From a virus, in IMG/VR virus record IMGVR_UViG_3300014208_000033, positions 32,001 through 96,000 of that record: a stretch of 64,000 bases of DNA; one strand, given 5' to 3'. Both the position numbers and the translations under genes were made by a program. Within the stretch, counting starts at the first letter, position 1, and each line of letters starts with the position of its first letter. Positions 1 to 64,000 of this stretch are shown in pieces. Below the pieces are notes generated by a model, which made no database searches, had not been told where the DNA came from, and saw only the letters and a list, made by a program, of their open reading frames with translations.

Positions 1-618
1 TCTAAGCTTATGAAGCAGCAGTTCAAAGAGTACATGGGTGGGTTAGTTGACTCACTCTCTGGTAAGATCGCAACTGATCTTGTTAATGGTACTCTGAAGC
101 TCAAAGATATCTTCAAGCAGTTCGTTAAGGATATGATTGCTGAAGCTATCAAGCTTTTCATCATCAAGCAAATCCTTGGTGGTCTTGGCGGGTTATTCGG
201 TGGTGGATCTGCTGTTGGTGGCGCTGGTTCTGTTGGTAAGGATTTCGGTGGTGCTGAAAAGATGGGTTCTAAATTCGCTTTTGGTTCACTTATGAAAGGT
301 GTTATCAAAGCTGCTGGTGGTTCACCTTCATCTGGTTTTGGTGGTGGGTATCAAGGTTCAGATTCAGTTCACGCATTACTTAAGCCTGATGAAATCGTTC
401 TGAACTCATCTGCTTCTCAGATGTTCAGAAACATGGCTCTGAACGGTGGTTCACTTGGTGGCGGCGGAACTACAGTTCAATTGAACGTTACTACGATGGA
501 CGCTAATAGCTTCAAGCAGAATTACAACTCAATGATCAGACCTCTCATTCAAGGTGACTTCAAGAAAAACGCTACGTTCAGACGTACTGCACAAGAGTCA
601 ATAGAAGGAAAGATTTAA
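1..618 (+). CDS. Tail tape measure protein, C-terminal part (5' truncated by the window)
   Basis: Gly/Ala-rich helical region (GGLGGLFGGG), TMP-type C-terminal motif DSVHALLKPDEIVLN, directly upstream of tail-tip genes. Confidence 0.75.
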   Translation, partial: SKLMKQQFKEYMGGLVDSLSGKIATDLVNGTLKLKDIFKQFVKDMIAEAIKLFIIKQILGGLGGLFGGGSAVGGAGSVGKDFGGAEKMGSKFAFGSLMKGVIKAAGGSPSSGFGGGYQGSDSVHALLKPDEIVLNSSASQMFRNMALNGGSLGGGGTTVQLNVTTMDANSFKQNYNSMIRPLIQGDFKKNATFRRTAQESIEGKI

Positions 619-1430
619 TGACTAATGCAGCTTATATAATCGATTACGGTAGTTATAGCGCCGGCTTTAACAAGCTGGCGCACTCTTCTTGTTCTGCTAC
701 GTTGAACAATGAGAACACTACATACCCATTTGAAAATCTGATAGATCAAATGGCTAGTAAGCCATGCAGGTTCACATCTAAGAACGACAACATAATCAAC
801 ATTGACTTCGTTACATCTCAAGAGTGTGATTACGTCGGTATCATCGGGCATAACTTAACATCGTCTGCTAGTATCACACTCGAAAATGACACAACTGACG
901 TTTACGGTGTTCCTGACCTTGACGTTACGATACCATACTCATCTGATGAGATACACTATCTGATAACTGGAAATGACACAAATAGATATTGGAGACTCAC
1001 TATAAGTGATCCGAATAATCCAACTCTTCCGTTCGTTGGAGAGATCATCTTAGGTAAGCTAGTGTATCTCACTCAGAACTTCAATTGGAATGTGGTGTTT
1101 GGTGAAGAGTACAAGAACGTTCATCACACTACAGACTACGGTAACGTATGGTCATACTATTTAGCTAGAACTCGCTCAGTGAATGGTATGGACTTCGTTA
1201 ACATATCGAACACAACTGCTGAAGAAATCTCTCTAATGTATAAGGGGACAATGGGAGGCCGGTTCCCATTGGTGATGTTATGGGATATAGACACTTATCC
1301 AGACAAGTCAGTATTCGGTAGGTTAGCAGATCAGGTAGGTCGAGCCCTTGCGTTCGTGAATGTGAATACGGTTCAAGGAATGTCAGTACAGGGGTTGCCG
1401 TACTGTAAAGAAATAGATGATACGGAGTAA
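618..1430 (+). CDS. Tail-tip/distal tail protein
   Basis: Follows TMP with overlapping stop/start (TAATG); discoidin-like RYWRLTI...GEIILG motif typical of minor tail proteins. Confidence 0.6.
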   Translation: MTNAAYIIDYGSYSAGFNKLAHSSCSATLNNENTTYPFENLIDQMASKPCRFTSKNDNIINIDFVTSQECDYVGIIGHNLTSSASITLENDTTDVYGVPDLDVTIPYSSDEIHYLITGNDTNRYWRLTISDPNNPTLPFVGEIILGKLVYLTQNFNWNVVFGEEYKNVHHTTDYGNVWSYYLARTRSVNGMDFVNISNTTAEEISLMYKGTMGGRFPLVMLWDIDTYPDKSVFGRLADQVGRALAFVNVNTVQGMSVQGLPYCKEIDDTE

Positions 1431-1432
1431 AG

Positions 1433-4400
1433 ATGTTCGCTTGGGATGGATACTTCAACGCTTCTGCTGAACCTGATGCATCCACCCCCGTCTGGACTAA
1501 GACGGGGGTGGATCATGTCACAGCTAGCGCGAATACGTTAGTGTTCGCTAACTGTGGTACAGACCAGTGTTACTATGAGAGAACCTTTACACTCAGAGAT
1601 GATTCATTCTTCCTGTTAGACTTCAAAGCTAAGGTTGAAACTGGTCTTGTTACTAGACAAGTATGCTCATTCAACATAGTCAACTTGTTCAATCAGTTCG
1701 TTGTATTAGACATAGTTGATGGTAAGATTTTCGTCAACAGGACCGATGAGACAGTTGAGTGGTTTGAAGATGAGATCGCTTACGACACAACTTCAGACTA
1801 TGTTCACTTCCAGATAAAGTTCCTGTACACTGGTGAGTATTATGTGTTCATTGAAAACCAGTTGTTCGTAACAGGTAAGAGTACATATCAAACTCCATTC
1901 TATACAGCAAACAGAGTATTTTTCGGTAAGGTAAGCACTACAAGTGAAAATCATGAGTTCTTCATAGATGAAGTCAAATACGCTACTGTAAGTGATATCG
2001 GTGATGTGTCATCTACCTTTGCCGTTGAGGTAGATAAGACTGGTAATGAGCCTATCATAGCTATTGAGGCTCAGTTAGACTCTTCAGTTGTGAAAGAGTC
2101 ATTCGACAGTCATACGAACTTCACAGCTTATGGGAGTGCTGATACTTTATCAACTGATATAGTTACTAAAGAGCAAGGTGCTGGTGCAGTAAAGTTCAAT
2201 AAAGCAACTTCATCTGCATTAGTGAATGATGTTGTATATGATGGAGTAGCATTACCGGGTTCCTCTACACCATCATGGACTGTTGTAGGAACAGAATCAG
2301 CAAGTGTAGGAAGTGGTACATTAACTATAGCTGATTGTGGAATAGATCAGTGCATTTACAGTAAAACTATTACTCCTCTAGTAGACGGTGAAAGCTATTG
2401 GTTGAAAGCAAGAGTTTTTGTGGATGGTGGTGCCGGAAGCAATGAGAAACATTGTATTCGTTTAGGATCTTCTAAAGAAGTTGTCGTTACATTATACTGG
2501 AGTAGATTGTACATTTCTGGTACAACTGAATTAGATTATTCGGCTAACTTATCCTCAGACTTTGTTATAATCATAATAAGAGTAAAATACGATGGAACGT
2601 ACTATGTGTATCTGAATGACACTTTAATTAGAACCGGAGCCGGTCATGATCTAGCGTCCCCTGCTGTTTCATTTGGAAAATCCAAAACAGGAGTTGCACC
2701 TGCTGGTCCGGTTCCGTTTTTTATAGACTATATTGAGTACAGCAAATTAAAAGATTCGATATATTCTTCATTGAATATGTACAACGGTGCTTACTCCGGT
2801 CTTACTCGAACTAACCACTTACAGCTTACAGACTTCAACAGAGGCCGCACCTCATTCTATATCCCCGCTGTTGATCTCGCAAAGGTTTCTAAGCTGCATG
2901 TTGTGTTGGATGAGAGTACAGACCTTAGTAAGTATTCACACTATGAGAAAACGACTGGTCTTGTAGCTGGATGGAACCACTTTGACTACACCTTAGCTTC
3001 ACCTGATAATGTAGTCGGGACTCCTACAAGAGATGATATCTTGAGGTCGTTCTACTATTACGAATTTTCGCAATCTAGCGACACCTCTACTGGACTCATC
3101 ATCGACAACAACAAATACTTCTACTTTGCGGATGATACTGCTAGGTGGGCTAAGACTGATATCTTAGGGTACACCAACAACCACTTTTGGGAAGGTAGAG
3201 TCTTATCATTTGGAGCAGTTGAGCGTTCACTATCTGAGAGACGAGGGCTCTTTGACATTGGTGGTCTGTCAATCGTATTAGCTAACACAGATAAGAACTT
3301 CTTAACTAAGTACAATAAGTATGGTAGAGCCCCAGGCTTTAAGAACAAGACTATCTCAGTCAAATTGGGTTATCGTAACATTCCGTATTCTCAGTGGGAA
3401 AAGATATATGAAGGAGTCATCGAAGAGATAGGTATTGCTGGTAGGTGCTTTACTATTGATGTAGCCGACTACACCAAGATGTATTTTGATCGTGTTCCGA
3501 AGAACTTATTAGATCCTGTTGACTTTACTGCAATAGATGAAGGTGACAAATACACACCTGCACCAATAATTTATGGTGCTATTAGTGCTACGGGTGGCGC
3601 GCTTCCTACTATATATGTAGGTGAGCATGTACACACAAAGCATTACTACATCATTGCAGGTCACTATTGCAAGTCAGGAACATGCGAACTTTACGTCGAT
3701 GAGCAACTTTTTGCTTCTGGCGGAACACTCTTATATGGAGAAGGTGTAGACGAAGTAGCCATAGCTGTTTCATTCGTCGTTGACTACGATTACACGATCA
3801 ACGGCAAGAACTACTGTGTAATCGTTGTCGATGAGATAGACAATCCTGATTATGATCCAGGTACAGAAGGAAGTTTAGAACACATCAATCCGTTTGATGG
3901 TCGTGATATCACTGTTAACATCAGTGGTAAGACGATTGATGGTACTTCTGCTGGAACTCTTCTCACTGACGTAGTTGATTCGTTCTACGATTTTCTCACT
4001 GTTGAAAATCTTGTACCTGTTGCTCTTATTGACACGGTTTCATTTGCTGCAACTAAAGTGATCTTGAATCAACGAAATCAGATCATGGCAGGTGCGGTAG
4101 TTGCAGATAAATCAACTGAAGATGTTATCGAGGAAATATGTGTTTCTCATAACATCGACTTTTACTTCACTAAAGAAGGAAAGTTTGCTATAAGCACTTT
4201 CAATCCAGCTAAGTCTGACGTTACTACGAAAATAGTAACTGACGAAAGTGATATTCTTCAAAGCTCGTTCAAGATCAATCCAGGTGTTTCGATCCTTGTG
4301 AATAGAATCAGATTCCGGTATGACTACAATTACGTTAAAGAAACATGGGAGGGGTCGAATAAGTCTGAACGTCAAGAGTCAATTGATAAAGCTGGTCAGA

Positions 4401-4861
4401 TACATGATTGGCCCAACGGCTATTATGACTTCTATTGGGCTAGAACATATACTCCATGCAATAACGTCATATCTAAGCAGTTAGATAAGTTCAGTAATGG
4501 TCGTTTCACAGTAGAGATGGATCTTCCTCTCTCGATCTACGACAAAGACCTTACTGATAAAGTCAAGGTATCTAATGCTGAAGCTCCTCCTTCATTGGAC
4601 TCTGGTGCTAACGCTGATCCAGGTTGGACTGAACACCTTTGCGTTATTAGAAGGATGAGCCTGGACTTAGACAACCTCAAGGCTAATGTAAGCATGGAGA
4701 ACGTTCAAGACTTAGCTCAAGCATGTTTCTACTTCGGTGATCGAGATACATATACACCACTATGGGTAAATGCTTCTACAGAAGAGAAACTTCATGGTTA
4801 TTTGTGTGATAGATCAACAGGTCAATTCAGTAACAACGATGCAGGTATTAAACTCTGTTAG
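1433..4861 (+). CDS. Large tail/baseplate hub protein with duplicated N-terminal lectin-like domains
   Basis: 1142 aa, beta-rich; internal repeat (PVWT..CGTDQCYY / PSWT..CGIDQCIY); C-terminal hub-like segment (PIIYG...NRIRFRYDY). Confidence 0.6.
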   Translation: MFAWDGYFNASAEPDASTPVWTKTGVDHVTASANTLVFANCGTDQCYYERTFTLRDDSFFLLDFKAKVETGLVTRQVCSFNIVNLFNQFVVLDIVDGKIFVNRTDETVEWFEDEIAYDTTSDYVHFQIKFLYTGEYYVFIENQLFVTGKSTYQTPFYTANRVFFGKVSTTSENHEFFIDEVKYATVSDIGDVSSTFAVEVDKTGNEPIIAIEAQLDSSVVKESFDSHTNFTAYGSADTLSTDIVTKEQGAGAVKFNKATSSALVNDVVYDGVALPGSSTPSWTVVGTESASVGSGTLTIADCGIDQCIYSKTITPLVDGESYWLKARVFVDGGAGSNEKHCIRLGSSKEVVVTLYWSRLYISGTTELDYSANLSSDFVIIIIRVKYDGTYYVYLNDTLIRTGAGHDLASPAVSFGKSKTGVAPAGPVPFFIDYIEYSKLKDSIYSSLNMYNGAYSGLTRTNHLQLTDFNRGRTSFYIPAVDLAKVSKLHVVLDESTDLSKYSHYEKTTGLVAGWNHFDYTLASPDNVVGTPTRDDILRSFYYYEFSQSSDTSTGLIIDNNKYFYFADDTARWAKTDILGYTNNHFWEGRVLSFGAVERSLSERRGLFDIGGLSIVLANTDKNFLTKYNKYGRAPGFKNKTISVKLGYRNIPYSQWEKIYEGVIEEIGIAGRCFTIDVADYTKMYFDRVPKNLLDPVDFTAIDEGDKYTPAPIIYGAISATGGALPTIYVGEHVHTKHYYIIAGHYCKSGTCELYVDEQLFASGGTLLYGEGVDEVAIAVSFVVDYDYTINGKNYCVIVVDEIDNPDYDPGTEGSLEHINPFDGRDITVNISGKTIDGTSAGTLLTDVVDSFYDFLTVENLVPVALIDTVSFAATKVILNQRNQIMAGAVVADKSTEDVIEEICVSHNIDFYFTKEGKFAISTFNPAKSDVTTKIVTDESDILQSSFKINPGVSILVNRIRFRYDYNYVKETWEGSNKSERQESIDKAGQIHDWPNGYYDFYWARTYTPCNNVISKQLDKFSNGRFTVEMDLPLSIYDKDLTDKVKVSNAEAPPSLDSGANADPGWTEHLCVIRRMSLDLDNLKANVSMENVQDLAQACFYFGDRDTYTPLWVNASTEEKLHGYLCDRSTGQFSNNDAGIKLC

Positions 4862-4864
4862 GAA

Positions 4865-6199
4865 GTGACAATGACCTATCCTATATTCACAGACATAGCT
4901 GATTATGTGCTTGATCAGCTATACGGTTATCAGGATGCGAATGAGAACATTCATAATGCTATCAGACTTAGAGACGCATTTGACGTAGAGCATACATGGT
5001 CAAACACTGACGATACAGCTTTAGGTACTCATAACTTAGGGACTATGGCTGCTGGTTATCTTAAGACAAGTACATCAACAGGGGCAGTTTCGGCTTCTAA
5101 TTGGGGTACTAGAATTTCTATTACTACAGAATATTCGTTTAATCCAACTATGAAAGTATCTGCAACTAGCGGTCATGAAATGTATATTGTAAGCGGTTAT
5201 ATCTCTAATGATTACCATCCTGCTTATGGTGTAACTGCTTTGTTAGGAAAAGATACTTCTGGTGGAATGTCAACTTCTGTATATAACACATTTATAACAT
5301 TTGCTTATGATGGAGGAACGTCTTATTATATCTGGCGTTATGTTACAGCTTCTCCTCCTCATAATCTTGGTGAAATTGAAAACTGGGGTCAATTCGTTTA
5401 TGTTCATAGAAAAAAATCAGATGGTAAACTAATACAAATAGCTACTTTCGATGATGCTATATGGGCTTCTGGTAAAATCGGTTTACCGAAAAATCATCCT
5501 TATAGAATTAAGTTCTGTCCTAATCCTTGGCCTGAGTTAGTTCTTGCTGAAGACGAAGAAATAATATTACTTGATCTTCGTCATCTTAATGTCAAGGAAC
5601 AGTTCTTACGAGAGAAGTTCCTTTACGATAAACTTGTGTCTGAACATCAAATGTTCTTAGACTCAGGTATCTCTGAAGCTGATGTAATGAAGTTTGAAAA
5701 TGCACAGTTAGAAAAAGTTCGTAAAGAAACTCTTCAGATCTCTAAAGCACAGAATGACAATCATAACGTCGCTGATGAAAAAGAAAAAGCTTTAAGAAAA
5801 CTGAAGAAGAAAGATCTCTCAGAAGATGACATGTTCTTAGCTGCTAAGATCACTGATGATATTTTCAATCGTCTTCAGACAAAGATTGATCGTCGTCTCA
5901 AGTTCATGAGTAAAATCGATATCATCAAAGAAGCTTGTGATAGAAATGAAACGTCACTTGCTGAAGAGATAATGAACGGAAATCTTTCTGAAGTGAATGC
6001 AGAACATGAACTGAGTGACAAGCACTTACTTCCTCAGGTGGAAGAGTTCACAAAATCAGTGAGAGTTCTTTGTTCAAGTAAGAACACTGATATCAATGAC
6101 TTCAAAACAAAAGCTCTTTTATCGGTTGATCGTCTGAAGAAAAATCCTGTAATTCCCAGTGAAGAACCTAAACCTCCCAAGGAAGAAGGGAAAGTCTAA
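4865..6199 (+). CDS. Tail-associated protein (beta-rich N-terminus, charged coiled-coil C-terminus)
   Basis: Position in the tail operon and bipartite composition. Confidence 0.4.
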   Translation: MTMTYPIFTDIADYVLDQLYGYQDANENIHNAIRLRDAFDVEHTWSNTDDTALGTHNLGTMAAGYLKTSTSTGAVSASNWGTRISITTEYSFNPTMKVSATSGHEMYIVSGYISNDYHPAYGVTALLGKDTSGGMSTSVYNTFITFAYDGGTSYYIWRYVTASPPHNLGEIENWGQFVYVHRKKSDGKLIQIATFDDAIWASGKIGLPKNHPYRIKFCPNPWPELVLAEDEEIILLDLRHLNVKEQFLREKFLYDKLVSEHQMFLDSGISEADVMKFENAQLEKVRKETLQISKAQNDNHNVADEKEKALRKLKKKDLSEDDMFLAAKITDDIFNRLQTKIDRRLKFMSKIDIIKEACDRNETSLAEEIMNGNLSEVNAEHELSDKHLLPQVEEFTKSVRVLCSSKNTDINDFKTKALLSVDRLKKNPVIPSEEPKPPKEEGKV

Positions 6200-6642
6200 T
6201 GAACCGTCTGTTTATGTTCCTGTTGGCTATGTGTTTTTTCTGCTCATCATTATTTGCTACAGTCTCTATCACTGATATTCGTGAAAAAGGATACATGACT
6301 GTTCTCGGTTCTGCAACTGCTGTTGCTAGTACCGCTACAGTTTACACTGACCCTATTTCTGTTATGGGTACAGAATATCATGGTGTCTATTTCAAACTGA
6401 ACGGCACTACTCCTAGCGTAAAGGTTTACATTCAGTCTTCATATTGCACCACATCAGCTACTTTTGGAGATATCAACACTAACTCCCTTTGCGCCACTAT
6501 TGCTAGCTCAACGGTTCCTTTCATTGACAACATCACTATCCCTGCTATGGGCTACATTCGCTTCAAGATCGTCGGTCAGGCTGGTAATGGTGCTGGTACT
6601 ACATTCGATGGCGTGATCTATCGAGACTCGAAGGTGAAGTAA
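6199..6642 (+). CDS. Signal-peptide-bearing beta-sandwich protein
   Basis: N-terminus MNRLFMFLLAMCFFCSSLFA; Thr-rich beta strands. Confidence 0.55.
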   Translation: MNRLFMFLLAMCFFCSSLFATVSITDIREKGYMTVLGSATAVASTATVYTDPISVMGTEYHGVYFKLNGTTPSVKVYIQSSYCTTSATFGDINTNSLCATIASSTVPFIDNITIPAMGYIRFKIVGQAGNGAGTTFDGVIYRDSKVK

Positions 6643-6643
6643 C

Positions 6644-7780
6644 ATGTTACGAATTTTCGTAATCGTGGCGCTCCTCTGTGCTTGCACAGCGGAAGCGTCC
6701 TTCAACAAAGACACTTTCACTACTCCCACAGGTGTTGCGCCTATTGGCAACGGCTGGACGATGGACACCTCGTCTGGTAACTTAGTGTTCAAATACAATG
6801 ACGTTGAGAAAGGTTCTCTTACTCAAGCGGGTGTCTTTACCGCTGCTACCGTTACAGCTAGCACCGCTCTTAATGCCGCTGCTGTTCGTGATGCTGCTGG
6901 TACTGGTGCGGTTGCATTAACAAATGGAGCCGTCGTTTCCGCGAGCAAGGGCGTGCTGTTCACTGGTGGAGCCGCGCCTACAGCACCAACTACCGGAATC
7001 ATGATCTACGGTGGCACTCTTGCTAATCAATGTGTAGAGATTCAAGGTGCGAGCGGTGCTAAGTCTGGTCTTTCGGCTACTAGGCTCGCCCTCGGCCCGG
7101 CGGGGTCGGCGTTGCCGAGCTACGTCGGGTGCTACAAGGGGTATCCGACGTGGACCGATGGCGCCGTTGAGGCCATAGACGTTTCCGGGTCTGGCGTTGG
7201 CGGCACCGGAGATTTCTATGTAAAGGGCACCGGTAGCGGATTTGGATTCGCGTCAAGCGGGGACACGTCGTTTACGGCTACTCAAATAGGATCAGACGGC
7301 TTTAGGAGCAAGGCATTAACTGCCCCCGCTCCGCTAACCTACGGCCTCACCCTCCCCGGCAGCGCCGCCCCCTCCGCTCCGACGACGGGCGTCGTGCTCT
7401 ACGCGGATCTCGTCGGCGCTGGCGTGAACCCGACGGTATATGCGCTCAAGGCCACGTCTGGCTACTCGAATATCCAAGCGGGGGTCGTTTCTGGATCAAC
7501 CGTCTTTGGGTCAACCGTCAAGGGCACCAATTTTTATGGTGGTTCCTCCGCTAGCGGAGCGGGAACCGCAGTTCCGCTTAGTATCGGCGCTTACACGCCG
7601 ACAGGCTACGGCATCGGCATCGGCGTTGCCGCTCCGACGTTCAACGGGCTCAGGATACTCAAGGGGACGAACCCGTTGGTGGGGTATGCGGATACTGCTG
7701 CTATTTATACAGACTCAGCTTCAGAGAGTTTAATCTGTACGTTTGACACTGGTGCTGTTACAGCCGTCACGCATCCATAG
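6644..7780 (+). CDS. Signal-peptide-bearing Gly/Ala/Thr-rich fibre-like protein
   Basis: MLRIFVIVALLCACTAEA (AxA cleavage site); internal repeat APTAPTTG/APSAPTTG; GC-rich 3' half. Confidence 0.55.
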   Translation: MLRIFVIVALLCACTAEASFNKDTFTTPTGVAPIGNGWTMDTSSGNLVFKYNDVEKGSLTQAGVFTAATVTASTALNAAAVRDAAGTGAVALTNGAVVSASKGVLFTGGAAPTAPTTGIMIYGGTLANQCVEIQGASGAKSGLSATRLALGPAGSALPSYVGCYKGYPTWTDGAVEAIDVSGSGVGGTGDFYVKGTGSGFGFASSGDTSFTATQIGSDGFRSKALTAPAPLTYGLTLPGSAAPSAPTTGVVLYADLVGAGVNPTVYALKATSGYSNIQAGVVSGSTVFGSTVKGTNFYGGSSASGAGTAVPLSIGAYTPTGYGIGIGVAAPTFNGLRILKGTNPLVGYADTAAIYTDSASESLICTFDTGAVTAVTHP

Positions 7781-7791
7781 TGTTAACTTAA

Positions 7792-7828
7792 TCTCACCTA
7801 GATACGTTCAACTCGTATCTAGGTGAGA
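7792..7828 (+). other. Perfect 15-bp stem hairpin (RNA processing/stabilising element or terminator)
   Basis: TCTCACCTAGATACG-ttcaact-CGTATCTAGGTGAGA; intergenic; no U-tract. Confidence 0.6.
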
Positions 7829-7845
7829 GCCTATAAAGGAGGGCA

Positions 7846-8526
7846 ATGTATCATTTAATCTTTTTCTTATTATTAGCAAATACCTTATTTGCTTCTGCTC
7901 CAGCTAACTTATCTGAGAACACATATCTCCCAGCAAATCATATCATTGAACAAGTTATTTTGTGGCCTGCTAAAGCTAAAGGACTTCAAGACCTCGGTCC
8001 TGATTGGCCTGATGCAGAACAACGAACACTTGGTAGTGGGATATTGTTACAGGTTTATGCTTTCAGCCCATCTGCTGTAGAAACTTATTATGGAACTTGG
8101 CATCCACTTCATCACACAACTAGATCAGGTCAGTGCTATTTTGATTTGCATTATAAGATGAACTCAGCAGATACAGGTACAGTTAGGATGACAGCTTCAT
8201 TTTGGACATGTCATCCTGGGACTGACTTAGCCGCACTTGGTGCTGCTACAGCTACAACATCTTGGACAATTGACCCTAGAGACACAGCAGCTTATGACGA
8301 TGCCAACTTCTATGCTATTGCGTATTCTGGCACTGTTAATGGTGGTCAGATGGGGCAGATCAACATAGCTGATCTTGGTCTTACGTCAATTCAAGATGAA
8401 GTAATTTACATGCTTAGGCGAGATGCAACAGACGGAACAAATGATACTCATACAGGTGATCTTGACTTAATTAGACTTGAAGCGCATTATGCTGTGTACG
8501 GACAAATCTTAAGCATAGGAGAGTAG
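7846..8526 (+). CDS. Signal-peptide-bearing protein, jelly-roll-like
   Basis: RBS AAGGAGG; MYHLIFFLLLANTLFA; C-terminal LRRDATD..DTHTGD motif. Confidence 0.5.
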   Translation: MYHLIFFLLLANTLFASAPANLSENTYLPANHIIEQVILWPAKAKGLQDLGPDWPDAEQRTLGSGILLQVYAFSPSAVETYYGTWHPLHHTTRSGQCYFDLHYKMNSADTGTVRMTASFWTCHPGTDLAALGAATATTSWTIDPRDTAAYDDANFYAIAYSGTVNGGQMGQINIADLGLTSIQDEVIYMLRRDATDGTNDTHTGDLDLIRLEAHYAVYGQILSIGE

Positions 8527-9591
8527 ATGACTAAGTATTTGATCTTAGCACTTGCAATTATTGTTGGAGGGTGGTGGTTAACACCACTTGAGGCACAGTT
8601 AACTCCTTCAAGAGAGACGGGCGTGTTGAACTGGGATTCTAACAAGTTTCAATTTAGCGTTAGCGGAACACCTGTTCTTACTGTAGCTTCTACTGGTGAT
8701 ATAACTTCTAAAACATTAATAATTGAAAAACAAAATCCTGGGATTGATCCAACTCCATCTACTTCTGGTTATATTTCATGGGTAGATTTAAATGGAATTG
8801 CCTGTTATCCGGTTATGCATATTGTTGGAAACGGAAGTAATTTGGCAATTGGAAGTTCTGCTCTTAAATCAAACACTACAGGAAAAGATAATTTAGCAGT
8901 AGGAACTCAGGCTTTATATTCAAACACAACAGGAAGTTATAACCTAGCCGTTGGAATCTATTCATTAGATGCTAATACAACAGGAAATAATAACTTAGCT
9001 GTTGGGTATAATTCCATGACTCGTAATACCACAGGGTATTCTAATTTAACAGTTGGAGATTCGACAGCGATATATAGTACAACCGGGAATAGCAATTTAA
9101 GTGTTGGTTATAAATCAAGTTACTATAGAACAACTGGAAGTAATAATTTATCAGTTGGCCGATTTTCGAGTTATTATGGAACAACCGGAAGTGACAACGT
9201 AGCAATAGGTGGTTATTCTTTAGAAAATGTTTCTTATGGTATAGGAAATATAGCTATTGGTTATTGTGCAGCAGAAAGTTCTTTAGTTGATGAAGATGAG
9301 GACATAGGTTCTTCGGTTAATAACATTATTGCTTTAGGTGCATATTCTTGTCGTGATGTACCAAATGACGCTAGTAACATCATATCATTAGGTTATTGTA
9401 GTGGGACAACTCCGGTTAGTAATAATGTGTATATCGGCGGTTTCCAAGATGGGGTTCAATATCCTCTTCATCATAACTGGGAAGTCCCTGCTGCTGATGT
9501 TACCGCTGCTGTTGCTACCGCTAGCACTACCAAATTGAAGATCACAATCAATCGGGTAGATTACTATATACTTATGACAACTGTTCCCTAA
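8527..9591 (+). CDS. Signal-peptide-bearing fibre/adhesin with YadA-like head repeats
   Basis: MTKYLILALAIIVGG..LEA; about nine 16-aa NTTGxxNLAVG repeats. Confidence 0.65.
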   Translation: MTKYLILALAIIVGGWWLTPLEAQLTPSRETGVLNWDSNKFQFSVSGTPVLTVASTGDITSKTLIIEKQNPGIDPTPSTSGYISWVDLNGIACYPVMHIVGNGSNLAIGSSALKSNTTGKDNLAVGTQALYSNTTGSYNLAVGIYSLDANTTGNNNLAVGYNSMTRNTTGYSNLTVGDSTAIYSTTGNSNLSVGYKSSYYRTTGSNNLSVGRFSSYYGTTGSDNVAIGGYSLENVSYGIGNIAIGYCAAESSLVDEDEDIGSSVNNIIALGAYSCRDVPNDASNIISLGYCSGTTPVSNNVYIGGFQDGVQYPLHHNWEVPAADVTAAVATASTTKLKITINRVDYYILMTTVP

Positions 9592-9603
9592 AGAAAGGAT
9601 TCG

Positions 9604-11853
9604 ATGATGCGTAACTTACTGTTCTTTCTGTTAGTGATCTGTTTTGTTTCTACTGGTTTCTGTGCAGAGAAGCGACCTGATTATCTCGGTGTTAATAAGA
9701 CTGTGCTGAATGCTCAGTCTGTTCCTCCTGTTATTCTTTCAACTCCTGAGGGTATGCTTTGGTGGGATAGCGGTACTCATTCACTCAAAGGCTGGAACGG
9801 TTCAGCCTGGAAGTTAGGCAGCACCGGAACATTCAGTGATATCGAGTTATCAACCATTAGCGCGGCTGATGGTACTCTCGCTTTAACTCTCAGTAATTCA
9901 ACTGCTCTCGCTACTTTTGCTGGTGTGATTGACGTTAGCGATGTTGAAGCTGCCACCGTTTCCGCCCGCGACGGCACCCTGGCCCTGACCCTGACGAACA
10001 GCACCGGGGTCGTGGCCTTCTCCGCTACGCCCACCGGCACCAACCTGGACTTTTCCGGGACGTTGTACGGGCATACCGTCAAGGCCGACCACATCGCAGA
10101 TGAAGCCGGGACCGGCGGGCCGTCGCTCACCAACGGCGCCACGTTCGCGGGCGACCTCCTGGCGGCGACCGACAACGCTCGGGACATCGGCGTCTCAGGC
10201 ACCGAGTTCAAGACTGCATGGGTGCAGAACCTTGACGACGGGGACGGCACGGTCAGCGTGACGGCCATCCTGGCGCCCGACAGCATCGTGAGCCCCGGCA
10301 GCATCCACGGGCACGCCATCGACTCGACCGGCGACGTAACCGCTTCGGTCAACGTCGTGGCGCTGGGCGAGGTGCGGTCGAACGACTACAAGGACGATAC
10401 CGGCCACGGCGGCATGGTGCTCGACGCCGCTGGTGACGCCACGTTCCACAACAACGTGGCCGTCACGACCATGCTCGACACGCCAGACATCGAGACGGCC
10501 ACCGTGAGCGCCCGTGACGGCACCCTGGCCCTGACCCTGACGAACAGCACCGGCAACGTGGCCTTCTCCGCTACGCCCACCGGCACCAACCTGGACTTTT
10601 CCGGGACGCTGTACGCCCACACTGTGCAGGCCGACCACCTGACGAACGAGGCGGGCAACGGCGCACCGTCGAGTAACTTTAGCGGCGGGACCGGCAACGA
10701 GTTCTGGGGGGATACGGCCGGGTTGTCCTCGACAGCAGTCTACAGTACCGCGCTTGGTGGCTATGCGCTTAGGTCAACGAACGGCGACCACAACACTGCC
10801 GTTGGGCACCAATCCCTCAATGCGTCTGACGGCTCCTACAATTCGGCATTCGGCCGGATGGCACTTGAGTCGTCGCCGGGTAGCAACAACACCGCTGCCG
10901 GCTACTACGCGCTGCGTGACTCCACCGGCAGCGACAACACCTGTTTCGGCGTAAACTCCGGGACATCGGTGGTCGGTTCCAGCAACTCTAGCGTGGGCAG
11001 GTATGCGCTCAACAAGGTGACGGGAAGCGAAAACACCGCCCTGGGCTGGGGGGCCCTTTCGGAGTCAAACGGCAGCTACAACGTGGCGGCCGGCTCAAGT
11101 GCGATGAACACCTCGCCCGGTTCCAACAACGTCTCCATAGGCACGAAGTCCCTTTACTTCGCCGCAGGCAGCAACAACGTAGCCGTCGGGCACAGGGCAC
11201 TGGAGAAGGCCCCCGGGAGTAACAACACGGTCGTCGGGTACCATGTGGCAGAGCCGGCATACCGTACCGTCAACTACCTAGCCGCCCTGGGCTCGATGGC
11301 ACTGGAGGACGTCACCACCGGGGCGAGCAACCTTGCTGCCCTGGGCTACATGGCTGGCCACACCGCTACCAACCAGACCAACCAACTCTACCTCGGCGGC
11401 TGGGATGGCGGCACGCAGTACCCCCTGACGCTCAACTGGGAAACGACTGCCGTGAGCGCGAGCCTCGGTGTGCGTGTGTTCGTGAATCGCACCGAGTACA
11501 TACTTCCGCTGATGAGCACCGCAGGAACGCTTACGACCACGGGGCAGTTCGTCACGCCGAAGAAATCCGACCTCACCATCGCCACCGCTGCGATCACCGT
11601 GACCGGCGCATACCACACGATAGCGGCAGAGGGCGGCGTGGCTGACACGCTGAGCACCATCAACGGCGGCGTGGACGGCTCGCGCGTGCTGCTGCGCGGC
11701 GCGGCGGCGGTGGCTATCACGGTGGACGAGGCGGGGAACATCCTCGTGCCGGGGGCGTCCATCACCATCGACAACACGGGAGATACGGCAGAGTTCATCT
11801 ACTCGGGCGGGATTACCAAGTGGGTCATGATCAGCGCAGCGGATAACAACTAG
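9604..11853 (+). CDS. Signal-peptide-bearing fibre/adhesin with YadA-like head repeats
   Basis: MMRNLLFFLLVICFVSTGFCA; GSxNTAxG repeats; duplicated TVSARDGTLALTLTNSTG unit. Confidence 0.65.
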   Translation: MMRNLLFFLLVICFVSTGFCAEKRPDYLGVNKTVLNAQSVPPVILSTPEGMLWWDSGTHSLKGWNGSAWKLGSTGTFSDIELSTISAADGTLALTLSNSTALATFAGVIDVSDVEAATVSARDGTLALTLTNSTGVVAFSATPTGTNLDFSGTLYGHTVKADHIADEAGTGGPSLTNGATFAGDLLAATDNARDIGVSGTEFKTAWVQNLDDGDGTVSVTAILAPDSIVSPGSIHGHAIDSTGDVTASVNVVALGEVRSNDYKDDTGHGGMVLDAAGDATFHNNVAVTTMLDTPDIETATVSARDGTLALTLTNSTGNVAFSATPTGTNLDFSGTLYAHTVQADHLTNEAGNGAPSSNFSGGTGNEFWGDTAGLSSTAVYSTALGGYALRSTNGDHNTAVGHQSLNASDGSYNSAFGRMALESSPGSNNTAAGYYALRDSTGSDNTCFGVNSGTSVVGSSNSSVGRYALNKVTGSENTALGWGALSESNGSYNVAAGSSAMNTSPGSNNVSIGTKSLYFAAGSNNVAVGHRALEKAPGSNNTVVGYHVAEPAYRTVNYLAALGSMALEDVTTGASNLAALGYMAGHTATNQTNQLYLGGWDGGTQYPLTLNWETTAVSASLGVRVFVNRTEYILPLMSTAGTLTTTGQFVTPKKSDLTIATAAITVTGAYHTIAAEGGVADTLSTINGGVDGSRVLLRGAAAVAITVDEAGNILVPGASITIDNTGDTAEFIYSGGITKWVMISAADNN
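9952..10620 (+). repeat. ~120-bp intragenic direct repeat (about 9952-10075 and 10498-10620)
   Basis: Near-identical GACGGCACCCTGGCCCTGACCCTGACGAACAGCACCGG...GGACTTTTCCGGGACG in both copies. Confidence 0.85.
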
Positions 11854-11974
11854 CCCCCAACGAGGGGAACGCATCTGTAAGATCGTAACGGATGACCGTT
11901 GCTGAGATTACGAATTTTCGGAATGTGGTAAGAAATGGGAACACATTAAAAGCGTAACTGATAAGGAGATCAAA

Positions 11975-12079
11975 ATGAGTGTTGTTGATCATGGCTCGCA
12001 GGGTATCGTGAAGTTCGTTGTGGTCGTGTTGGCTGTTATGGCTTGTCTCTATTTCTACTTCGGCTATCTTCCTAAGTAG
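11975..12079 (+). CDS. 34-aa single-pass membrane peptide (not in the ORF track)
   Basis: RBS AAGGAG; MSVVDHGSQGIVKFVVVVLAVMACLYFYFGYLPK. Confidence 0.6.
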   Translation: MSVVDHGSQGIVKFVVVVLAVMACLYFYFGYLPK

Positions 12080-12097
12080 TTAGTAGAACATTAAACA

Positions 12098-12127
12098 TCT
12101 CCCGGTAGGACTAACACTACCGGGAGA
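12098..12127 (+). other. Intergenic hairpin
   Basis: TCTCCCGGTAG...CTACCGGGAGA, 11-bp stem. Confidence 0.5.
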
Positions 12128-12146
12128 AGTAGAAAGGTAAAAGGAG

Positions 12147-12515
12147 ATGATAGACCAAGAAGTAATTAGTCTAATAAACACTTTCATGAATAGATTAGAA
12201 AAAATGAATGATCGATTTGCAGAAGATGATAAAGTGATGGCTGAAAAAATAGCTGATATTAGTAAGAACTCAGCTTTAACTGCACAAGCTCTTGCTGTTA
12301 TGCAGACAACTCATGTTAGTTGCATGGCGTTAAGAGAAAAAGAAGCTATCGCTAAAGCAGCGGCAGAAAAAGATAAAGCTGAAGAAGATAAGAAGAATAC
12401 TGACTTCAGAGAGAAACATGAATTGTATGGATCATTGAAAATGAAGTTTGTGAACATTGCTGGTTCACTTGTTCTTATGGTTATTGGTGCGCTACTTGGA
12501 AAGTATCTTGGATGA
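12147..12515 (+). CDS. Coiled-coil protein with C-terminal TM helix (XhlA/holin-like)
   Basis: RBS AAGGAG; hydrophobic C-terminus; start of the lysis region. Confidence 0.45.
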   Translation: MIDQEVISLINTFMNRLEKMNDRFAEDDKVMAEKIADISKNSALTAQALAVMQTTHVSCMALREKEAIAKAAAEKDKAEEDKKNTDFREKHELYGSLKMKFVNIAGSLVLMVIGALLGKYLG

Positions 12516-13375
12516 TAGAAGAAAAAGCACCCTCACTTGACCAAATGATTGATGGTCTTGATAAGACAAAAGAACTACATGAGTCCATCGAGAAACGACC
12601 TGTCCACTTTGAGATTTACGAAAAATCGGAACAGGCTATATGGATTTTCTTATCTGACTTACACCTTGGCGCAAGAGGGGTGGATTACAAATACTTCAAG
12701 TCGATAGTAACTCTCTTGCGGAAGAACCTTAATATTAAGGTAGCTATGGTTGGAGACTTGTATGATAACTTCCTTCATTTCGTGTCTTTACGAGGAGCTA
12801 ATGACTCTGTTGCCCCTCCTTCAGTTCAGATAGATATGATAATGTCTTTTCTTGAGGAACTTGATGCTAGAGATCAGCTTCGTATAGTTGGTCTTGGTAA
12901 TCATGATTTGATCCGAGAAGAAAAAGCAGTTGGGTATTCAGTCATAAAGAAGATATCAGATTCATCGATTAGATCGAAGATACTTGAGGGTAAAGGCAGA
13001 ATAGCTCTTTCAGTTGGTAAAGATAAGAAGTCTGCTGAGTTGTATCAGATCATCATGACTCATCAAGCTGCTGGTCATTCGATTTATAACCCAGTTCATG
13101 GCGCGATGAGAATTGCTAGAATGGAAGGGCACCCTGACGTAGTAGTTACTGCCCATACTCATAATCCAGCTATGATGATCTACAAAGAAGCTGGTAAAGA
13201 TATCATAGCCATTAAGTGCGGAACGTTCAAGACTAAAGACGCCTACTCTGAGTATTTCTATTGTAACGGTAAGATCGGCATACCGTGCATTGTGTTCTGT
13301 TCACATGAGCATAAGATGATACCGTTTGGAAACCCCGAAGACTTATTGGTTTATATGAGGGGAATGAAGAAATGA
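12512..13375 (+). CDS. Calcineurin-like metallophosphoesterase
   Basis: DLHLG, GDLYD, GNHD, AHTH motifs. Confidence 0.85.
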   Translation: MIEEKAPSLDQMIDGLDKTKELHESIEKRPVHFEIYEKSEQAIWIFLSDLHLGARGVDYKYFKSIVTLLRKNLNIKVAMVGDLYDNFLHFVSLRGANDSVAPPSVQIDMIMSFLEELDARDQLRIVGLGNHDLIREEKAVGYSVIKKISDSSIRSKILEGKGRIALSVGKDKKSAELYQIIMTHQAAGHSIYNPVHGAMRIARMEGHPDVVVTAHTHNPAMMIYKEAGKDIIAIKCGTFKTKDAYSEYFYCNGKIGIPCIVFCSHEHKMIPFGNPEDLLVYMRGMKK

Positions 13376-13866
13376 AATTCATGGAGATCAAGGAGATTGA
13401 AGAAACTTACGGTAAAATCGAATATGATAATCTTGATGGTGGTTGGGTTAGAATAACTAACTCATTTGAGAAGCTTAACATCATCAGGAAAGACTTCCCG
13501 TTGGTTGGTAAGAAAGCAGTTCATAAACTGATAGTTCCTGCATTGAACAAAGCGTTGCATGTCATAGAGCGAAGTTCGATGTTCGATACTAACTTTGAGT
13601 ACATCGTAGATTTCCAGACATTCGCTCCTAGACATGTGATGAATAACCCTAAAGCTAGATTATCCTGCCACTCATACGGTATAGCCTTTGATATCAACCC
13701 TAGCGAAAATATGCCGGGGGTGAAAGACTATAAGATACCTAAAGTCATCGTAGATACATTTGAGAATGTTGGGTTCATATGGGGTGGCAGAATGAAAATA
13801 AAAGACTGGATGCATTTTGAGGTGTCCAGAGAGTTCATTGATTTTGCTGAACGTTGGAAAGGCTGA
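13372..13866 (+). CDS. Endolysin, M15 family zinc peptidase
   Basis: SCHSYGIAFDINP and WGG...DWMHFE motifs. Confidence 0.85.
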   Translation: MKFMEIKEIEETYGKIEYDNLDGGWVRITNSFEKLNIIRKDFPLVGKKAVHKLIVPALNKALHVIERSSMFDTNFEYIVDFQTFAPRHVMNNPKARLSCHSYGIAFDINPSENMPGVKDYKIPKVIVDTFENVGFIWGGRMKIKDWMHFEVSREFIDFAERWKG

Positions 13867-13870
13867 TTTA

Positions 13871-14188
13871 ATGGGCTTCCGTGATATCTACGTTCAGTTC
13901 ATGGAAGAGAAACGAAAAAAGACTGAGATAGCTAAGAAGAAGAATCAAGAGAACACATTAGAAAAGATACGCAATGAAAGTAATACCAAAAAGAAGGAGG
14001 ATCAAAACAAGAGGTTAGAGAAAAGTAGAGGAACGGGTAAACAGAAAAAGAAGAAGCGAAAGATGATCGAGTGCTTTGAGTGTGGTGGCTCTGGTGTTGG
14101 TGACAACGAAGTGATCTGTCAAGAATGTGGCGGGTCTGGTCTGAACAAAGAAAGGGTTGAAGAAAATGGATTGGCAGAAAATCGCTGA
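13871..14188 (+). CDS. Basic protein with DnaJ-type zinc finger
   Basis: CFECGGSG...CQECGGSG. Confidence 0.6.
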   Translation: MGFRDIYVQFMEEKRKKTEIAKKKNQENTLEKIRNESNTKKKEDQNKRLEKSRGTGKQKKKKRKMIECFECGGSGVGDNEVICQECGGSGLNKERVEENGLAENR

Positions 14189-14636
14189 GTATTTTCTCCC
14201 GGCGCTTCTGGCACTTGTGTATACTCTTGCTGCCAAGTATGCTAGTGGTGCTGTTGGCAATTTACTTGAGAAGGTTGTTGAGCTTCTGATTAGCGCAAAG
14301 ATGAAGGTTAATGAGAACAAAGTCCTTGCGTTCACGAAGTTCGATGATTATATCTTCGATAAGATTAGTTCAGTGGTGCTCGCGGTGAAAGACTCTTATG
14401 TTGACGATATCAAGGCGGCTTCGGCTGATGGGAAACTCACTGAGGTCGAGGCTAAGGCAATTACTGAGAAAGCCATTGAGATGTTCAAGGCGTCACTCAC
14501 TAAGGACGAGTTGAAGAATCTCCAGAGTGTTGTCGGTGACGATATCAAGGCTTATCTCGCTAGCAAAATTCCTCAGGTGTACTCACAGGTTAAGTCGGCT
14601 ATGAAGGCTGATGTTCCTGTGGTCCCTCAGGCGTAG
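14166..14636 (+). CDS. Putative holin (N-terminal TM helix)
   Basis: Hydrophobic N-terminus, SADGKLT motif, downstream of the endolysin. Confidence 0.5.
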   Translation: MDWQKIAEYFLPALLALVYTLAAKYASGAVGNLLEKVVELLISAKMKVNENKVLAFTKFDDYIFDKISSVVLAVKDSYVDDIKAASADGKLTEVEAKAITEKAIEMFKASLTKDELKNLQSVVGDDIKAYLASKIPQVYSQVKSAMKADVPVVPQA

Positions 14637-14662
14637 CAACGGTTGGGGGCGCCGCGTTACAA

Positions 14663-14971
14663 GTGGCGGCTGCTGTTGCTACTACAGCCCTTGAGGATAG
14701 AGACTTAGTAGGTGAGTTCAAAAATAGGTTATCTACTAAAACTGCTGAGTATAGGCAGAACATCAAAACTGGAAAAGGTATGACCGGAGCTATCATTGAT
14801 GCTGCAACTGGTATCCCTGCTTCGATAGGTAAAGTCAGGTCAGCCCCGAAGAAGCACAGACCCTTAGTTGCCTTACGCGAGGCTGGTAGACTTTACGGGA
14901 GAATTCAGTTAGGCCCTTTGTGGTTTTTAGGTGAAGCGATTACTAAAGCTCTCAGAAAAAAACGTCGGTAA
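14663..14971 (+). CDS. Hypothetical protein
   Basis: Last ORF before the convergent terminator. Confidence 0.4.
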   Translation: MAAAVATTALEDRDLVGEFKNRLSTKTAEYRQNIKTGKGMTGAIIDAATGIPASIGKVRSAPKKHRPLVALREAGRLYGRIQLGPLWFLGEAITKALRKKRR

Positions 14972-14977
14972 AAAATT

Positions 14978-15013
14978 AACCCCCCAGGCCATTCGGCTGC
15001 CTGGGGGGTTTTT
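14978..15013. terminator. Bidirectional intrinsic terminator between convergent modules
   Basis: AACCCCCCAGGC...GCCTGGGGGGTT flanked by A and T tracts. Confidence 0.85.
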
Positions 15014-15014
15014 C

Positions 15015-15272
15015 TTACGTCTTACGCTCTTTGTCATATTCTCTTATGACGAGCATCATTCTCTTACCGCACTTGGTACAGTCCTTACGCTCTATCTTCG
15101 TCATAAGAGTATCTAGGCTTTCCTTGAGGCTACGCACCTTACACTTACGGCACACATGAAAGTAGTCTATGACGTAGCGCCGCTTGGTGATGTTTTTACG
15201 AATTTTCGGAGCGGCTGAAAGTGATGGAACAGTCTCAAACTTGGTGCGCTTCGTGAGTTTGTTCTTCTTCAA
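15015..15272 (-). CDS. Small basic zinc-ribbon protein
   Basis: CRKC...CTKC. Confidence 0.45.
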   Translation of the reverse strand: MKKNKLTKRTKFETVPSLSAAPKIRKNITKRRYVIDYFHVCRKCKVRSLKESLDTLMTKIERKDCTKCGKRMMLVIREYDKERKT

Positions 15273-16588
15273 GTAGTTGCCGCCTTAGCCATGAGCATTC
15301 CAGTTACAGCAGCAGAAACTATTGACCCCGAAAGTCCAGCACCGTCACCGATGAAGTAATACCCCTTAGCGATCTTCGATTCAAAGTTCTTATCAACGTC
15401 GAGCTTAAGAGCCTGGAATTTGATCTCAGGTCCGTAGAGTAAAGTGTTGTTACCATCGTTAATCCCAGGAGCAAGATGATCAAGACGAGAGAGGTAATCT
15501 TCGATAGCTGACGTGATGGGATGATGAAACCCTAAGTGAATATCTCCAGGTATGCAGTTCTTGAAAGTGCGCTTCACATTTGAGAGATTCAACCTGTAAG
15601 TGTTAGTCCTCTTACGGTTACGGAAATCCTCTAACCTCTGCACGATTGGAGAGCCACCACCAAGGATATCAAACAGCTTCGCAATACCCTTTGCGTATTC
15701 GGTCGTGTTACTGCATGGCTTAGTAAGAGCCATCTTTACAAGAATAGCGAAATTACAGTTCTTGCTTTTCTTGTTAGCACAAGCATGACCGTTGACAAGA
15801 TTGAATCCATCGTGACGTTCGTTAACAACAAAACCGAGAGGATTAACACAATAAGACCTGACGTTATAATCACCGTACTGAGATGAAATCTTGAAGCAGT
15901 ATTGGATATCAGTAAGTGGTTTGGTGATTTCATCAAGAGTCTCTAACCTGATTCCCATGTCAATAGGTCGATGAGTGCCAGTAACAAGATTATCGCATAT
16001 TGCATAATCAATAGTCTTGAAACCGCACCGACCAACAGCATAGACTGTTTTCTTAGCGAATTCTCTAGTTTGAGTACACAATGAATTGTTGTTAAATAAC
16101 ATAGTAACACCAAGAGACTTCAACTCTTCTTCAGCGTTCTTCATGGTGTTGACCATCTTATCAGAACCAATGTGCATCTCATTGAACGTCGTGAGCTTCA
16201 TCCCATACTTCAAGCAGTTATACGCAAGAGTTTCCTTGGCTTGGGATGACTCAACGATTGGAGTTACACCAGACCATTCAATGAATTGGCGCTTCACTTC
16301 TGAGATACATTCGTTGATCGTTTTCTCATCAGCGTATTCGTAAAGGTCACAGCCACTCTGTGCTGAGAAGATAAGTTTACCGTCTGACTTACCACCAGCA
16401 CCACCGAACCCGCTCAAGATGTTACAAGGGTTACACTTACATTCAGAATTTTCTGAACCCTTGTGGCAGATACGCTTATCGATTGGATTACCCTTGTCGA
16501 TGATTATGACTGACTTACCGGCTCTTGCTAAGTGTAATGCAGCAAAGATACCAGCAGGACCAGCACCAACGATACAATAGTCTTTCAT
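15269..16588 (-). CDS. FAD-dependent oxidoreductase (uncharacterised family, COG2509-like)
   Basis: IVGAGPAG Rossmann motif, GFGGAG..SDGK, C-terminal FIGDGAG. Confidence 0.85.
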   Translation of the reverse strand: MKDYCIVGAGPAGIFAALHLARAGKSVIIIDKGNPIDKRICHKGSENSECKCNPCNILSGFGGAGGKSDGKLIFSAQSGCDLYEYADEKTINECISEVKRQFIEWSGVTPIVESSQAKETLAYNCLKYGMKLTTFNEMHIGSDKMVNTMKNAEEELKSLGVTMLFNNNSLCTQTREFAKKTVYAVGRCGFKTIDYAICDNLVTGTHRPIDMGIRLETLDEITKPLTDIQYCFKISSQYGDYNVRSYCVNPLGFVVNERHDGFNLVNGHACANKKSKNCNFAILVKMALTKPCSNTTEYAKGIAKLFDILGGGSPIVQRLEDFRNRKRTNTYRLNLSNVKRTFKNCIPGDIHLGFHHPITSAIEDYLSRLDHLAPGINDGNNTLLYGPEIKFQALKLDVDKNFESKIAKGYYFIGDGAGLSGSIVSAAVTGMLMAKAATT

Positions 16589-16991
16589 TGTTTAATCGCA
16601 ATCTTCAGTAATTACTAATTGGTATTTGAAACCATGTTCTCTACAGATTTTTACTATCTGAGAGATTTTGTAATCCTTCGTTTGTATCTTCCTTAAGTTG
16701 AACTTGTTTATATCCTCACTGAAGTCTAACTTCATTTTCTCAATCCAATACTCATCGGTACTCTCGGCTTCCTCTTGTAATTTCTTGAATGACTTGTAAT
16801 CGAATTTCTTTTTCATCAGTATTCATACCACCAGTCTTTACCTTTTAGGATGCCTTTAAGGAAAGCAACTTGTTCTTCCAGTGTCTTAAAGTTTCCAATC
16901 AATTCACGAACTTGATTTCTGAACTCATCAACGAACGGGAAGTTTCTATTTGATGGAGAATTGGCTTCTGCAATCTGATCTATCAACTCTT

Positions 16992-17822
16992 TCATTTGCT
17001 TCCATCACATGTCTGTCTCGGGAACAACTCAGGGTATTTCTTCTTCATCTTTATGTTAGCGTTTCGCCAGTAATCCTCGGCGTTATTCGGCAAGTCATTA
17101 GCAGTAACATGCTTTGTGTGCCATATGAAATTACTCTGATCTATCCAGACACCATAACCCTTCTCACCAGCCCGATAACAATAGTCGATATCTTCACCTG
17201 AGAGTGGGAACTCTTTGTCATCGAGTAACCCAACCTCTTTCAGACAATCGTTGCTGATGAACATAGCAAATCCTGTAATCCATAACACCCTACGAGGGAT
17301 TACTTTGTTCATTCCCCACGAATACCCAAAGCACTCCTGCATAGCCGTTCGTGTCTGCATCTTCGTGAGGTCTTTAGCGTCACAGATATGTGTCTGCTGC
17401 AAGCCAGCAGCCCGATTAGTCATCGGCCCAACTATCCCAACCTTTGCGTATCGCTTGATGATGTTATACTGCTTGACGATCTTGGTTAAGAAGTGGTCAT
17501 GAACAATTACGTCGTTGTTCAGTAACAACACATCTTCGTTAGTAACTTCTTTGAGAACTTTGTTATTACCCTTAGCGAACATCAAGTTCTCTTCGCTACG
17601 GATAACCTCTACATTATACTGACGAGGTGGCATGTCAGTCAACTTAGTGTTGTAAGTGAACTTCTCTTTTGAACCGTTGTCAAGAATACTGAGTTGAACT
17701 TTGTTGTAGTACAAAGTGTTCTTGAGAAGTTCGTTGATAGCGAAGTGAAGTGAGTATAACATCTTGTCTGTATCTTCAAAGTGGTTGCAGACAAGAGTAA
17801 TGATTTTGAGTCTGTTTGACAT
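16992..17822 (-). CDS. Glycosyltransferase family 2
   Basis: DNGS, LLLNNDV, EDIDYCYRA motifs. Confidence 0.9.
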   Translation of the reverse strand: MSNRLKIITLVCNHFEDTDKMLYSLHFAINELLKNTLYYNKVQLSILDNGSKEKFTYNTKLTDMPPRQYNVEVIRSEENLMFAKGNNKVLKEVTNEDVLLLNNDVIVHDHFLTKIVKQYNIIKRYAKVGIVGPMTNRAAGLQQTHICDAKDLTKMQTRTAMQECFGYSWGMNKVIPRRVLWITGFAMFISNDCLKEVGLLDDKEFPLSGEDIDYCYRAGEKGYGVWIDQSNFIWHTKHVTANDLPNNAEDYWRNANIKMKKKYPELFPRQTCDGSK

Positions 17823-17829
17823 GTTTTCC

Positions 17830-18723
17830 TTAGAGTAAAAAGTCGAATGAGAGTATAATGGACAGAACTTTCTTTACTGTGTTGATTGTAATCTCTTCAA
17901 TTGGAAGAAGGATATTCTTCTTTATGTTCTGCAACTGCTTAGGAAACCAAGCTTCAATTGGATTAGCGTTTTCCCATGTCTTATCGAATAGAAACACCGT
18001 AGGTGTCTTAGACAAGAAACCGATGTTCTTGAGTCCGTTATCGAAACAGAAGAAAATCTTAGCTTTGTCAATGATGGAGTTAACTTCAATTAGAGAAGTC
18101 TGACCACAAAGATTGATGAGTCTAAAACTCTTGAAGTTAAGTTTATCAAACTCTTCCTTCTTACCACCTAAGAAGAGTATTGGTAAGTCCGTTTCATGAA
18201 GAAGAATATTGATCAAGAGTTTGAACTTATCCTTTGACTTCTCATGTTGAAAACTCTTGTTAGAGTTACCAGTGAGTGATACACAAATATACTCTTTGAA
18301 TGGAAGATCAATTTCCTGAGTCTTAAGATGAATTGAAGTGTAGTCTATAGGATCATTGAGCTTAAGTACATTATCAGCATCATGAATCTTTAACTCGTAT
18401 TCGTCCTTGTAAACATGATTAAGTATCATGTCAGGTAAACGGTTAAAGAAATGGACACACTGTTCTTTCATCTTATCTGTGATGATGTTCTTGTTATTTG
18501 AAACGTCATCAAAGTCAATCTTGAGAATTCGTTGAACTTTGTGATTCAGACCAAGGATGAGATCAGTAAGTTCAAGAACCTTCTTAGGCTGTAACGGGCC
18601 TGAGTAGATTAAGTTCACCCCATCAAAAGTTGGGAACTCTTGATTGAGATATTGTTTCATTATCGGGAACAGTATGAGGAGATCGCCTACTGCCCCTCGC
18701 ATCCACACTATAGGATTATTCAT
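17830..18723 (-). CDS. Glycosyltransferase family 9 (heptosyltransferase-like)
   Basis: GAVGDLL, NLCGQTSL, FDNGLKNI..KTPTVFLF. Confidence 0.8.
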   Translation of the reverse strand: MNNPIVWMRGAVGDLLILFPIMKQYLNQEFPTFDGVNLIYSGPLQPKKVLELTDLILGLNHKVQRILKIDFDDVSNNKNIITDKMKEQCVHFFNRLPDMILNHVYKDEYELKIHDADNVLKLNDPIDYTSIHLKTQEIDLPFKEYICVSLTGNSNKSFQHEKSKDKFKLLINILLHETDLPILFLGGKKEEFDKLNFKSFRLINLCGQTSLIEVNSIIDKAKIFFCFDNGLKNIGFLSKTPTVFLFDKTWENANPIEAWFPKQLQNIKKNILLPIEEITINTVKKVLSIILSFDFLL

Positions 18724-19591
18724 GATCTAGAATATGTGTGTTATAAAACGACGATAAGAACATTTCATCATCATGATATCTATCAGAAACTTCACAGAAA
18801 GAAGCAGAAGGTGTATCAATAATTCTAGGTGCTTCAGAAGGGTGATACTTCCAAGGTTCTTTTGAATTCGACATAACATAAGTCTTATACCACTGGAAAT
18901 ACCAATCAAGGTACTTAGAATAAGTCGGATGATCTTTTCGGATCTCACTGAAGAACAATGACTTCAAAAACACCTGATTATCATCAACGTAGCAGAAATG
19001 ATCACAAAGAGGATGACCAATGATAGAAGCAGGACGTGAGTATTGCTCTTTCTCATTACCAATAGCGGGAGGTCGATGATCTAAGAAATTCCAATTCTCG
19101 TTAACCTTGAAAATCCTAGCAGGGTGATCTTCCCAAACCCCACCGTAAAGCCTCTTGTAATTAATCCAATACTTATTCTGCTTGATTGGAGCGATGTTAG
19201 GCTGAACAGCCTTAACCATCTGCTTGATCTCTAACATCGCTTCATCGGTGTACCACTCGTCTGCATCAATCTGCATGAGGTAATCCATGCCATCATAAGC
19301 AGCTTCAGCATATGCAGCTTGACACATCTCAAGCTTCTCTGAGAAGTACCCTTCGGTTAATTGCATAATAGTGCATGTTCCACCTTCAAGATTTTTGTAT
19401 GGCATAGTCTTAGGTTCAGTGTACTTAACCGGGACGACTATACCAAAATGATCATGAAGTGCTTTAATCTGAGGCTCAACAAATCCATAGACGACATACC
19501 ACTTATCAAAGTGTTTATGAAGGCGATTGTAATTTCTTGTGAACCACTCTATCGTAGCTGGATACACAAGTGAGAAAGCTGAGAACTTCAT
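18716..19591 (-). CDS. GT-A fold glycosyltransferase
   Basis: DYLMQIDADEW (DxD) and later RIF...H motifs. Confidence 0.7.
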   Translation of the reverse strand: MKFSAFSLVYPATIEWFTRNYNRLHKHFDKWYVVYGFVEPQIKALHDHFGIVVPVKYTEPKTMPYKNLEGGTCTIMQLTEGYFSEKLEMCQAAYAEAAYDGMDYLMQIDADEWYTDEAMLEIKQMVKAVQPNIAPIKQNKYWINYKRLYGGVWEDHPARIFKVNENWNFLDHRPPAIGNEKEQYSRPASIIGHPLCDHFCYVDDNQVFLKSLFFSEIRKDHPTYSKYLDWYFQWYKTYVMSNSKEPWKYHPSEAPRIIDTPSASFCEVSDRYHDDEMFLSSFYNTHILDHE

Positions 19592-20451
19592 ATCATATAC
19601 CTTTCACAAGTACAACAGTGTTCGATGTGTTCTTGCTTAGTCATTCTATTTCGGATCTCATTCATTCTAACCCCATTGAAAGCTTCATAGATATTCCCAT
19701 AGAAAGGAGCATCAAAGAAGTCTCCAAAGGTACACTTAGCATTCAAATCAGCACAGCACTTACCAACTTGCCAGTTAGAATACAGAACGAGTGTATTGAA
19801 AGGGAACGAACACTGTTTCGGGTACTGATAGTTACAATTATCAGTAGGTCCATTATCCCAATTATGAGTCTTACGAACATATGTTCGAGAATTGAGAAAC
19901 ATTATTTCATTATACGCTTGAATTAAATTCACATCTGGAACATCATACATTATTCCATTAGGAATGATAGACTGAATAACGGTCTTAATGTTCTTAGACT
20001 CATACACTCTCTCGCAATGGTCCTTGATCCTAAGAGCTATATTTCCACGGTTCCTGATACCGCGCGTAAGCTCATAAGTATTCTCATCGTAACCGTCGAG
20101 AGAGAAGCTAATAGTGGTTACAGATTTGTCGTTAGGGAGCGACTTGAGGTGTTCCGAAAATTCGGAACGCCACAGAGAGCCGTTAGTGTGAACTAAGCAG
20201 TTATAACCTAAGATGTTACAGATTGAAATGAACTTCAAGAAATCAGGATGGGTTGTAGGCTCACCAGAAAGAAACAGTCTAATCTCAGGAAGATTCTCAG
20301 GGTGCTCGATCTTATATCGCTCAAGCACCTCATGAAAAATCTCAGGGTCCATAAAATGAACTAGTCGCTTTTTCTCGTCACCACAGATACGGCAGTTGTA
20401 ATTACAGCCGTTAGTGATCTCAAAGTTGACTACCTGTAACTGAGACTTCAC
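19588..20451 (-). CDS. Radical SAM protein with SPASM/twitch domain
   Basis: CNYNCRIC, GEPT, TNG, C-terminal CSFPF...CC.D...CCTC. Confidence 0.9.
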   Translation of the reverse strand: MKSQLQVVNFEITNGCNYNCRICGDEKKRLVHFMDPEIFHEVLERYKIEHPENLPEIRLFLSGEPTTHPDFLKFISICNILGYNCLVHTNGSLWRSEFSEHLKSLPNDKSVTTISFSLDGYDENTYELTRGIRNRGNIALRIKDHCERVYESKNIKTVIQSIIPNGIMYDVPDVNLIQAYNEIMFLNSRTYVRKTHNWDNGPTDNCNYQYPKQCSFPFNTLVLYSNWQVGKCCADLNAKCTFGDFFDAPFYGNIYEAFNGVRMNEIRNRMTKQEHIEHCCTCERYMI

Positions 20452-21038
20452 AACTTCACCGCTTCAATCCTGAAACAAGGCTCATCCTTTGCGTGATAGT
20501 CTGTTCCATCAGAGACGTTAGTGACCTTGAGATTAAGCTTTCCAAACATTTCGATGAGTTCCCACCGGCTGAATCCCCAGGTATGAACATCACCGATGTT
20601 ACGGTCAAGTCCGTAGAAGTGCTTCTTCAAATTCCATGTAGCCTTAGTATCGTTGTAAGCGCATGCATCATAATACTTATAGACCAACTTATCGAAATCA
20701 GGAACTTCGATAACAAGAGTTCCTCCTACCTTCAAGAACTTAATCCACTTGATCAGGATATCTTCAGTACAGGTGTTGTACTGGCTCTGACAGTTGTTAC
20801 GCGGGCGCCCAAGATGCTCAAGTGCATGATAAGACGAAATCTCATCAGCCACTTCATAGTCCCTCTGGAAGAACTTATAGAGGTTTTTGAGTGTAGTGAT
20901 GTTGTCACAGAGGAAATAGTTAGGTGGCTTCATATCAGCCAACATAGGCTTAATGTCCACGTTCACATAACCGTTCATGTAACAGGCACCAGAGCCGAAG
21001 TTAAACTTTCGCGGGACGGTTCGCAATAACTCGTTCAT
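20448..21038 (-). CDS. Class I SAM-dependent methyltransferase
   Basis: NFGSG..GYVNVD, HALEH, LKVGG...VPD; start moved to the ATG at 21038. Confidence 0.8.
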   Translation of the reverse strand: MNELLRTVPRKFNFGSGACYMNGYVNVDIKPMLADMKPPNYFLCDNITTLKNLYKFFQRDYEVADEISSYHALEHLGRPRNNCQSQYNTCTEDILIKWIKFLKVGGTLVIEVPDFDKLVYKYYDACAYNDTKATWNLKKHFYGLDRNIGDVHTWGFSRWELIEMFGKLNLKVTNVSDGTDYHAKDEPCFRIEAVKL

Positions 21039-21819
21039 TTTTACCAAATCTCTCTTCAAACTCTTTTGACCACTTATTGTAGAGTTTCTGCTTGTTACGC
21101 TCAAAGTCTTCCACTACTGTAATTCGGTTCTTCCTCTTGAAGTCATCGTAGAACGACAAGAAAATCGGAAACGACAAATAGTGAAAGTTCTTGTGGAAGT
21201 GAGTAAGGATATAATCCCAGTCAACCAATCGAGTGAACTGTTCATCAAATCTGATATCAGACTTAGAGAAGAAACACTGATTCAAGTCAATTCGATTACT
21301 CTGCAACTCAGCCTTAAAGTCCAGGTTAGGCTCAACCCTAAACCCAACGTGGAACAATCCTGGACTGTTGTGGTAATGCTTCTGCTGCCTGATAACAGCC
21401 TGCCCCACGCAAAGGAGGAGTCGTTGAGTAAGAGGCTCAAGCTGAGGATACTGCTTCATCAGCTTAATGTGGTCAGTGACTTTCTTCAACGCCTCGATAT
21501 GATACCAGTTATCACAGTCAAGGAACCCGACGTATGAGCCTGCAACATTCTCAAGGCCAACGTTCCTACTGTAGCTCACACCTTTGCGTTTGTTGTTTAC
21601 GATTATTCGGATTCTTGGATCAGCTAATGCTGCATGCATTTCATCTCTGAGACAACCCTGAGACTTTTTACCGTCAAAGATGATATTCCACATGAAGTTC
21701 GTGTGAGTCTGTGCAAGCATGTTCGTAACACAGACTTGAAAGAGTTCATGGTTTGGCTTGTATACAGGTGTGATGATAGTGATCTTATCATCTAAGTGTT
21801 GCTTAAGATCGACGATCAT
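21001..21819 (-). CDS. Glycosyltransferase family 2
   Basis: ITIITPVY, SRNVG, FLDCD, DWD. Confidence 0.85.
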   Translation of the reverse strand: MIVDLKQHLDDKITIITPVYKPNHELFQVCVTNMLAQTHTNFMWNIIFDGKKSQGCLRDEMHAALADPRIRIIVNNKRKGVSYSRNVGLENVAGSYVGFLDCDNWYHIEALKKVTDHIKLMKQYPQLEPLTQRLLLCVGQAVIRQQKHYHNSPGLFHVGFRVEPNLDFKAELQSNRIDLNQCFFSKSDIRFDEQFTRLVDWDYILTHFHKNFHYLSFPIFLSFYDDFKRKNRITVVEDFERNKQKLYNKWSKEFEERFGKNERVIANRPAKV

Positions 21820-23035
21820 TTCGCTTCACAATTCCTTCCGCTGTGAAAAAGTATTTCTTGTCCTTGAGTGAGAGTTTGTGCTCTGAGATCATGTTAGTAA
21901 GTCTCTCAGCCTGGATAGAGTCTCTGATCTCACGCTCGTAGTCAGCCTTCTCATCCTCATCGATGTTATAGCTGAACGTCTTACTTCGCTCACTGAGATG
22001 ATTAAGCACACTCATCCACTTAGGAGCCATCTTGTTAATGTGATAATTTTCCATCACATATTTATAAGCAGCCTTGCCAACCTCAGTGATCTTTGAACGG
22101 TTTTCAATCAGCGACTCAAGAATACCAGGAAAATCCTCAATCTTATCAGCCAAGAAACCATTCTCACCATTGACGATATCTTTGTTCCAAAGCTGACAAT
22201 TAGAACCAACGAAACACCGCTTGAACATACCAGTCTCAAGGAACTTGATATTCGACTTGCACACCGAGAACTCATTTTCCACCAGCGGGGCAATGCAGAT
22301 ATCGAAGTCGAGACTGAACAGCATATCGTAGAAGTTGTTTGAGTTAACCCACGGGAACAACTGAACCATTCCAGTTTTCATCAAATTCAGCGGAGCCCAA
22401 CCAAGGAAACAGAAATCGACCTTATCGTAATACTTCTTAACTAGTGGAACAAGCAAGTCATCAAGGACTTTCCAGTCCTCTTGATGGTGCATTCCACCCC
22501 ACCAGCCGACAGAGATTTTTCGCTTAGAAATGAAAGAAGAACGCTGACTATCGATCTCAGATTCGCTATGAGATTGATATATCGCGTTCGGTATAACAAC
22601 TATGTTTTCAGTTCTACCAGTAGCCTTAGTCACAGCCTCTTTCAACTGAGGTGTCGTAGTGGTGATGATCTCAATCTTAGACAGCGCGAGCTTATGAGTA
22701 TCGATAGGGTCTTTCTTGGAAGTCCTCTTATACTCAAGCAGATCCCAATAGCAAGGGTTATGTGACGGCAGGGCGAAGAAGTTATCATCAATATCAACGT
22801 ATGAAATTGACTTAAACCTATTCACTCTGTTCATCATCTCATCGCCCATTGGACGCTGGAACCCAATCACATCAAATTTGTGGTTCTCCCTACCAAACCA
22901 CTCATAGTCAAGAATAACATCAGAGCCACATGCATCAATCTGATCTAAGTCATTCAAGTGGGCGAGAGGAATATATCCACGGTAAAAATAACACCCACCG
23001 TTATCAGGAGCCAGAAACAGAGGTCTTGGTTTCAT
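21803..23035 (-). CDS. Glycosyltransferase family 4 (GT-B)
   Basis: GCYFYR..P, DIDD, VIPN, APL...KSNIKFLE; start moved to the ATG at 23035. Confidence 0.85.
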   Translation of the reverse strand: MKPRPLFLAPDNGGCYFYRGYIPLAHLNDLDQIDACGSDVILDYEWFGRENHKFDVIGFQRPMGDEMMNRVNRFKSISYVDIDDNFFALPSHNPCYWDLLEYKRTSKKDPIDTHKLALSKIEIITTTTPQLKEAVTKATGRTENIVVIPNAIYQSHSESEIDSQRSSFISKRKISVGWWGGMHHQEDWKVLDDLLVPLVKKYYDKVDFCFLGWAPLNLMKTGMVQLFPWVNSNNFYDMLFSLDFDICIAPLVENEFSVCKSNIKFLETGMFKRCFVGSNCQLWNKDIVNGENGFLADKIEDFPGILESLIENRSKITEVGKAAYKYVMENYHINKMAPKWMSVLNHLSERSKTFSYNIDEDEKADYEREIRDSIQAERLTNMISEHKLSLKDKKYFFTAEGIVKRNDRRS

Positions 23036-23207
23036 TATTCTCCACCTTTGCGAAAAGCATTGCAGTATTGAGGAAAGCAAGTGCAGTAAAGACACCACCA
23101 ATTACGTTATACCAGAAGAACACATGGTTAAGCATGAATGCAGAGAAAGCAAGTTCAGCAGCAACTACGATAGATTGTGCTGTAGCCTTACTAGATGAGT
23201 GAGTCAT
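23004..23207 (-). CDS. Small two-TM membrane protein
   Basis: Two hydrophobic stretches; RBS AAGGA directly after the tRNA. Confidence 0.45.
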   Translation of the reverse strand: MTHSSSKATAQSIVVAAELAFSAFMLNHVFFWYNVIGGVFTALAFLNTAMLFAKVENNETKTSVSGS

Positions 23208-23220
23208 TGTTAATCCTTTT

Positions 23221-23297
23221 TGGTGGGCGTAGCAGGGTTCAAACCTGCAACTAAACGGGTAGAGGCCGTTTTCTCTATTCATTTGAGTTATACGCCC
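23221..23297 (-). tRNA. tRNA-Arg(UCU), atypical (C33)
   Basis: GGGCGTA/TACGCCC acceptor stem plus ACCA; AACGG-CCTCTAC-CCGTT anticodon arm; A20 as in Arg tRNAs. Confidence 0.75.
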
Positions 23298-23306
23298 AGT
23301 AAATTG

Positions 23307-23894
23307 TTACTTCTTCAACTTCAAGAAAATCTCAGTAGGGATGATTCGGCTCAACTGCTTGAAGTCAGCCTTATGAGTCTCAAAGGTCGGGAGTTCATTC
23401 AGAGGCTCGTACTTCTCACCACAGAGATTCTTGATAGCAGTAAGATAGCCGATGTGCTTATCATCAGCATCATTTCGAGCCTGAAGAGCAAAAGCGTAAC
23501 GCCAGTAATACTGCTCACCAATACTCATGAACTCAGCAGCAAGGCTAATTGCTCGACTATTGCTATTAACGATCTTGTTGATCCTATCCTTCAGATTAGA
23601 TAGCACTATTTCATTAAGCAGCCTCGACTTCTTCATCGCATCATATCCACGCTGAAGGTCAATGATGAAATGAATAGTGCTAGGAAGTCCAGCAATCCTA
23701 CCGTAACGACGAGTCCTAGAAGTGAAGAGCCCAAAGTAGAAACGACTCTCTTGATTGCGATTATTCGTAGTACCGAACTCATCATCACTGTCAATGGGCT
23801 TGAAGTAGTCTCCACGAAGTTGAACCTTATAGAAGTCATCATCATTACTACGAAGCTTTTCAAGCTTATTCATGATCCTACCACTGTACAGCAT
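23307..23894 (-). CDS. Hypothetical protein
   Basis: 195-aa ORF directly downstream of the purA-like gene. Confidence 0.55.
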   Translation of the reverse strand: MLYSGRIMNKLEKLRSNDDDFYKVQLRGDYFKPIDSDDEFGTTNNRNQESRFYFGLFTSRTRRYGRIAGLPSTIHFIIDLQRGYDAMKKSRLLNEIVLSNLKDRINKIVNSNSRAISLAAEFMSIGEQYYWRYAFALQARNDADDKHIGYLTAIKNLCGEKYEPLNELPTFETHKADFKQLSRIIPTEIFLKLKK

Positions 23895-23907
23895 ATCTAA
23901 CCTTTCT

Positions 23908-25056
23908 TTACATTGTTCTGATGGTTCCGTCAGTTGCTACACCAATGAGAGCACCTTTAGTAAGTTCATAAGTTCCAGTACCCCAAGTAACAGGAACAAA
24001 TCCAGATTCGATCATCTGGTGTCGTTCAGGACCACTACCAAACAAAACACAGGGGGTAGTTAGGTTGTTCTTCATAAAAGAAGAAAAAGCTTCAAAATTC
24101 TTAATTAAGTGCCCACCCCACTTGGAATAAACCCTAAATCCATCAATCTTTTCAATCATATCAGTTTTAGTGAAGCAAAGACCTGTGACTCCAGCCAACT
24201 CAATGACATACTTCAACTCTTCAATATCCAACCACCCAAGCACCATCGGTCGATTATTTGGATCACCGTATTCGTACTCCATTCCAATAGTACGAATAGT
24301 TTCAATTGTCTTACTAAATTCAACTGGTCGGCCCATTCGACCTGCACCAGTACGGGTGTTATATATCTTGCTAATTCCAAGAATCTCAAGATCACGAAGT
24401 TCTTGCCTCATACCAAATGAAGTAAGAACATTGGCAGGCATTGTTCGTTGACTAACAAAAGGATAATCACCGTGAACAAGATCAAGCTGAACACTCTGAG
24501 AACCTTCAAAGAGAACTCGTTTACCGTTGGAAATGAGATCATTAACAAGATCGAAAGTATTTACAATGAACACACCTTCAATAGAACTAAGAGTTTCATT
24601 TCCAAGAACAGTCATAGCAGTTCGATTAGCTCGTCGTGCAGCGGCGGGGCCAATACCTTTACCAGTAGTTAAAAGGCCGTCGTTAGGATGATCAGCCTTG
24701 ATATCTTCATCGGTAATTACGATACACTTCTTATCGATGTAGAGATCAAACTTCACATCAGGATTAGTCTTACGAACGTAATCAATCTCGATTTCGAGAG
24801 TCTTGGGATTTACATAGCACTCAGGTCCAATGATGCACATCTTACCAGAAGCACAACCAGAAGGAAGGTGATTAAGTTCAAGCCGAATCTTATCATTGAT
24901 CTTGATTCCGTGTCCAGCATTAGGACCACCGGTAAATCGAACAACTGCATCGTAGTTCTTGTTAGAAGCAAGATAGTCAATAACTTTACCCTTGCCTTCG
25001 TCTCCATGTGTAATACCAACGACACAGAGGCATTGACGATCAAACATCTTCTTCAC
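23908..25056 (-). CDS. purA: Adenylosuccinate synthetase-like protein (divergent PurA)
   Basis: GDEGKGK, GGPNAGH, TTGKGIGP, EGSQ..LD..HGDYPFV, TKTD, GPER. Confidence 0.85.
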   Translation of the reverse strand: MKKMFDRQCLCVVGITHGDEGKGKVIDYLASNKNYDAVVRFTGGPNAGHGIKINDKIRLELNHLPSGCASGKMCIIGPECYVNPKTLEIEIDYVRKTNPDVKFDLYIDKKCIVITDEDIKADHPNDGLLTTGKGIGPAAARRANRTAMTVLGNETLSSIEGVFIVNTFDLVNDLISNGKRVLFEGSQSVQLDLVHGDYPFVSQRTMPANVLTSFGMRQELRDLEILGISKIYNTRTGAGRMGRPVEFSKTIETIRTIGMEYEYGDPNNRPMVLGWLDIEELKYVIELAGVTGLCFTKTDMIEKIDGFRVYSKWGGHLIKNFEAFSSFMKNNLTTPCVLFGSGPERHQMIESGFVPVTWGTGTYELTKGALIGVATDGTIRTM

Positions 25057-25308
25057 CTTTCACTGTAATTGAGTTAGCAACGTTAGGAAGAACTGACATT
25101 CTAGTTGACATTGAAACGATCTCGATGCCTTTATTGTATTTATCAATCTTCAAATTGAAATTTCCAAACTTAGTCTTTATGATGAAGTTATCAGATATGA
25201 CAACATAACTTTCTTGTGGAAGTGATTTATAGTAACCAACCTTAGACTTCTTCAACTTACATCTTATTTCTTCAAAGTAAATCTTCATCGTTTCTCCTAA
25301 GATATAAA

Positions 25309-25499
25309 TGTTCTCACCGGCTAGAGTTTCTTACTCTAGTTCTTCCAAACTTTCATAGCTTAAAGATTACTGTTGGGCTACCCATGCAATTTCGCGGTAA
25401 TGGGTTAGTTGAGTGGAACGCCTAGTTCTCAACTATTACAGAATCTTTAACTGAAAGACTAATGGCTGTTTTAGACTCATGAAACTAACGGTGAGAACA
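25309..25499 (-). ncRNA. ~190-nt structured RNA (6S-like or novel), copy 1
   Basis: 11-bp closing stem TGTTCTCACCG/CGGTGAGAACA, nested CTTTCA/TGAAAG and TTAAAGATT/AATCTTTAA stems, two apical hairpins; follows tRNA-Ser. Confidence 0.7.
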
Positions 25500-25512
25500 A
25501 GAAAATTGACTA

Positions 25513-25600
25513 TGGCGGATGCTGTAGGATTTGAACCCACGAATGGTTTCCCATTGCCGCATTTCAAGTGCGGTGCCATCAGCCGCTCGGCCAAGCATCC
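25513..25600 (-). tRNA. tRNA-Ser(UGA)
   Basis: CCGCA-CTTGAAA-TGCGG arm, long variable arm, GCCA end. Confidence 0.95.
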
Positions 25601-25603
25601 AGT

Positions 25604-25678
25604 TGGAGCCGACGATTGGATTTGAACCAACAACTTACTGATTACAAATCAGTTACGCTACCGTTGCGTCACGCCGGC
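25604..25678 (-). tRNA. tRNA-Thr(UGU)
   Basis: ACTGA-TTTGTAA-TCAGT arm, CCA end. Confidence 0.95.
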
Positions 25679-25700
25679 TCGTTCTACCTCTTACACATGT

Positions 25701-25729
25701 ATAATACTCTAATCTTCAACTGGAGCCAA
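25701..25729 (-). promoter_or_regulatory. Sigma70-like promoter for the tRNA-Thr/Ser/ncRNA unit
   Basis: TTGGCT-17 bp-TATTAT. Confidence 0.6.
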
Positions 25730-26134
25730 CAATATCTTATGGTTGAATTTGATAGTCCCATCTTCATCTATTACTATAAGAAGTTTGTTCTTCTTCTTAG
25801 CCCAGTTTATCGAGTTGAGTGTTCCATGAGACTTCAAATCCCAAAAGGCTACACATATGTCACAGTCATCTACTATCTTTTCGTTTCTGATGAAGCCGGC
25901 GGCCTTACCTAATGTCTTCCAATCTGGCTTGTAAATCTTAGTTGGAACAGAACACATACTAGCTATGTTCTCAGCACACTTATCAACACCGTTAGCACCA
26001 CCCGAAACAACAATACAGTTCTCAGGAAGATGTTTAACGAAGTTCTCCACTAACTTGAGATTACCGTAATCCCTAGACCCGACTATCGCTATTCGGAGTT
26101 TCTTTGGAGACTTGTTTTTCATAATGATACCCAC
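25709..26134 (-). CDS. SLOG/YspA-like (DUF2493) protein
   Basis: IAIVGSRDY, VSGGANGVD, AGFIRN, AFWD..SHGT. Confidence 0.8.
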   Translation of the reverse strand: MGIIMKNKSPKKLRIAIVGSRDYGNLKLVENFVKHLPENCIVVSGGANGVDKCAENIASMCSVPTKIYKPDWKTLGKAAGFIRNEKIVDDCDICVAFWDLKSHGTLNSINWAKKKNKLLIVIDEDGTIKFNHKILLAPVED

Positions 26135-26648
26135 ACTTACAATGTACTAGCACGGTTTCTGATTTCCATGTTGGTAATTCTATTTCATCAACATGAAAAG
26201 CATCAAAGTTACCGCACCTTGAACAGTAATACTTTGTTCCATAACATTTGTGTTTAATACTCATAGTTTCTTAAAATGACACCCGTTCTCATCTCTATGA
26301 ATATTGAATATCCATTTACCTATATCACCTGCCCCGGTTGTAGCAAATGGGTCTGTTCCAAATTTTACTTCTTCTGAAGTATCTGGATTACAACTAAAAC
26401 CGTAAGGTTCTTCAGAACTGTTTGAAGGAAACACGATCAGTGTAGTTCGTGTTTTGTTTATCCACTCTGCTCGTATATCTCCATCAGGAGACGGTACAAG
26501 CCAGGGAACTTCTATATCGTAAAAAGCTAAAGCACCTTCTATGTAACAACTGACTCGATCTATGTGTTCTTTCGTAAAAGCTTTTCCGTCACCATCAAAC
26601 CAACCGTCTTCCAAACCGGCTATCTTGTTTAACTCTTGCTGTAACTTT

Positions 26649-27554
26649 TCATTCATACACATACTCTCTTTTCAGACTCTTCCAGAGTTTGTAGGATTTG
26701 ATATCACAAGGGTCACAGCCTTCGGGGAGGTAGATGCGGTTGAGGTCAACTAAACCTCTCAGTTGACTTGCTAGGAGTTTGGTGCCTGCTTCCCCGGCCT
26801 CGTCTGAGTCGAGACAGAGGTAGACTTTGGACCAGTGTTTGAGTATTAGGTTGATTTGTTCTGTAGAGGGCTTTGATCCAGATAATGATACTGATGGTTC
26901 TCCGTGTTGTAATACACGCCAGGTATCTCTCGGACCTTCACAAATGATGACATAAGGTTTTGATTTGGATATATCGATTCCGTAAAGGTAATGCTTTTTG
27001 GGGAACTCATATTTGTACTTTCCATGAAGATATTTGAGAGCATAGCCAACACAGCGATCATTATGCATGTATGGAAGGATAAGAGAATCAGAGTGCAGAA
27101 AGTTTCCCATAGGATCTTTTGCAAGATCGATACCGACACCAAGAGTATGAAGTACGTCAACATCGAATTTGTTCTCCAAGACGTGAGGATGGTTGTACGG
27201 TATCAATTTGTAAGTCTTAGGAAGTTTAACTTCCTGTTCCACGAACTTAAAGTTCTCGACTGGATCATCAGCAAACACATCAGTCGGATCATAGTGGAAC
27301 TTATTGGTTAGAATATACTTAGCTCTGTCGTAAGTAACTTCAGCTATGAGCGTTACGAACTTAGTGATTGTCCCTGATTGCCCACAGTCAGCAGAGTAGC
27401 AATGCCACTTACCAGTTCGCGCATTGATTGAAGAGTTATGCTTTTGATGGCCTGAGGATTGGTGAAACGGGCAGAGGTACTTTAACTCGTCGTCACATCG
27501 ATGCACAATTGGTACATCGTAGTAGTTAAAGACTTCTTCGACGGGAGGACGCAT
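26649..27554 (-). CDS. DNA primase (zinc finger + Toprim)
   Basis: CPFH...WHCY..C, ICEGPRD, LDSDEAG, DPCD. Confidence 0.9.
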   Translation of the reverse strand: MRPPVEEVFNYYDVPIVHRCDDELKYLCPFHQSSGHQKHNSSINARTGKWHCYSADCGQSGTITKFVTLIAEVTYDRAKYILTNKFHYDPTDVFADDPVENFKFVEQEVKLPKTYKLIPYNHPHVLENKFDVDVLHTLGVGIDLAKDPMGNFLHSDSLILPYMHNDRCVGYALKYLHGKYKYEFPKKHYLYGIDISKSKPYVIICEGPRDTWRVLQHGEPSVSLSGSKPSTEQINLILKHWSKVYLCLDSDEAGEAGTKLLASQLRGLVDLNRIYLPEGCDPCDIKSYKLWKSLKREYVYE

Positions 27555-27776
27555 AATACTCTCGTATATCCTCAGGAGTCCAGAGTTCACCTGTTTGAAA
27601 GTCCAAGATATTTTGGTCGTTCTTATCAAGAAAATACTCGCAAAGGAGGCTGTGAAATCTGACCTTTGATAAGGACGAATAATCATCGGAAGTCAGTTCT
27701 ACTCCATGAGGAAACACCCTCATTTTACTTCCACCTATGATTGGAACAAATTGAATGCAGAAGAACACACCACAAC

Positions 27777-28394
27777 TCATGGTAAGTACCTCATAAACAG
27801 TTTAGTCAAGTGACAAGAGGTTTCAATCTCGCTAAGAGTCCAGAAGTTCTTTCCCTTAACGTAGTCAATGTACTGCTTTTTGATTAGATGCCTAATCACA
27901 TTGTTGATCCTGGTAGTGGAGAAAACGAATTCCGAATATTCGGAAAGCAGCGCCGAGTCTTTGCAGGCGATGAGATTTTCTCCGACAAGTAAAACCGAAA
28001 CATCTGACGGATTCTTAATCTGCTTGAAGAAGGAGCCAACCTTTGCGAAGAGTTGCTTTCGTGATTGCAGAAATCGGTCAACGTAAACAGAGAAAATCGA
28101 AGCATAGATCCCCCCTATGCTCAGAACAACATTCTTCACTTCATCGAGTCCTCTATCGTCAGTATCAACTGAGTAGTTGATGTTATAGTCTCTGAACAGG
28201 TTGAACCAATACTGCTTACCAAGCTTCTTCTTCAAGATGTAGTTACGCTCTGGATTCTTGGAGTTCCAGTAGTTGAAGATCAACGGTAAGCACTTGATGG
28301 AGAATGTAGGATTGACGAGATTAAGATCCTTCACTCTCCAAGTTTCCAGGGTATCTCGTCTAACAAATCGTCGGTCACTGAAGGATCGTGGCAT
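27777..28394 (-). CDS. Hypothetical protein (replication region)
   Basis: 205-aa ORF in a tightly packed operon. Confidence 0.5.
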   Translation of the reverse strand: MPRSFSDRRFVRRDTLETWRVKDLNLVNPTFSIKCLPLIFNYWNSKNPERNYILKKKLGKQYWFNLFRDYNINYSVDTDDRGLDEVKNVVLSIGGIYASIFSVYVDRFLQSRKQLFAKVGSFFKQIKNPSDVSVLLVGENLIACKDSALLSEYSEFVFSTTRINNVIRHLIKKQYIDYVKGKNFWTLSEIETSCHLTKLFMRYLP

Positions 28395-28721
28395 TTGATG
28401 ACTCCGATGATCTTATGCAAATTATCATAAGTGCTTTCAAGGATATGACCTATATCTAAGTGAAGTCCATCATCATCGGTCTTGAACGCAAAGGAGGGTT
28501 TGATGATGCCTAAGCCTGAGACGTTGAAGTTTTTCTTGTGAAGAAGTGTCTCAAAGAAACACTGTTGGAAAATCTCATAGAGTGAGTCAAGTGTCGGCTC
28601 GTCTAGGTTAGTGAAGCGGAGCAATTTCTTGAAGATGTTTTTGTTGAAGTTGAATGTCTCATGATCTTTAGTGTGCTCTTGTTTGAGCCATGAGTCAATT
28701 TTGTAGTTGCTGCCGTATTTC

Positions 28722-29351
28722 TTACGACTTGGGTTCATTGAATATCACATCAGATCGAGTCTTAACAATGTCTAACATCTTCTGAAGCATCTCTTTGATT
28801 TCCCACTGAGCGCCGTCTTTCCAGAGACGAAGCTTCAGAACGTGAAGAAGAGTTCTAGCATTCCAGGTGACAAGAATTGAGGTCTTAGCTGCACCTGGAA
28901 GTAAGTAACGGGCGTCCTCAAGTGGAATACCCTTGTCAATCATCTCATTGTATACGTCATACAGATCATTCACACAATCAAGATATTTCAAACCAAGTTC
29001 AGGATTATCGAAAATGGATTGAGGAACAATAGGATCGTTTTCTTGTTTGCAATACCTCATCGACAACTGATGGTATGAAGCTATTCGGTGCCTAACTAAC
29101 TGATGAGAACAACACCGTGAGATACCTTCAACTAAGAAGGTGAACGAGTGATGCTCAAGCAAGCTTGAGTGATCCATGTCGATCACGAACTTCTTAATGA
29201 ACCTGGAGACTTTTTCAAGTTCCGAATTTTCGGAACCGTCATGCTTATTATGACAAATCTTTGCAGCGTAGTAAGTAAGTTTCTCTAAGTCTGTATCACT
29301 ATATTCATTGAGCTTGAGAAACTTCGTCTCAGCTATCAGTTCTACTTTCAC
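28722..29351 (-). CDS. thyX: Flavin-dependent thymidylate synthase
   Basis: HSSLLEH, QLVRHRIASYHQLSMRY, EDARYLLP, AQWEI. Confidence 0.95.
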   Translation of the reverse strand: MKVELIAETKFLKLNEYSDTDLEKLTYYAAKICHNKHDGSENSELEKVSRFIKKFVIDMDHSSLLEHHSFTFLVEGISRCCSHQLVRHRIASYHQLSMRYCKQENDPIVPQSIFDNPELGLKYLDCVNDLYDVYNEMIDKGIPLEDARYLLPGAAKTSILVTWNARTLLHVLKLRLWKDGAQWEIKEMLQKMLDIVKTRSDVIFNEPKS

Positions 29352-30018
29352 TCTTCACCTTTGTTTTTCCATCTTCTATGTAAAATTGGTGTATCTGTTC
29401 GATTTCATCGATGTACTCAGGCTCATGCGAGATCATGATGATCTGAATATTGAACTGCTCACACAAGTTCTTGAAGAACAGGAAGAAACGAGTTCGTAAA
29501 TCCCTTGAGAGGTTCTTGAGAGGTTCATCCAAGAACAAGATACGTTGGTTCTTAGGACACCTCTGAAGTATCAGGACTCTCATGATAAGGTCAACAACAT
29601 CTTTGAGCCCACCAGCAGTATTCTGAATGGGTATCAGATAATCTTGACCTTCACGATTTTCAATCTTGTAGATGTAAATCTCTTGCTGATTACGATTGAT
29701 CTTTCGGAAGAAGGTGAAGTTCAGATTATCATCTTCAAAGAGCCCCTTCATAATCTCTGAAAGGACCACTTCAATCTTCTTACGAATGCTGAACTGTTCA
29801 TACACAGCAGAGATATCATTGAGAACATTCAATGCTCTACGCTGTAAGTTCTCATTCTTCTCTAAGTCAACTATCTTAGACTTCTTCTTCTCTAATTCAT
29901 CTTGCTTACTCTTCAAGCTCCACTTGCTTGAGTTGTAAATCTCTCGTTTCTTGTTTAACTCCTGCTTCAGAGTTCCGATTGCATCCTGCAACCGTTGGCT
30001 TTCTTCAGAAAATAACAT
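29329..30018 (-). CDS. Rad50/SbcC-like ATPase, C-terminal half
   Basis: Coiled coil followed by TAGG signature, LFLDEP Walker B, ISHE H-loop; no Walker A. Confidence 0.8.
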   Translation of the reverse strand: MLFSEESQRLQDAIGTLKQELNKKREIYNSSKWSLKSKQDELEKKKSKIVDLEKNENLQRRALNVLNDISAVYEQFSIRKKIEVVLSEIMKGLFEDDNLNFTFFRKINRNQQEIYIYKIENREGQDYLIPIQNTAGGLKDVVDLIMRVLILQRCPKNQRILFLDEPLKNLSRDLRTRFFLFFKNLCEQFNIQIIMISHEPEYIDEIEQIHQFYIEDGKTKVKSESRTDS

Positions 30019-30923
30019 CTTTTGAAAGCTCCATTTCCATGATGTACTTCTGAATCTTTTCAAGCTCCTTCTGGAACATCGTAAGAAGGACTAGATTTTT
30101 CGAGTACCTATCACCGTTAATCTTGAACCAATGCATGAAGAAACTAAATCGAGTAAGTGCGATCCTAGCATCATCAGCCTTCTTCAACGCTTCACCAAAG
30201 AAAACCATAGCTTGAAGGAAGTCGTTGTTATTAGTACGTCGATGCTGAACTTTCAGTTCAGTGTTCAGATTAACGCCGCACCAACAGCACTTAATAGTGT
30301 CATCTTCACCAATGAAACAAAGGTGACGAGGATCATAGATCAGATTAACGTTCTTGAACCACTCTTCCTGAGGATTAGAAACAAATCGAACACCCTCTTT
30401 CTTACATCGAGGGCACTCGATATAGTACACGCTAAGGTCAGAGCACTTGTAATCAATACCCATCAGTCACGTCTCCATCCGAAAACATAGCGAAAAGGAA
30501 ACAGAGAACCGTGATAGGCCATGCAATCGTAAAGAAAAGATGCTCCTCGTTGGTCATCTTCTCAAGTTCTTCCATCTTAGTATCAACATAATTGAGATAC
30601 ATATGAGTAACGATGATCATAGTAGCGTACATGAAACAGAAGTAGAACATGTTCTCACTCATTAGATATCTTCACTCTCTTCCTCTAACTCAATGTTAAG
30701 TAAACTCTTCAACTCATTCTCAACGGTTTCAATTGTGTTCTTCAATTCTTCAGTTGAACCGATCTGATACTCGTTATTCAACTCATCAAGAATCTCCTTC
30801 TTATTCTTCTCAAGAGACTTGATCTCCCAAGTAAGCTTTTGCTTCTTCTCACTGAGATCCTTCTGCATCTTGATAATCGACTTAGCCTTATCGATGACGA
30901 GAGTATTCACCCTTCCTCCTTAT

Positions 30924-30952
30924 ATAATACGTATTTACTCTTCAGTTAGCAA
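30924..30952 (-). promoter_or_regulatory. Sigma70-like promoter
   Basis: TTGCTA-17 bp-TATTAT, followed by RBS AAGGAGG. Confidence 0.6.
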
Positions 30953-31819
30953 AGGTTTTTCTGTGTAAAGTTTCTCTAAGTAGTTGAACACATCTTCTTC
31001 GATCTTGTCATCTGACTTAAGTGAGGTTAAGAGCTTATCGAAGTCAAACACCTTGATCTCAAAGTCTTTCAGATTTTTCTTAACGTAGTCAACTAGCGCA
31101 TTCGTTCTCTCTTCCATGTTCATAGGAGACGACTTCTCTTTGAACGGAGAGTCTTGAATGTTCTTAAGCTCGATCATCTCGCAAGAGAGTTTTTCGTCTA
31201 CTGTGATCAGAGCGAAGCATGGCTTACGGTCGATATTCCGCTCAGACCCAATACCCCTTGCGAGAGATCCAGGACTGATGAAGTGTACTCCAGGCTTATA
31301 GGACTTGAAACCCTGAGGCTGATGATAGTGAGATATCAGGTACACATCATTTTTCTCTGAGTGATCAACTAACTCACTATAGAGTTTGTGATCCCATGGA
31401 ACAGATTTCTCTACGACTGTCTCATGCATCAGGATAAAGTTGTAACCACCGATTTTGAGATTAGCTGGATCTTTATAGACTTTCATCAAGCCCATTTTTT
31501 GAAGTGTGAGTAGTCCAGACTTCTCGATAGCTGTATCGTAGTTACCCTTGATAGTATGATTACCTGAGATACAACGGATGATCTTCTGAGTTCCCTTGAG
31601 TGGTTCTAAGACTTTGGCTACTTTGTTTATCAGGTCACAGTTCTGAGTAGGTGAGTCAAAGAAATCACCACCAGAGATCCAGTAGTCGATATCATTCGCT
31701 AAGACGTAATCAACAACTTCCTTGAGCTTAGTGAGCATTGACTCAAGATAGTCATCAGTCCTAATTCGTGGCTGACGATTTGTGATATGCTCGTCAGTGG
31801 TGTAGAGGATTTTTTTCAT
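30935..31819 (-). CDS. Mre11/SbcD-like nuclease
   Basis: TDEH, GGDFFD, GNH, SHYH, SPGSLAR. Confidence 0.85.
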   Translation of the reverse strand: MKKILYTTDEHITNRQPRIRTDDYLESMLTKLKEVVDYVLANDIDYWISGGDFFDSPTQNCDLINKVAKVLEPLKGTQKIIRCISGNHTIKGNYDTAIEKSGLLTLQKMGLMKVYKDPANLKIGGYNFILMHETVVEKSVPWDHKLYSELVDHSEKNDVYLISHYHQPQGFKSYKPGVHFISPGSLARGIGSERNIDRKPCFALITVDEKLSCEMIELKNIQDSPFKEKSSPMNMEERTNALVDYVKKNLKDFEIKVFDFDKLLTSLKSDDKIEEDVFNYLEKLYTEKPLLTEE

Positions 31820-32322
31820 TACCTTTTAAGCCATTCGTTAAACTTACTAAATCTTTCATGATTATGATTTACGAAATTAAATTTGAAATAGTCAATTACG
31901 TCAAAACGTTGTTTATCATACACACACAACCAAAAGGAACTTTCGTCTACAAGATCCGCTTCACACTTAACACCTTCATCGAAAATCTTAGCGATTCTAT
32001 CTCCATCACAACAAAGGTAAACCCCCTTGAGTTTACCCTCATCAAACTTGTAAACAGAGATCATCACCAAGCATCCAGCATTCATCAGGTCAATCATCTT
32101 GGCCTTCTGACCGATAGTGTACTGGTCAGACTTCAAGAACCATGATTGAGTCTTATGAGCAACCTTACCCTCGATATCGAACTTCATCCCAAAGAATGAA
32201 CCTGTGATATCAGGCTCACTCTTCGTGAACATATTACCATGAGTCTTATGACAAATGATCTTATTCTTGAAAGCGTCATTGATACTCTTGACTAAGATAG
32301 CATTACAAGCAGCCTCATTCAT
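31819..32322 (-). CDS. PD-(D/E)xK nuclease (Holliday junction resolvase/VRR-NUC-like)
   Basis: EPDI...DIEGK...Q motif. Confidence 0.6.
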   Translation of the reverse strand: MNEAACNAILVKSINDAFKNKIICHKTHGNMFTKSEPDITGSFFGMKFDIEGKVAHKTQSWFLKSDQYTIGQKAKMIDLMNAGCLVMISVYKFDEGKLKGVYLCCDGDRIAKIFDEGVKCEADLVDESSFWLCVYDKQRFDVIDYFKFNFVNHNHERFSKFNEWLKR

Positions 32323-32728
32323 TGTTACTCCTATAAATGACGTATACTGATAAGATAGATATCAACACTGATAAAACTACAAGAATAACGTAAGGAGAAA
32401 CTGGATCAGATCCAGAGTGAGAGTTCATTAGCATGTATGATATCAATCCTAATCCTCCAACTAATACACCAAGTAGAAAAGCAATAACAAAAATAAATAG
32501 ATAAACCCACTTAGGAGTTGTCATCTTTCTTCCCTTCTTCCTTACTGGCAAGCATCTGCTTCTTCCTAGTTGAAACAGCTTTCATAATGAGGTCAACACA
32601 CTCAATACAGATTTCAATCTTTGAATAACCGACTTTTCGCTCGACACTAGCAACTATCTCCTCAGGCTCAACAACCTCTTCACAAAAAGTACACTGTCTG
32701 ATTTTGTTTCTCTTAACGCTGATCATTG

Positions 32729-34207
32729 TCATACGAAATCCAACCCTTCACTATCATCTTCCTTAGAGTTTCTAGGAACCTCGATGAGTCTCATGATATC
32801 AAGTCTGTTCTCAAGATTTATGAAGTCACCTTCAAAGCTTCGTCCTTTAACGAGGATAAGCCTCTTTCTCTTTTTGCTAAGAGTTGTAATAGCGAAGCAG
32901 GCGTCCATGTGATCGGGAATCTTGTCTGAATCTCTGAAGTGCCGTGGGGATATGTTTCGTAATTCACCATCAGCATCTCTATTAAGTTGGCAGAGTAAGA
33001 AGCCGGGTATGTTATACTCTTTGACGATTTCATGAAACTCCTTACTGATGTTAGACGCTGCATCTTCCTTCTTCAGCATAGCAGGATATTTCATGATGTT
33101 GAGATTATCTACCACCAGAAGAAAGTTGTTTCCCCACCTACGGTAGAACTGCCTAACGTAATACCTCAACTCAGAAAGATTAAGTGACGGCTTATCGATG
33201 ATCTTAAACTCGTTCTTCCGCTTCTTTCGTGATACCTTAACGAGCTTAGATACGAATTCGTCTTTCTCTTCCTGTGAAGCCCAGTTACCTTTAAGAACTT
33301 TCCCGAAGCTAGTTTCAGTTCGTGCAGCGTCAAGTCTAGCTTCAAGTTCCTTATTGGGCATCTCAAGGTTGAAATGAAGTATGTTCATCTCAGAGTTATC
33401 AAAAGCGTAAACTTCTTCCTGCAACGCAAAAGCCGTTTTCCCTTGCGCTGTTCGTCCTGCAAGACAATAAGCTCTGCCTCTGGTCCATCCATCGGTCCAA
33501 GCATTGAGAGTAGGAAGAGTGAACGGAACCCCCATGACTTTTTCCGAATTTTCGGACTTGAGATCATAGACTTGGTTATAATACTCAACACGCTCTTTGG
33601 TGTTAGACTCATAGCCAACTATGATGATCTTCTGGTCGTCCCTGAGGAGACTTCTAAGAACTTCTTCCTCTTCCTCGCGCCATATCATTATGAACTCGAC
33701 CATATCTTTGCCGAGTTTTCTAGCTTTAAGACATTCTCTCCTGACCATACACTCTTCACAGTCAGCCGTCTTAGTCTCAACCGTGAAGCATTTGTTCTTT
33801 GCCATCAAGTATTCTTTCTTCGACATTTTCATTCTAGCTCGAAGAATGTAATCATTGACGGCACACTTCAGTTCAGTCTTCCAGGTATCGAAATACTCAT
33901 CGTCTGAGTTCTCATCGTAAAGCTTCTTAGCCTTGTCGTAGACCTGGAAGTATATCTGAACCTTTGGGTTATCGTAGACGGTATCAGGATCTAGGTTATG
34001 GAGATGCGATATCATCTCCTTATAGCGAATGAAAGTGATGACTCTGTTCTCAAGCTCATAGACTTTCTTCAGTATGTAAACGATGTTCATTAGAGCTTTA
34101 TTGTTAGAAAGTAAACTAAGTGGAAAATCTGTTCTCGTCATGAAATAATTGAGAGCGTTGACGTTGAAGAACAGACCACCTAGAATAAAGTACAGTCTGT
34201 CTTGCAT
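32729..34207 (-). CDS. DnaB-like replicative helicase
   Basis: GRTAQGKT, NLEM, VVDNL, QLNR, KGR. Confidence 0.9.
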   Translation of the reverse strand: MQDRLYFILGGLFFNVNALNYFMTRTDFPLSLLSNNKALMNIVYILKKVYELENRVITFIRYKEMISHLHNLDPDTVYDNPKVQIYFQVYDKAKKLYDENSDDEYFDTWKTELKCAVNDYILRARMKMSKKEYLMAKNKCFTVETKTADCEECMVRRECLKARKLGKDMVEFIMIWREEEEEVLRSLLRDDQKIIIVGYESNTKERVEYYNQVYDLKSENSEKVMGVPFTLPTLNAWTDGWTRGRAYCLAGRTAQGKTAFALQEEVYAFDNSEMNILHFNLEMPNKELEARLDAARTETSFGKVLKGNWASQEEKDEFVSKLVKVSRKKRKNEFKIIDKPSLNLSELRYYVRQFYRRWGNNFLLVVDNLNIMKYPAMLKKEDAASNISKEFHEIVKEYNIPGFLLCQLNRDADGELRNISPRHFRDSDKIPDHMDACFAITTLSKKRKRLILVKGRSFEGDFINLENRLDIMRLIEVPRNSKEDDSEGLDFV

Positions 34208-34210
34208 CCT

Positions 34211-35317
34211 TTATCCATTCATACTGTTCACGTTTACCTTTATGCAAACCTTACCGTAATACTTCGGTTCCCCTTCAGCTATGAATATATCGAACTCACT
34301 AAGCCACACACCTAACAGCACTTTGTCTTTCTTGTCCTTATCCTGACAAATCCATCTGGACACAATTCGGTTAGGAGTAACCCCAGGCTTATCAGACTTT
34401 CGAGGTATCCACCCTATCTGTATCCACTTATCTTTCTTCGGAAGATGCAACTCAATCGCAACAGCATTCGGATCTTCATCACCCTCAGACTTAAACGGCT
34501 TATGAGTGAGTCTGATCTTCGCCTCACTCACCTTTGCGTAGTTGTTCTTCAGATGCTTGTGGATCTTACCAGTGAGTTCACTCATGTTGATCCCAGCAAT
34601 GCGAAACTCAAATATCGCTTCACCGTCTACATCTTCATGAAGTCCCATGATTTGTGTTCCCTTAGGTCTGAGTGTCAACTCTTTCAGACCTGCATTAGCA
34701 GAGAACAAACTCTGATTCTCTGCTCTATTGTATAATACGGATCTACCATAGCTATTAGTAAACGATTTCTTTGACTTGGTAAGGTAGATGTGAAGCATCT
34801 GATCTGAACACTCAGACTCAAATGTTAGTGCCTTCTCAAGTGTAAGACCAAATCTCTCAGCGTAAGTCCAATAGAGAAGCGGATAGTCAAACGAGTAAGC
34901 ATTAACTGGCCTGATAGGTGTGATGACTATCAAATGATCTCTGCACACTCTAACACTTTGCTCGAATAGATCACTGATGATTTTGTAATGAGCGAGCAAG
35001 TCTTTGTTAGGAACATCAGCAATATCAACTATCATATTCTGCATTGCTTTGTTAGCGTAGTCTTTGATAGCTTCAACTTGATCTTCTGCATAAGAGATCA
35101 CTTGAAGCTTAGTCTCATTTTGCTTACACTCTATCTTGTAAGCTTTCAATGGTGAGCTATCAAGTGAACTGATACCAACAATAGGAAGCCCCATGTTGGT
35201 AAACTCTCTGAGGATAGAACCTTTGTTAGTGAATGGGTTTAAGTTGTTCTCACTTCCATGAACAAACCCCTTGATCACTTCAAATATCGTCACTACTCGT
35301 GTCATGGTTAGCCTCAA
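34211..35317 (-). CDS. Protein with C-terminal HIRAN-like domain
   Basis: DEDPNAVAI...QIGWIPR. Confidence 0.55.
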   Translation of the reverse strand: MRLTMTRVVTIFEVIKGFVHGSENNLNPFTNKGSILREFTNMGLPIVGISSLDSSPLKAYKIECKQNETKLQVISYAEDQVEAIKDYANKAMQNMIVDIADVPNKDLLAHYKIISDLFEQSVRVCRDHLIVITPIRPVNAYSFDYPLLYWTYAERFGLTLEKALTFESECSDQMLHIYLTKSKKSFTNSYGRSVLYNRAENQSLFSANAGLKELTLRPKGTQIMGLHEDVDGEAIFEFRIAGINMSELTGKIHKHLKNNYAKVSEAKIRLTHKPFKSEGDEDPNAVAIELHLPKKDKWIQIGWIPRKSDKPGVTPNRIVSRWICQDKDKKDKVLLGVWLSEFDIFIAEGEPKYYGKVCIKVNVNSMNG

Positions 35318-36509
35318 AGAATTTCTTGCAGCCTTCTGCTATTGGTTCACCAGAGTAAGGACAAAGTTCCATCTTGGACTTAGAGATAATCTCTTTGCAG
35401 TTCTCTTCTTCTTTGGTGATATCAGTAAGTGAAATCCTAAGTGAACTAATCTTAGAGTCAAGTGAAAGCACTTTCTTGTATGACAACATCATCTTAGTGT
35501 GCTTCTCAAGTAACTCTTGTGCTGCTGGAATATCCTGGCACTTAGGTAACTCAGAAAGCTGAACTTTGAAGTCCTTGAGAGGCTTAATGACTTTCTTGAG
35601 TCTAATCACATAACCATTAAGCTTCTCAAACTTCTCAATCAGTGGAAGTATCTCATCGACTGATACTTCCTTCTTTTCAATTGAGTCAACCTCAAGTTTC
35701 TTTGCTTTGATTTCCTTCTCGTCTTTGTCTAAGACGACACACTTCTTAACCATTGCAAGATACTTGATCATCAACTCATCAGCATGCTTGAAAGTATCTT
35801 CAGTCTGAACATAGTCTTTCTCTATACCAGCGAAAGACTTCTCCTGATTATCAACTTCACTTGCAAGCAACTTACATTCATCAACATGAATGTTCAGTGT
35901 TCTCTTAGTCTTGAGGATATCTTTCCTGATGAACCTATTCAGTTCATCAACTATATCATTACCTTCAAGGATAGAAAACACTTGATTGAGTTCAGCGGGA
36001 GACAACTGCTCAAAGATGAAATCTTCATGCTGGCCTCGGAAGCCTGGGATAACCAACTTACCATCTTGAAGTTCCAATAAGAAGAGAGGAAAAAGTTTCT
36101 TGATATCATCTGGAAGAGATGAATAACCCTTACCTAACTTCTCATTAGGAACACCGTCGATGATGTACTGGTCATTAGACTTCTTACGCTTGATCTCAAT
36201 CTTCTTAGACTGGCACTTAGGGCAATGAGCAAACTGCTGCTTATCCTCATACTGACAGAGTAAGCAGTAATACTTAACCTCATCTGAACGCTTACGTTCG
36301 ATTACATTCTCAGAAGTCTCGATCTTGATAGACGAATCTTCCTCATTGTAACGTGTACCAATTGGCTTGAAGAAAAAGAAAGACTGAAGTGCTCTGAATA
36401 AGGCACTCTTACCAGTGTCAGAAGAACCAACGATAGCATTAGTATTTTGGAGATTGATCTTAGTAAGTTGATGAGACTCTATATTCTTGAGAACTAACTT
36501 CTTAATCAT
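35280..36509 (-). CDS. Rad50/SbcC-like ATPase, N-terminal half
   Basis: IKKLVLKNIESH, GSSDTGKSALFRAL Walker A, Q-loop, coiled coil ending CPYSG. Confidence 0.85.
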   Translation of the reverse strand: MIKKLVLKNIESHQLTKINLQNTNAIVGSSDTGKSALFRALQSFFFFKPIGTRYNEEDSSIKIETSENVIERKRSDEVKYYCLLCQYEDKQQFAHCPKCQSKKIEIKRKKSNDQYIIDGVPNEKLGKGYSSLPDDIKKLFPLFLLELQDGKLVIPGFRGQHEDFIFEQLSPAELNQVFSILEGNDIVDELNRFIRKDILKTKRTLNIHVDECKLLASEVDNQEKSFAGIEKDYVQTEDTFKHADELMIKYLAMVKKCVVLDKDEKEIKAKKLEVDSIEKKEVSVDEILPLIEKFEKLNGYVIRLKKVIKPLKDFKVQLSELPKCQDIPAAQELLEKHTKMMLSYKKVLSLDSKISSLRISLTDITKEEENCKEIISKSKMELCPYSGEPIAEGCKKFFEANHDTSSDDI

Positions 36510-37615
36510 TCATCAAACTCCGAGTTAAAGATTTCAGGGTCAGCGTTGAGCTTATCGATGAAACTCTGCTTCTCTTTATCGATGATCAACGTCGTGAGCT
36601 TTGACCAGATTTTACTACCTGCACCTGTAATCCAAGCGATAAGTTCCTTCTTATTCTTCGCAACAGTTCGGGACTTCTCACCCTTACCGACTCGATAAGA
36701 TTTCTGAGTACCATTCTTATCAACATGAAGTAACCCGAATTCTCTAGCCTTAATGAGATACCACTTGTAAGGGGAAATACCTCGACGGAAGTAGAATGAA
36801 AGACCTTCGATAGAAGCCATAGATGAAACAGTTGACTTAGGTATCTTGATCAAAAGGATACGACCAAGATCCTTTGTAATACCGTTCTCAGTCTTAGTGA
36901 TCTTCTTACGGGGATAGATGAACCACCTAGTTGAAGCGAAGAACCTAATCGTCTCACCTGAGGTAGTTTCATAGATAGGGTATTTGTTCATGACTTTACC
37001 CTTTTCCTTCAGATGATCGATGCAAATGATTGACTTCTTATTCTCAGCAACACGATTAACAATGCTCCTGAGAATACGATCAATCAAACCAGCCTGGGCG
37101 CGTTGACGCTCATTCTGGTCTATATTCTGCTCAATAGTAGCCTTAGGTATGATGGCCTTGAGACTATCAATTACCGTGATGATAACATCAGGATCGTCAA
37201 CATAGTTAGAGATAGTTGTCCCACCATCTTCACCGTTGGTAGGACGAGCATAGAGTATCCTTGAAGGATTCACATTATAGAGCTTACAGAAATATCTAAT
37301 CATCCTAAGCTGAACACGACCCTCAAAGTCAGAGAAATATGCTTTGAAGTTCTCGGCTAACTTAGAAAGAGCAAACACTACCATTTGACTAACAAGAGTT
37401 GTCTTACCAACACCGGAAGGACCGGCGATATGCATTATGGCGCCAAGAGGAATACCACCAACAGAAGAATCTATCTCACCGATACCAGTAGGAAGAAACT
37501 CTTGATCTTCATCGATCTGATCTAATGACTGAACCTTAGTCTCTCCTCTGGATTTCTTTCCAGTTTTCTCTAAGAGTTCTTCAGTGGAATCTTCATCCTC
37601 AAGAATCTCTGACAT
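36506..37615 (-). CDS. RecA/UvsX-like recombinase
   Basis: PTG..ID...GGIP, GPSGVGKTT, DFEG, VIDSL, FFASTR. Confidence 0.9.
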   Translation of the reverse strand: MSEILEDEDSTEELLEKTGKKSRGETKVQSLDQIDEDQEFLPTGIGEIDSSVGGIPLGAIMHIAGPSGVGKTTLVSQMVVFALSKLAENFKAYFSDFEGRVQLRMIRYFCKLYNVNPSRILYARPTNGEDGGTTISNYVDDPDVIITVIDSLKAIIPKATIEQNIDQNERQRAQAGLIDRILRSIVNRVAENKKSIICIDHLKEKGKVMNKYPIYETTSGETIRFFASTRWFIYPRKKITKTENGITKDLGRILLIKIPKSTVSSMASIEGLSFYFRRGISPYKWYLIKAREFGLLHVDKNGTQKSYRVGKGEKSRTVAKNKKELIAWITGAGSKIWSKLTTLIIDKEKQSFIDKLNADPEIFNSEFDE

Positions 37616-37684
37616 GAAAAAACCCCTTAATGGAAAGCCCCCCATGGTAGGTTTTTGATTTCCCACCATGAGGGGCTGATTAGA

Positions 37685-37870
37685 TTAAACTAACGTCCTA
37701 ACAGCACAGTCCTTAGCCTCAAGCAACTTACGCAAAGCGGCAGTTCGCTCAGGTCCATCGGGAAGAGTGTTGACAATGAAATTAGCTAAGTCACAGAAAG
37801 GCTTAGAGACAGCCTGGAGATGAACAGGAAGATGCTCGTACTTGAAATACTTGATGATATCAGAACCCAT
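37685..37870 (-). CDS. Small helical-hairpin protein, Acb2/Tad1-hairpin-like
   Basis: FKYEHLP...LPDGPERTAALRKLLEAKDCAVR pattern; RBS AAGGAG. Confidence 0.5.
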   Translation of the reverse strand: MGSDIIKYFKYEHLPVHLQAVSKPFCDLANFIVNTLPDGPERTAALRKLLEAKDCAVRTLV

Positions 37871-37917
37871 TTGTTACTCCTTAGAGATCATCTGTTTGAT
37901 TCAGATAACTCATTTCC

Positions 37918-39330
37918 TCAAAACGGAATGTCATCATCACCACTATCATCGTCATCAGACTCAGAATTAAGCTCCTCGTCCAAGTCATCGCTCTTAGCCT
38001 TCTTCTTAGGTTTGTCAGTCTTCGATTTCTTGGGAGCCTCATCCTCGTCGTCATCAGACTCTTCTGCCTTAGCAGGCTTCTTAGAAGGCTTCGGCTTCTC
38101 CTCTTCATCATCACTGGTCAACTCATCATCGTCATCCTTCTGAGCAGCCTTCTTCTCGGACTTCTTAGCAGGCTTCTTCTCATCCTCATCATCATCGAGG
38201 TCAAGGTCGTCATCATCAGACGACTTAACTTCCTTCACGTCCTCATCGTCAGTATCACTATCTTCCTTGGCGGGCTTCTTCGGCTTCTTAGGAGGGCTTT
38301 TCTCTTCCGAATTTTCGGAATCAACTACCTCGCCGTCGTCATCCCCAGGAGCCTCTTCCTTATCGACGCCAAGAACACGATACTGATCCTCAACAGTGAT
38401 AGGACCATAGAAGTAATTCAGATCAGGAATGAGATTATTCTTCTGACACTCAAGCAGGAAAGCATGATTAGCCTTAGCCTGCTTGAGAAGCTTCTCCATC
38501 TTCAGCTTCTTCTCATCAGAAAGCTCCTCAGGGATCTTGAACGGGAGAATCGGGAAGTCCTTATCCTTAGTCACAGCCCAATTCTGGTTAATCCCCTTAC
38601 CCGACTTCTGAACATTAACCACAAATCCCTTGCGAGGATGCCAGAACAAAGGATACTTAGCAGGACACTCCTTCAGCCACTTCTCCTTAATTGCATCCTC
38701 GCTCAAACCAGCAAACTCAGGCTCGTCTGCATGCTCCTCACAATACTCCGCAAAGGGAGTCGCGCGCTCCTGCATGAAGTTAGCGAAACTCTTCTGCCAG
38801 AAGAAATCAGAAATCTGGAACATCTCAAGCACTCGCTCGAATCCAGTCTCTTCCTTCTTCTTATAAAGAGCAACACCAATAAACCCAACCACCTTGCGAG
38901 CCTTAGCGGCCAGCGCATTCTTTGAAATCTTATTGGCAAGCTCCTCGTTACCATCAGCCTTAGCCTCATTGAACTTATCCCACCAAGGCTTGAGACGCTT
39001 GCAAACAAGACACTTATCATCACCAGTACACTGAATAGAATACTGACGAGTATGAGGGAACAGACCACCAGTCTTAGAACCCTTCATAGGACCGATAAAA
39101 CTATGGATCTTCTGAATCTTCGGAGGAGGAATATAAAGACCGTTGAATGAACCGGAGTTATCCTTAGGAATGCAAGCGATATAAACTAAGTGAGAAGTGC
39201 TCTCACCGTCACGACCCCAAGCATGCCTAACAGCCTTAACGTAATCCATCTTCTTACCCTGACCGCTGCTCTTGCTAGCGTCGAGAAACTCTTCCTCTTC
39301 CTTGGTCAGAGTGTAGTCGCCCTTACCCAT
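37918..39330 (-). CDS. Single-stranded DNA-binding protein with a long acidic/Lys tail
   Basis: Zn motif (C...CLVC), KSGKGINQNW strand, ends DDDIPF. Confidence 0.7.
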   Translation of the reverse strand: MGKGDYTLTKEEEEFLDASKSSGQGKKMDYVKAVRHAWGRDGESTSHLVYIACIPKDNSGSFNGLYIPPPKIQKIHSFIGPMKGSKTGGLFPHTRQYSIQCTGDDKCLVCKRLKPWWDKFNEAKADGNEELANKISKNALAAKARKVVGFIGVALYKKKEETGFERVLEMFQISDFFWQKSFANFMQERATPFAEYCEEHADEPEFAGLSEDAIKEKWLKECPAKYPLFWHPRKGFVVNVQKSGKGINQNWAVTKDKDFPILPFKIPEELSDEKKLKMEKLLKQAKANHAFLLECQKNNLIPDLNYFYGPITVEDQYRVLGVDKEEAPGDDDGEVVDSENSEEKSPPKKPKKPAKEDSDTDDEDVKEVKSSDDDDLDLDDDEDEKKPAKKSEKKAAQKDDDDELTSDDEEEKPKPSKKPAKAEESDDDEDEAPKKSKTDKPKKKAKSDDLDEELNSESDDDDSGDDDIPF

Positions 39331-39344
39331 TGATCATTTCCTTT

Positions 39345-39848
39345 CTACATCTTGACGTGAGTACGGTTGATGATGTTCTCATAGGACTTCAATACGTCTG
39401 GCATCTTCGTGATCGGCCAGAAAATCGTGTTCTCTACAAGCTTATAATAGTAATCCCACCTTGCTATTATCAACTTTATCTTCTTATGATCATTATTAGC
39501 GTATAACTCTGCTTTTACATCAGACTCCTTTAATTCATCAACTATTGTTGGCTGCTTCTCTTTCCTAAGCTTCATCTGAGTCTTGATAGTATCCTTAAGT
39601 CTAGCCTTTATCTGAATCTGTTCATTAGCCTTCCAGCTATCGAATTCTATCTCGAAGTTGTTCTTCATCTTGTAGATGTAAGCTAAGACCTTACCCCAAT
39701 CAGAAGACTTCTTTACGATAGTCGATAGCTGTTTCATGATGTTGGTCGGATCAACATTAAGGATGAGAGAGTCTTTATCTAACTCTTTCAGCTTCTCATT
39801 AAGCTTCTTCCTTAATGCTGGTTCCTTAGTGAAAATCTCAGGTATCAT
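39345..39848 (-). CDS. UvsY-like recombination mediator (putative)
   Basis: Helical 167-aa protein between polB and ssb. Confidence 0.4.
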   Translation of the reverse strand: MIPEIFTKEPALRKKLNEKLKELDKDSLILNVDPTNIMKQLSTIVKKSSDWGKVLAYIYKMKNNFEIEFDSWKANEQIQIKARLKDTIKTQMKLRKEKQPTIVDELKESDVKAELYANNDHKKIKLIIARWDYYYKLVENTIFWPITKMPDVLKSYENIINRTHVKM

Positions 39849-42660
39849 TCTCTTTGTCCAAATCGTAATTAGACTTGAGTTTTAGAACAATTTTGTCCAC
39901 GGTCTTAATCAACTTACTATCAGGATGATCCTTCTGTTCACATGACTTAAACTTATCAAGTAGGATCATCCTACGATCAAAGTCAAAGTTAGTGTACTCG
40001 TAGATCATCCTGAGAGTCTTTTCCCTGTCATTCTTCTTATTGATCCTGGTCATTAGCTGCATGAATCTCTTATTCGCCTTAGCAGCTATATCGGTATCGA
40101 GACTGAGCCAAGGAAGTTCTGGAAACAAGAACTTGAAGATACTCATAACCTTTGAGTATATCTCAACATTCCAATACTCATCGAAGGCTAAAGGTTTGGT
40201 CGTAATCTTGTCCTTTGTTTCCAGGTAGTAAGATACTTCCTCGCCTTCCTTCCTGGTTCCACTTCGTTTGAGTAGAACATATTCAAGTATAGAACCGAGT
40301 TCAAAATTTTGTCCTCTAGCTCCCATTCTTTCAACGATGATAGATTGAAGTGGTTGGGACTTATATTCCCGTGCATACTTAGACACCACAACACGCTTTG
40401 TGATATCTCTGATATTATCTTTAGTCCACTTGGTATTGAAAAAGTCATCCTTAACCTTACTTATCCACTTAAAGCAATCTTCTCCTGTTGGGATTTTCGG
40501 AGACGTTAGTAACATCTCCATCATCTTCTTCTGAGTCTGAGCAGCGAGGTTAATCGTTTCACGACGAACGAACTCAAGACCCTTGATATCGATCTTGTTT
40601 TTCGTTTCACCTGATTTCCAAACAAGATTACCAGCATAACGCTTCTTAGAGACTAGAACAATTCGAGAATAGACTTTCTCGAAATCTAGCTTAACTGAAA
40701 TCTTCTTTGGGTCACAATGAAACGCTTCCTGGATCTTCTGATGAATGAACGGATGATACTCAGTCTTTAACCTAGTAGTAAGCTTATCTTCTGGATCAAC
40801 AGAAGGAGCTATTACATAATTTGAGTCCGTGTCGTTATAAATGACTTCATATCCCCCGTCTTTGAACCATTCGGAGGTCCAATGAGTGATTGTTTGACCT
40901 CCGAGACAAATGGAAGGTGGAATACAATAGTGGTAAATTCTTGCTCTGAAGTAACCCATCTGTCCGTAGACAATGTTCCCGAGAAGTTTGAATACATTGA
41001 TCATTATCTCCGTTGAAACGTACTCAGGATCTTTCTCTGATACCTTCTTCTTAATCAACTCTTCCATGTACTTCTTATACTTATTTCTCTCGTTAACGTA
41101 TGTTTCGAGAGCTTTCACAACTATCGATTGCTGATCCTTCCTGAAGAAAATAACCTCAGGAATAGTGACCTTATATGTGTGCATTACGTTGTTCTTCCTA
41201 TTCTCCTTGAAGAAATAGGTTAAGAACGTTTCGTAATGCAAAGTGAAATACTTAGATGCATGCTTATGAACTTTGACCTTGCATGCTTCAACTGCTTCTG
41301 TCTGGTCCTTATTGAAAGTGAAAACAGGAACTTTGATGTAGTCTATCTCTTTGGTATCAATACGGAACTTGATACCAGCAGCGATCAATGCATTGTAGAA
41401 CAACCGCATGATCTTCAAGTTGAGATAGGTGTAAGGACTCAGAATTTTCGGAACGGACTTATCGATCAGAGTAGCGTAGTCCTTCATCGTCAAGATGGTG
41501 TCAGGCCCCATGTTGAAGGTACGCATGATCGAGTTATAGTACCCTGAGAAGTCGAAAGTCTTTATAGGTCCGTAAATCCCAGGTTTCTTTATGAACACTC
41601 TTCCGCCTGGAGGCTTGACGAGGCGCGGTTGAATGTCTTTCTTGCTTGGTAGCCTTATGTGGTTATCCCTGGATAGACGCAAGAGGAAGGAGTCTGTGAG
41701 CTTAGAGTGAGAAGCCTTTGCGATGAAGCATCCACAGATTACAGACTGTTTGATAATCTGATCGGTGATGTGAAGCTTATCGTCAAGCTCCTTCATGAGC
41801 ATACAGTCAGTGAGGTTATACTCTACGAGCTTCTTACGGTCAGTCTGGAATAACTTCCAGATAGCGCCATGACCTCTACCTACACCTTCAGTCTTACCCT
41901 TACCGATGAACTGATTAGAGCATCTATCGAGAGAGAAAGACTCAACTTTGTCTTTGATACCACCAGTTGATACGGCTTCCTTGAACCACTCCATCATATC
42001 AACATGGTTAATGTGCCAAAGAGGAAATTTGATATCATGAACCTTGCAGCGTTCCTTGATGTAATCCCAGTCGAATGACTTTGAGTACCATCCAACTAAC
42101 ATCGTGAACTCAGCAAGTTTCTCTACAGCAGAGCGAAGCATTCGCTTTTCGTCGTCAGAGCAGAAGAAATAGCGATTACCGGAATGGTCGATAACTGAAA
42201 TAGAAAGGATTGGTTCCTTACCGATAGTGATCTCGGGATTAGTGTCCTTAGTCTCGATATCGTAGTAGCCGATGTAGTGCTTGTCAGTTATCTTGATATC
42301 ATGATCGATAACGTATCGATCACAAGAATTCAAATCTGCTTCGTAGGTCTGAATTCCCTTAGCGTTAAACTCCTCAAGTATCTGAGTCTTAGCGTCAAGA
42401 TCATCGTCATCAGGCCAAAGGTTCTTGTTCTCACAGTAGATACGAACGTAGTTACCCTCGTCCTTGAGAGACTGAATCAAATGCCCATCTTTGAAATCGT
42501 TGATGAGATCCTTGTGAGCGGTGTAATCATCCTTGGAGATACAGAAATACCAAGGGAATTGATCGGATGAGATTCGATCTTCGATTATTCGGTTTCCTTG
42601 GAGTCTATAGAGGATGATTGTGTCTTTATAGACTTTTCCGTTGAAGTATTCCCGGTCCAT
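39838..42660 (-). CDS. DNA polymerase family B
   Basis: Exo DIET, FD, YN..D; Pol DFSGYYNS, KLLGNIVYG, YNDTDS, KKRY, KGLE. Confidence 0.92.
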   Translation of the reverse strand: MDREYFNGKVYKDTIILYRLQGNRIIEDRISSDQFPWYFCISKDDYTAHKDLINDFKDGHLIQSLKDEGNYVRIYCENKNLWPDDDDLDAKTQILEEFNAKGIQTYEADLNSCDRYVIDHDIKITDKHYIGYYDIETKDTNPEITIGKEPILSISVIDHSGNRYFFCSDDEKRMLRSAVEKLAEFTMLVGWYSKSFDWDYIKERCKVHDIKFPLWHINHVDMMEWFKEAVSTGGIKDKVESFSLDRCSNQFIGKGKTEGVGRGHGAIWKLFQTDRKKLVEYNLTDCMLMKELDDKLHITDQIIKQSVICGCFIAKASHSKLTDSFLLRLSRDNHIRLPSKKDIQPRLVKPPGGRVFIKKPGIYGPIKTFDFSGYYNSIMRTFNMGPDTILTMKDYATLIDKSVPKILSPYTYLNLKIMRLFYNALIAAGIKFRIDTKEIDYIKVPVFTFNKDQTEAVEACKVKVHKHASKYFTLHYETFLTYFFKENRKNNVMHTYKVTIPEVIFFRKDQQSIVVKALETYVNERNKYKKYMEELIKKKVSEKDPEYVSTEIMINVFKLLGNIVYGQMGYFRARIYHYCIPPSICLGGQTITHWTSEWFKDGGYEVIYNDTDSNYVIAPSVDPEDKLTTRLKTEYHPFIHQKIQEAFHCDPKKISVKLDFEKVYSRIVLVSKKRYAGNLVWKSGETKNKIDIKGLEFVRRETINLAAQTQKKMMEMLLTSPKIPTGEDCFKWISKVKDDFFNTKWTKDNIRDITKRVVVSKYAREYKSQPLQSIIVERMGARGQNFELGSILEYVLLKRSGTRKEGEEVSYYLETKDKITTKPLAFDEYWNVEIYSKVMSIFKFLFPELPWLSLDTDIAAKANKRFMQLMTRINKKNDREKTLRMIYEYTNFDFDRRMILLDKFKSCEQKDHPDSKLIKTVDKIVLKLKSNYDLDKENDT

Positions 42661-43145
42661 TTGATTCCCTCTTCGTTAATTACTGAAAGAGATCCAGCGA
42701 TTATAGTGAAAGAACACTCACCAGCTAAAGACAATGGACAAAGATGTGCTGTATTTTCTGGATGCTTTGCAGGACAACGAACGTCTTTCTTTTGAAAGGG
42801 ACAGAGGAAGAATTTGGTAGCCATTACTTCACGTCACAACTCTTCTTAGCAATTTCGATAGCGTATTTGACATGTCTATAATAAGAACCAATACCGTCTA
42901 ATTTACCTTGTACAAAACACATTTCAGTTTCATCCATTGACTTATTGGTATCTACAAAATGATGATCATACTTATTATTGGTAACAGACCTAACCTTAAA
43001 ATTTCTCTTGAGATATCCGATTGTATCGGAACAAAAGAAATCGATTATCTTGTTAACATCAGACTTCTTAATGTCACGATAAAAAGAAGTAACGGTTGAC
43101 CACTTTCTCTTCTTCATTTGATGCCCCTTTTCAACAGAAAATAAA

Positions 43146-43189
43146 AGAGGGGAGGAAACCCATTTCGTTTATAGGGCTTCCTCCCCTCT
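43146..43189 (-). terminator. Intrinsic terminator
   Basis: AGAGGGGAGGAA...TTCCTCCCCTCT hairpin followed by a T-tract on the minus strand. Confidence 0.7.
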
Positions 43190-43198
43190 ATTTACCTA

Positions 43199-43510
43199 TC
43201 AGTCCTCATCGTCGATAGAGACTTCCTTGCGGGGGCGCCCACGCTTCTTAGGAGCCTCAGGCGCGGCTTCCTCCACGACCTTCTTCGGGCGACCGGGCTT
43301 GCGCTTCACGGGCTCATCCGTATCAGCAACAATCTTCGCCGCTTTCTTAGTAACAGTCTCCTCAACAACGGGGTCACAATCAGCAAGCATCTCCTTAACC
43401 GCAATAGCCTGCTTGCGAAGCTTGCCAGTGAACTTAACCATCTTCTGAGCGACAGTACCCCACTCCTTAGCGGTGTGACCATGGAACGTGAGATTGGGCG
43501 AACGAGACAT
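43199..43510 (-). CDS. AT-hook DNA-binding protein
   Basis: KRKPGRPKK and KKRGRPRK motifs, acidic tail. Confidence 0.75.
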   Translation of the reverse strand: MSRSPNLTFHGHTAKEWGTVAQKMVKFTGKLRKQAIAVKEMLADCDPVVEETVTKKAAKIVADTDEPVKRKPGRPKKVVEEAAPEAPKKRGRPRKEVSIDDED

Positions 43511-43540
43511 TTTCTGTTTCTCCTTTTTGATAAGTGTTAA

Positions 43541-44704
43541 TTACTCAGCGTCGTCATCAGCGGCAGCAGCTTCAGCCTTCTTAGCAGTAAGCTTGTACTT
43601 CAGCTTAAGCTTCTGCACACACTGATACGCTTCCTCAAACCTAGTAACGAATGCAGCAACAGTCTCAACCTCAGTCTCGGTGAGTTCCTTCTTAGCGATA
43701 AGCTCCTTCCCGGAATAATCCCTAAACTCATCCCAACTCTTATTCACAAAACCAAGGGTCCGAGAGACATAGCGGAGGAACTTAGTCTTAGGAGACTTAT
43801 CCTCCTTCTTCTTCATTCCCTTAGCATTCTTGAACTTATCAACGCACTCAGTCAACTGGTCAGCACTAAGCTCTGCAAGCTCAAACTCATTCTTTCGGAT
43901 CTTGTACTTCTCCTGGTCAAGAAACTCCTCGATAAGCGCGGGCTTCTTCAGAGTAACAAGAACCTTCGCGTGACCGCTACCGAAATTCGGACACTCCAGC
44001 AACTTGGGAAGATGCTCACCGAGAGTCTTGGAAACCTGGATATAGAAACGAGCCGACCCGTAACTCATACCAGTGTACTCAGTAACCCAACTGGTGAACT
44101 CCTCGCGGTCCTTCTTGAAATGCCTAGCAGCCTTCTTAAAGATCGAACCCATCTTAACCGAAGTCTTGAGCCACGACTTATTCAGTTCCGAACTAAGGGC
44201 GGCGATTTCCTTAGCAGCCTTGTCGGGTTGGAACTTGCCGTCACTACCGTCATCGTCCTTGTCCGTAATCAGAGTAGCCTTGGTTTTCTTACCGTTGATC
44301 TTAGCGTCAACCTTCTTCGACTTCTTAGCAGGCTTCTCCTCTACAACGTCCTCATCATCGTCATCATCAGAGTCGAGGATATCAGCGGAACCCTCATCAG
44401 AATCCTCAGTCTCCTCGTCCTCAGACTCATCATCAGAATCCTCGTCATCGGATTCCGAATCTTCGGAAAGATCGTCGTCCTCGTCAACCTTAGCGGGCTT
44501 TGCAGGCTTCTTCTCAGCCTTGATAACAACCTTCTCAGCCTTAGCCTTCTTAGCAGGCTTCTCCTCAGGCTCATCCTCATCGCTATCATCGTCATCATCA
44601 GCAGCGGGAGCAGCCTTCTTCTCGGACTTAGCAGGCTTCTCCTCGTCAAGATCCTCAACGTCAAAATCCTCAAGCTCGTCAACATCAACAGTCTTAGTAG
44701 CCAT
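43541..44704 (-). CDS. Acidic disordered N-terminus plus DUF3102/ParB-like HTH protein
   Basis: About 150 aa of D/E/K low complexity, then G..F..W......MSYGSARFYIQV helix-turn-helix. Confidence 0.55.
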   Translation of the reverse strand: MATKTVDVDELEDFDVEDLDEEKPAKSEKKAAPAADDDDDSDEDEPEEKPAKKAKAEKVVIKAEKKPAKPAKVDEDDDLSEDSESDDEDSDDESEDEETEDSDEGSADILDSDDDDDEDVVEEKPAKKSKKVDAKINGKKTKATLITDKDDDGSDGKFQPDKAAKEIAALSSELNKSWLKTSVKMGSIFKKAARHFKKDREEFTSWVTEYTGMSYGSARFYIQVSKTLGEHLPKLLECPNFGSGHAKVLVTLKKPALIEEFLDQEKYKIRKNEFELAELSADQLTECVDKFKNAKGMKKKEDKSPKTKFLRYVSRTLGFVNKSWDEFRDYSGKELIAKKELTETEVETVAAFVTRFEEAYQCVQKLKLKYKLTAKKAEAAAADDDAE

Positions 44705-44740
44705 TCTTGCGTTTACCTTTCTGTGTAACGGTTACTGTCG

Positions 44741-45463
44741 TCACGATATAATACTGCTGTACCCCAAATAATTAAAAGAAATCTTTCGCAATCGCCCTAA
44801 AAAACTTCGGAAGAACGTACCTGTCTCTCCGAACCTCGAAACCAACTCATCGATAGAGCCGAGGATCTCAAGATCCCCAGTCCTCACGATATACTTCACG
44901 ACCTTCTGCTGAGACTTAGTAAGACCAGATGAAATCTTCTGAAGGTGTTTAATGAAATCCTTCAGTAAGATGTTAGTCTGGATCTTCACATCGGCCCCAT
45001 TGTCAGGAACGTTCTTCAGATACTCTTCCTTAGAATTACCAATCCCTTCATTTCCAAGAATGTAACTGTTACCGAGATTATAGTTGTTAAGGCAGTTCAT
45101 TTCCCTTTGCGCCATCTTAGTGTTCTCAGTCCTGATAGCGCGAATCTTCATCCTAAGACCATTGAAGATCCACGCTTGAAGATTCTTAGCGCAATGGAAG
45201 TTCTGCTTCTCCTCGTCATAGCGAGGAAGGATATACATGAAAAGATGCTCACCGAGAATGGAACGGAGGTCATCACGGGTAAGCCCAAGTGAAAGAAACA
45301 AATCAGAGCCGAGAGTGTAACGATGGATGAGATAGTTGATCATTGTGTTACAGTGCTTCAGAAGGAAGCTCTCAGCTTCTTCTTTTTCAGCGGGAGTCTT
45401 AACGCTGTAGTAGTATTCGTAAAGATGTAAAAGTCTAGCACGATAGGCTTTATGATCTTTCAC
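44741..45463 (-). CDS. Sigma-factor-like protein
   Basis: Region-2-like DDL...RYDEEK...WI...R and region-4-like LTKSQQKVV. Confidence 0.5.
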   Translation of the reverse strand: MKDHKAYRARLLHLYEYYYSVKTPAEKEEAESFLLKHCNTMINYLIHRYTLGSDLFLSLGLTRDDLRSILGEHLFMYILPRYDEEKQNFHCAKNLQAWIFNGLRMKIRAIRTENTKMAQREMNCLNNYNLGNSYILGNEGIGNSKEEYLKNVPDNGADVKIQTNILLKDFIKHLQKISSGLTKSQQKVVKYIVRTGDLEILGSIDELVSRFGETGTFFRSFLGRLRKISFNYLGYSSIIS

Positions 45464-47331
45464 TACTTCCCCTTCTTCAAGAACTTTCTCAGTTTCTCAC
45501 ACGTCACGACTCTGTTCAAATCTGATTTCTTCTGAACTGCTTCCATCATGATTTCATCCACCGAGTTATTGGCTACAAGATGGATATAAACTATCTTCCC
45601 GTGTTTCTTGGAATTGGGAGTATAATTCCTCCTGGAACTTTGTTCGTAAAGATCAAACCTGTAAGTTCCATCGTAGTAGATAGCATAACTAGCTTCGCTC
45701 ATGTCAATGCCTTCTCCACCAATCGCAGGGGAGGATAGCATGATCATGGTCTTAGTGTCAAGGGCAAATTTGTCAACGGCTCTGGTGCGCTCCTGGATTG
45801 AATCTTCGCTAGACAGTGAGGCGAAATTCAGATTTTTCTGAACGAGGAGAGCCTTGATCATCTTGAGCGACGGCAAGTAGTAAGTCCATATGATGACTTT
45901 CCTACCTTCCTTAGAAATCTGATCAAGTATGTCGCTCAGAGCCTCAAGCTTAGGATTAGGTTTGATCTCGATGGCTTCCTTGTCACCATTGTAGAGATAA
46001 CCGCCAGTAACCTGAGCCATTTTCTGAAACTTAGTAAGTGCTTGAGTAGTAATTACATTACCCTCAAGCTCAGTGATAAGTTGTTCCATCAACTCGTCAT
46101 GGTGACGACGCTGCTCAGGAACCATATCAACTGACTCAATTGTAATTACTTTCTCAGGCATGTCGTGACAATCTTCAATCATCACGCGATGAGAACGAGC
46201 TTGATACCTCTTCTTAAGATCCTCAAAGTTCTTTACTCCAACGGTCTTAGTGATGAACCCGCATCCAGTAGGTGCTACTTCACAATACTTTCTTTTGTAC
46301 TCACTGAACGTGAAATTGAACACGTTCTTATCAACTATCTTCATCTGTGAGTACAAATCTTCTACCGTCTTAGTTATCGGAGTGCCGGTCATGCAGATTA
46401 CCAAGCCACCACGCTTATGCACGTCATCAGAAATTATCAGAGCAGCTTTAGTTCTCTGTGACTCTGGATTTTTGAATCGGTGAGACTCATCGATGATTAG
46501 AGCATCGGGTTTCATCTCATCGATGATGTAATCAATCATGTCGTTAGTAACGAGTTTCCCGTCAACAGACTTAACCCGAATACTATCGTGATTAATCACA
46601 TAGAACTGAGGCTTACCTCGCTGAGTAACAACATCACCCTCGTTATTTATAACGGAAATATTGTTACGAGCTAAACAAGCAATTCGATGCTTTATAGCGT
46701 TATCAGTAGCGGCTAGGCCAGTCAGGTTAGTGTGCTTATACACGTCCTTAATCCACACTGTTTCCATAATGGACTTAGGACAGATTATCAGCGGCTTCTT
46801 AACCCTACCACTGGCTATCGCATCCTGGAGACAGTTCGCAACAGTGAAGGTCTTTCCAGTCCTCATATCCCAGCAGAGCAGAAGCGAGTCCACTTTGCGA
46901 AGAATGCTGAAACCGATCTTCTGGTGATGCCAAGGTGGAGTCTTGAACTTATAATCAGTTATCTCAATTTCATCAGTCATCTTGAACTGATTGATGATTT
47001 TACTTTGCTCACGAAAGTTCTTTTCTTCCTTGAACCTAGCTGTTACATAATCACGGTACTTTTCTGTAACTTCCCACTTCCAGTTACCGAAGAGTTCTTT
47101 GAGCATGTAAGCGTTGTCAAGGCTAGCCCCAACGTAATACTTACCATCTTTGAATGGAGGAATCTCAAAAGGGTTTACGAGCTTCAATCTACGAAGCTCA
47201 TTGTAGAGTACCTTTCCCCCTGTACTCTCATCAGAAAAGAACTCAACTTCAAAGCGAGTTCTCTTCAAGTCGATTTTAGGCATATGAGAAACCAATCGTG
47301 TAGATTTCTTTATTGAGTGTGATGTTACCAA
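45463..47331 (-). CDS. SNF2-family helicase
   Basis: HQ, DMRTGKT, IIDESH, TGTP, GGEGIDM, QSSRR. Confidence 0.9.
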   Translation of the reverse strand: MVTSHSIKKSTRLVSHMPKIDLKRTRFEVEFFSDESTGGKVLYNELRRLKLVNPFEIPPFKDGKYYVGASLDNAYMLKELFGNWKWEVTEKYRDYVTARFKEEKNFREQSKIINQFKMTDEIEITDYKFKTPPWHHQKIGFSILRKVDSLLLCWDMRTGKTFTVANCLQDAIASGRVKKPLIICPKSIMETVWIKDVYKHTNLTGLAATDNAIKHRIACLARNNISVINNEGDVVTQRGKPQFYVINHDSIRVKSVDGKLVTNDMIDYIIDEMKPDALIIDESHRFKNPESQRTKAALIISDDVHKRGGLVICMTGTPITKTVEDLYSQMKIVDKNVFNFTFSEYKRKYCEVAPTGCGFITKTVGVKNFEDLKKRYQARSHRVMIEDCHDMPEKVITIESVDMVPEQRRHHDELMEQLITELEGNVITTQALTKFQKMAQVTGGYLYNGDKEAIEIKPNPKLEALSDILDQISKEGRKVIIWTYYLPSLKMIKALLVQKNLNFASLSSEDSIQERTRAVDKFALDTKTMIMLSSPAIGGEGIDMSEASYAIYYDGTYRFDLYEQSSRRNYTPNSKKHGKIVYIHLVANNSVDEIMMEAVQKKSDLNRVVTCEKLRKFLKKGK

Positions 47332-48008
47332 AACCAGGAATGTTCATTCCCTTGATCGGGATTATCAACTTATAGTATTCCTTGTTCCTATCACCGATCA
47401 ATATGATAAGGTTTCTTCCATCTGCATAGCATTCATTGAACATACCACTTACAGAAGAAATCTCTTCAAACTTCTTATCGAACAACTTGAAACAGATCAT
47501 TCCGTTCTGGTAGAACTTGAAGATGAATGAAAGGAAATCTATAGTCTGTTGAGTGTAGAACTCTGGTAAGTTCTCTCGAATGTAGTCCTTAACTTCGTCT
47601 AAGTTCACTTAATTACCTTTCTTACAACCTTCTCATTATCTGTTATCTCAAAGACCCAACAGTTATTTTCATTCCACTTGACGAACTTGAAGTAGATTAT
47701 CTTGTTAGCGAGTATCGCTTTCCTGATCCACTTACATTCCGAGTTGCACATGTAGTTGTAGTTATCTATATGTGTCTTTCTACCACTGGCCTTGAATATG
47801 AACACAGTAGCTAGCTTAGTCAGAGGGAGCAGCCATTCATTTTGATAAACGGCTTTCTTCAGTTCAGATCCACAGATCCTAATCTGACACTGTTTCATTT
47901 ACCTCCCAACCCTAGCTGGTGATAAAGTGTAGTTTTCTACACCATTAACAAATTAATGTTAACGTCACCAGCTAGGGGTTTACTTCTCCACGCCGCGCCC
48001 GGCGGAAG

Positions 48009-49070
48009 TTACTTCTTCTTACAAATTAATTCAGACACTATAATATCTAAACTATCAATTTCATACATATCAACAAAAGTTTGATATATGTCATCTATAG
48101 TCTTGAAAATAGTTCTTGCAAAGGTTTTAGCAGGAGTCATGCTAATGAAGATGTATTCAAGAACCCTCTTATCTGGAATGTCAGTAGTTAAAGTTCCGTC
48201 CTTTCTACAAAAGAAAATACTACCTGAAATATTATGCTTTTGAGCACTAACAACGTAGAACTTCATTTTTACTTACCCTTCTTCTTATATGCACAATCAT
48301 ATTCTGAAACTTCAAATACTTCGTAAGTTTTCACCCAAACGGTACGAATACTTTTATCTTTCTCTCCAAGATACTTAGCAAATTTCTTAAGTTCAGTCTT
48401 ATTAGTAAAGATATATTCATCAATATATTTATTATTTATATTCTTTGTAAACTCATCACACATTATATTGAAATGTTTAGTAACAACTCTATTTTTCTTA
48501 GTAACAAATTCAGCACTAACAACGTAGAACTTCATTTTTACTTACCCTTCTTCTTAAGGATACTCTCACTGTCCCACAAATCAGCCCAGTAAGTATCAAT
48601 AAACGTTTCAGTAATATCGTTATCACACTTGCAAATGAGCCTAGCACAACTCTTAGCATCTTTCAGATTAGTGTAAACATAATCGAGAAGGTTCTTATCA
48701 GGAATGTTCTTAGTAAGCTTACCAGAAACCTTATTGTAGAACTTTAGATCCTGATTAGTGTTTTCAGCAGCAACAGTATAAAACCTCATTTTTACTTACC
48801 CTTCTTCTTACGATAAGTAATGCTGCAATCCTTAGGATCAAGAAACGGAACAGTGATCACATAACTATCAACGTACTCATCGAAATGCCTATTTGCACGA
48901 TCAATATCGTCAACAATCCTCTTTGCTTGATCCTTATTGAAGATAATATATTCGCTCAAGTCTTTAATAGACGTAGAAAATTCACCAGCCCCATAACTGA
49001 AGAAATACTCAGTGATCTTACCCTTAGTATTCTTGTCCCGATAACCAACCAAATAAAACTGCTTCTTCAT
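48009..49070 (-). CDS. Four tandem paralogous small genes (48009-48266, 48269-48535, 48538-48789, 48792-49070)
   Basis: Shared M(K/R)..FY.V N-termini and KKK(GK) C-termini. Confidence 0.8.
48243..48810 (-). repeat. Gene-junction direct repeats: 45 bp identical at 48243-48287 and 48512-48556, 25 bp at 48786-48810
   Basis: AGCACTAACAACGTAGAACTTCATTTTTACTTACCCTTCTTCTTA. Confidence 0.9.
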
Positions 49071-49484
49071 TTTCTTACCTCACTTCACAATCAAACTGTG
49101 GGTAGGACTCTTACCCTTCTTAGACTCTTCTGCCAGCTTCTCAGCCTCAGACTTGCTATCCCGGCCAAGCTTATCGATTTCCTTAGTCCATTCATCCTTC
49201 CAAGCAACACTAGCGCGAGGCTGAGAAGTCTTCAACTCAGCGAACCTCTTACCCTGCTCAATCTCTTCAGAATTAAGGAGAGCAGTAAGAACTTCCTTCT
49301 TCTTAGCGTCAAGGTTAGCCTGGAGAGTAGCAAGCCTATCATTCATCGGCTTGCACAGTTCCGCGATATCAGCGTTAATCTTAGAAATCTCAGACTCAGC
49401 ATTGAGGATCTGAACGAGCGTCTTCTGTGCGATCATTTTCTTCCTGTCCTTTCAGTAAGAGTTTATGACCAGAAAAGAACTGTT

Positions 49485-49787
49485 TGGTCCCGGCTCCCGA
49501 ATTCGAATCGGGACGGTTGTTTAGACCGAGGGATTTTCTTACCACTATGATTTTCATCACCGCAAGACTCTTGCGTTTGTGGTCTGGACTATACCTTCAC
49601 CCTAATATTAGGGGCGAGCCGTCTAGTCTCTACACATTCCCATTACTTTACAGTAATGGTTAGCTCGGTGTTACCTCGAATTTTATCAGGGGGTTCACCG
49701 AATTTGACTCGATTCACTCTTAGAATTACTTCTAAGGTGCTCAAAATAAATCAAGTCCCCTGCGTCTACCAATTTCGCCAAGCCGGG
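49485..49787 (-). tRNA. trnL: tRNA-Leu(UAA) split by a group I intron (exons 49753-49787 and 49485-49537)
   Basis: CCCGGCT/AGCCGGG acceptor stem, spliced anticodon arm GGGGA-CTTAAAA-TCCCT, CCA end. Confidence 0.92.
49538..49752 (-). mobile_element. ORF-less group I intron (IC3, trnL-type), 215 nt
   Basis: Inserted at U^AA; P AAATTCGGTGAA, Q AACACCGAGC, R GTAGAGACTAGACGG, S GAAGGTATAGTCC; terminal G. Confidence 0.9.
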
Positions 49788-49792
49788 ATAAA

Positions 49793-50263
49793 TCACTTAA
49801 TTAGCTTACCATTTCTACGATAAACTCTCTTCTCTTTAGGGTAAGAAGGTTGAACTGGTAATCTTTTGGTTTTTCCATACTGAACAGAAGAAGAGTATTT
49901 TCCAGAACAAGAATGAGAACAAAAAGGACCAGCTTTTCCCATCTTAGAATTATGTGTTAAAGAACCTGCTTTTTTGTATGCTTTCTTTTTACACCAAGCA
50001 CAGATTATTTCAATCTTATCTACAGTAACAGCATCTAAAGTAGCATGCTTCTTTCTAGTCATTAACTTTAGATTACTAGATTTGTTATTCTTAAAGTTTT
50101 CATCATCATGATGAACAGTTATATTGAAATCTCTTAGTTCTCTCTTCAATTTCTGTTCCATTAAATACTTAGGATATGAAACAGTTCTTCGTGTTTTATC
50201 ATCATAGATGATAATTACATGTTTTCTTCCGTCTTTTCTAAGATATGGCCCGTATACTTTCAT
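49793..50263 (-). CDS. Free-standing HNH homing endonuclease
   Basis: VHHDDENFKNN..SNL....H motif plus CAWC...FCSHSC zinc finger. Confidence 0.85.
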   Translation of the reverse strand: MKVYGPYLRKDGRKHVIIIYDDKTRRTVSYPKYLMEQKLKRELRDFNITVHHDDENFKNNKSSNLKLMTRKKHATLDAVTVDKIEIICAWCKKKAYKKAGSLTHNSKMGKAGPFCSHSCSGKYSSSVQYGKTKRLPVQPSYPKEKRVYRRNGKLIK

Positions 50264-50301
50264 CTTGATCTTCCTGTGTCTACCAATTCCACCAATTCGC
50301 C
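50264..50301 (-). pseudogene. Orphan 5' half of a tRNA-Leu-like gene fused to the HNH start
   Basis: GGCGAATTGGTGGAATTGGTAGACACAGGAAGATCAAG then ATG; no matching 3' half seen. Confidence 0.6.
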
Positions 50302-50316
50302 ACGTTTAGAACTAAG

Positions 50317-50501
50317 TTGTTTGCACTAGCTAGAATTTTCATCTAGCGAAGTAGGTTTCCTTTGAATAATCTACTGTAGTTTAATAGCCAATAACGGCTC
50401 CCTTTAATGTAAATAATTAAAGGGTTACAAATCATTCAAGAGCTAGTTCACATCTAGCCTACTTCTTAACTAGCCTCCCCGTAACCGGATAGTGCAAACA
50501 A
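50317..50501 (-). ncRNA. ~185-nt structured RNA, copy 2
   Basis: 12-bp closing stem TTGTTTGCACTA/TAGTGCAAACAA, GAAGTAGG/CCTACTTC, TTGAATGATTT/AGATTATTCAA, two apical hairpins; follows tRNA-Lys. Confidence 0.7.
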
Positions 50502-50516
50502 GAATTGAATTAGGTA

Positions 50517-50587
50517 TGGGTCCGGCGGAAATCGAATCCGCATCAAAAGATTAAAAATCTTCTCGTCTACCATTGACATACGGACCC
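50517..50587 (-). tRNA. tRNA-Lys(UUU), CCA not encoded
   Basis: GGGTCCG/CGGACCC acceptor stem; GAAGA-TTTTTAA-TCTTT arm. Confidence 0.9.
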
Positions 50588-50686
50588 ACGATAACTAACT
50601 AGATTTCTTTAATCCCCCTTTAATCTCATTTACCCTTCCTCCTGGTAGCAGAGCTACCAGGAGGCATCTCCGATCCTTACATGTAT

Positions 50687-50715
50687 ATTATACCATGCGC
50701 GTCAATTGTAGTCAA
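50687..50715 (-). promoter_or_regulatory. Strong sigma70-type promoter for the tRNA-Lys unit
   Basis: TTGACT-17 bp-TATAAT with extended TG. Confidence 0.8.
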
Positions 50716-50981
50716 GAACTATCTTCTACTTTCTTTTTCCGAACTCTACGATGAAATTCCAAAAAATCTCTTTCTGTGTCCAGTGTGGTTGGAGATTGAA
50801 ATTGTTCCCACACTCACTACAGAAACACGCATTTCCTATTACATTCATCTCATTATCACAATCAGGACAAATAAAGCTACTGAAAGTATAGTCAACCCAT
50901 GCTGGATCTTTTGTCCCAGGTACTTCTCTTCTATCGTGGATATCTTTTCCAAACTGTTGACGAGCGCACCTTTCATACTTC

Positions 50982-53900
50982 TTAACCACACTTACTCCAA
51001 CCACATTTGGTACATTTCATACAACCTTCGGTTACTGTAGCATCAGCTTTACACTCAGGGCACTTAGGCTTGTCTGCATTGACAACATACTGAGAGAGAC
51101 AGTTAGCTATGTTCACAGGAACCGAAAGCAATGACTGATTACGAACTGAAGTAAGCTGCTTGACGATCAACTCAGGTGAAACATTATGCCTTAACGCAAG
51201 AGAGGAGAGGCGACAGAGAGCTTCAGTTAGAACAAGTATTTCGCCTGTTGCTGTAGATGGAACTGAGAAAACTTCAACGGGTTTATCGTTATGCTTGTTC
51301 ACGGTGATATAGAGTTTACCTTCGGTGGTTCTGACTTTGTAAGTGTCACCCGAAAGAACATGTGGGCGCTCGTTCAGATTTTTCGGAATCTCGGTAGCGC
51401 CGGTCGAGAGCACTTGACCCTTGCGAGAGCCGTCACGATAAACAGTTGTGCCCTTACAGTGAAGATCGTTGGCTAACATGAATGCTTTAGCTACGTCATC
51501 TTCGGTTGCAGAGTTCAATAAATTTGTGGTTTTACTCACCCCAAGATTAGTGAATTCTTGGAAGGCTGCTTGCATTTTAACATGCTGCTCCCAGGGTACT
51601 TGATTAGCTGTGACGAAGAGTTCAGCTTCATTAGAAAGTAGATACTTTGTGTCTACACCGTTCTTGAATGTATAGTCATAGATTTCATCTTTAGTGGCCG
51701 AAGTCTGCATCTCTTCAACTAACTTCTGGAACAACGGATGAATTTCATTCATCTCTTGATCTGCTTGACGACGCTTCATCACATACGCAAAGTTAGGCTC
51801 GATACCGGAACTGCAACCGGCGATGATAGAGAGTGTGCCAGTCGGTGCTATTGCGGTAACGGTTTGGTTCTGGTAATTCCTCAATACCCCGTAGTTAGTA
51901 GCTTCAGTGTTGATGAAGCTCATAAGGTCTTTAGCTACAGAGAGAGCGTGAGGGCTATTGTAGTTAATGCCAAGCTTGATGAGAGCATCAGCCCAGCCCA
52001 TTATACCAAGGCCGACCTTACGGTTTTTCTTGCAGATAGTTTCAATTTTCTTGAGAGGATATTTGTTCTTGTCAATCATGCGGTTGAGGAAATCAATTGC
52101 CGTATGAATGACTTTCTCCAGTTTGTCTTTATTGAAAGGTCTGTCTTTAAGTATTCGGCCTTCTACATCAACGAAATTAGATACATTAATTGAGCCCAAG
52201 CAACAGGCTTCATAAGGCAGTAGAGGAGACTCGCCGCAGTTGCCAGTAACAAAACCATCCAGGACCAACGTGTTAAACTCAATTCCTGTTGCACAGTACA
52301 CGTCCTCATACTTACCTGTATCTGTGATCGATTCGATAGTGTCTTTGTAACCGCTCTTATCTTGGGTTTTTTCAGTGAGAGTCTTAGCAAAGACCGAGCG
52401 CATTAAGTTAAGGTCTTTTTGGAAGAAACTGATATTCTTGAGCCATGTATGAATAGGTCGTCCAGGTCCAATGAATAAGTCATGTGAATCTGAAGCTATG
52501 GTAACTCCAGAGATTTGTTTCTTGTTATAGCAGGCGGGTTTAATCTCGCCAAAGACTCCCATGCAAAGGAGTCTCTTCTGAATGTCTTTCAATAAACTGA
52601 GTGACTTGAAGTTAGTGAGCCAGAAGCAGTTCTTCCGCTTAAAGACATTTCCATTTACCTTGAAGAGCATCTGGAAAAATCCGCGAAGAACGCTTATCTC
52701 ACAGTTCCAAAGTATCTCAGGTAACTTCGTATCAGTGATAGGATTTACCTTGAGAACACTGAACAAGAAATCAGTTATCTCAGCAGAGTAGAAACCGTTC
52801 TTGTATGGATGAGTCCTAGGACGATAGATATTAGCGTACAGTAACTCATCAAATGCCGAGTCTTTCTTAGCGAGATTAGAGTCACAGAACTTAGAATGAA
52901 CATACTGTAACCCTTTGAGTAATGATCGATAGGTTGAAGCAAACTCTGACTTACGAATCTTCTTAACGTCAACAGTGAATGTCAACTCACCAGCATCATT
53001 CTTTCTGAACCACAAATTAGGCTGAGTGTAGAGTGAAGCTAAGAAATGACCGAACTTGAGATTGTTCTTAGAATCTTCATTATCAAGTCGATGAGGCTTA
53101 ACCCCCATCGGAGTATCAGTAGTGTAGATCATAAGCATCTCACCAACTGATAACTCTTCTAACTTCTTCTCAGAGTATGAGAATGTTCTTCTATCGCTTT
53201 TAGTTGTCTCATTAGTCTGCTTCACAGTGAAGAACTTATGATACTCAGTAGCCTCAATCTCAAGACCTGACTTCATCGTGATCTTATATATCGGAGCATT
53301 CTCCGCTGTCCGTCTAACCTTAGTGATGTTATGATGGTGATTATTATCAGTGACTCTCTTATCCATTATAGCTGAGTAAATACTGTACGGATAGCTAGGT
53401 CCAGCAGCATCCTTCATAGTAGGACAGTGACCTGGGAACATTATCCTCGTAGACCCAACAACGCAAGGATTGGTGCTCTCGATTTTACCTTGCTCTGGTG
53501 TCGGGTTATGACGGTTGATCTCATCTAAGAATATAAGGCCGGGCTCACCGTTGAGCCAAGCGTTCTTTACGATTTTTCTGAATATCTCCTTTGCGGGAAG
53601 AGTCTGAACGACTTCACCGTTCTTCGGATTGATAAGCTCCCATGGGAGATCATTCTTAACAGCGTTCATGAACTTATCTGAAACACCAACTGATATGTTA
53701 AAGTTGTTTAATGACTTCTCATTAGTCTTACAATCAATGAATTCCAAAACGTCAGGGTGACTCACTTCGAGGATGCCCATTAAAGCCCCCCGGCGCACCC
53801 CCCCTTGCTTGCAAACGTCCGTTATGGTGTTGAACACCTGCATGAACGTGACTGGCCCTGAACTTATTCCATTTGTCGAGTGGACCTTATCATTTCTCGG

Positions 53901-54242
53901 TCGTAACTTACTGAAGTTAATACCAACTCCACCACCTGATTTGAATATCAAAGCACATTCTTTAGCTGTATCAAATATGCTAGCCATCGAATCTTCAATT
54001 GGCATAACATAACATGCGAATAGGTTTCCTAACTTAGTCCCTGCTCCGGTGAAGGTGACTGAATTTGGCAAGAAATCTAATTCATTCATGATAGTAAAGA
54101 ACTTCTGCTTCTCTTCGTCAGTGTCACCTAAGAAGTTGGCAACTCGCTTAAAAAGCATCTCAGGTGTTTCAATGATATTTCCGTTACCATCACGAAGAAG
54201 GTAACGCTTCTCAAGCACTTTTATAGCATTATCGGAAAGCAT
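50982..54242 (-). CDS. nrdJ: Class II (B12-dependent) ribonucleotide reductase with an intein
   Basis: LEKRYL, FLPNS, GGGVG, RRGA, NPC|...|CGE, APTGT, KG.TVYRDGSR; no small-subunit gene in the window. Confidence 0.9.
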   Translation of the reverse strand: MLSDNAIKVLEKRYLLRDGNGNIIETPEMLFKRVANFLGDTDEEKQKFFTIMNELDFLPNSVTFTGAGTKLGNLFACYVMPIEDSMASIFDTAKECALIFKSGGGVGINFSKLRPRNDKVHSTNGISSGPVTFMQVFNTITDVCKQGGVRRGALMGILEVSHPDVLEFIDCKTNEKSLNNFNISVGVSDKFMNAVKNDLPWELINPKNGEVVQTLPAKEIFRKIVKNAWLNGEPGLIFLDEINRHNPTPEQGKIESTNPCVVGSTRIMFPGHCPTMKDAAGPSYPYSIYSAIMDKRVTDNNHHHNITKVRRTAENAPIYKITMKSGLEIEATEYHKFFTVKQTNETTKSDRRTFSYSEKKLEELSVGEMLMIYTTDTPMGVKPHRLDNEDSKNNLKFGHFLASLYTQPNLWFRKNDAGELTFTVDVKKIRKSEFASTYRSLLKGLQYVHSKFCDSNLAKKDSAFDELLYANIYRPRTHPYKNGFYSAEITDFLFSVLKVNPITDTKLPEILWNCEISVLRGFFQMLFKVNGNVFKRKNCFWLTNFKSLSLLKDIQKRLLCMGVFGEIKPACYNKKQISGVTIASDSHDLFIGPGRPIHTWLKNISFFQKDLNLMRSVFAKTLTEKTQDKSGYKDTIESITDTGKYEDVYCATGIEFNTLVLDGFVTGNCGESPLLPYEACCLGSINVSNFVDVEGRILKDRPFNKDKLEKVIHTAIDFLNRMIDKNKYPLKKIETICKKNRKVGLGIMGWADALIKLGINYNSPHALSVAKDLMSFINTEATNYGVLRNYQNQTVTAIAPTGTLSIIAGCSSGIEPNFAYVMKRRQADQEMNEIHPLFQKLVEEMQTSATKDEIYDYTFKNGVDTKYLLSNEAELFVTANQVPWEQHVKMQAAFQEFTNLGVSKTTNLLNSATEDDVAKAFMLANDLHCKGTTVYRDGSRKGQVLSTGATEIPKNLNERPHVLSGDTYKVRTTEGKLYITVNKHNDKPVEVFSVPSTATGEILVLTEALCRLSSLALRHNVSPELIVKQLTSVRNQSLLSVPVNIANCLSQYVVNADKPKCPECKADATVTEGCMKCTKCGWSKCG
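52239..53465 (-). mobile_element. Intein (about 409 aa) in the RNR active-site NPCGE motif, with a LAGLIDADG-like region
   Basis: Starts CVVGST, has block B ATEYHKF, ends DVYC...VTGN followed by Cys. Confidence 0.9.
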
Positions 54243-57200
54243 TTAATCCCCTAAAGTGTCGATGAACTCAGTAAGATACTTGATCGCGTGTTCCTTAGCT
54301 TCCTTGAAGTTAGTAAAATTGACCTTACCGTAACACTGTGCAGAACTCTTATAATTCCAAATTTCAATATCATCACTATAAAGACTGAAAGGTACTCCAA
54401 CACCTGGGTTCACATTCTGAAAAATCGTAACAGAGTAGTTACCCTTATCACTGATAGCGTCAACAGTCCACTTGACATGCTTAAGAATCTTGATAGTCAT
54501 TCAGTAACCCCTATGGTGTTCTAACGTCTTTGACAGAGATTCAGATATATCATCCAATTTTTCATTTGTTTTGCAAAGTTCGTTAGCACTCTCCAAATAC
54601 TTAGTTATACAAGCAAAAATCTCACATTCTGCATCGTTTTCATTCCAAGCATAACATTTATAGTTTTTACAAAGGTCTTTGATTAGTGGACAGAAATAGT
54701 TATCCATGTCATTTCACCTTCTTAAGTGCTTCAGCAAACATAGAAAGTGTCTCAGTCCAAATCTTCTGTTGAGATTCAATCTGCTTTGAGTGAAGATCGC
54801 TCTGTTCAAGTATAGACTTGAAGATCATCTTATGACTTTCTTCAACAGTCTTCCACAAGATGACTTGAGTACAAACAAGAATAACAAGCAAAGTGATAAT
54901 GATAGCTTCCATCTTACTCTTCATCCTCCTTAAACATTTCATCCTGACACTCTTGACACAAACAACTAATGTAGAACTCTTTCCTACTAATTTCATCCTT
55001 GAACTTATCAGCTAACTTACCACACTTGATACAGTGTTTCCAATCTGCTTCCTTACCGAAGAACATCTTCTGAACATTTCCACGAAGAGTCATTGAGTTA
55101 CCTTCACATCTATAGTAACCTCGACCAGATCATAGATGAAGTTTGGCCTGAGTTCCTTCTCAATCCTAAGACACTCTCTAGCCTTCTTCTTATCCTCAAA
55201 GAAACAATTACTCATATCATTATGAAAATCATGATTAGCATCCCAGGTATGAAAGCTATCATCAATCCTACTGTAGAAAGCATTAGGGAACTTGAAGTTA
55301 CTAAGCTGAACAGTGTAGAACGTCTTAGTCGTCATTGAGCCTCCAGTACATATATAATACAGCGTCACTTAGAAGAAGTATACGATTTCTTCAACATATC
55401 AAAACTATTTGCATCCAACTTCATGAAAGTCTCGTTCATAACTTGAATAGTAACGATGATAGTCCTTACAGAAACTTCAAGTTCTCCAAGTTCAGAACAC
55501 CTAGTAAGATAATTCACATCATAGTTAAGAATTAAACACTTGCTACCAAAAAGTTCACCCTTAGTTATCTTGAAGTGTTTCTTATCAAGAAAGAGAACTT
55601 TAGAGAAAATAGTAATAAGACCATTACAATGCTTCTCAGTGAAGCAACTATCAAAACTGTAAATAGGAACCCAATTAGGTTTCATTGTCACTCCTTAGAC
55701 ATAATAGATTGGGTTTGTACATTCGTAATAATCACCATTACGACCATCAAAAACATAGTAAAACTTCCTAGTCTCCTCCTTCACAATAGTAATCGTCAAA
55801 TTCTCCGCCACTACTATATGTGAATTCATTATCAGCAATGTCCCTTGCTTCCTTCAAAGACATATGAAACTTCTTCATCAGATAGATCATTCTCTCACGA
55901 ATCCAGTTATGCTCATACCTCTTCCAATCTCTATCATTTCGTGCGTAGACTTTCATAGTGTAGTTACTGAAACAACACTCCTTAGGATTAATTCCATGTC
56001 TCTCACACAACTCAGAAAGAGAGTAATCTTTTCGCTCAGGAAGAGTAAGAACAGTCCTTTCAGAATTTTCGGAAGGAGGAAGAGAAGTACCTTTAGTGTT
56101 TTGCCTATCTATAATTATAGCCAGATTTTCACTTATCTTAGTTAGTGTGTATTGAGATAGTGGAGTCATTTCGTCTATTACTACAGAATGAAGTTTAGCT
56201 CCTAAGATTTCTCTGAAAGGAATCTCACTCATCACTTATACTCCGTACTAAACACAAATACGTTGTTCAGATCATCATTGGCCTTGTAACATCGCATGGA
56301 AATATCAATTCCACGAAAAACTAAATTCCACCTATCAGGGAAACTCATACCAGAATAAGCGTCATCGAACGTATTGCAATCAAGCATTACATGATACCTA
56401 CGATAATGCTTATCGTAGTAAGCCTTAAGATCCTGTTCATACCTACCATTGATAGGATCACTACAGAAAATCTCAATACATCTTTTAACATACCTGATAT
56501 TTACAAGCTTACCAGTGGTATCAGTGAACGTATACAGTGGCTTCCAAAGATGATTAGTCTTCATGTTTTATCCTTCAATTCATAGGCTTCAGAACAACAC
56601 AGTTGTTCTCTTTAGTCTCATCTTCATCTACGATTTCCCAGTAACACGAATCTATAGGTTCGCCTTCAGCTATGAAATATCCCCGACAAGGACTGTAAGA
56701 ATTACCTTCTGAATCCTTACTCATGATAACTTCATAGTTACCACAACCACTGTCCCTAACCTTGATAAGTTGTCTAATCAATTCATTAACTTTCATCGTT
56801 CATCCTATAGGCCAGTTTGGCCTTGCTCCATGACCCATACATATTTCGAAACATGTTCAGTAACTCTTGCTTCAAGTTATGTGCCTTACGCTTACGTCTC
56901 CGAACAAGTTGTTCATACTTAGTGTAATGATATGCCGTAGTTGACACAGCGTTATGACCTAGATGAATTCTTGGTTTGATCACTCCTAATGGTTTCACGT
57001 ACCATACTCGCAAAGATATCCCATGCCTTTTCTCGTCGTATCCTGTGAGTGTAGAGGTTACGAAATTTCGTAATGAAAGTCTGACGACACTTATGATCCT
57101 TCTTACGCTGCTTAACAAAATCCCTTTGCGCTATCTTATCGTAGTAAGCTGTGCTATGCGGATGCGCGTGTTTCATCTCATATCATCCTCTACGTCATTA

Positions 57201-59777
57201 CCACCAAAATCTTTGTCATACTTACTAAAATCACAATTGATGTTATCTCTAAGGGCTCGAAGCATTCCAGTCACACTTTGAATAGTATACTGAAAAGCGA
57301 AGTTACCGTATTTCTTCTCCTTAACGCAAGAGGTAATGCTCTCACACTCACGATAGATACGGTCGATAGCGTTGTAAATGTTATAGGGAATCTTCATAGT
57401 CAGTCTGCTCCTGTTCGTATCCGTAGTTGTAATCCAGTCTTACAGCATGAAACAAATCTCTGATCATCTTAACATGAATATTCAACTCAATCTCTTTTGG
57501 GTGCTCCTTCTTAATATCTTCACAAAGGACTTGCAGCTTGTTGTCTATTTCATTAAAAAAATCATTGATAGTGTAGTCGTGTTTCATAATCACTCATCCT
57601 CATCTGGAATAGCATTGTCACTATTGTAGTGCTCGTTTTCTATCTTAGAAGTATTGGCAATCTTGGTTAAAATTCCAACGACATTCTTAAGAGAAGAAGC
57701 AACCTCACCTTCATTATTGATATATGCAACACCAGACAGGATATTAGTCTCCCTACAGATTCTTAGAAGATCACGCTTGAATTCATGCTCATAAACCATA
57801 TCAATCGTCCTCCCCGTCTTTAGCATAGTGCATACTCTTCATCGTTTCCTTGAGTCTCGTATTCCTATTCAGTTCCTCGTACAACTCATCCTCTAGCTGA
57901 AATATCTTCTTAATCAACTCCTCTTTCGAGCGTTTCATAAGGTCTATTACAACTTGATCTTTCATATCAAGTTCAATCCTACTCATCGCTAACATTCCTT
58001 CCTTCTATCAACACGTCGCAAGAGGCTATGATCATCTTCAGAGCAGTAATGAATTCTCCATCACACTTGGGATCATTCTCAGTATGAACAAGAACACCCC
58101 TGAGTTCATTCACAGCTACACAGAACTCGTAGTTAATACGTCTCGATATGTTCATTCAGTTTCACACAACCATTCAATATGCTTAAGCAACACATGCTCA
58201 ACTTCAGTAGGAATTCTCTTCTCAGTCGTTCCATCTTCATAGAATATCTTAATCAGGTCAGGTTCTCCAACGTCAACTATAAGAGTAGCATGAGCAATCT
58301 TACTCATCTTCTGGATCTCCTGAATTTACACCATTACTAATGTCTTGAAAAAAGTTTCCGATATTTCGTAAAGTGGAGTTAAGTACATAGTTATCAGGAT
58401 GCTCATCTTCTGCAATACGAATTAGAGAGAAAATAACACCACAAAGAGCATCGAGTTTCTTTTCAAATCTCTTAGAGCACTTAAAGTAACTCACTTCTCA
58501 CTCTCCAAGCAATCAAACAATCCTTGAATCAGTTCAGATATCGTTCTTACAATAAGTCGAAGAGGAAGATTGTTTGGTTGTTCACGGTCAACGGTATTAA
58601 GCAAGTTTACTGCCATCATACACATGATATCTACTTCTTTTGCAAATCCCTCAGAACACTTCATTCGTACCCTCCCACTCATCACAAAACCTATCACAAG
58701 TCATATCTCTTACAGCTTCATCGTAGTGATCCTTAGCACATTCCAACTTCCTAGAAAGTCTCCTGGCTACATCTATGCTGATCTTAATGTCGGTGTTCCT
58801 GTTGTCCAAAGGGTGATCCAGAATAGCTAACATGAGTATCTCAATGTCAGTTTTCTTAGTCATCGTCACTCCTCTTACAATCTTCCTTGTGGTGCATAGT
58901 TCTCATCATCTCTTTGAGCCTAGTAACTTCATTCAGTTCGTTGTACAACTCATCTTCCAGGTCAAGTATCTTCTGAATGAGTTCACCCCTATCAGCATTC
59001 CGAAATCTATCAAGGTCAGATAGACTTATATCACTCATCCTCAGTCTCCCTGATATCACAATCATCATGCATACCTTGAAGAGTGTACTCCATCGTTTTC
59101 AGAATATTCGTAAACTCAACCAACCCTTGCGAACGAGCCGAAGCCGCAAGGGATCTGGCATTTCTCATCATGTTCCAAAGCTCAGACTTAAAGAGGTCGT
59201 CACACATGCTCATATGTCACCACATCTTCTCAGGTCCGAGTATCTTTTCTATCTCTTTGATCTTCCTAGAAAGATCCATTAACTCTCTGCAAAGAAGTCT
59301 ATTCTCAGTTTTAAGCTGTGAATTTTCTTCTTTGAGTTCGCTCTTAGTAAGCTCTTTCTTAGTCATAATCTATATCACTTTCTTCTGAAACTTTTACATA
59401 TACCAACAATTCTTCTGCTTCATCAATTGTGAACTCGACATAAGGAGTAGAAATACTGTGTTTATAATCATCGATAGCTTTTTCAATGACTTTACTCAGC
59501 AAACGTCTAGTCATTTCGAGTTCTCCCTATCACAAGTTTCCCTAGCTTCCTGTTCATCAGCGAAGCACTCACTATCACACCGAATGAACACTTCTTCAAC
59601 ACCAGTCATATTGTACTTAATACCAAGAGAGTCAATAGTTATCCTCGTAACTCTCCCACTCTTAACCTTCATCTTAGTAACAACACTCACATGCCCGCAA
59701 AGCTTGCAAGTTTCCTCGACATTATGACTAGGAGTAAGAACCCAAAGAGTATCACCGATATTAACCATTTTTCTCAC
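54243..59777 (-). CDS. Dense run of about 20 small hypothetical genes (early/host-takeover type)
   Basis: Overlapping ATGA junctions, GGAG RBSs, internal paralogues. Confidence 0.6.
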
Positions 59778-60241
59778 TTCCCCTTTATCGTCATGCTCTT
59801 ATCAAGAGAAACAGCTATCCCCATGATATCACCGCAAAGGTATTGGTTGGCTATATACCTAGCAAACCTCATCCCCATTATCTTGAATCGCTGTTTGAAT
59901 TTCTTACCATGTCCCACATACGGATGAACCAACACATGGCACAACTCATGGATATAAGACTCACACACTTCCATGAAAGTAGTGTCACCAATATCAAGAC
60001 CTATATGAAAAATACTATCCTTCTCATTATAAACACAGTAACCAGCAGCATCGACACTCTTGTTTCCTCTTCTTATTGGTATCGTCGATCTATGAAATCC
60101 AACCACTATCTTGCTCTGATGCTTCCTTCTCTTATACACGTCGTTGAACTGCTTTTCAATAACCTCAAGCGGTCCCATTGTGTTCCTCCAGTTTTCCGAA
60201 AATTCGTAAAAAGACACCCCGAAAATAAGCATCTGGATCAT
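59774..60241 (-). CDS. SprT-like zinc metalloprotease
   Basis: AAGYC, HELCH......HGKKF. Confidence 0.75.
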   Translation of the reverse strand: MIQMLIFGVSFYEFSENWRNTMGPLEVIEKQFNDVYKRRKHQSKIVVGFHRSTIPIRRGNKSVDAAGYCVYNEKDSIFHIGLDIGDTTFMEVCESYIHELCHVLVHPYVGHGKKFKQRFKIMGMRFARYIANQYLCGDIMGIAVSLDKSMTIKGK

Positions 60242-60419
60242 GAGTTAGACACTTAGAGCATCTACTAGCATCTTGACCCTTAAGAAGTACTCCACGCTAT
60301 CAATTCATAACTTGCCTTCCGGCTCTAAACCGTGTTGCCTTGCGGTACTTCTCATTTACCTTCGGAATCCAGCCTCTTTTCTTTTCTTCGTCTTACCGAA
60401 CGGAGAGAGGAAAATACGC

Positions 60420-61375
60420 TTCGCGGCGCCAGCCGCGATGGGGAGAGTGTGAGAGGGGAGGCGTTAAGCCTCCTCTTTCACTAGCAGCTATTCAGAATTT
60501 TCGGAACCGTCATAGATTGTCGCCTCACAATCTCTTGCGGTTCTTCCTATTCTATAGAAGCTGCTTTGCTCTAAGGAGATGAGTCATCTCGCTTAATTCA
60601 GTGAACTTTCCACCTGATTGATCTCAATCATCAGAAAGTCAGATAGACGCACTTCAAGATCCTGCATCTTAGGATAGGGATCTCGCTATCGATTTCCATA
60701 CCCTAAACTTGATCCAGTTGCAACCTCCTCCGAATTACGAATATTCGGAAGTATGCAGACTCCACCACGATAAGGCTCTGCTGTTCCTTATCGACCGCGC
60801 TTATCTAGTTTCGCGCGCCCATGCAACGAGTAACGAGTTCGTGTTGAAGGGGGCTTCATCTTCGACCAATAAAGTTGTGGTAATCCACCCGCAGAGATGC
60901 TATGTTTAGATCGTAAGTAACAAAGCATCTCCGCACTCAAGGACGAGGCTAATCTACGCCTTACGGCAGGACATTATACCAGAGAAGTCTTAAACCCTAC
61001 GTCTAACTGGACTATCGTTAGATTTCGAATATACGACTATTCAGTGAAGGCTTCGCTTAGTGACCTCAACGCTGAAGATTACTTACTAGGTATTTTGGCG
61101 GGAGCTACCCACTCTCCAGCTAAACCACTTTACTAAGCCTCCGAATGAACGTGTCCTAATGTCCTCTTAGCACCCCATCACAGTGAAAACCTTATCTAGC
61201 CACAGGTCTATTTACCTCTAGCTTGATCTTCCGGCCTCGAATCAGTAGGCTAGGTTCACTCTCTTGCGATTAGCTACTCCCGCAAGATCATTACCCTTTT
61301 GCAATGCAGCTACCTATCTACACCGTATTCATCAACAACGGGCTTGATCCATTTCTGGACGTGGCTTGCCCGTCA
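60420..61375 (-). ncRNA. Candidate large structured ncRNA (~950 nt)
   Basis: No credible ORF; about a dozen nested stems; promoter at 61381-61409. Confidence 0.5.
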
Positions 61376-61380
61376 AGGAG

Positions 61381-61448
61381 ATAATACATTAGAGGAGTAA
61401 TGTTAGCAACAAGTTTCTTTTGTCTTTATTTTACTAACATTGTATTAT
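61381..61448. promoter_or_regulatory. Back-to-back divergent promoters
   Basis: Minus strand: TTGCTA-17-TATTAT (61409-61381); plus strand: TTGTCT-17-TATTAT (61420-61448). Confidence 0.7.
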
Positions 61449-61470
61449 ACATGTAGGAGGTTCTTGTTAT

Positions 61471-62664
61471 ATGATTGAAAAAGTATCTGAGTTAAAACAT
61501 AAGTTAGGGAACTACTTTAGCACTAGACGTAAGATTGGTAAAATCTTATATGCTGGGCGTTACTATAATATGAAATCTTGGAATGATAATGGTTTCATTA
61601 AGCTTCAAGTTCATCTAGGATTAAAGAGTCTCATTTTAACTATCTTAACTGAGCACAGCGAAGAAGTATTAGAAGAAACAATGACTCGTTTCTCTAAGAA
61701 CTCTAACCCTACTCCCTTTATACAAAGCCTTAGTTCAAGGATACTAACAGGTAAGAAGCCTAAAACTTGGAGGTCTAGTGCAAATTTCCAACCTGTTATT
61801 AGGATAGTCAATACACCGAAAGTTCAAAAGAACTACGTTGGAAACAAACCAAACATAGAATTCTTGAACAAGTTTGATGAACACTTTGGAGTCTCTACTC
61901 ATAGGCTTATCAGAAGCCTAATTATGTTCTATTCAAGTTTGTCTTTGAAGAATCGTTTCAATGATGGTATCGTAACAACCTTCTTAGATGATAAGAAGGT
62001 TGACTTGAAAGACAACGATACTCAATACGAAATCTACAAGAAAATCTATGATGAGTTCAACGATCCATTTGTACTTAGGTTAGCTCTAACCCCTCAGTAT
62101 CATTTCAGATATCAGGGAGTGAACTTCAACGGCTTCTTTGAACTACTTAGGTCTATCTACACTAGGATCTATTCACCTAAACCTAGAGGTCAGCAGTACG
62201 GTATAGTTGATAGAGCTACTTACAAGCAACTTGTAGAGCGTCTTAACAACATCAAGGGTGATGTTAATAAGATGATGCACTTCATGAAGTTATCTGCTGC
62301 TTACTCTATCTGGTTATCTAAGTCCAAGGGTATTGAACTCATCGTAGATAAGTCTCAGTTCCTCATTGACGATAAGTTCAATCTAGGTGTATGCTTCTTA
62401 GAGCAACGCCGAATGTTCGATCCGTTCCCAATCGAAGACCTCAAGGAAATGCTCTCTTGCGGTTACTTCTATAACCCTTGGGAGTATCTACATAATATAC
62501 TCTTGGGCTCATCACCTAAGAGTATTGCTTATCTTGGTAATTTTAGGAAGATCAAGTACCAGTTACAGTTGGATAGATTGGATGCTAAGAGTGAAAAAGA
62601 AAGAGTGCAAAGCGATAGTTCCGTCAAAGAAGGATCTAGCAGTATTCAAACCGTCTCTGTTTGA
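61471..62664 (+). CDS. Hypothetical protein, 397 aa
   Basis: RBS AGGAGG with its own promoter; no motif recognised. Confidence 0.7.
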   Translation: MIEKVSELKHKLGNYFSTRRKIGKILYAGRYYNMKSWNDNGFIKLQVHLGLKSLILTILTEHSEEVLEETMTRFSKNSNPTPFIQSLSSRILTGKKPKTWRSSANFQPVIRIVNTPKVQKNYVGNKPNIEFLNKFDEHFGVSTHRLIRSLIMFYSSLSLKNRFNDGIVTTFLDDKKVDLKDNDTQYEIYKKIYDEFNDPFVLRLALTPQYHFRYQGVNFNGFFELLRSIYTRIYSPKPRGQQYGIVDRATYKQLVERLNNIKGDVNKMMHFMKLSAAYSIWLSKSKGIELIVDKSQFLIDDKFNLGVCFLEQRRMFDPFPIEDLKEMLSCGYFYNPWEYLHNILLGSSPKSIAYLGNFRKIKYQLQLDRLDAKSEKERVQSDSSVKEGSSSIQTVSV

Positions 62665-63232
62665 CAAGATCGATGAGAAGAAAATCTCTAACTACATAGC
62701 GATCATCAAGCAAATGGAAACTAACAACTTAGAAGATAAGCGCATCTGCACCGTGTTAGGTTTAACTCAAGCCCACCTCGACCTTTTGCGGTCTAGTCCT
62801 GATTACGATAGTACCTTTATGACGAACGTAGACGACCCGGCAGAGGCTATCAGACAATCAATGCAGAACACCGCTATAAAGGCTTCTGAGCAATTGGAGA
62901 GGCTTGTAGCGCAAGGGGATATGGATGCTATCAAGGTGGCACTGAAATCAGTTGGTGCTGACAAACCTGCTGAAACTCAAATGGCAGACACCACTAAGTT
63001 TTTCCTGGATTTGCTTGGTAAGATCGGGATCAAATCGCACGATAGAAAAGCGAGCGATCAGATTGAACAGTTGAAGTCAAAGAAGAAAGATGCGAAGTCT
63101 GAAGATCAGTTAGCCGACGAAAAGATCATGGATGCGGAGTATGAGATTTTAGGTGACGACGATGTTGATGAGGGTCTAAAGGAAGAGGTTCCCGTAAAGA
63201 AGCAGAGCGACATGGAAGACACCGAAGACTAG
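62582..63232 (+). CDS. HTH protein with acidic tail, terminase small subunit-like
   Basis: ICTVLGLTQAHL HTH, helical middle, DAEYE acidic C-terminus. Confidence 0.4.
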   Translation: MLRVKKKECKAIVPSKKDLAVFKPSLFDKIDEKKISNYIAIIKQMETNNLEDKRICTVLGLTQAHLDLLRSSPDYDSTFMTNVDDPAEAIRQSMQNTAIKASEQLERLVAQGDMDAIKVALKSVGADKPAETQMADTTKFFLDLLGKIGIKSHDRKASDQIEQLKSKKKDAKSEDQLADEKIMDAEYEILGDDDVDEGLKEEVPVKKQSDMEDTED

Positions 63233-63283
63233 GATCGGTACGAGGAACGTACCTGAGATTCAGAAAATTCGGAAGAGTGAGAT

Positions 63284-63316
63284 AAGGCCCCCGGATTTCC
63301 GGGGGCCTTTTTGTTT
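63284..63316 (+). terminator. Intrinsic terminator
   Basis: AAGGCCCCCGGA-TT-TCCGGGGGCCTT followed by a T-tract. Confidence 0.85.
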
Positions 63317-63342
63317 CCTTTGGATTTTAGAGCGATTTTGTT

Positions 63343-63933
63343 TTAGCGCAATTTCAGAATCTTAGGCATCTCTTTAGTCTCTTTTGCTTCGATGAAGGCG
63401 TTTGTGAAATCCCAAATCCAGTGGTTGCTTTGGTTAGCCCAATCTTCGTGATTAAGCTCCAAGCAAACCTCGTCAACCATGGTATCGTAGTCTCTTATGT
63501 TCTTAGTCCAGATGTTCTCAAGGATATGCAGGACTTTCTTCTTAAATCCAAGATGCATTGTCATTATGAAGTCTTCGTTTTTGAACGATTTCATATACCC
63601 CTCTCAGTGAATGTAAGTTGCGAATTGATACATCTTACCACGCTCATCATCAATACGCAATTGGTTCATCATCCTAGCGTAGATATCGCCTTCCTCTTTG
63701 AGCTTCTTCTCAAACTTCTTAATGAACTTCTCGAACTTAGTCAGAAAATAAGTCACGTTGTTTTCATCGTCAAACTTATGAGGATTTTCCTTCACAAAGT
63801 TATCGAAGTAGATGATTAGGTTGTTTGCTCGAATATCGTACTGGATGATTTTGTTGTACCCACGAATTACAATCCCGATGATTTTACTTAGCCTTAGCAT
63901 CTGCTTATCTCTTATTATGTCTGATTCAGTCAT
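63343..63933 (-). CDS. Two small hypothetical genes (63343-63594, 63604-63933)
   Basis: ORFs converging on the terminator; the downstream one has an RBS (GAGGGG). Confidence 0.55.
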
Positions 63934-64000
63934 GTAGTTAGGACTGAAACTAGGAAATGCTTCGTAATTGTAGTTGATCCTATCGAAGTACCCCTGCCTG

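Follow-up and report, generated by a model that had tools for sequence, protein, structure and literature searches.

A tRNA-linked, branched and end-closed structured RNA, present in two diverged copies in an IMG/VR virus contig

A segment of 185 nt lying directly behind a tRNA-Lys gene (copy 2 in Table 1) is very probably a selected RNA structure. The window in which it was found, that is, the whole stretch of 64,000 nt that was analysed, corresponds to bases 32001–96000 of a 107,668-bp virus contig of IMG/VR with a completeness estimate of 71%. A diverged paralogue (copy 1) is present in the same window, again behind a tRNA gene, and an orthologue of copy 1 occurs on a metagenome contig. Copy 2 is probably the gene for a branched, end-closed non-coding RNA of about 185 nt, of the kind encoded by phages T4 and T5, which would be cotranscribed with tRNA, excised by tRNA nucleases and kept stable by the clamp of its closing stem, P1. 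The family is new and absent from Rfam; the kind has long been known from T4 and T5.

A reading made beforehand from the DNA letters (the sequence-only reading) had placed the start of the RNA just 3′ of tRNA-Lys, and the position holds: it lies 14–15 nt behind the tRNA, with the RNA counted from 50501 and P1 from 50500. The MFE of copy 2 is −62.5 kcal/mol (z = −5.47), and none of 200 shuffled sequences folds as well. The helices of the modelled structure are listed in Table 1. The tetranucleotide CTAG occurs six times within the 185 nt, where about 0.4 occurrences are expected (Poisson P about 4e-6). As the CUAG blocks are self-complementary and repeated, several alternative pairings are possible in copy 2, including that of GGCUAGUU with AACUAGCU. 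Two further features of the sequence may be recorded here. The P3a region (GCUAGAUG-UGAA-CUAGCU, 50443–50461) nearly duplicates that of P7 (GCUAGAUG-AAAAUU-CUAGCU, 50329–50348), and the CTAG density of copy 2 is the joint maximum of the genome, an equal site being located near contig base 2900.

Table 1. Positions of the two RNA copies, the helices of copy 2 and the neighbouring elements, numbered from the first base of the window.
Feature	Position	Strand	Remarks
Copy 2 structured RNA	50317–50501	−	185 nt; fold, covariance model, pair counts
P1 closing stem, copy 2	50490–50500 with 50318–50328	−	11 bp
P2 hairpin, copy 2	50478–50489	−	
P3, copy 2	50458–50465 with 50348–50355	−	
P3a hairpin, copy 2	50443–50457	−	
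P4b, copy 2	50431–50439 with 50362–50370	−	
P4a, copy 2	50427–50430 with 50374–50377	−	
P5 hairpin, copy 2	50400–50424	−	
P6 hairpin, copy 2	50386–50399	−	
P7 hairpin, copy 2	50329–50347	−	
Sigma-70-like promoter	50687–50715	−	TTGACT, 17 nt, TG-TATAAT; 11/12 consensus matches (consensus match alone)
tRNA-Lys(UUU)	50516–50588	−	Rfam tRNA 66.1 bits; no encoded CCA
AU-rich linker	50502–50515	−	14 nt, between tRNA-Lys and P1
Spacer	50304–50316	−	13 nt, RNA 3′ end to tRNA-Leu remnant
tRNA-Leu(CAA)-like 5′ half	50264–50303	−	aligned to window tRNA-Leu and T4 tRNA-Leu
HNH homing-endonuclease-like ORF	49793–50263	−	156 aa; phrog_14913 E 7e-20; weak HNH_3 match
tRNA-Leu(UAA) with group I intron	49485–49787	−	RF00028 58.9 bits; ARAGORN with intron option
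Copy 1 paralogue	25309–25499	−	191 nt; 13 nt behind tRNA-Ser(UGA)
tRNA-Ser(UGA)	25513–25600	−	directly upstream of copy 1
tRNA-Thr	25604–25678	−	just upstream of tRNA-Ser(UGA)

Copy 1 was located with the pattern TGTTCTCACCG. Its folding z-score is −5.68, again with none of 200 shuffles folding as well. The two copies have a common architecture: they consist of an 11-bp P1, a long arm that leads to a three-way junction with two apical hairpins, and the hairpin P7. One seven-helix model can be threaded through both of them, at −50.3 and −48.8 kcal/mol. The closing stems are as the sequence-only reading had given them (UGUUUGCACUA/UAGUGCAAACA in copy 2 and UGUUCUCACCG/CGGUGAGAACA in copy 1), and the four pair changes that it had called fully compensatory are indeed two-sided, the other seven pairs of P1 being invariant. 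The 3′ hairpin was likewise found in both copies, with the stem CUAGA/UCUAG and an A-rich, GAAA-bearing loop of 7 nt (UGAAAAU in copy 2, UAAGAAA in copy 1) directly before the 3′ strand of P1, as were the inner helix GAUU(C)UGUAA...ACAGUA and the two apical hairpins that it had described. The 18-base pattern of the 3′ motif has two occurrences in the window, against an expectation of 0.00.

With copy 2 as the query, neither blastn (word size 7) nor nhmmer gives a match at copy 1, and a MAFFT alignment of the two copies joins their ends only. A covariance model, R1, was built from copy 2 alone with its modelled structure and was run over the whole window on both strands with the filters off. 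Apart from copy 2 itself, its best match is copy 1, which it covers from end to end with 27.6 bits and an E-value of 7e-6. The reverse strand of copy 2 follows with 23.4 bits, and no unrelated site in the 128 kb exceeds 14.2 bits. The claim that the two copies belong to one structured RNA class as diverged paralogues is thereby borne out, R1 detecting copy 1 where sequence-only searches fail. In the model-guided alignment of the two sequences, whose pair counts are biased towards the model because it was fitted to the structure (a bias from which the E-value of R1 is free), 98% of the cells are paired, and 18 of the 52 pairs are changed on both sides and still paired. These two-sided changes are distributed over P1 (four), P3 (five), P4b (three), P5 (five) and P6 (one), P7 being invariant; slid controls pair at only 32–46%. 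The strongest compensatory cases are P1 and P4b, where invariant neighbours fix the register, while the alignment of P2 and P3 is ambiguous between the copies, P2 of copy 1 being a weak 4-bp stem. Since the paralogues have kept the seven-helix fold and have lost almost all sequence identity, the shape itself appears to be under selection.

It could be argued that two unrelated, hairpin-rich intergenic stretches resemble each other by chance, given that the likeness of sequence is limited to the ends and a few short blocks and that apparent compensatory changes are to be expected whenever two hairpins are aligned by their structure. This is hardly credible, and it is effectively refuted by the low E-value of the covariance model at exactly the predicted coordinates, by the 3′ motif, which is not expected even once in the window and which yields chance matches plus one true orthologue in IMG/VR, JGI and GTDB data, and by the placement of both copies behind a tRNA.

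The true orthologue was recovered from the JGI metagenomes, where the 3′ motif has eight matches, only one of them genuine; another, L014, is a GC-rich chance match. The genuine match, positions 1194–1398 of contig Ga0066599_100061241 (L012), is the orthologue of copy 1, at 142 bits. The RNA lies directly behind a tRNA-Ser that is 100% identical to that of the window, and the upstream SLOG gene is 94% identical. The ORF downstream of the RNA diverges strongly after about 10 codons between L012 and the window, whereas the core of the RNA is identical. The tRNA cluster itself has been altered: at positions 727–1091 of L012, compared with 25601–25678 of the window, a quite different tRNA-Thr(UGU) replaces that of the window, and a small Cys-rich ORF is found between tRNA-Thr and tRNA-Ser. 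The change reads as a cassette-like exchange in a mosaic relative.

In a sequence-only alignment of copy 1 with L012, 5 of 100 paired positions differ, compared with 9 of 91 unpaired positions, and all three indels are in loops, one of them adding a UCCC-AAAA-GGGA hairpin at the position of P2. P6 reads ACCCAU/AUGGGU in copy 1 and ACCUAG/CUAGGU in L012, with all six pairs kept. The L012 sequence folds with a z-score of −7.13 and shows a clean four-way junction. Across the three sequences, which come from two phages and make up the family, 96.8% of the cells are paired and 20 of the 52 pairs are changed on both sides, in an alignment fitted to the model and as pair counts that are not formal covariation statistics. 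None of 500 shuffles reaches the three-sequence result, which sets the structural alignment clearly apart from shuffled controls, and RNAalifold, run on the three sequences, recovers the same helices.

Thermodynamics gives no choice of strand, because the plus strand folds about as well as the minus strand (plus-strand values of −57.1 and −61.7 kcal/mol). In the model of the minus strand there are five G-U pairs and one C-A; on the plus strand, the G-U pairs would turn into A-C mismatches. The tRNAs and the neighbouring genes share the minus strand with the RNA. The structured RNA is non-coding; no ORF of more than 37 aa overlaps either copy, and the indels between copy 1 and L012 have lengths that are not multiples of three. 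The equal folding of the strands would also be in keeping with an element selected for its symmetry in the DNA, such as a MITE-like mobile element or a palindrome for recombination or protein binding, as would the 11–12-bp terminal inverted repeat that P1 represents, the strong enrichment of CTAG palindromes in copy 2 and the mosaic character of the neighbourhood between relatives. Such an element is nevertheless very unlikely. The ratio of five G-U pairs to one C-A on the minus strand speaks against it, as does the fact that the interiors have moved beyond detection by blastn and have yet kept seven helices, unlike copies of mobile DNA; moreover, flanking direct repeats are not seen at either copy, and there are two copies only in 107 kb, which cannot be aligned by blastn.

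The promoter about 100 nt upstream of tRNA-Lys is, judging by its match to the consensus, the likely start of a transcript that would carry both tRNA-Lys and the RNA. A weaker promoter precedes tRNA-Thr upstream of copy 1 and is conserved in L012. The leader of about 95 nt between the promoter and tRNA-Lys contains a 12-bp hairpin, CCUCCUGGUAGC-UCU-GCUACCAGGAGG (50636–50666, minus strand), without a U tract. The AU-rich linkers between tRNA and RNA both end in UUC before UUGUU (AAUUUUC-UUGUU and CAAUUC-UUGUU), and the linker is presumed to be a zone of nuclease cleavage. There is no terminator behind either copy.

Beyond its 3′ end, copy 2 is followed by the 5′ half of a tRNA-Leu(CAA)-like gene. 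This remnant keeps the acceptor strand, the D arm UGGUGGAAUUGGUAGACAC and the anticodon stem and loop, and it ends exactly at the start of the HNH ORF; for its 3′ half, no matching acceptor strand was found. Together, the truncated tRNA-Leu and the HNH ORF have the look of a scar left by a homing endonuclease that inserted into a tRNA gene, an arrangement that has parallels in segB of T4 and in hegC/hegD of T5. Five nucleotides beyond the HNH gene lies the intact tRNA-Leu(UAA), which was missed by the default ARAGORN run and which carries a group I intron of 215 nt in the anticodon loop, between U34 and A35. The split is at the position of the tRNA-Leu intron of cyanobacteria and plastids. A group I intron in a tRNA-Leu is unusual for a phage and may be a hint at the host.

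Since the tRNA-Leu 5′ half lies 13 nt downstream, copy 2 was once located between two tRNA genes, and a free RNA released through the processing of tRNA ends is therefore favoured over an mRNA leader. In the mechanism that we propose, transcription would begin at the strong promoter upstream of tRNA-Lys and would yield a multi-gene precursor that includes the tRNAs. The host nucleases of tRNA maturation would then cut the short AU-rich linkers in the manner of RNase E, and the downstream tRNA-Leu would originally have been a site for RNase P. The 11-bp P1 would clamp both ends, allowing the RNA to persist as a stable small RNA, in which P7, stacked on P1, would form a conserved scaffold and the long arm P3–P6 the variable part. 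The product would be the counterpart of the small stable RNAs from the tRNA clusters of T4 and T5.

Alternatively, the fold could remain on the downstream mRNA after tRNA cleavage and act there in cis as a 5′ leader, whether as a stabiliser, as an insulator of processing or as an element that controls the translation of the next ORF. Each copy is followed by an ORF, with no terminator in between: the HNH start codon lies 55 nt after copy 2, and the 3′ end of copy 1 lies about 20 nt before the RBS and start codon of an 82-aa ORF, at a junction that is conserved in L012 (21 of 22 nt) where the body of the ORF diverges. Even so, a leader seems rather unlikely, because the downstream ORFs, an 82-aa protein without known family and an HNH endonuclease, are unrelated, because copy 2 was originally followed by a tRNA-Leu gene and not by an mRNA, and because a seven-helix fold of 190 nt far exceeds the needs of a 5′ stabiliser. 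Because the two downstream genes are unrelated, a riboswitch or a leader dedicated to a single gene was rejected as well.

Since the 1970s, phages have been known to encode small stable RNAs next to their tRNA genes. In T4, rnaD and rnaC, annotated as ‘small, stable RNA’, are located directly behind tRNA-Arg and beside segB, and SegB cuts tRNA genes (PMC2330249). There are two of these RNAs per genome, rnaC (species 1, 139 nt) and rnaD (species 2, 119 nt), and like those described here they are adjacent to tRNA genes, are without an assigned function and have a homing endonuclease nearby in the cluster. In contrast to P7 of our RNAs, with its loops UGAAAAU and UAAGAAA, rnaC has a canonical tRNA T arm (CCGGG-UUCGAAU-CCCGG), and rnaD, unlike copies 1 and 2, folds no better than its shuffles (z = −0.83).

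The tRNA region of T5 (NC_005859), which has two HNH genes, contains RNAIII, RNAI, RNA1, RNA2H, RNAIV, RNA2 and RNA3. Six of them bear the annotation ‘stable RNA with unknown functions’, and RNA3 bears that of a ‘putative tRNA-like RNA’. RNA2H (172 nt), RNAIII and RNAIV form end-closed, multi-branch folds with a terminal stem of 10–12 bp, as do our RNAs; they are also similar in size (100–170 nt), in lying directly behind tRNAs on the same strand and in having HNH genes in the cluster, but differ in the number and arrangement of the arms. Moreover, the RNAs of T5 are stable species according to the annotation of the record, whereas ours are known here from their sequence. The likeness to the RNAs of T4 and T5 is one of layout only, because neither region contains a significant match to the family model R2: in the T4 region (8 kb) the best match of R2 is on rnaC, with 10.6 bits and an E-value of 0.056, which is not significant, and in the T5 region nothing scores above 9.6 bits, that match being on tRNA-Val. 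The stable RNAs of T4 and T5 have no Rfam family of their own.

The RNAs of the T5 RNA1/RNA2 type are shaped like tRNA-Leu but have no anticodon. They are linked to tRNA genes and borne by a phage, as ours are, and the two share a constant closed scaffold, composed of an end stem and a 3′-proximal hairpin with a 7-nt loop, with a variable insert. However, RNA1 keeps the D arm of tRNA-Leu (GGAAUUGGUAGAC) and a T loop of the UUCAACU type, neither of which is present in our RNAs, and P1 of copies 1 and 2 has 11 bp compared with the 7 bp of a tRNA acceptor stem. The helices P1, P2, P3 and P7 come together in a four-way junction in the MFE structure of L012 and in the fold of copy 2, which may be a cloverleaf-like arrangement with the variable arm in the place of an anticodon arm; in copy 1, P2 is weak and the alignment of P2 and P3 ambiguous. 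Both P7 loops would fit the U-N-N-R-A pattern of T loops. Something of a long shot is a scaffold of tRNA topology, either independent of the anticodon-less phage RNAs or diverged from them, in which P1 and P7 would mimic the stack of acceptor stem and T arm and P3–P6 would be exchangeable cargo; it might serve as a decoy or an adaptor, either for an enzyme of the host that binds tRNA or for a defence nuclease that targets tRNA. If this were true, many phages would use tRNA-shaped chassis RNAs for a non-decoding job. As to function in general, our best guess is a protein-binding or decoy scaffold during infection.

The same junction might instead be a fossil, left by a decayed and functionless tRNA gene whose anticodon arm carried a large insert or intron. 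In copy 1 and L012 the topology, with 3/2/5/1 nt between the helices, does recall a tRNA, and both an intron-bearing and a truncated tRNA-Leu occur in the cluster. A fossil is highly improbable all the same: the Rfam tRNA model (RF00005) has no match inside either copy even at E 10, the D-loop GG, the UUCRA T loop and the 7-bp acceptor stem are missing, and compensatory change maintains the pairing in the paralogues and in the orthologue, which is not expected of a dead gene.

A number of other RNAs were considered and rejected. A 6S RNA would be of similar length (about 185 nt) and, like copy 2, would have paired ends; however, the fold found here is branched, with a four-way and a three-way junction, and is not a rod with a central bubble, nor is there a match to 6S RNA in Rfam. 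No tmRNA was found by ARAGORN. In the Alu domain of SRP RNA, UGUAA lies between the two hairpins, whereas here, as the sequence reads, it precedes both. The pRNA of phi29 gives no Rfam match and belongs to the wrong kind of phage. A Y RNA (YrlA) is not supported, as the 107-kb contig (71% complete) has no TROVE or RtcB gene and Rfam gives no match; an RNA linked to RtcB fails for want of an RtcB gene in the contig, and a retron msr/msd or other RT-linked RNA for want of an RVT_1 match in it. A display of the codon of the neighbouring tRNA in a loop was judged by eye and dismissed: P7 of copy 2 does contain AAA, but the UCA of copy 1 is lost in L012. Loop–loop kisses between P2 and P7 or between P5 and P7, likewise judged by eye, were discarded as well, the complementarity not being kept in L012.

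A gathering scan of the window with Rfam 15 returned tRNAs and the group I intron only. At E ≤ 1, in a search of the 20–64 kb part of the window, nothing fell on either copy; at E ≤ 10, copy 1 alone has no match, and the best match of copy 2 alone is rli49, with 17 bits on the opposite strand (gathering score 40). The earlier suggestion of a possible new ncRNA family therefore stands in so far as there is no Rfam match even at E 10, but it has to be qualified with regard to the kind, which is old, as seen from the annotated small stable RNAs of T4 and T5.

Further members of the family were sought in several collections. The rest of the contig contains no third copy, and both copies, compared by blastn (‘distant’) with 50,697 phage records, gave no match. 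In a scan of IMG/VR with the 18-base 3′ motif, the three matches were all due to chance, as were the five obtained from GTDB genomes (two of them in cyanobacterial MAGs), all five of which were rejected by R2. IMG/VR was also searched with the PurA-like protein, the RNR and the SLOG protein as anchors, and no close relative was found. The relatives of the DNA polymerase led to 80 loci, with identities of at most 29%, and R2 finds nothing over the approximately 1 Mb that they comprise. In the nearest of these relatives (L024), ORFs follow the tRNA genes directly with no RNA between; the same is the case for the window phage's own tRNA-Arg, behind which an ORF follows directly.

In the part of the window from 20 to 60 kb, almost every gene is on the minus strand; among the products encoded there are an RNR, a family-B DNA polymerase, helicases, a primase and a PurA-like enzyme. 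A search of 5.8 billion proteins gave 13 relatives of the DNA polymerase at E ≤ 1e-30, with a top identity of 47%, and its top match in the 50,697 phage records is 25% identical. By these comparisons, the phage lineage is almost unsampled. The RNAs described here form a clean new family of still unexplained tRNA-linked phage RNAs from a lineage of this sort. Taken together with the other tRNA-linked RNAs of phages, they support the view of tRNA clusters as general launch pads for structured RNAs. In practical terms, a defined model (R2) and two defined targets are now available for RNA-seq, probing and pull-down.

Two of the neighbouring genes deserve a short description. The PurA/PurZ-like homologue of adenylosuccinate synthetase (phrog_1211; 23908–25056, minus strand), downstream of copy 1, has one relative, on a 31-kb contig (P0001), that is 94% identical, and all others are at most 43% identical. 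The large subunit of the RNR (50982–54242, minus strand) has 1086 aa, of which PHROG matches cover two separate parts, residues 7–264 and 664–940; this suggests an inserted element such as an intein.

Follow-up and report, generated by a model that had tools for sequence, protein, structure and literature searches.

A putative ~960-nt structured ncRNA at an ORF-free locus of a large lytic-type phage

The window analysed here is a 64,000-nt stretch of DNA, bases 32001-96000 of a 107,668-bp IMG/VR virus record with an estimated completeness of 71%. Positions are those of the window unless a G000 prefix is given. The record represents a large lytic-type phage that encodes a family-B DNA polymerase, a ribonucleotide reductase, tRNAs and a group I intron (49568-49762, found by Rfam scan), and a rough count puts its coding density at 93%. 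Against 50,697 phage records its DNA polymerase reaches no more than 25% identity, with T4-type polymerases at only about 25%, while the nearest polymerase among 5.8 billion proteins (47% identity) lies on a 12-kb contig. The lineage is very far from cultured phages and very sparsely sampled. A second assembly, of 107,578 bp, is near-identical to the record. The locus of interest lies between two divergently oriented genes and contains the following features:

59774-60178, minus strand: weakly SprT-like gene of 134 aa, the first gene downstream of the candidate RNA (PF10263, E 2e-4, below the Pfam cut-off; phrog_6361)
60411-60438, minus strand: terminator-like hairpin UCGCGGC-UGGC-GCCGCGA, then AGCGUAUUUU; the U-run is weak
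60411-61374, minus strand: candidate structured ncRNA of ~960 nt, from the predicted start to the end of the U-run, with many helices above 0.85 pair probability
61381-61409, minus strand: sigma-70-type promoter, -35 TTGCTA at 61409-61404, 17-nt spacer, -10 gTATTAT at 61386-61381
61420-61448, plus strand: divergent promoter of the 397-aa gene, TTGTCT-17-TATTAT, then ACATGTAGGAGG
61471-62664, plus strand: orphan 397-aa gene (P0001) facing the candidate RNA, no family
63287-63310, no strand assigned: strong bidirectional intrinsic terminator, recognised from sequence, ending the plus-strand island and the minus-strand genes that come from the right

The most probable start codon of the SprT-like gene, the ATG at 60178, is preceded by a GGAGG ribosome-binding site (RBS). 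The plus-strand genes at the locus form a 1.8-kb island rather than a genome-scale strand switch, and genes to the right of the 63287-63310 terminator are on the minus strand again. In addition to the 397-aa gene, the island carries a plus-strand ORF of ~175 aa in another frame (62640-63232), which has an acidic C-terminus and no family; its long frame overlaps the end of the 397-aa gene, and both are closed by the same bidirectional terminator.

The interval that separates the SprT-like and 397-aa genes is non-coding by five independent tests. Under table 11, all ORFs in 60179-61470 are of 80 aa or less, in line with the ORF-free stretch noted in the first-pass annotation. That annotation called it the only ORF-free kilobase, which is true within the window but not for the genome, as G000 1170-2250 (outside the window) is another. 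The two stretches show no similarity, so they are not paralogous. Translation under table 4 (TGA as sense) or with TAG read as glutamine opened no convincing ORF in 60179-61470, and no start codon on either strand of this interval combines a Shine-Dalgarno sequence 4-11 nt upstream with at least 15 codons; the phage's genes use strong Shine-Dalgarno sites. Dicodon scoring, with the long genes of this phage as training set, gave zero or below in all six frames over 60300-61499 and clearly positive values in both flanking genes. Finally, seven stop-to-stop frames gave no match to Pfam or PHROGs, and thus no protein-family remnant. The region was also correctly described as richer in GC than its flanks. 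Its G+C content is 0.45-0.48, compared to 0.36-0.43 on the left and 0.31-0.37 on the right, a rise of 6-10 points over the flanks that fits a structured RNA in an AT-rich genome.

The region folds better than chance, and this excess is both strong and validated by controls. On the minus strand, the 986-nt sequence has a minimum free energy (MFE) of -350.4 kcal/mol (z -5.68; 0 of 20 shuffles as good), compared to z-scores of -0.32 and -0.38 for two coding controls of equal length from this strand. Thirteen 150-nt windows over 61420 to 60371 average a z of about -1.9, and 16 adjacent coding windows average -0.34. When 300-nt windows across the genome were regressed on G+C, the window at 60401 came top for the plus strand and sixth for the minus strand. 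All ten stems named in the first-pass annotation were recovered by MFE or pair probability, most of them at a probability of 0.85-0.99. The predicted minus-strand architecture has the following parts, listed from the 5' end of the transcript:

61337-61374, minus strand: 5'-terminal hairpin GACGGGC...GCCCGUU, pair probabilities 0.92-0.93, beginning at about +1 of the predicted transcript
60822-61303, minus strand: large multibranched central domain, pair probabilities 0.76-0.96, predicted from one sequence only
60891-60934, minus strand: near-perfect 15-bp hairpin GCGGAGAUGCU.UGUU / AACA.AGCAUCUCUGC with a 12-nt loop (inverted repeat I2; base-pair probabilities)
60446-60595, minus strand: 3' domain of three stable hairpins, MFE -60.8 kcal/mol, z -7.36, the most strongly structured part
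60179-60410, minus strand: poorly structured spacer up to the SprT-like RBS (z +0.45, -1.3 and +0.67)

The 5'-terminal hairpin encloses an inner GUCCA-GAAA-UGGAU stem with a GNRA loop. Long-range helices are predicted to close the central domain (61296-61288/60836-60828, 61176-61173/60852-60849 and 61165-61157/60976-60968). The 3' domain includes an 83-nt hairpin at 60483-60565, and its MFE structure accounts for 26% of the ensemble. The folding excess is uneven: outside 60446-60595 local z-scores are modest (-0.1 to -2.9), and this remainder consists of many moderate hairpins together with the predicted long-range helices.

Folding energies do not decide which strand is the RNA. The plus strand, too, has significant structure (z -4.6), and the 3' domain folds slightly better as plus strand (-66.8 vs -60.8), so this domain alone does not tell the strand. 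A strand call from G-U/A-C asymmetry was tried and proved uninformative, because controls show the same base-composition effect. Assignment to the minus strand instead rests on the promoter and the terminator tail.

The promoter at 61409-61381 had been proposed in the first-pass annotation. It matches at only 9 of 12 positions in a generic promoter scan, yet it is a member of a recurrent class in this phage, TTGnnn-N17-gTATTAT, with eight clear copies:

Window positions 25706, 30929, 39449, 50692, 61386 (minus) and 61443 (plus): promoter-class copies
G000 positions 11369 and 26634: promoter-class copies

The copy at 25706 sits 28 nt upstream of a tRNA, and that at 50692 is upstream of tRNA-Lys. 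Across the more relaxed pattern TTG-N16-18-TATWAT there are 13 sites, compared to about 6 expected by chance. In the mRNA promoters of the class, the -10 box often directly precedes ACATGTAGGAGG, the RBS, which leaves an mRNA leader of only a few bases. The divergent promoter of the 397-aa gene has this arrangement, and its -10 and RBS block is identical to that of the G000 11369 copy. Unlike its siblings, the 61409-61381 promoter does not run into an RBS; its transcription start is predicted near 61374 and it runs into the hairpin at +1. An inverted repeat, AATGTTAGCAA / TTACTAACATT at 61399-61409 / 61431-61441, covers the minus-strand -35 box and the plus-strand spacer, and may be a shared operator of the two divergent promoters.

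The 61409-61381 promoter is the only recognised source of minus-strand transcripts at the locus. The terminator at 63287-63310 implies that minus-strand transcription must restart at this promoter, and a search of the minus strand from 61386 to 50692, the 230-nt spacer included, gave no further member of the promoter class. At the other end, the U-run that follows the hairpin at 60438-60421 is present on the minus strand only. It is short, and its weakness makes read-through likely. The phage's usual terminators carry a CACATGATGCAAAAAACC lead-in that this one does not have, and the transcript may therefore have no sharply defined 3' end. Those usual terminators are cassettes in which the lead-in precedes hairpins of variable sequence (7-8 copies, one at G000 ~1225-1270), similar to the mobile regulatory cassettes known from T4-type phages.

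The region matches no known RNA family. A cmscan of the whole window and both genome ends against Rfam 15 at gathering thresholds found no family at the region, and recovered the phage's tRNAs and group I intron elsewhere. This check had been proposed in the first-pass annotation; extending it to E<=10 on both strands of 60100-61600 again gave no match, consistent with novelty. GOLLD (RF01998) and ROOL (RF03087) had no covariance-model match even at that threshold, and a group I or group II intron, known ribozyme, tmRNA or riboswitch as currently modelled was rejected on the same grounds. ARAGORN detected no tRNA or tmRNA over 59500-62000; the nearest tRNA is at 50517-50587, ~10 kb away. A hammerhead ribozyme was considered for the CUGAUGA heptamer at 60626-60632 and rejected, as it has no feasible stem II and no adjacent GAAA. 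We also rejected a trans-acting guide against repeated intergenic elements, as the palindrome described below is the only repeat common to the region and the rest of the genome.

A homologue search, likewise proposed earlier, found no homologue of the region in IMG/VR, JGI metagenomes, GTDB genomes, INPHARED phages or PLSDB plasmids. For the latter two this was done by blastn, with a word size of 11 for the 50,697 INPHARED records, which include T5 (AY543070). Exact scans of JGI metagenomes and IMG/VR with four RNA/promoter words returned only L186 and L187, which are chance matches in unrelated coding DNA. Queries with the 397-aa and SprT-like proteins were equally negative in IMG/VR, JGI metagenomes and GTDB genomes. 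IMG/VR contigs with multiple copies of the palindrome exist, and neither they nor IMG/VR relatives of the polymerase (at most 36% identity, from smaller phages) match the RNA or the 397-aa protein. The 112-kb NCBI contig of P0009, from the polymerase-relative search, is absent from GTDB genomes.

We propose that the region is a gene for a discrete, stable, large (~960 nt) minus-strand ncRNA that heads an early operon, and we put the probability of this reading at about 45%. Host RNA polymerase would start at the sigma-70-type promoter and would transcribe, in order, the stable 5' hairpin, the multibranched body, the three-hairpin 3' domain and the weak terminator, from which part of transcription would probably continue into the SprT-like gene and small early genes. 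Among the products of the early operon, the structured RNA would then come first and probably be the most stable; it would be released by termination or processing and act as RNA. The suggestion of a novel large RNA in the first-pass annotation gains partial support from the non-coding status, the raised G+C, the folding excess, the class promoter, the 5' hairpin, the hairpin-rich 3' end and the lack of an Rfam match; it rests on one sequence, with a strand that folding leaves unsettled. We regard the region as a well-supported candidate RNA rather than a demonstrated one.

The same transcript could instead be a long, structured 5' leader that acts in cis, controlling the SprT-like gene and the ~10 kb of minus-strand genes downstream, whether by regulated termination at the cluster of 3' hairpins or by RNA stability or processing. 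The poor U-run of the terminator is in keeping with such a leader. So is the promoter map: with the upstream minus-strand transcript stopped at 63287-63310, and with neither the spacer nor the DNA as far as 50692 offering another minus-strand promoter of the class, the downstream genes seem to depend on read-through. However, the promoter survey covered the phage's TTGnnn-N17-gTATTAT class, and promoters of other types, such as phage-specific middle or late ones, might also serve these genes. A length of 1 kb would be unusual for a leader, and the best-folded part is a stable hairpin stack with no obvious alternative anti-terminator pairing. Furthermore, the RNAX of phage T5 heads an operon and yet is a separate product. 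We consider a cis-acting leader unlikely.

Large structured RNAs of other phages provide the closest parallels for a discrete ncRNA. GOLLD, ROOL, T5 RNAX and the ICP1 lncRNA are abundant during infection, and to our knowledge none of them has a known function. These systems appear to be analogues of the candidate and not relatives. T5 rnaX (AY543070, misc_RNA 40848-41566), 719 nt long, is annotated as 'stable RNA with unknown functions' and follows promoter P16-17 directly. Like T5 RNAX, the candidate would be a non-coding RNA of kilobase order in a large lytic phage, lies directly behind a predicted host-type early promoter and would head a transcription unit that continues into further genes. 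In contrast, the two have no sequence similarity (blastn, 50,697 phage records), the phage studied here is unrelated to T5, and T5 RNAX runs directly into tRNA-Arg, whereas the candidate has no tRNA or tRNA-like element.

GOLLD and ROOL, which assemble into RNA-only cages, are large ornate RNAs found in phages and prophages (PMC12286853; PMC5737381). The candidate resembles them in being phage-borne, in its many hairpins, in a G+C content above that of its surroundings and in its size class, although GOLLD and ROOL are ~0.6-0.8 kb, compared to ~0.96 kb for the candidate, and often adjoin tRNA genes, which the candidate does not. In the Vibrio phage ICP1, a non-coding transcript of ~800 nt lies between gp139 and gp140 in a 1-kb ORF-less gap and is the most abundant transcript of that phage (PMC7567579), and lncRNAs are also found in Staphylococcus phage K (PMC9241854). 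A ~1-kb ORF-less gap in a lytic phage is common to these cases and to ours. However, the ICP1 and phage K lncRNAs were defined by RNA-seq and the candidate by sequence; there is no sequence similarity between them, and hosts and phage lineages are unrelated.

Non-functional DNA, in the form of decayed acquired genes or a recombination mosaic junction that folds with no biological role, was also considered. The G+C content differs from that of the flanks, the mosaic 397-aa gene described below suggests that recombination is active at the locus, and support for an RNA comes from one sequence. On the other hand, tightly packed lytic phage genomes such as this one rarely keep 1.2 kb of junk, no frame has protein-family similarity, and a z of -5.7, compared to about -0.35 in coding controls, is unexpected for decayed coding DNA. 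A promoter of the phage's own class also points into the region. Taken together, this explanation is quite improbable.

The last alternative places the function in the DNA: a replication origin (possibly R-loop-primed), a binding cluster for a palindrome protein, or a recombination or packaging site, with hairpins that are incidental or form DNA cruciforms. It draws on a 16-bp palindrome, TTMCGAAWWTTCGKAA, which occurs in 37 copies (at most one mismatch) in 107.7 kb, far above chance. The first-pass annotation had counted two copies here; we find three in or at the edge of the region, within 560 bp, compared to a genome mean of one per 2.9 kb:

60194-60209, no strand assigned: palindrome copy just upstream of the SprT-like RBS
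60491-60506 and 60735-60750: palindrome copies inside the candidate RNA

In the window, further examples are at 3058, 6647, 20152, 27930, 29220, 38305, 57058 and 63259, and some copies form the loop of longer terminator hairpins. Given this local enrichment, part of the region may still have a DNA-level role, but a kilobase of hairpins is left unexplained. Moreover, 34 of the 37 copies lie inside ORFs, on either strand, so the palindrome is not specific to the region.

Other features can be read in favour of a DNA element. Transcription diverges locally, the inverted repeat at 61399-61409/61431-61441 spans both promoters, the folding excess is present on both strands, and the predicted transcript contains more G than C, a bias that would promote an R-loop. 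ColE1 RNA II and the T4 oriF/oriG origin transcripts are promoter-driven and prime replication via a persistent RNA-DNA hybrid. Like these, the candidate is predicted to be a promoter-driven, structured, untranslated transcript that adjoins a divergent promoter and has more G than C. Unlike them, it lies in a region with no DNA unwinding element, and it has no homology to them. A reading of the ColE1 RNA II type would merge the RNA and origin hypotheses.

The strand divergence, however, reflects a mere 1.8-kb island, and the 397-aa neighbour has no initiator, recombinase or terminase signature. Direct repeats in the region are two-copy and at chance level, with no iterons, and no AT-rich unwinding stretch interrupts a G+C content that is 0.45-0.48 throughout and the highest locally. 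The origin or packaging region offered as an alternative in the first-pass annotation is not supported by the sequence, and an iteron-type origin here is unlikely. A far better iteron-type candidate is present at G000 1838-2007. Overall, we judge a purely DNA-level function very unlikely.

The stretch that contains this iteron-type candidate, G000 1150-2550 (equivalent to L003 1150-2550, outside the window), is the second ORF-free, G+C-rich stretch and has two palindrome copies. It carries iteron-like units, GTAACGTTCCGTTAC / GTAACGATCCATGAC, at L003 1838-2007, with three to seven GTAACGTTCCGTTAC-like copies, as well as recurrent CCTGGAGC motifs. These features make it the better origin or packaging candidate compared to 60179-61470. 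The virus record itself begins with a (CGAGC)n run.

Returning to the discrete ncRNA, its neighbour across the divergent promoters is an orphan: the 397-aa protein has no Pfam, PHROGs or PDB sequence match. Searches of 1.8-5.8 billion proteins found one close and five distant homologues. Two AlphaFold models (pLDDT 44 and 64) gave no convincing fold match by Foldseek against PDB and BFVD, and the best hit of a wide VIA-align search, a four-helix bundle at Z 6.7, is within noise. The protein has no signature of an initiator, recombinase, terminase or RNA-binding enzyme, and therefore does not discriminate between the hypotheses. Identity to its close homologue, P0002, is complete for the last ~200 residues but falls to ~45% in the N-terminal half. 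This jump in identity points to a recent recombination joint and a mosaic gene.

P0002 is encoded on a 5,256-bp Logan/ENA contig. A homologue of the SprT-like protein, P0024 (61% identity), comes from a contig of equal length in Logan/ENA, in all likelihood the same one. That the only close homologues of both neighbours are on 5,256-bp contig(s) suggests that synteny is kept in at least one relative. Since the two genes and the spacer take up 2.9 kb in this phage, there is room for the spacer on such a contig. The candidate might be the founding member of a new family of ~1-kb ornate phage RNAs with no sequence relationship to GOLLD, ROOL or T5 RNAX, kept together with a divergent orphan 397-aa family and a shared symmetric promoter region, a proposal that is tentative and on the doubtful side. 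If true, the RNA and the 397-aa protein would be a functional pair, for example a ribonucleoprotein early in infection.

Each independent family of large phage RNA adds a further test case for this class of molecules. The candidate would strengthen the view that kilobase 'ornate' RNAs are recurrent in large lytic phages and not an oddity of a few lineages. With clear predicted boundaries, a promoter that should be readable by the host polymerase and an orphan gene facing it, it is open to direct expression and probing.

Smaller untranslated stretches were also seen elsewhere in the window. Directly 3' of tRNA genes, stretches of ~185 nt lie at 50300-50520 and 25310-25510, both on the minus strand. 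They have in common a CUAGA...UCUAG hairpin and a UUGUU..CAC frame, and may be small stable RNAs like T5 RNA I-IV.
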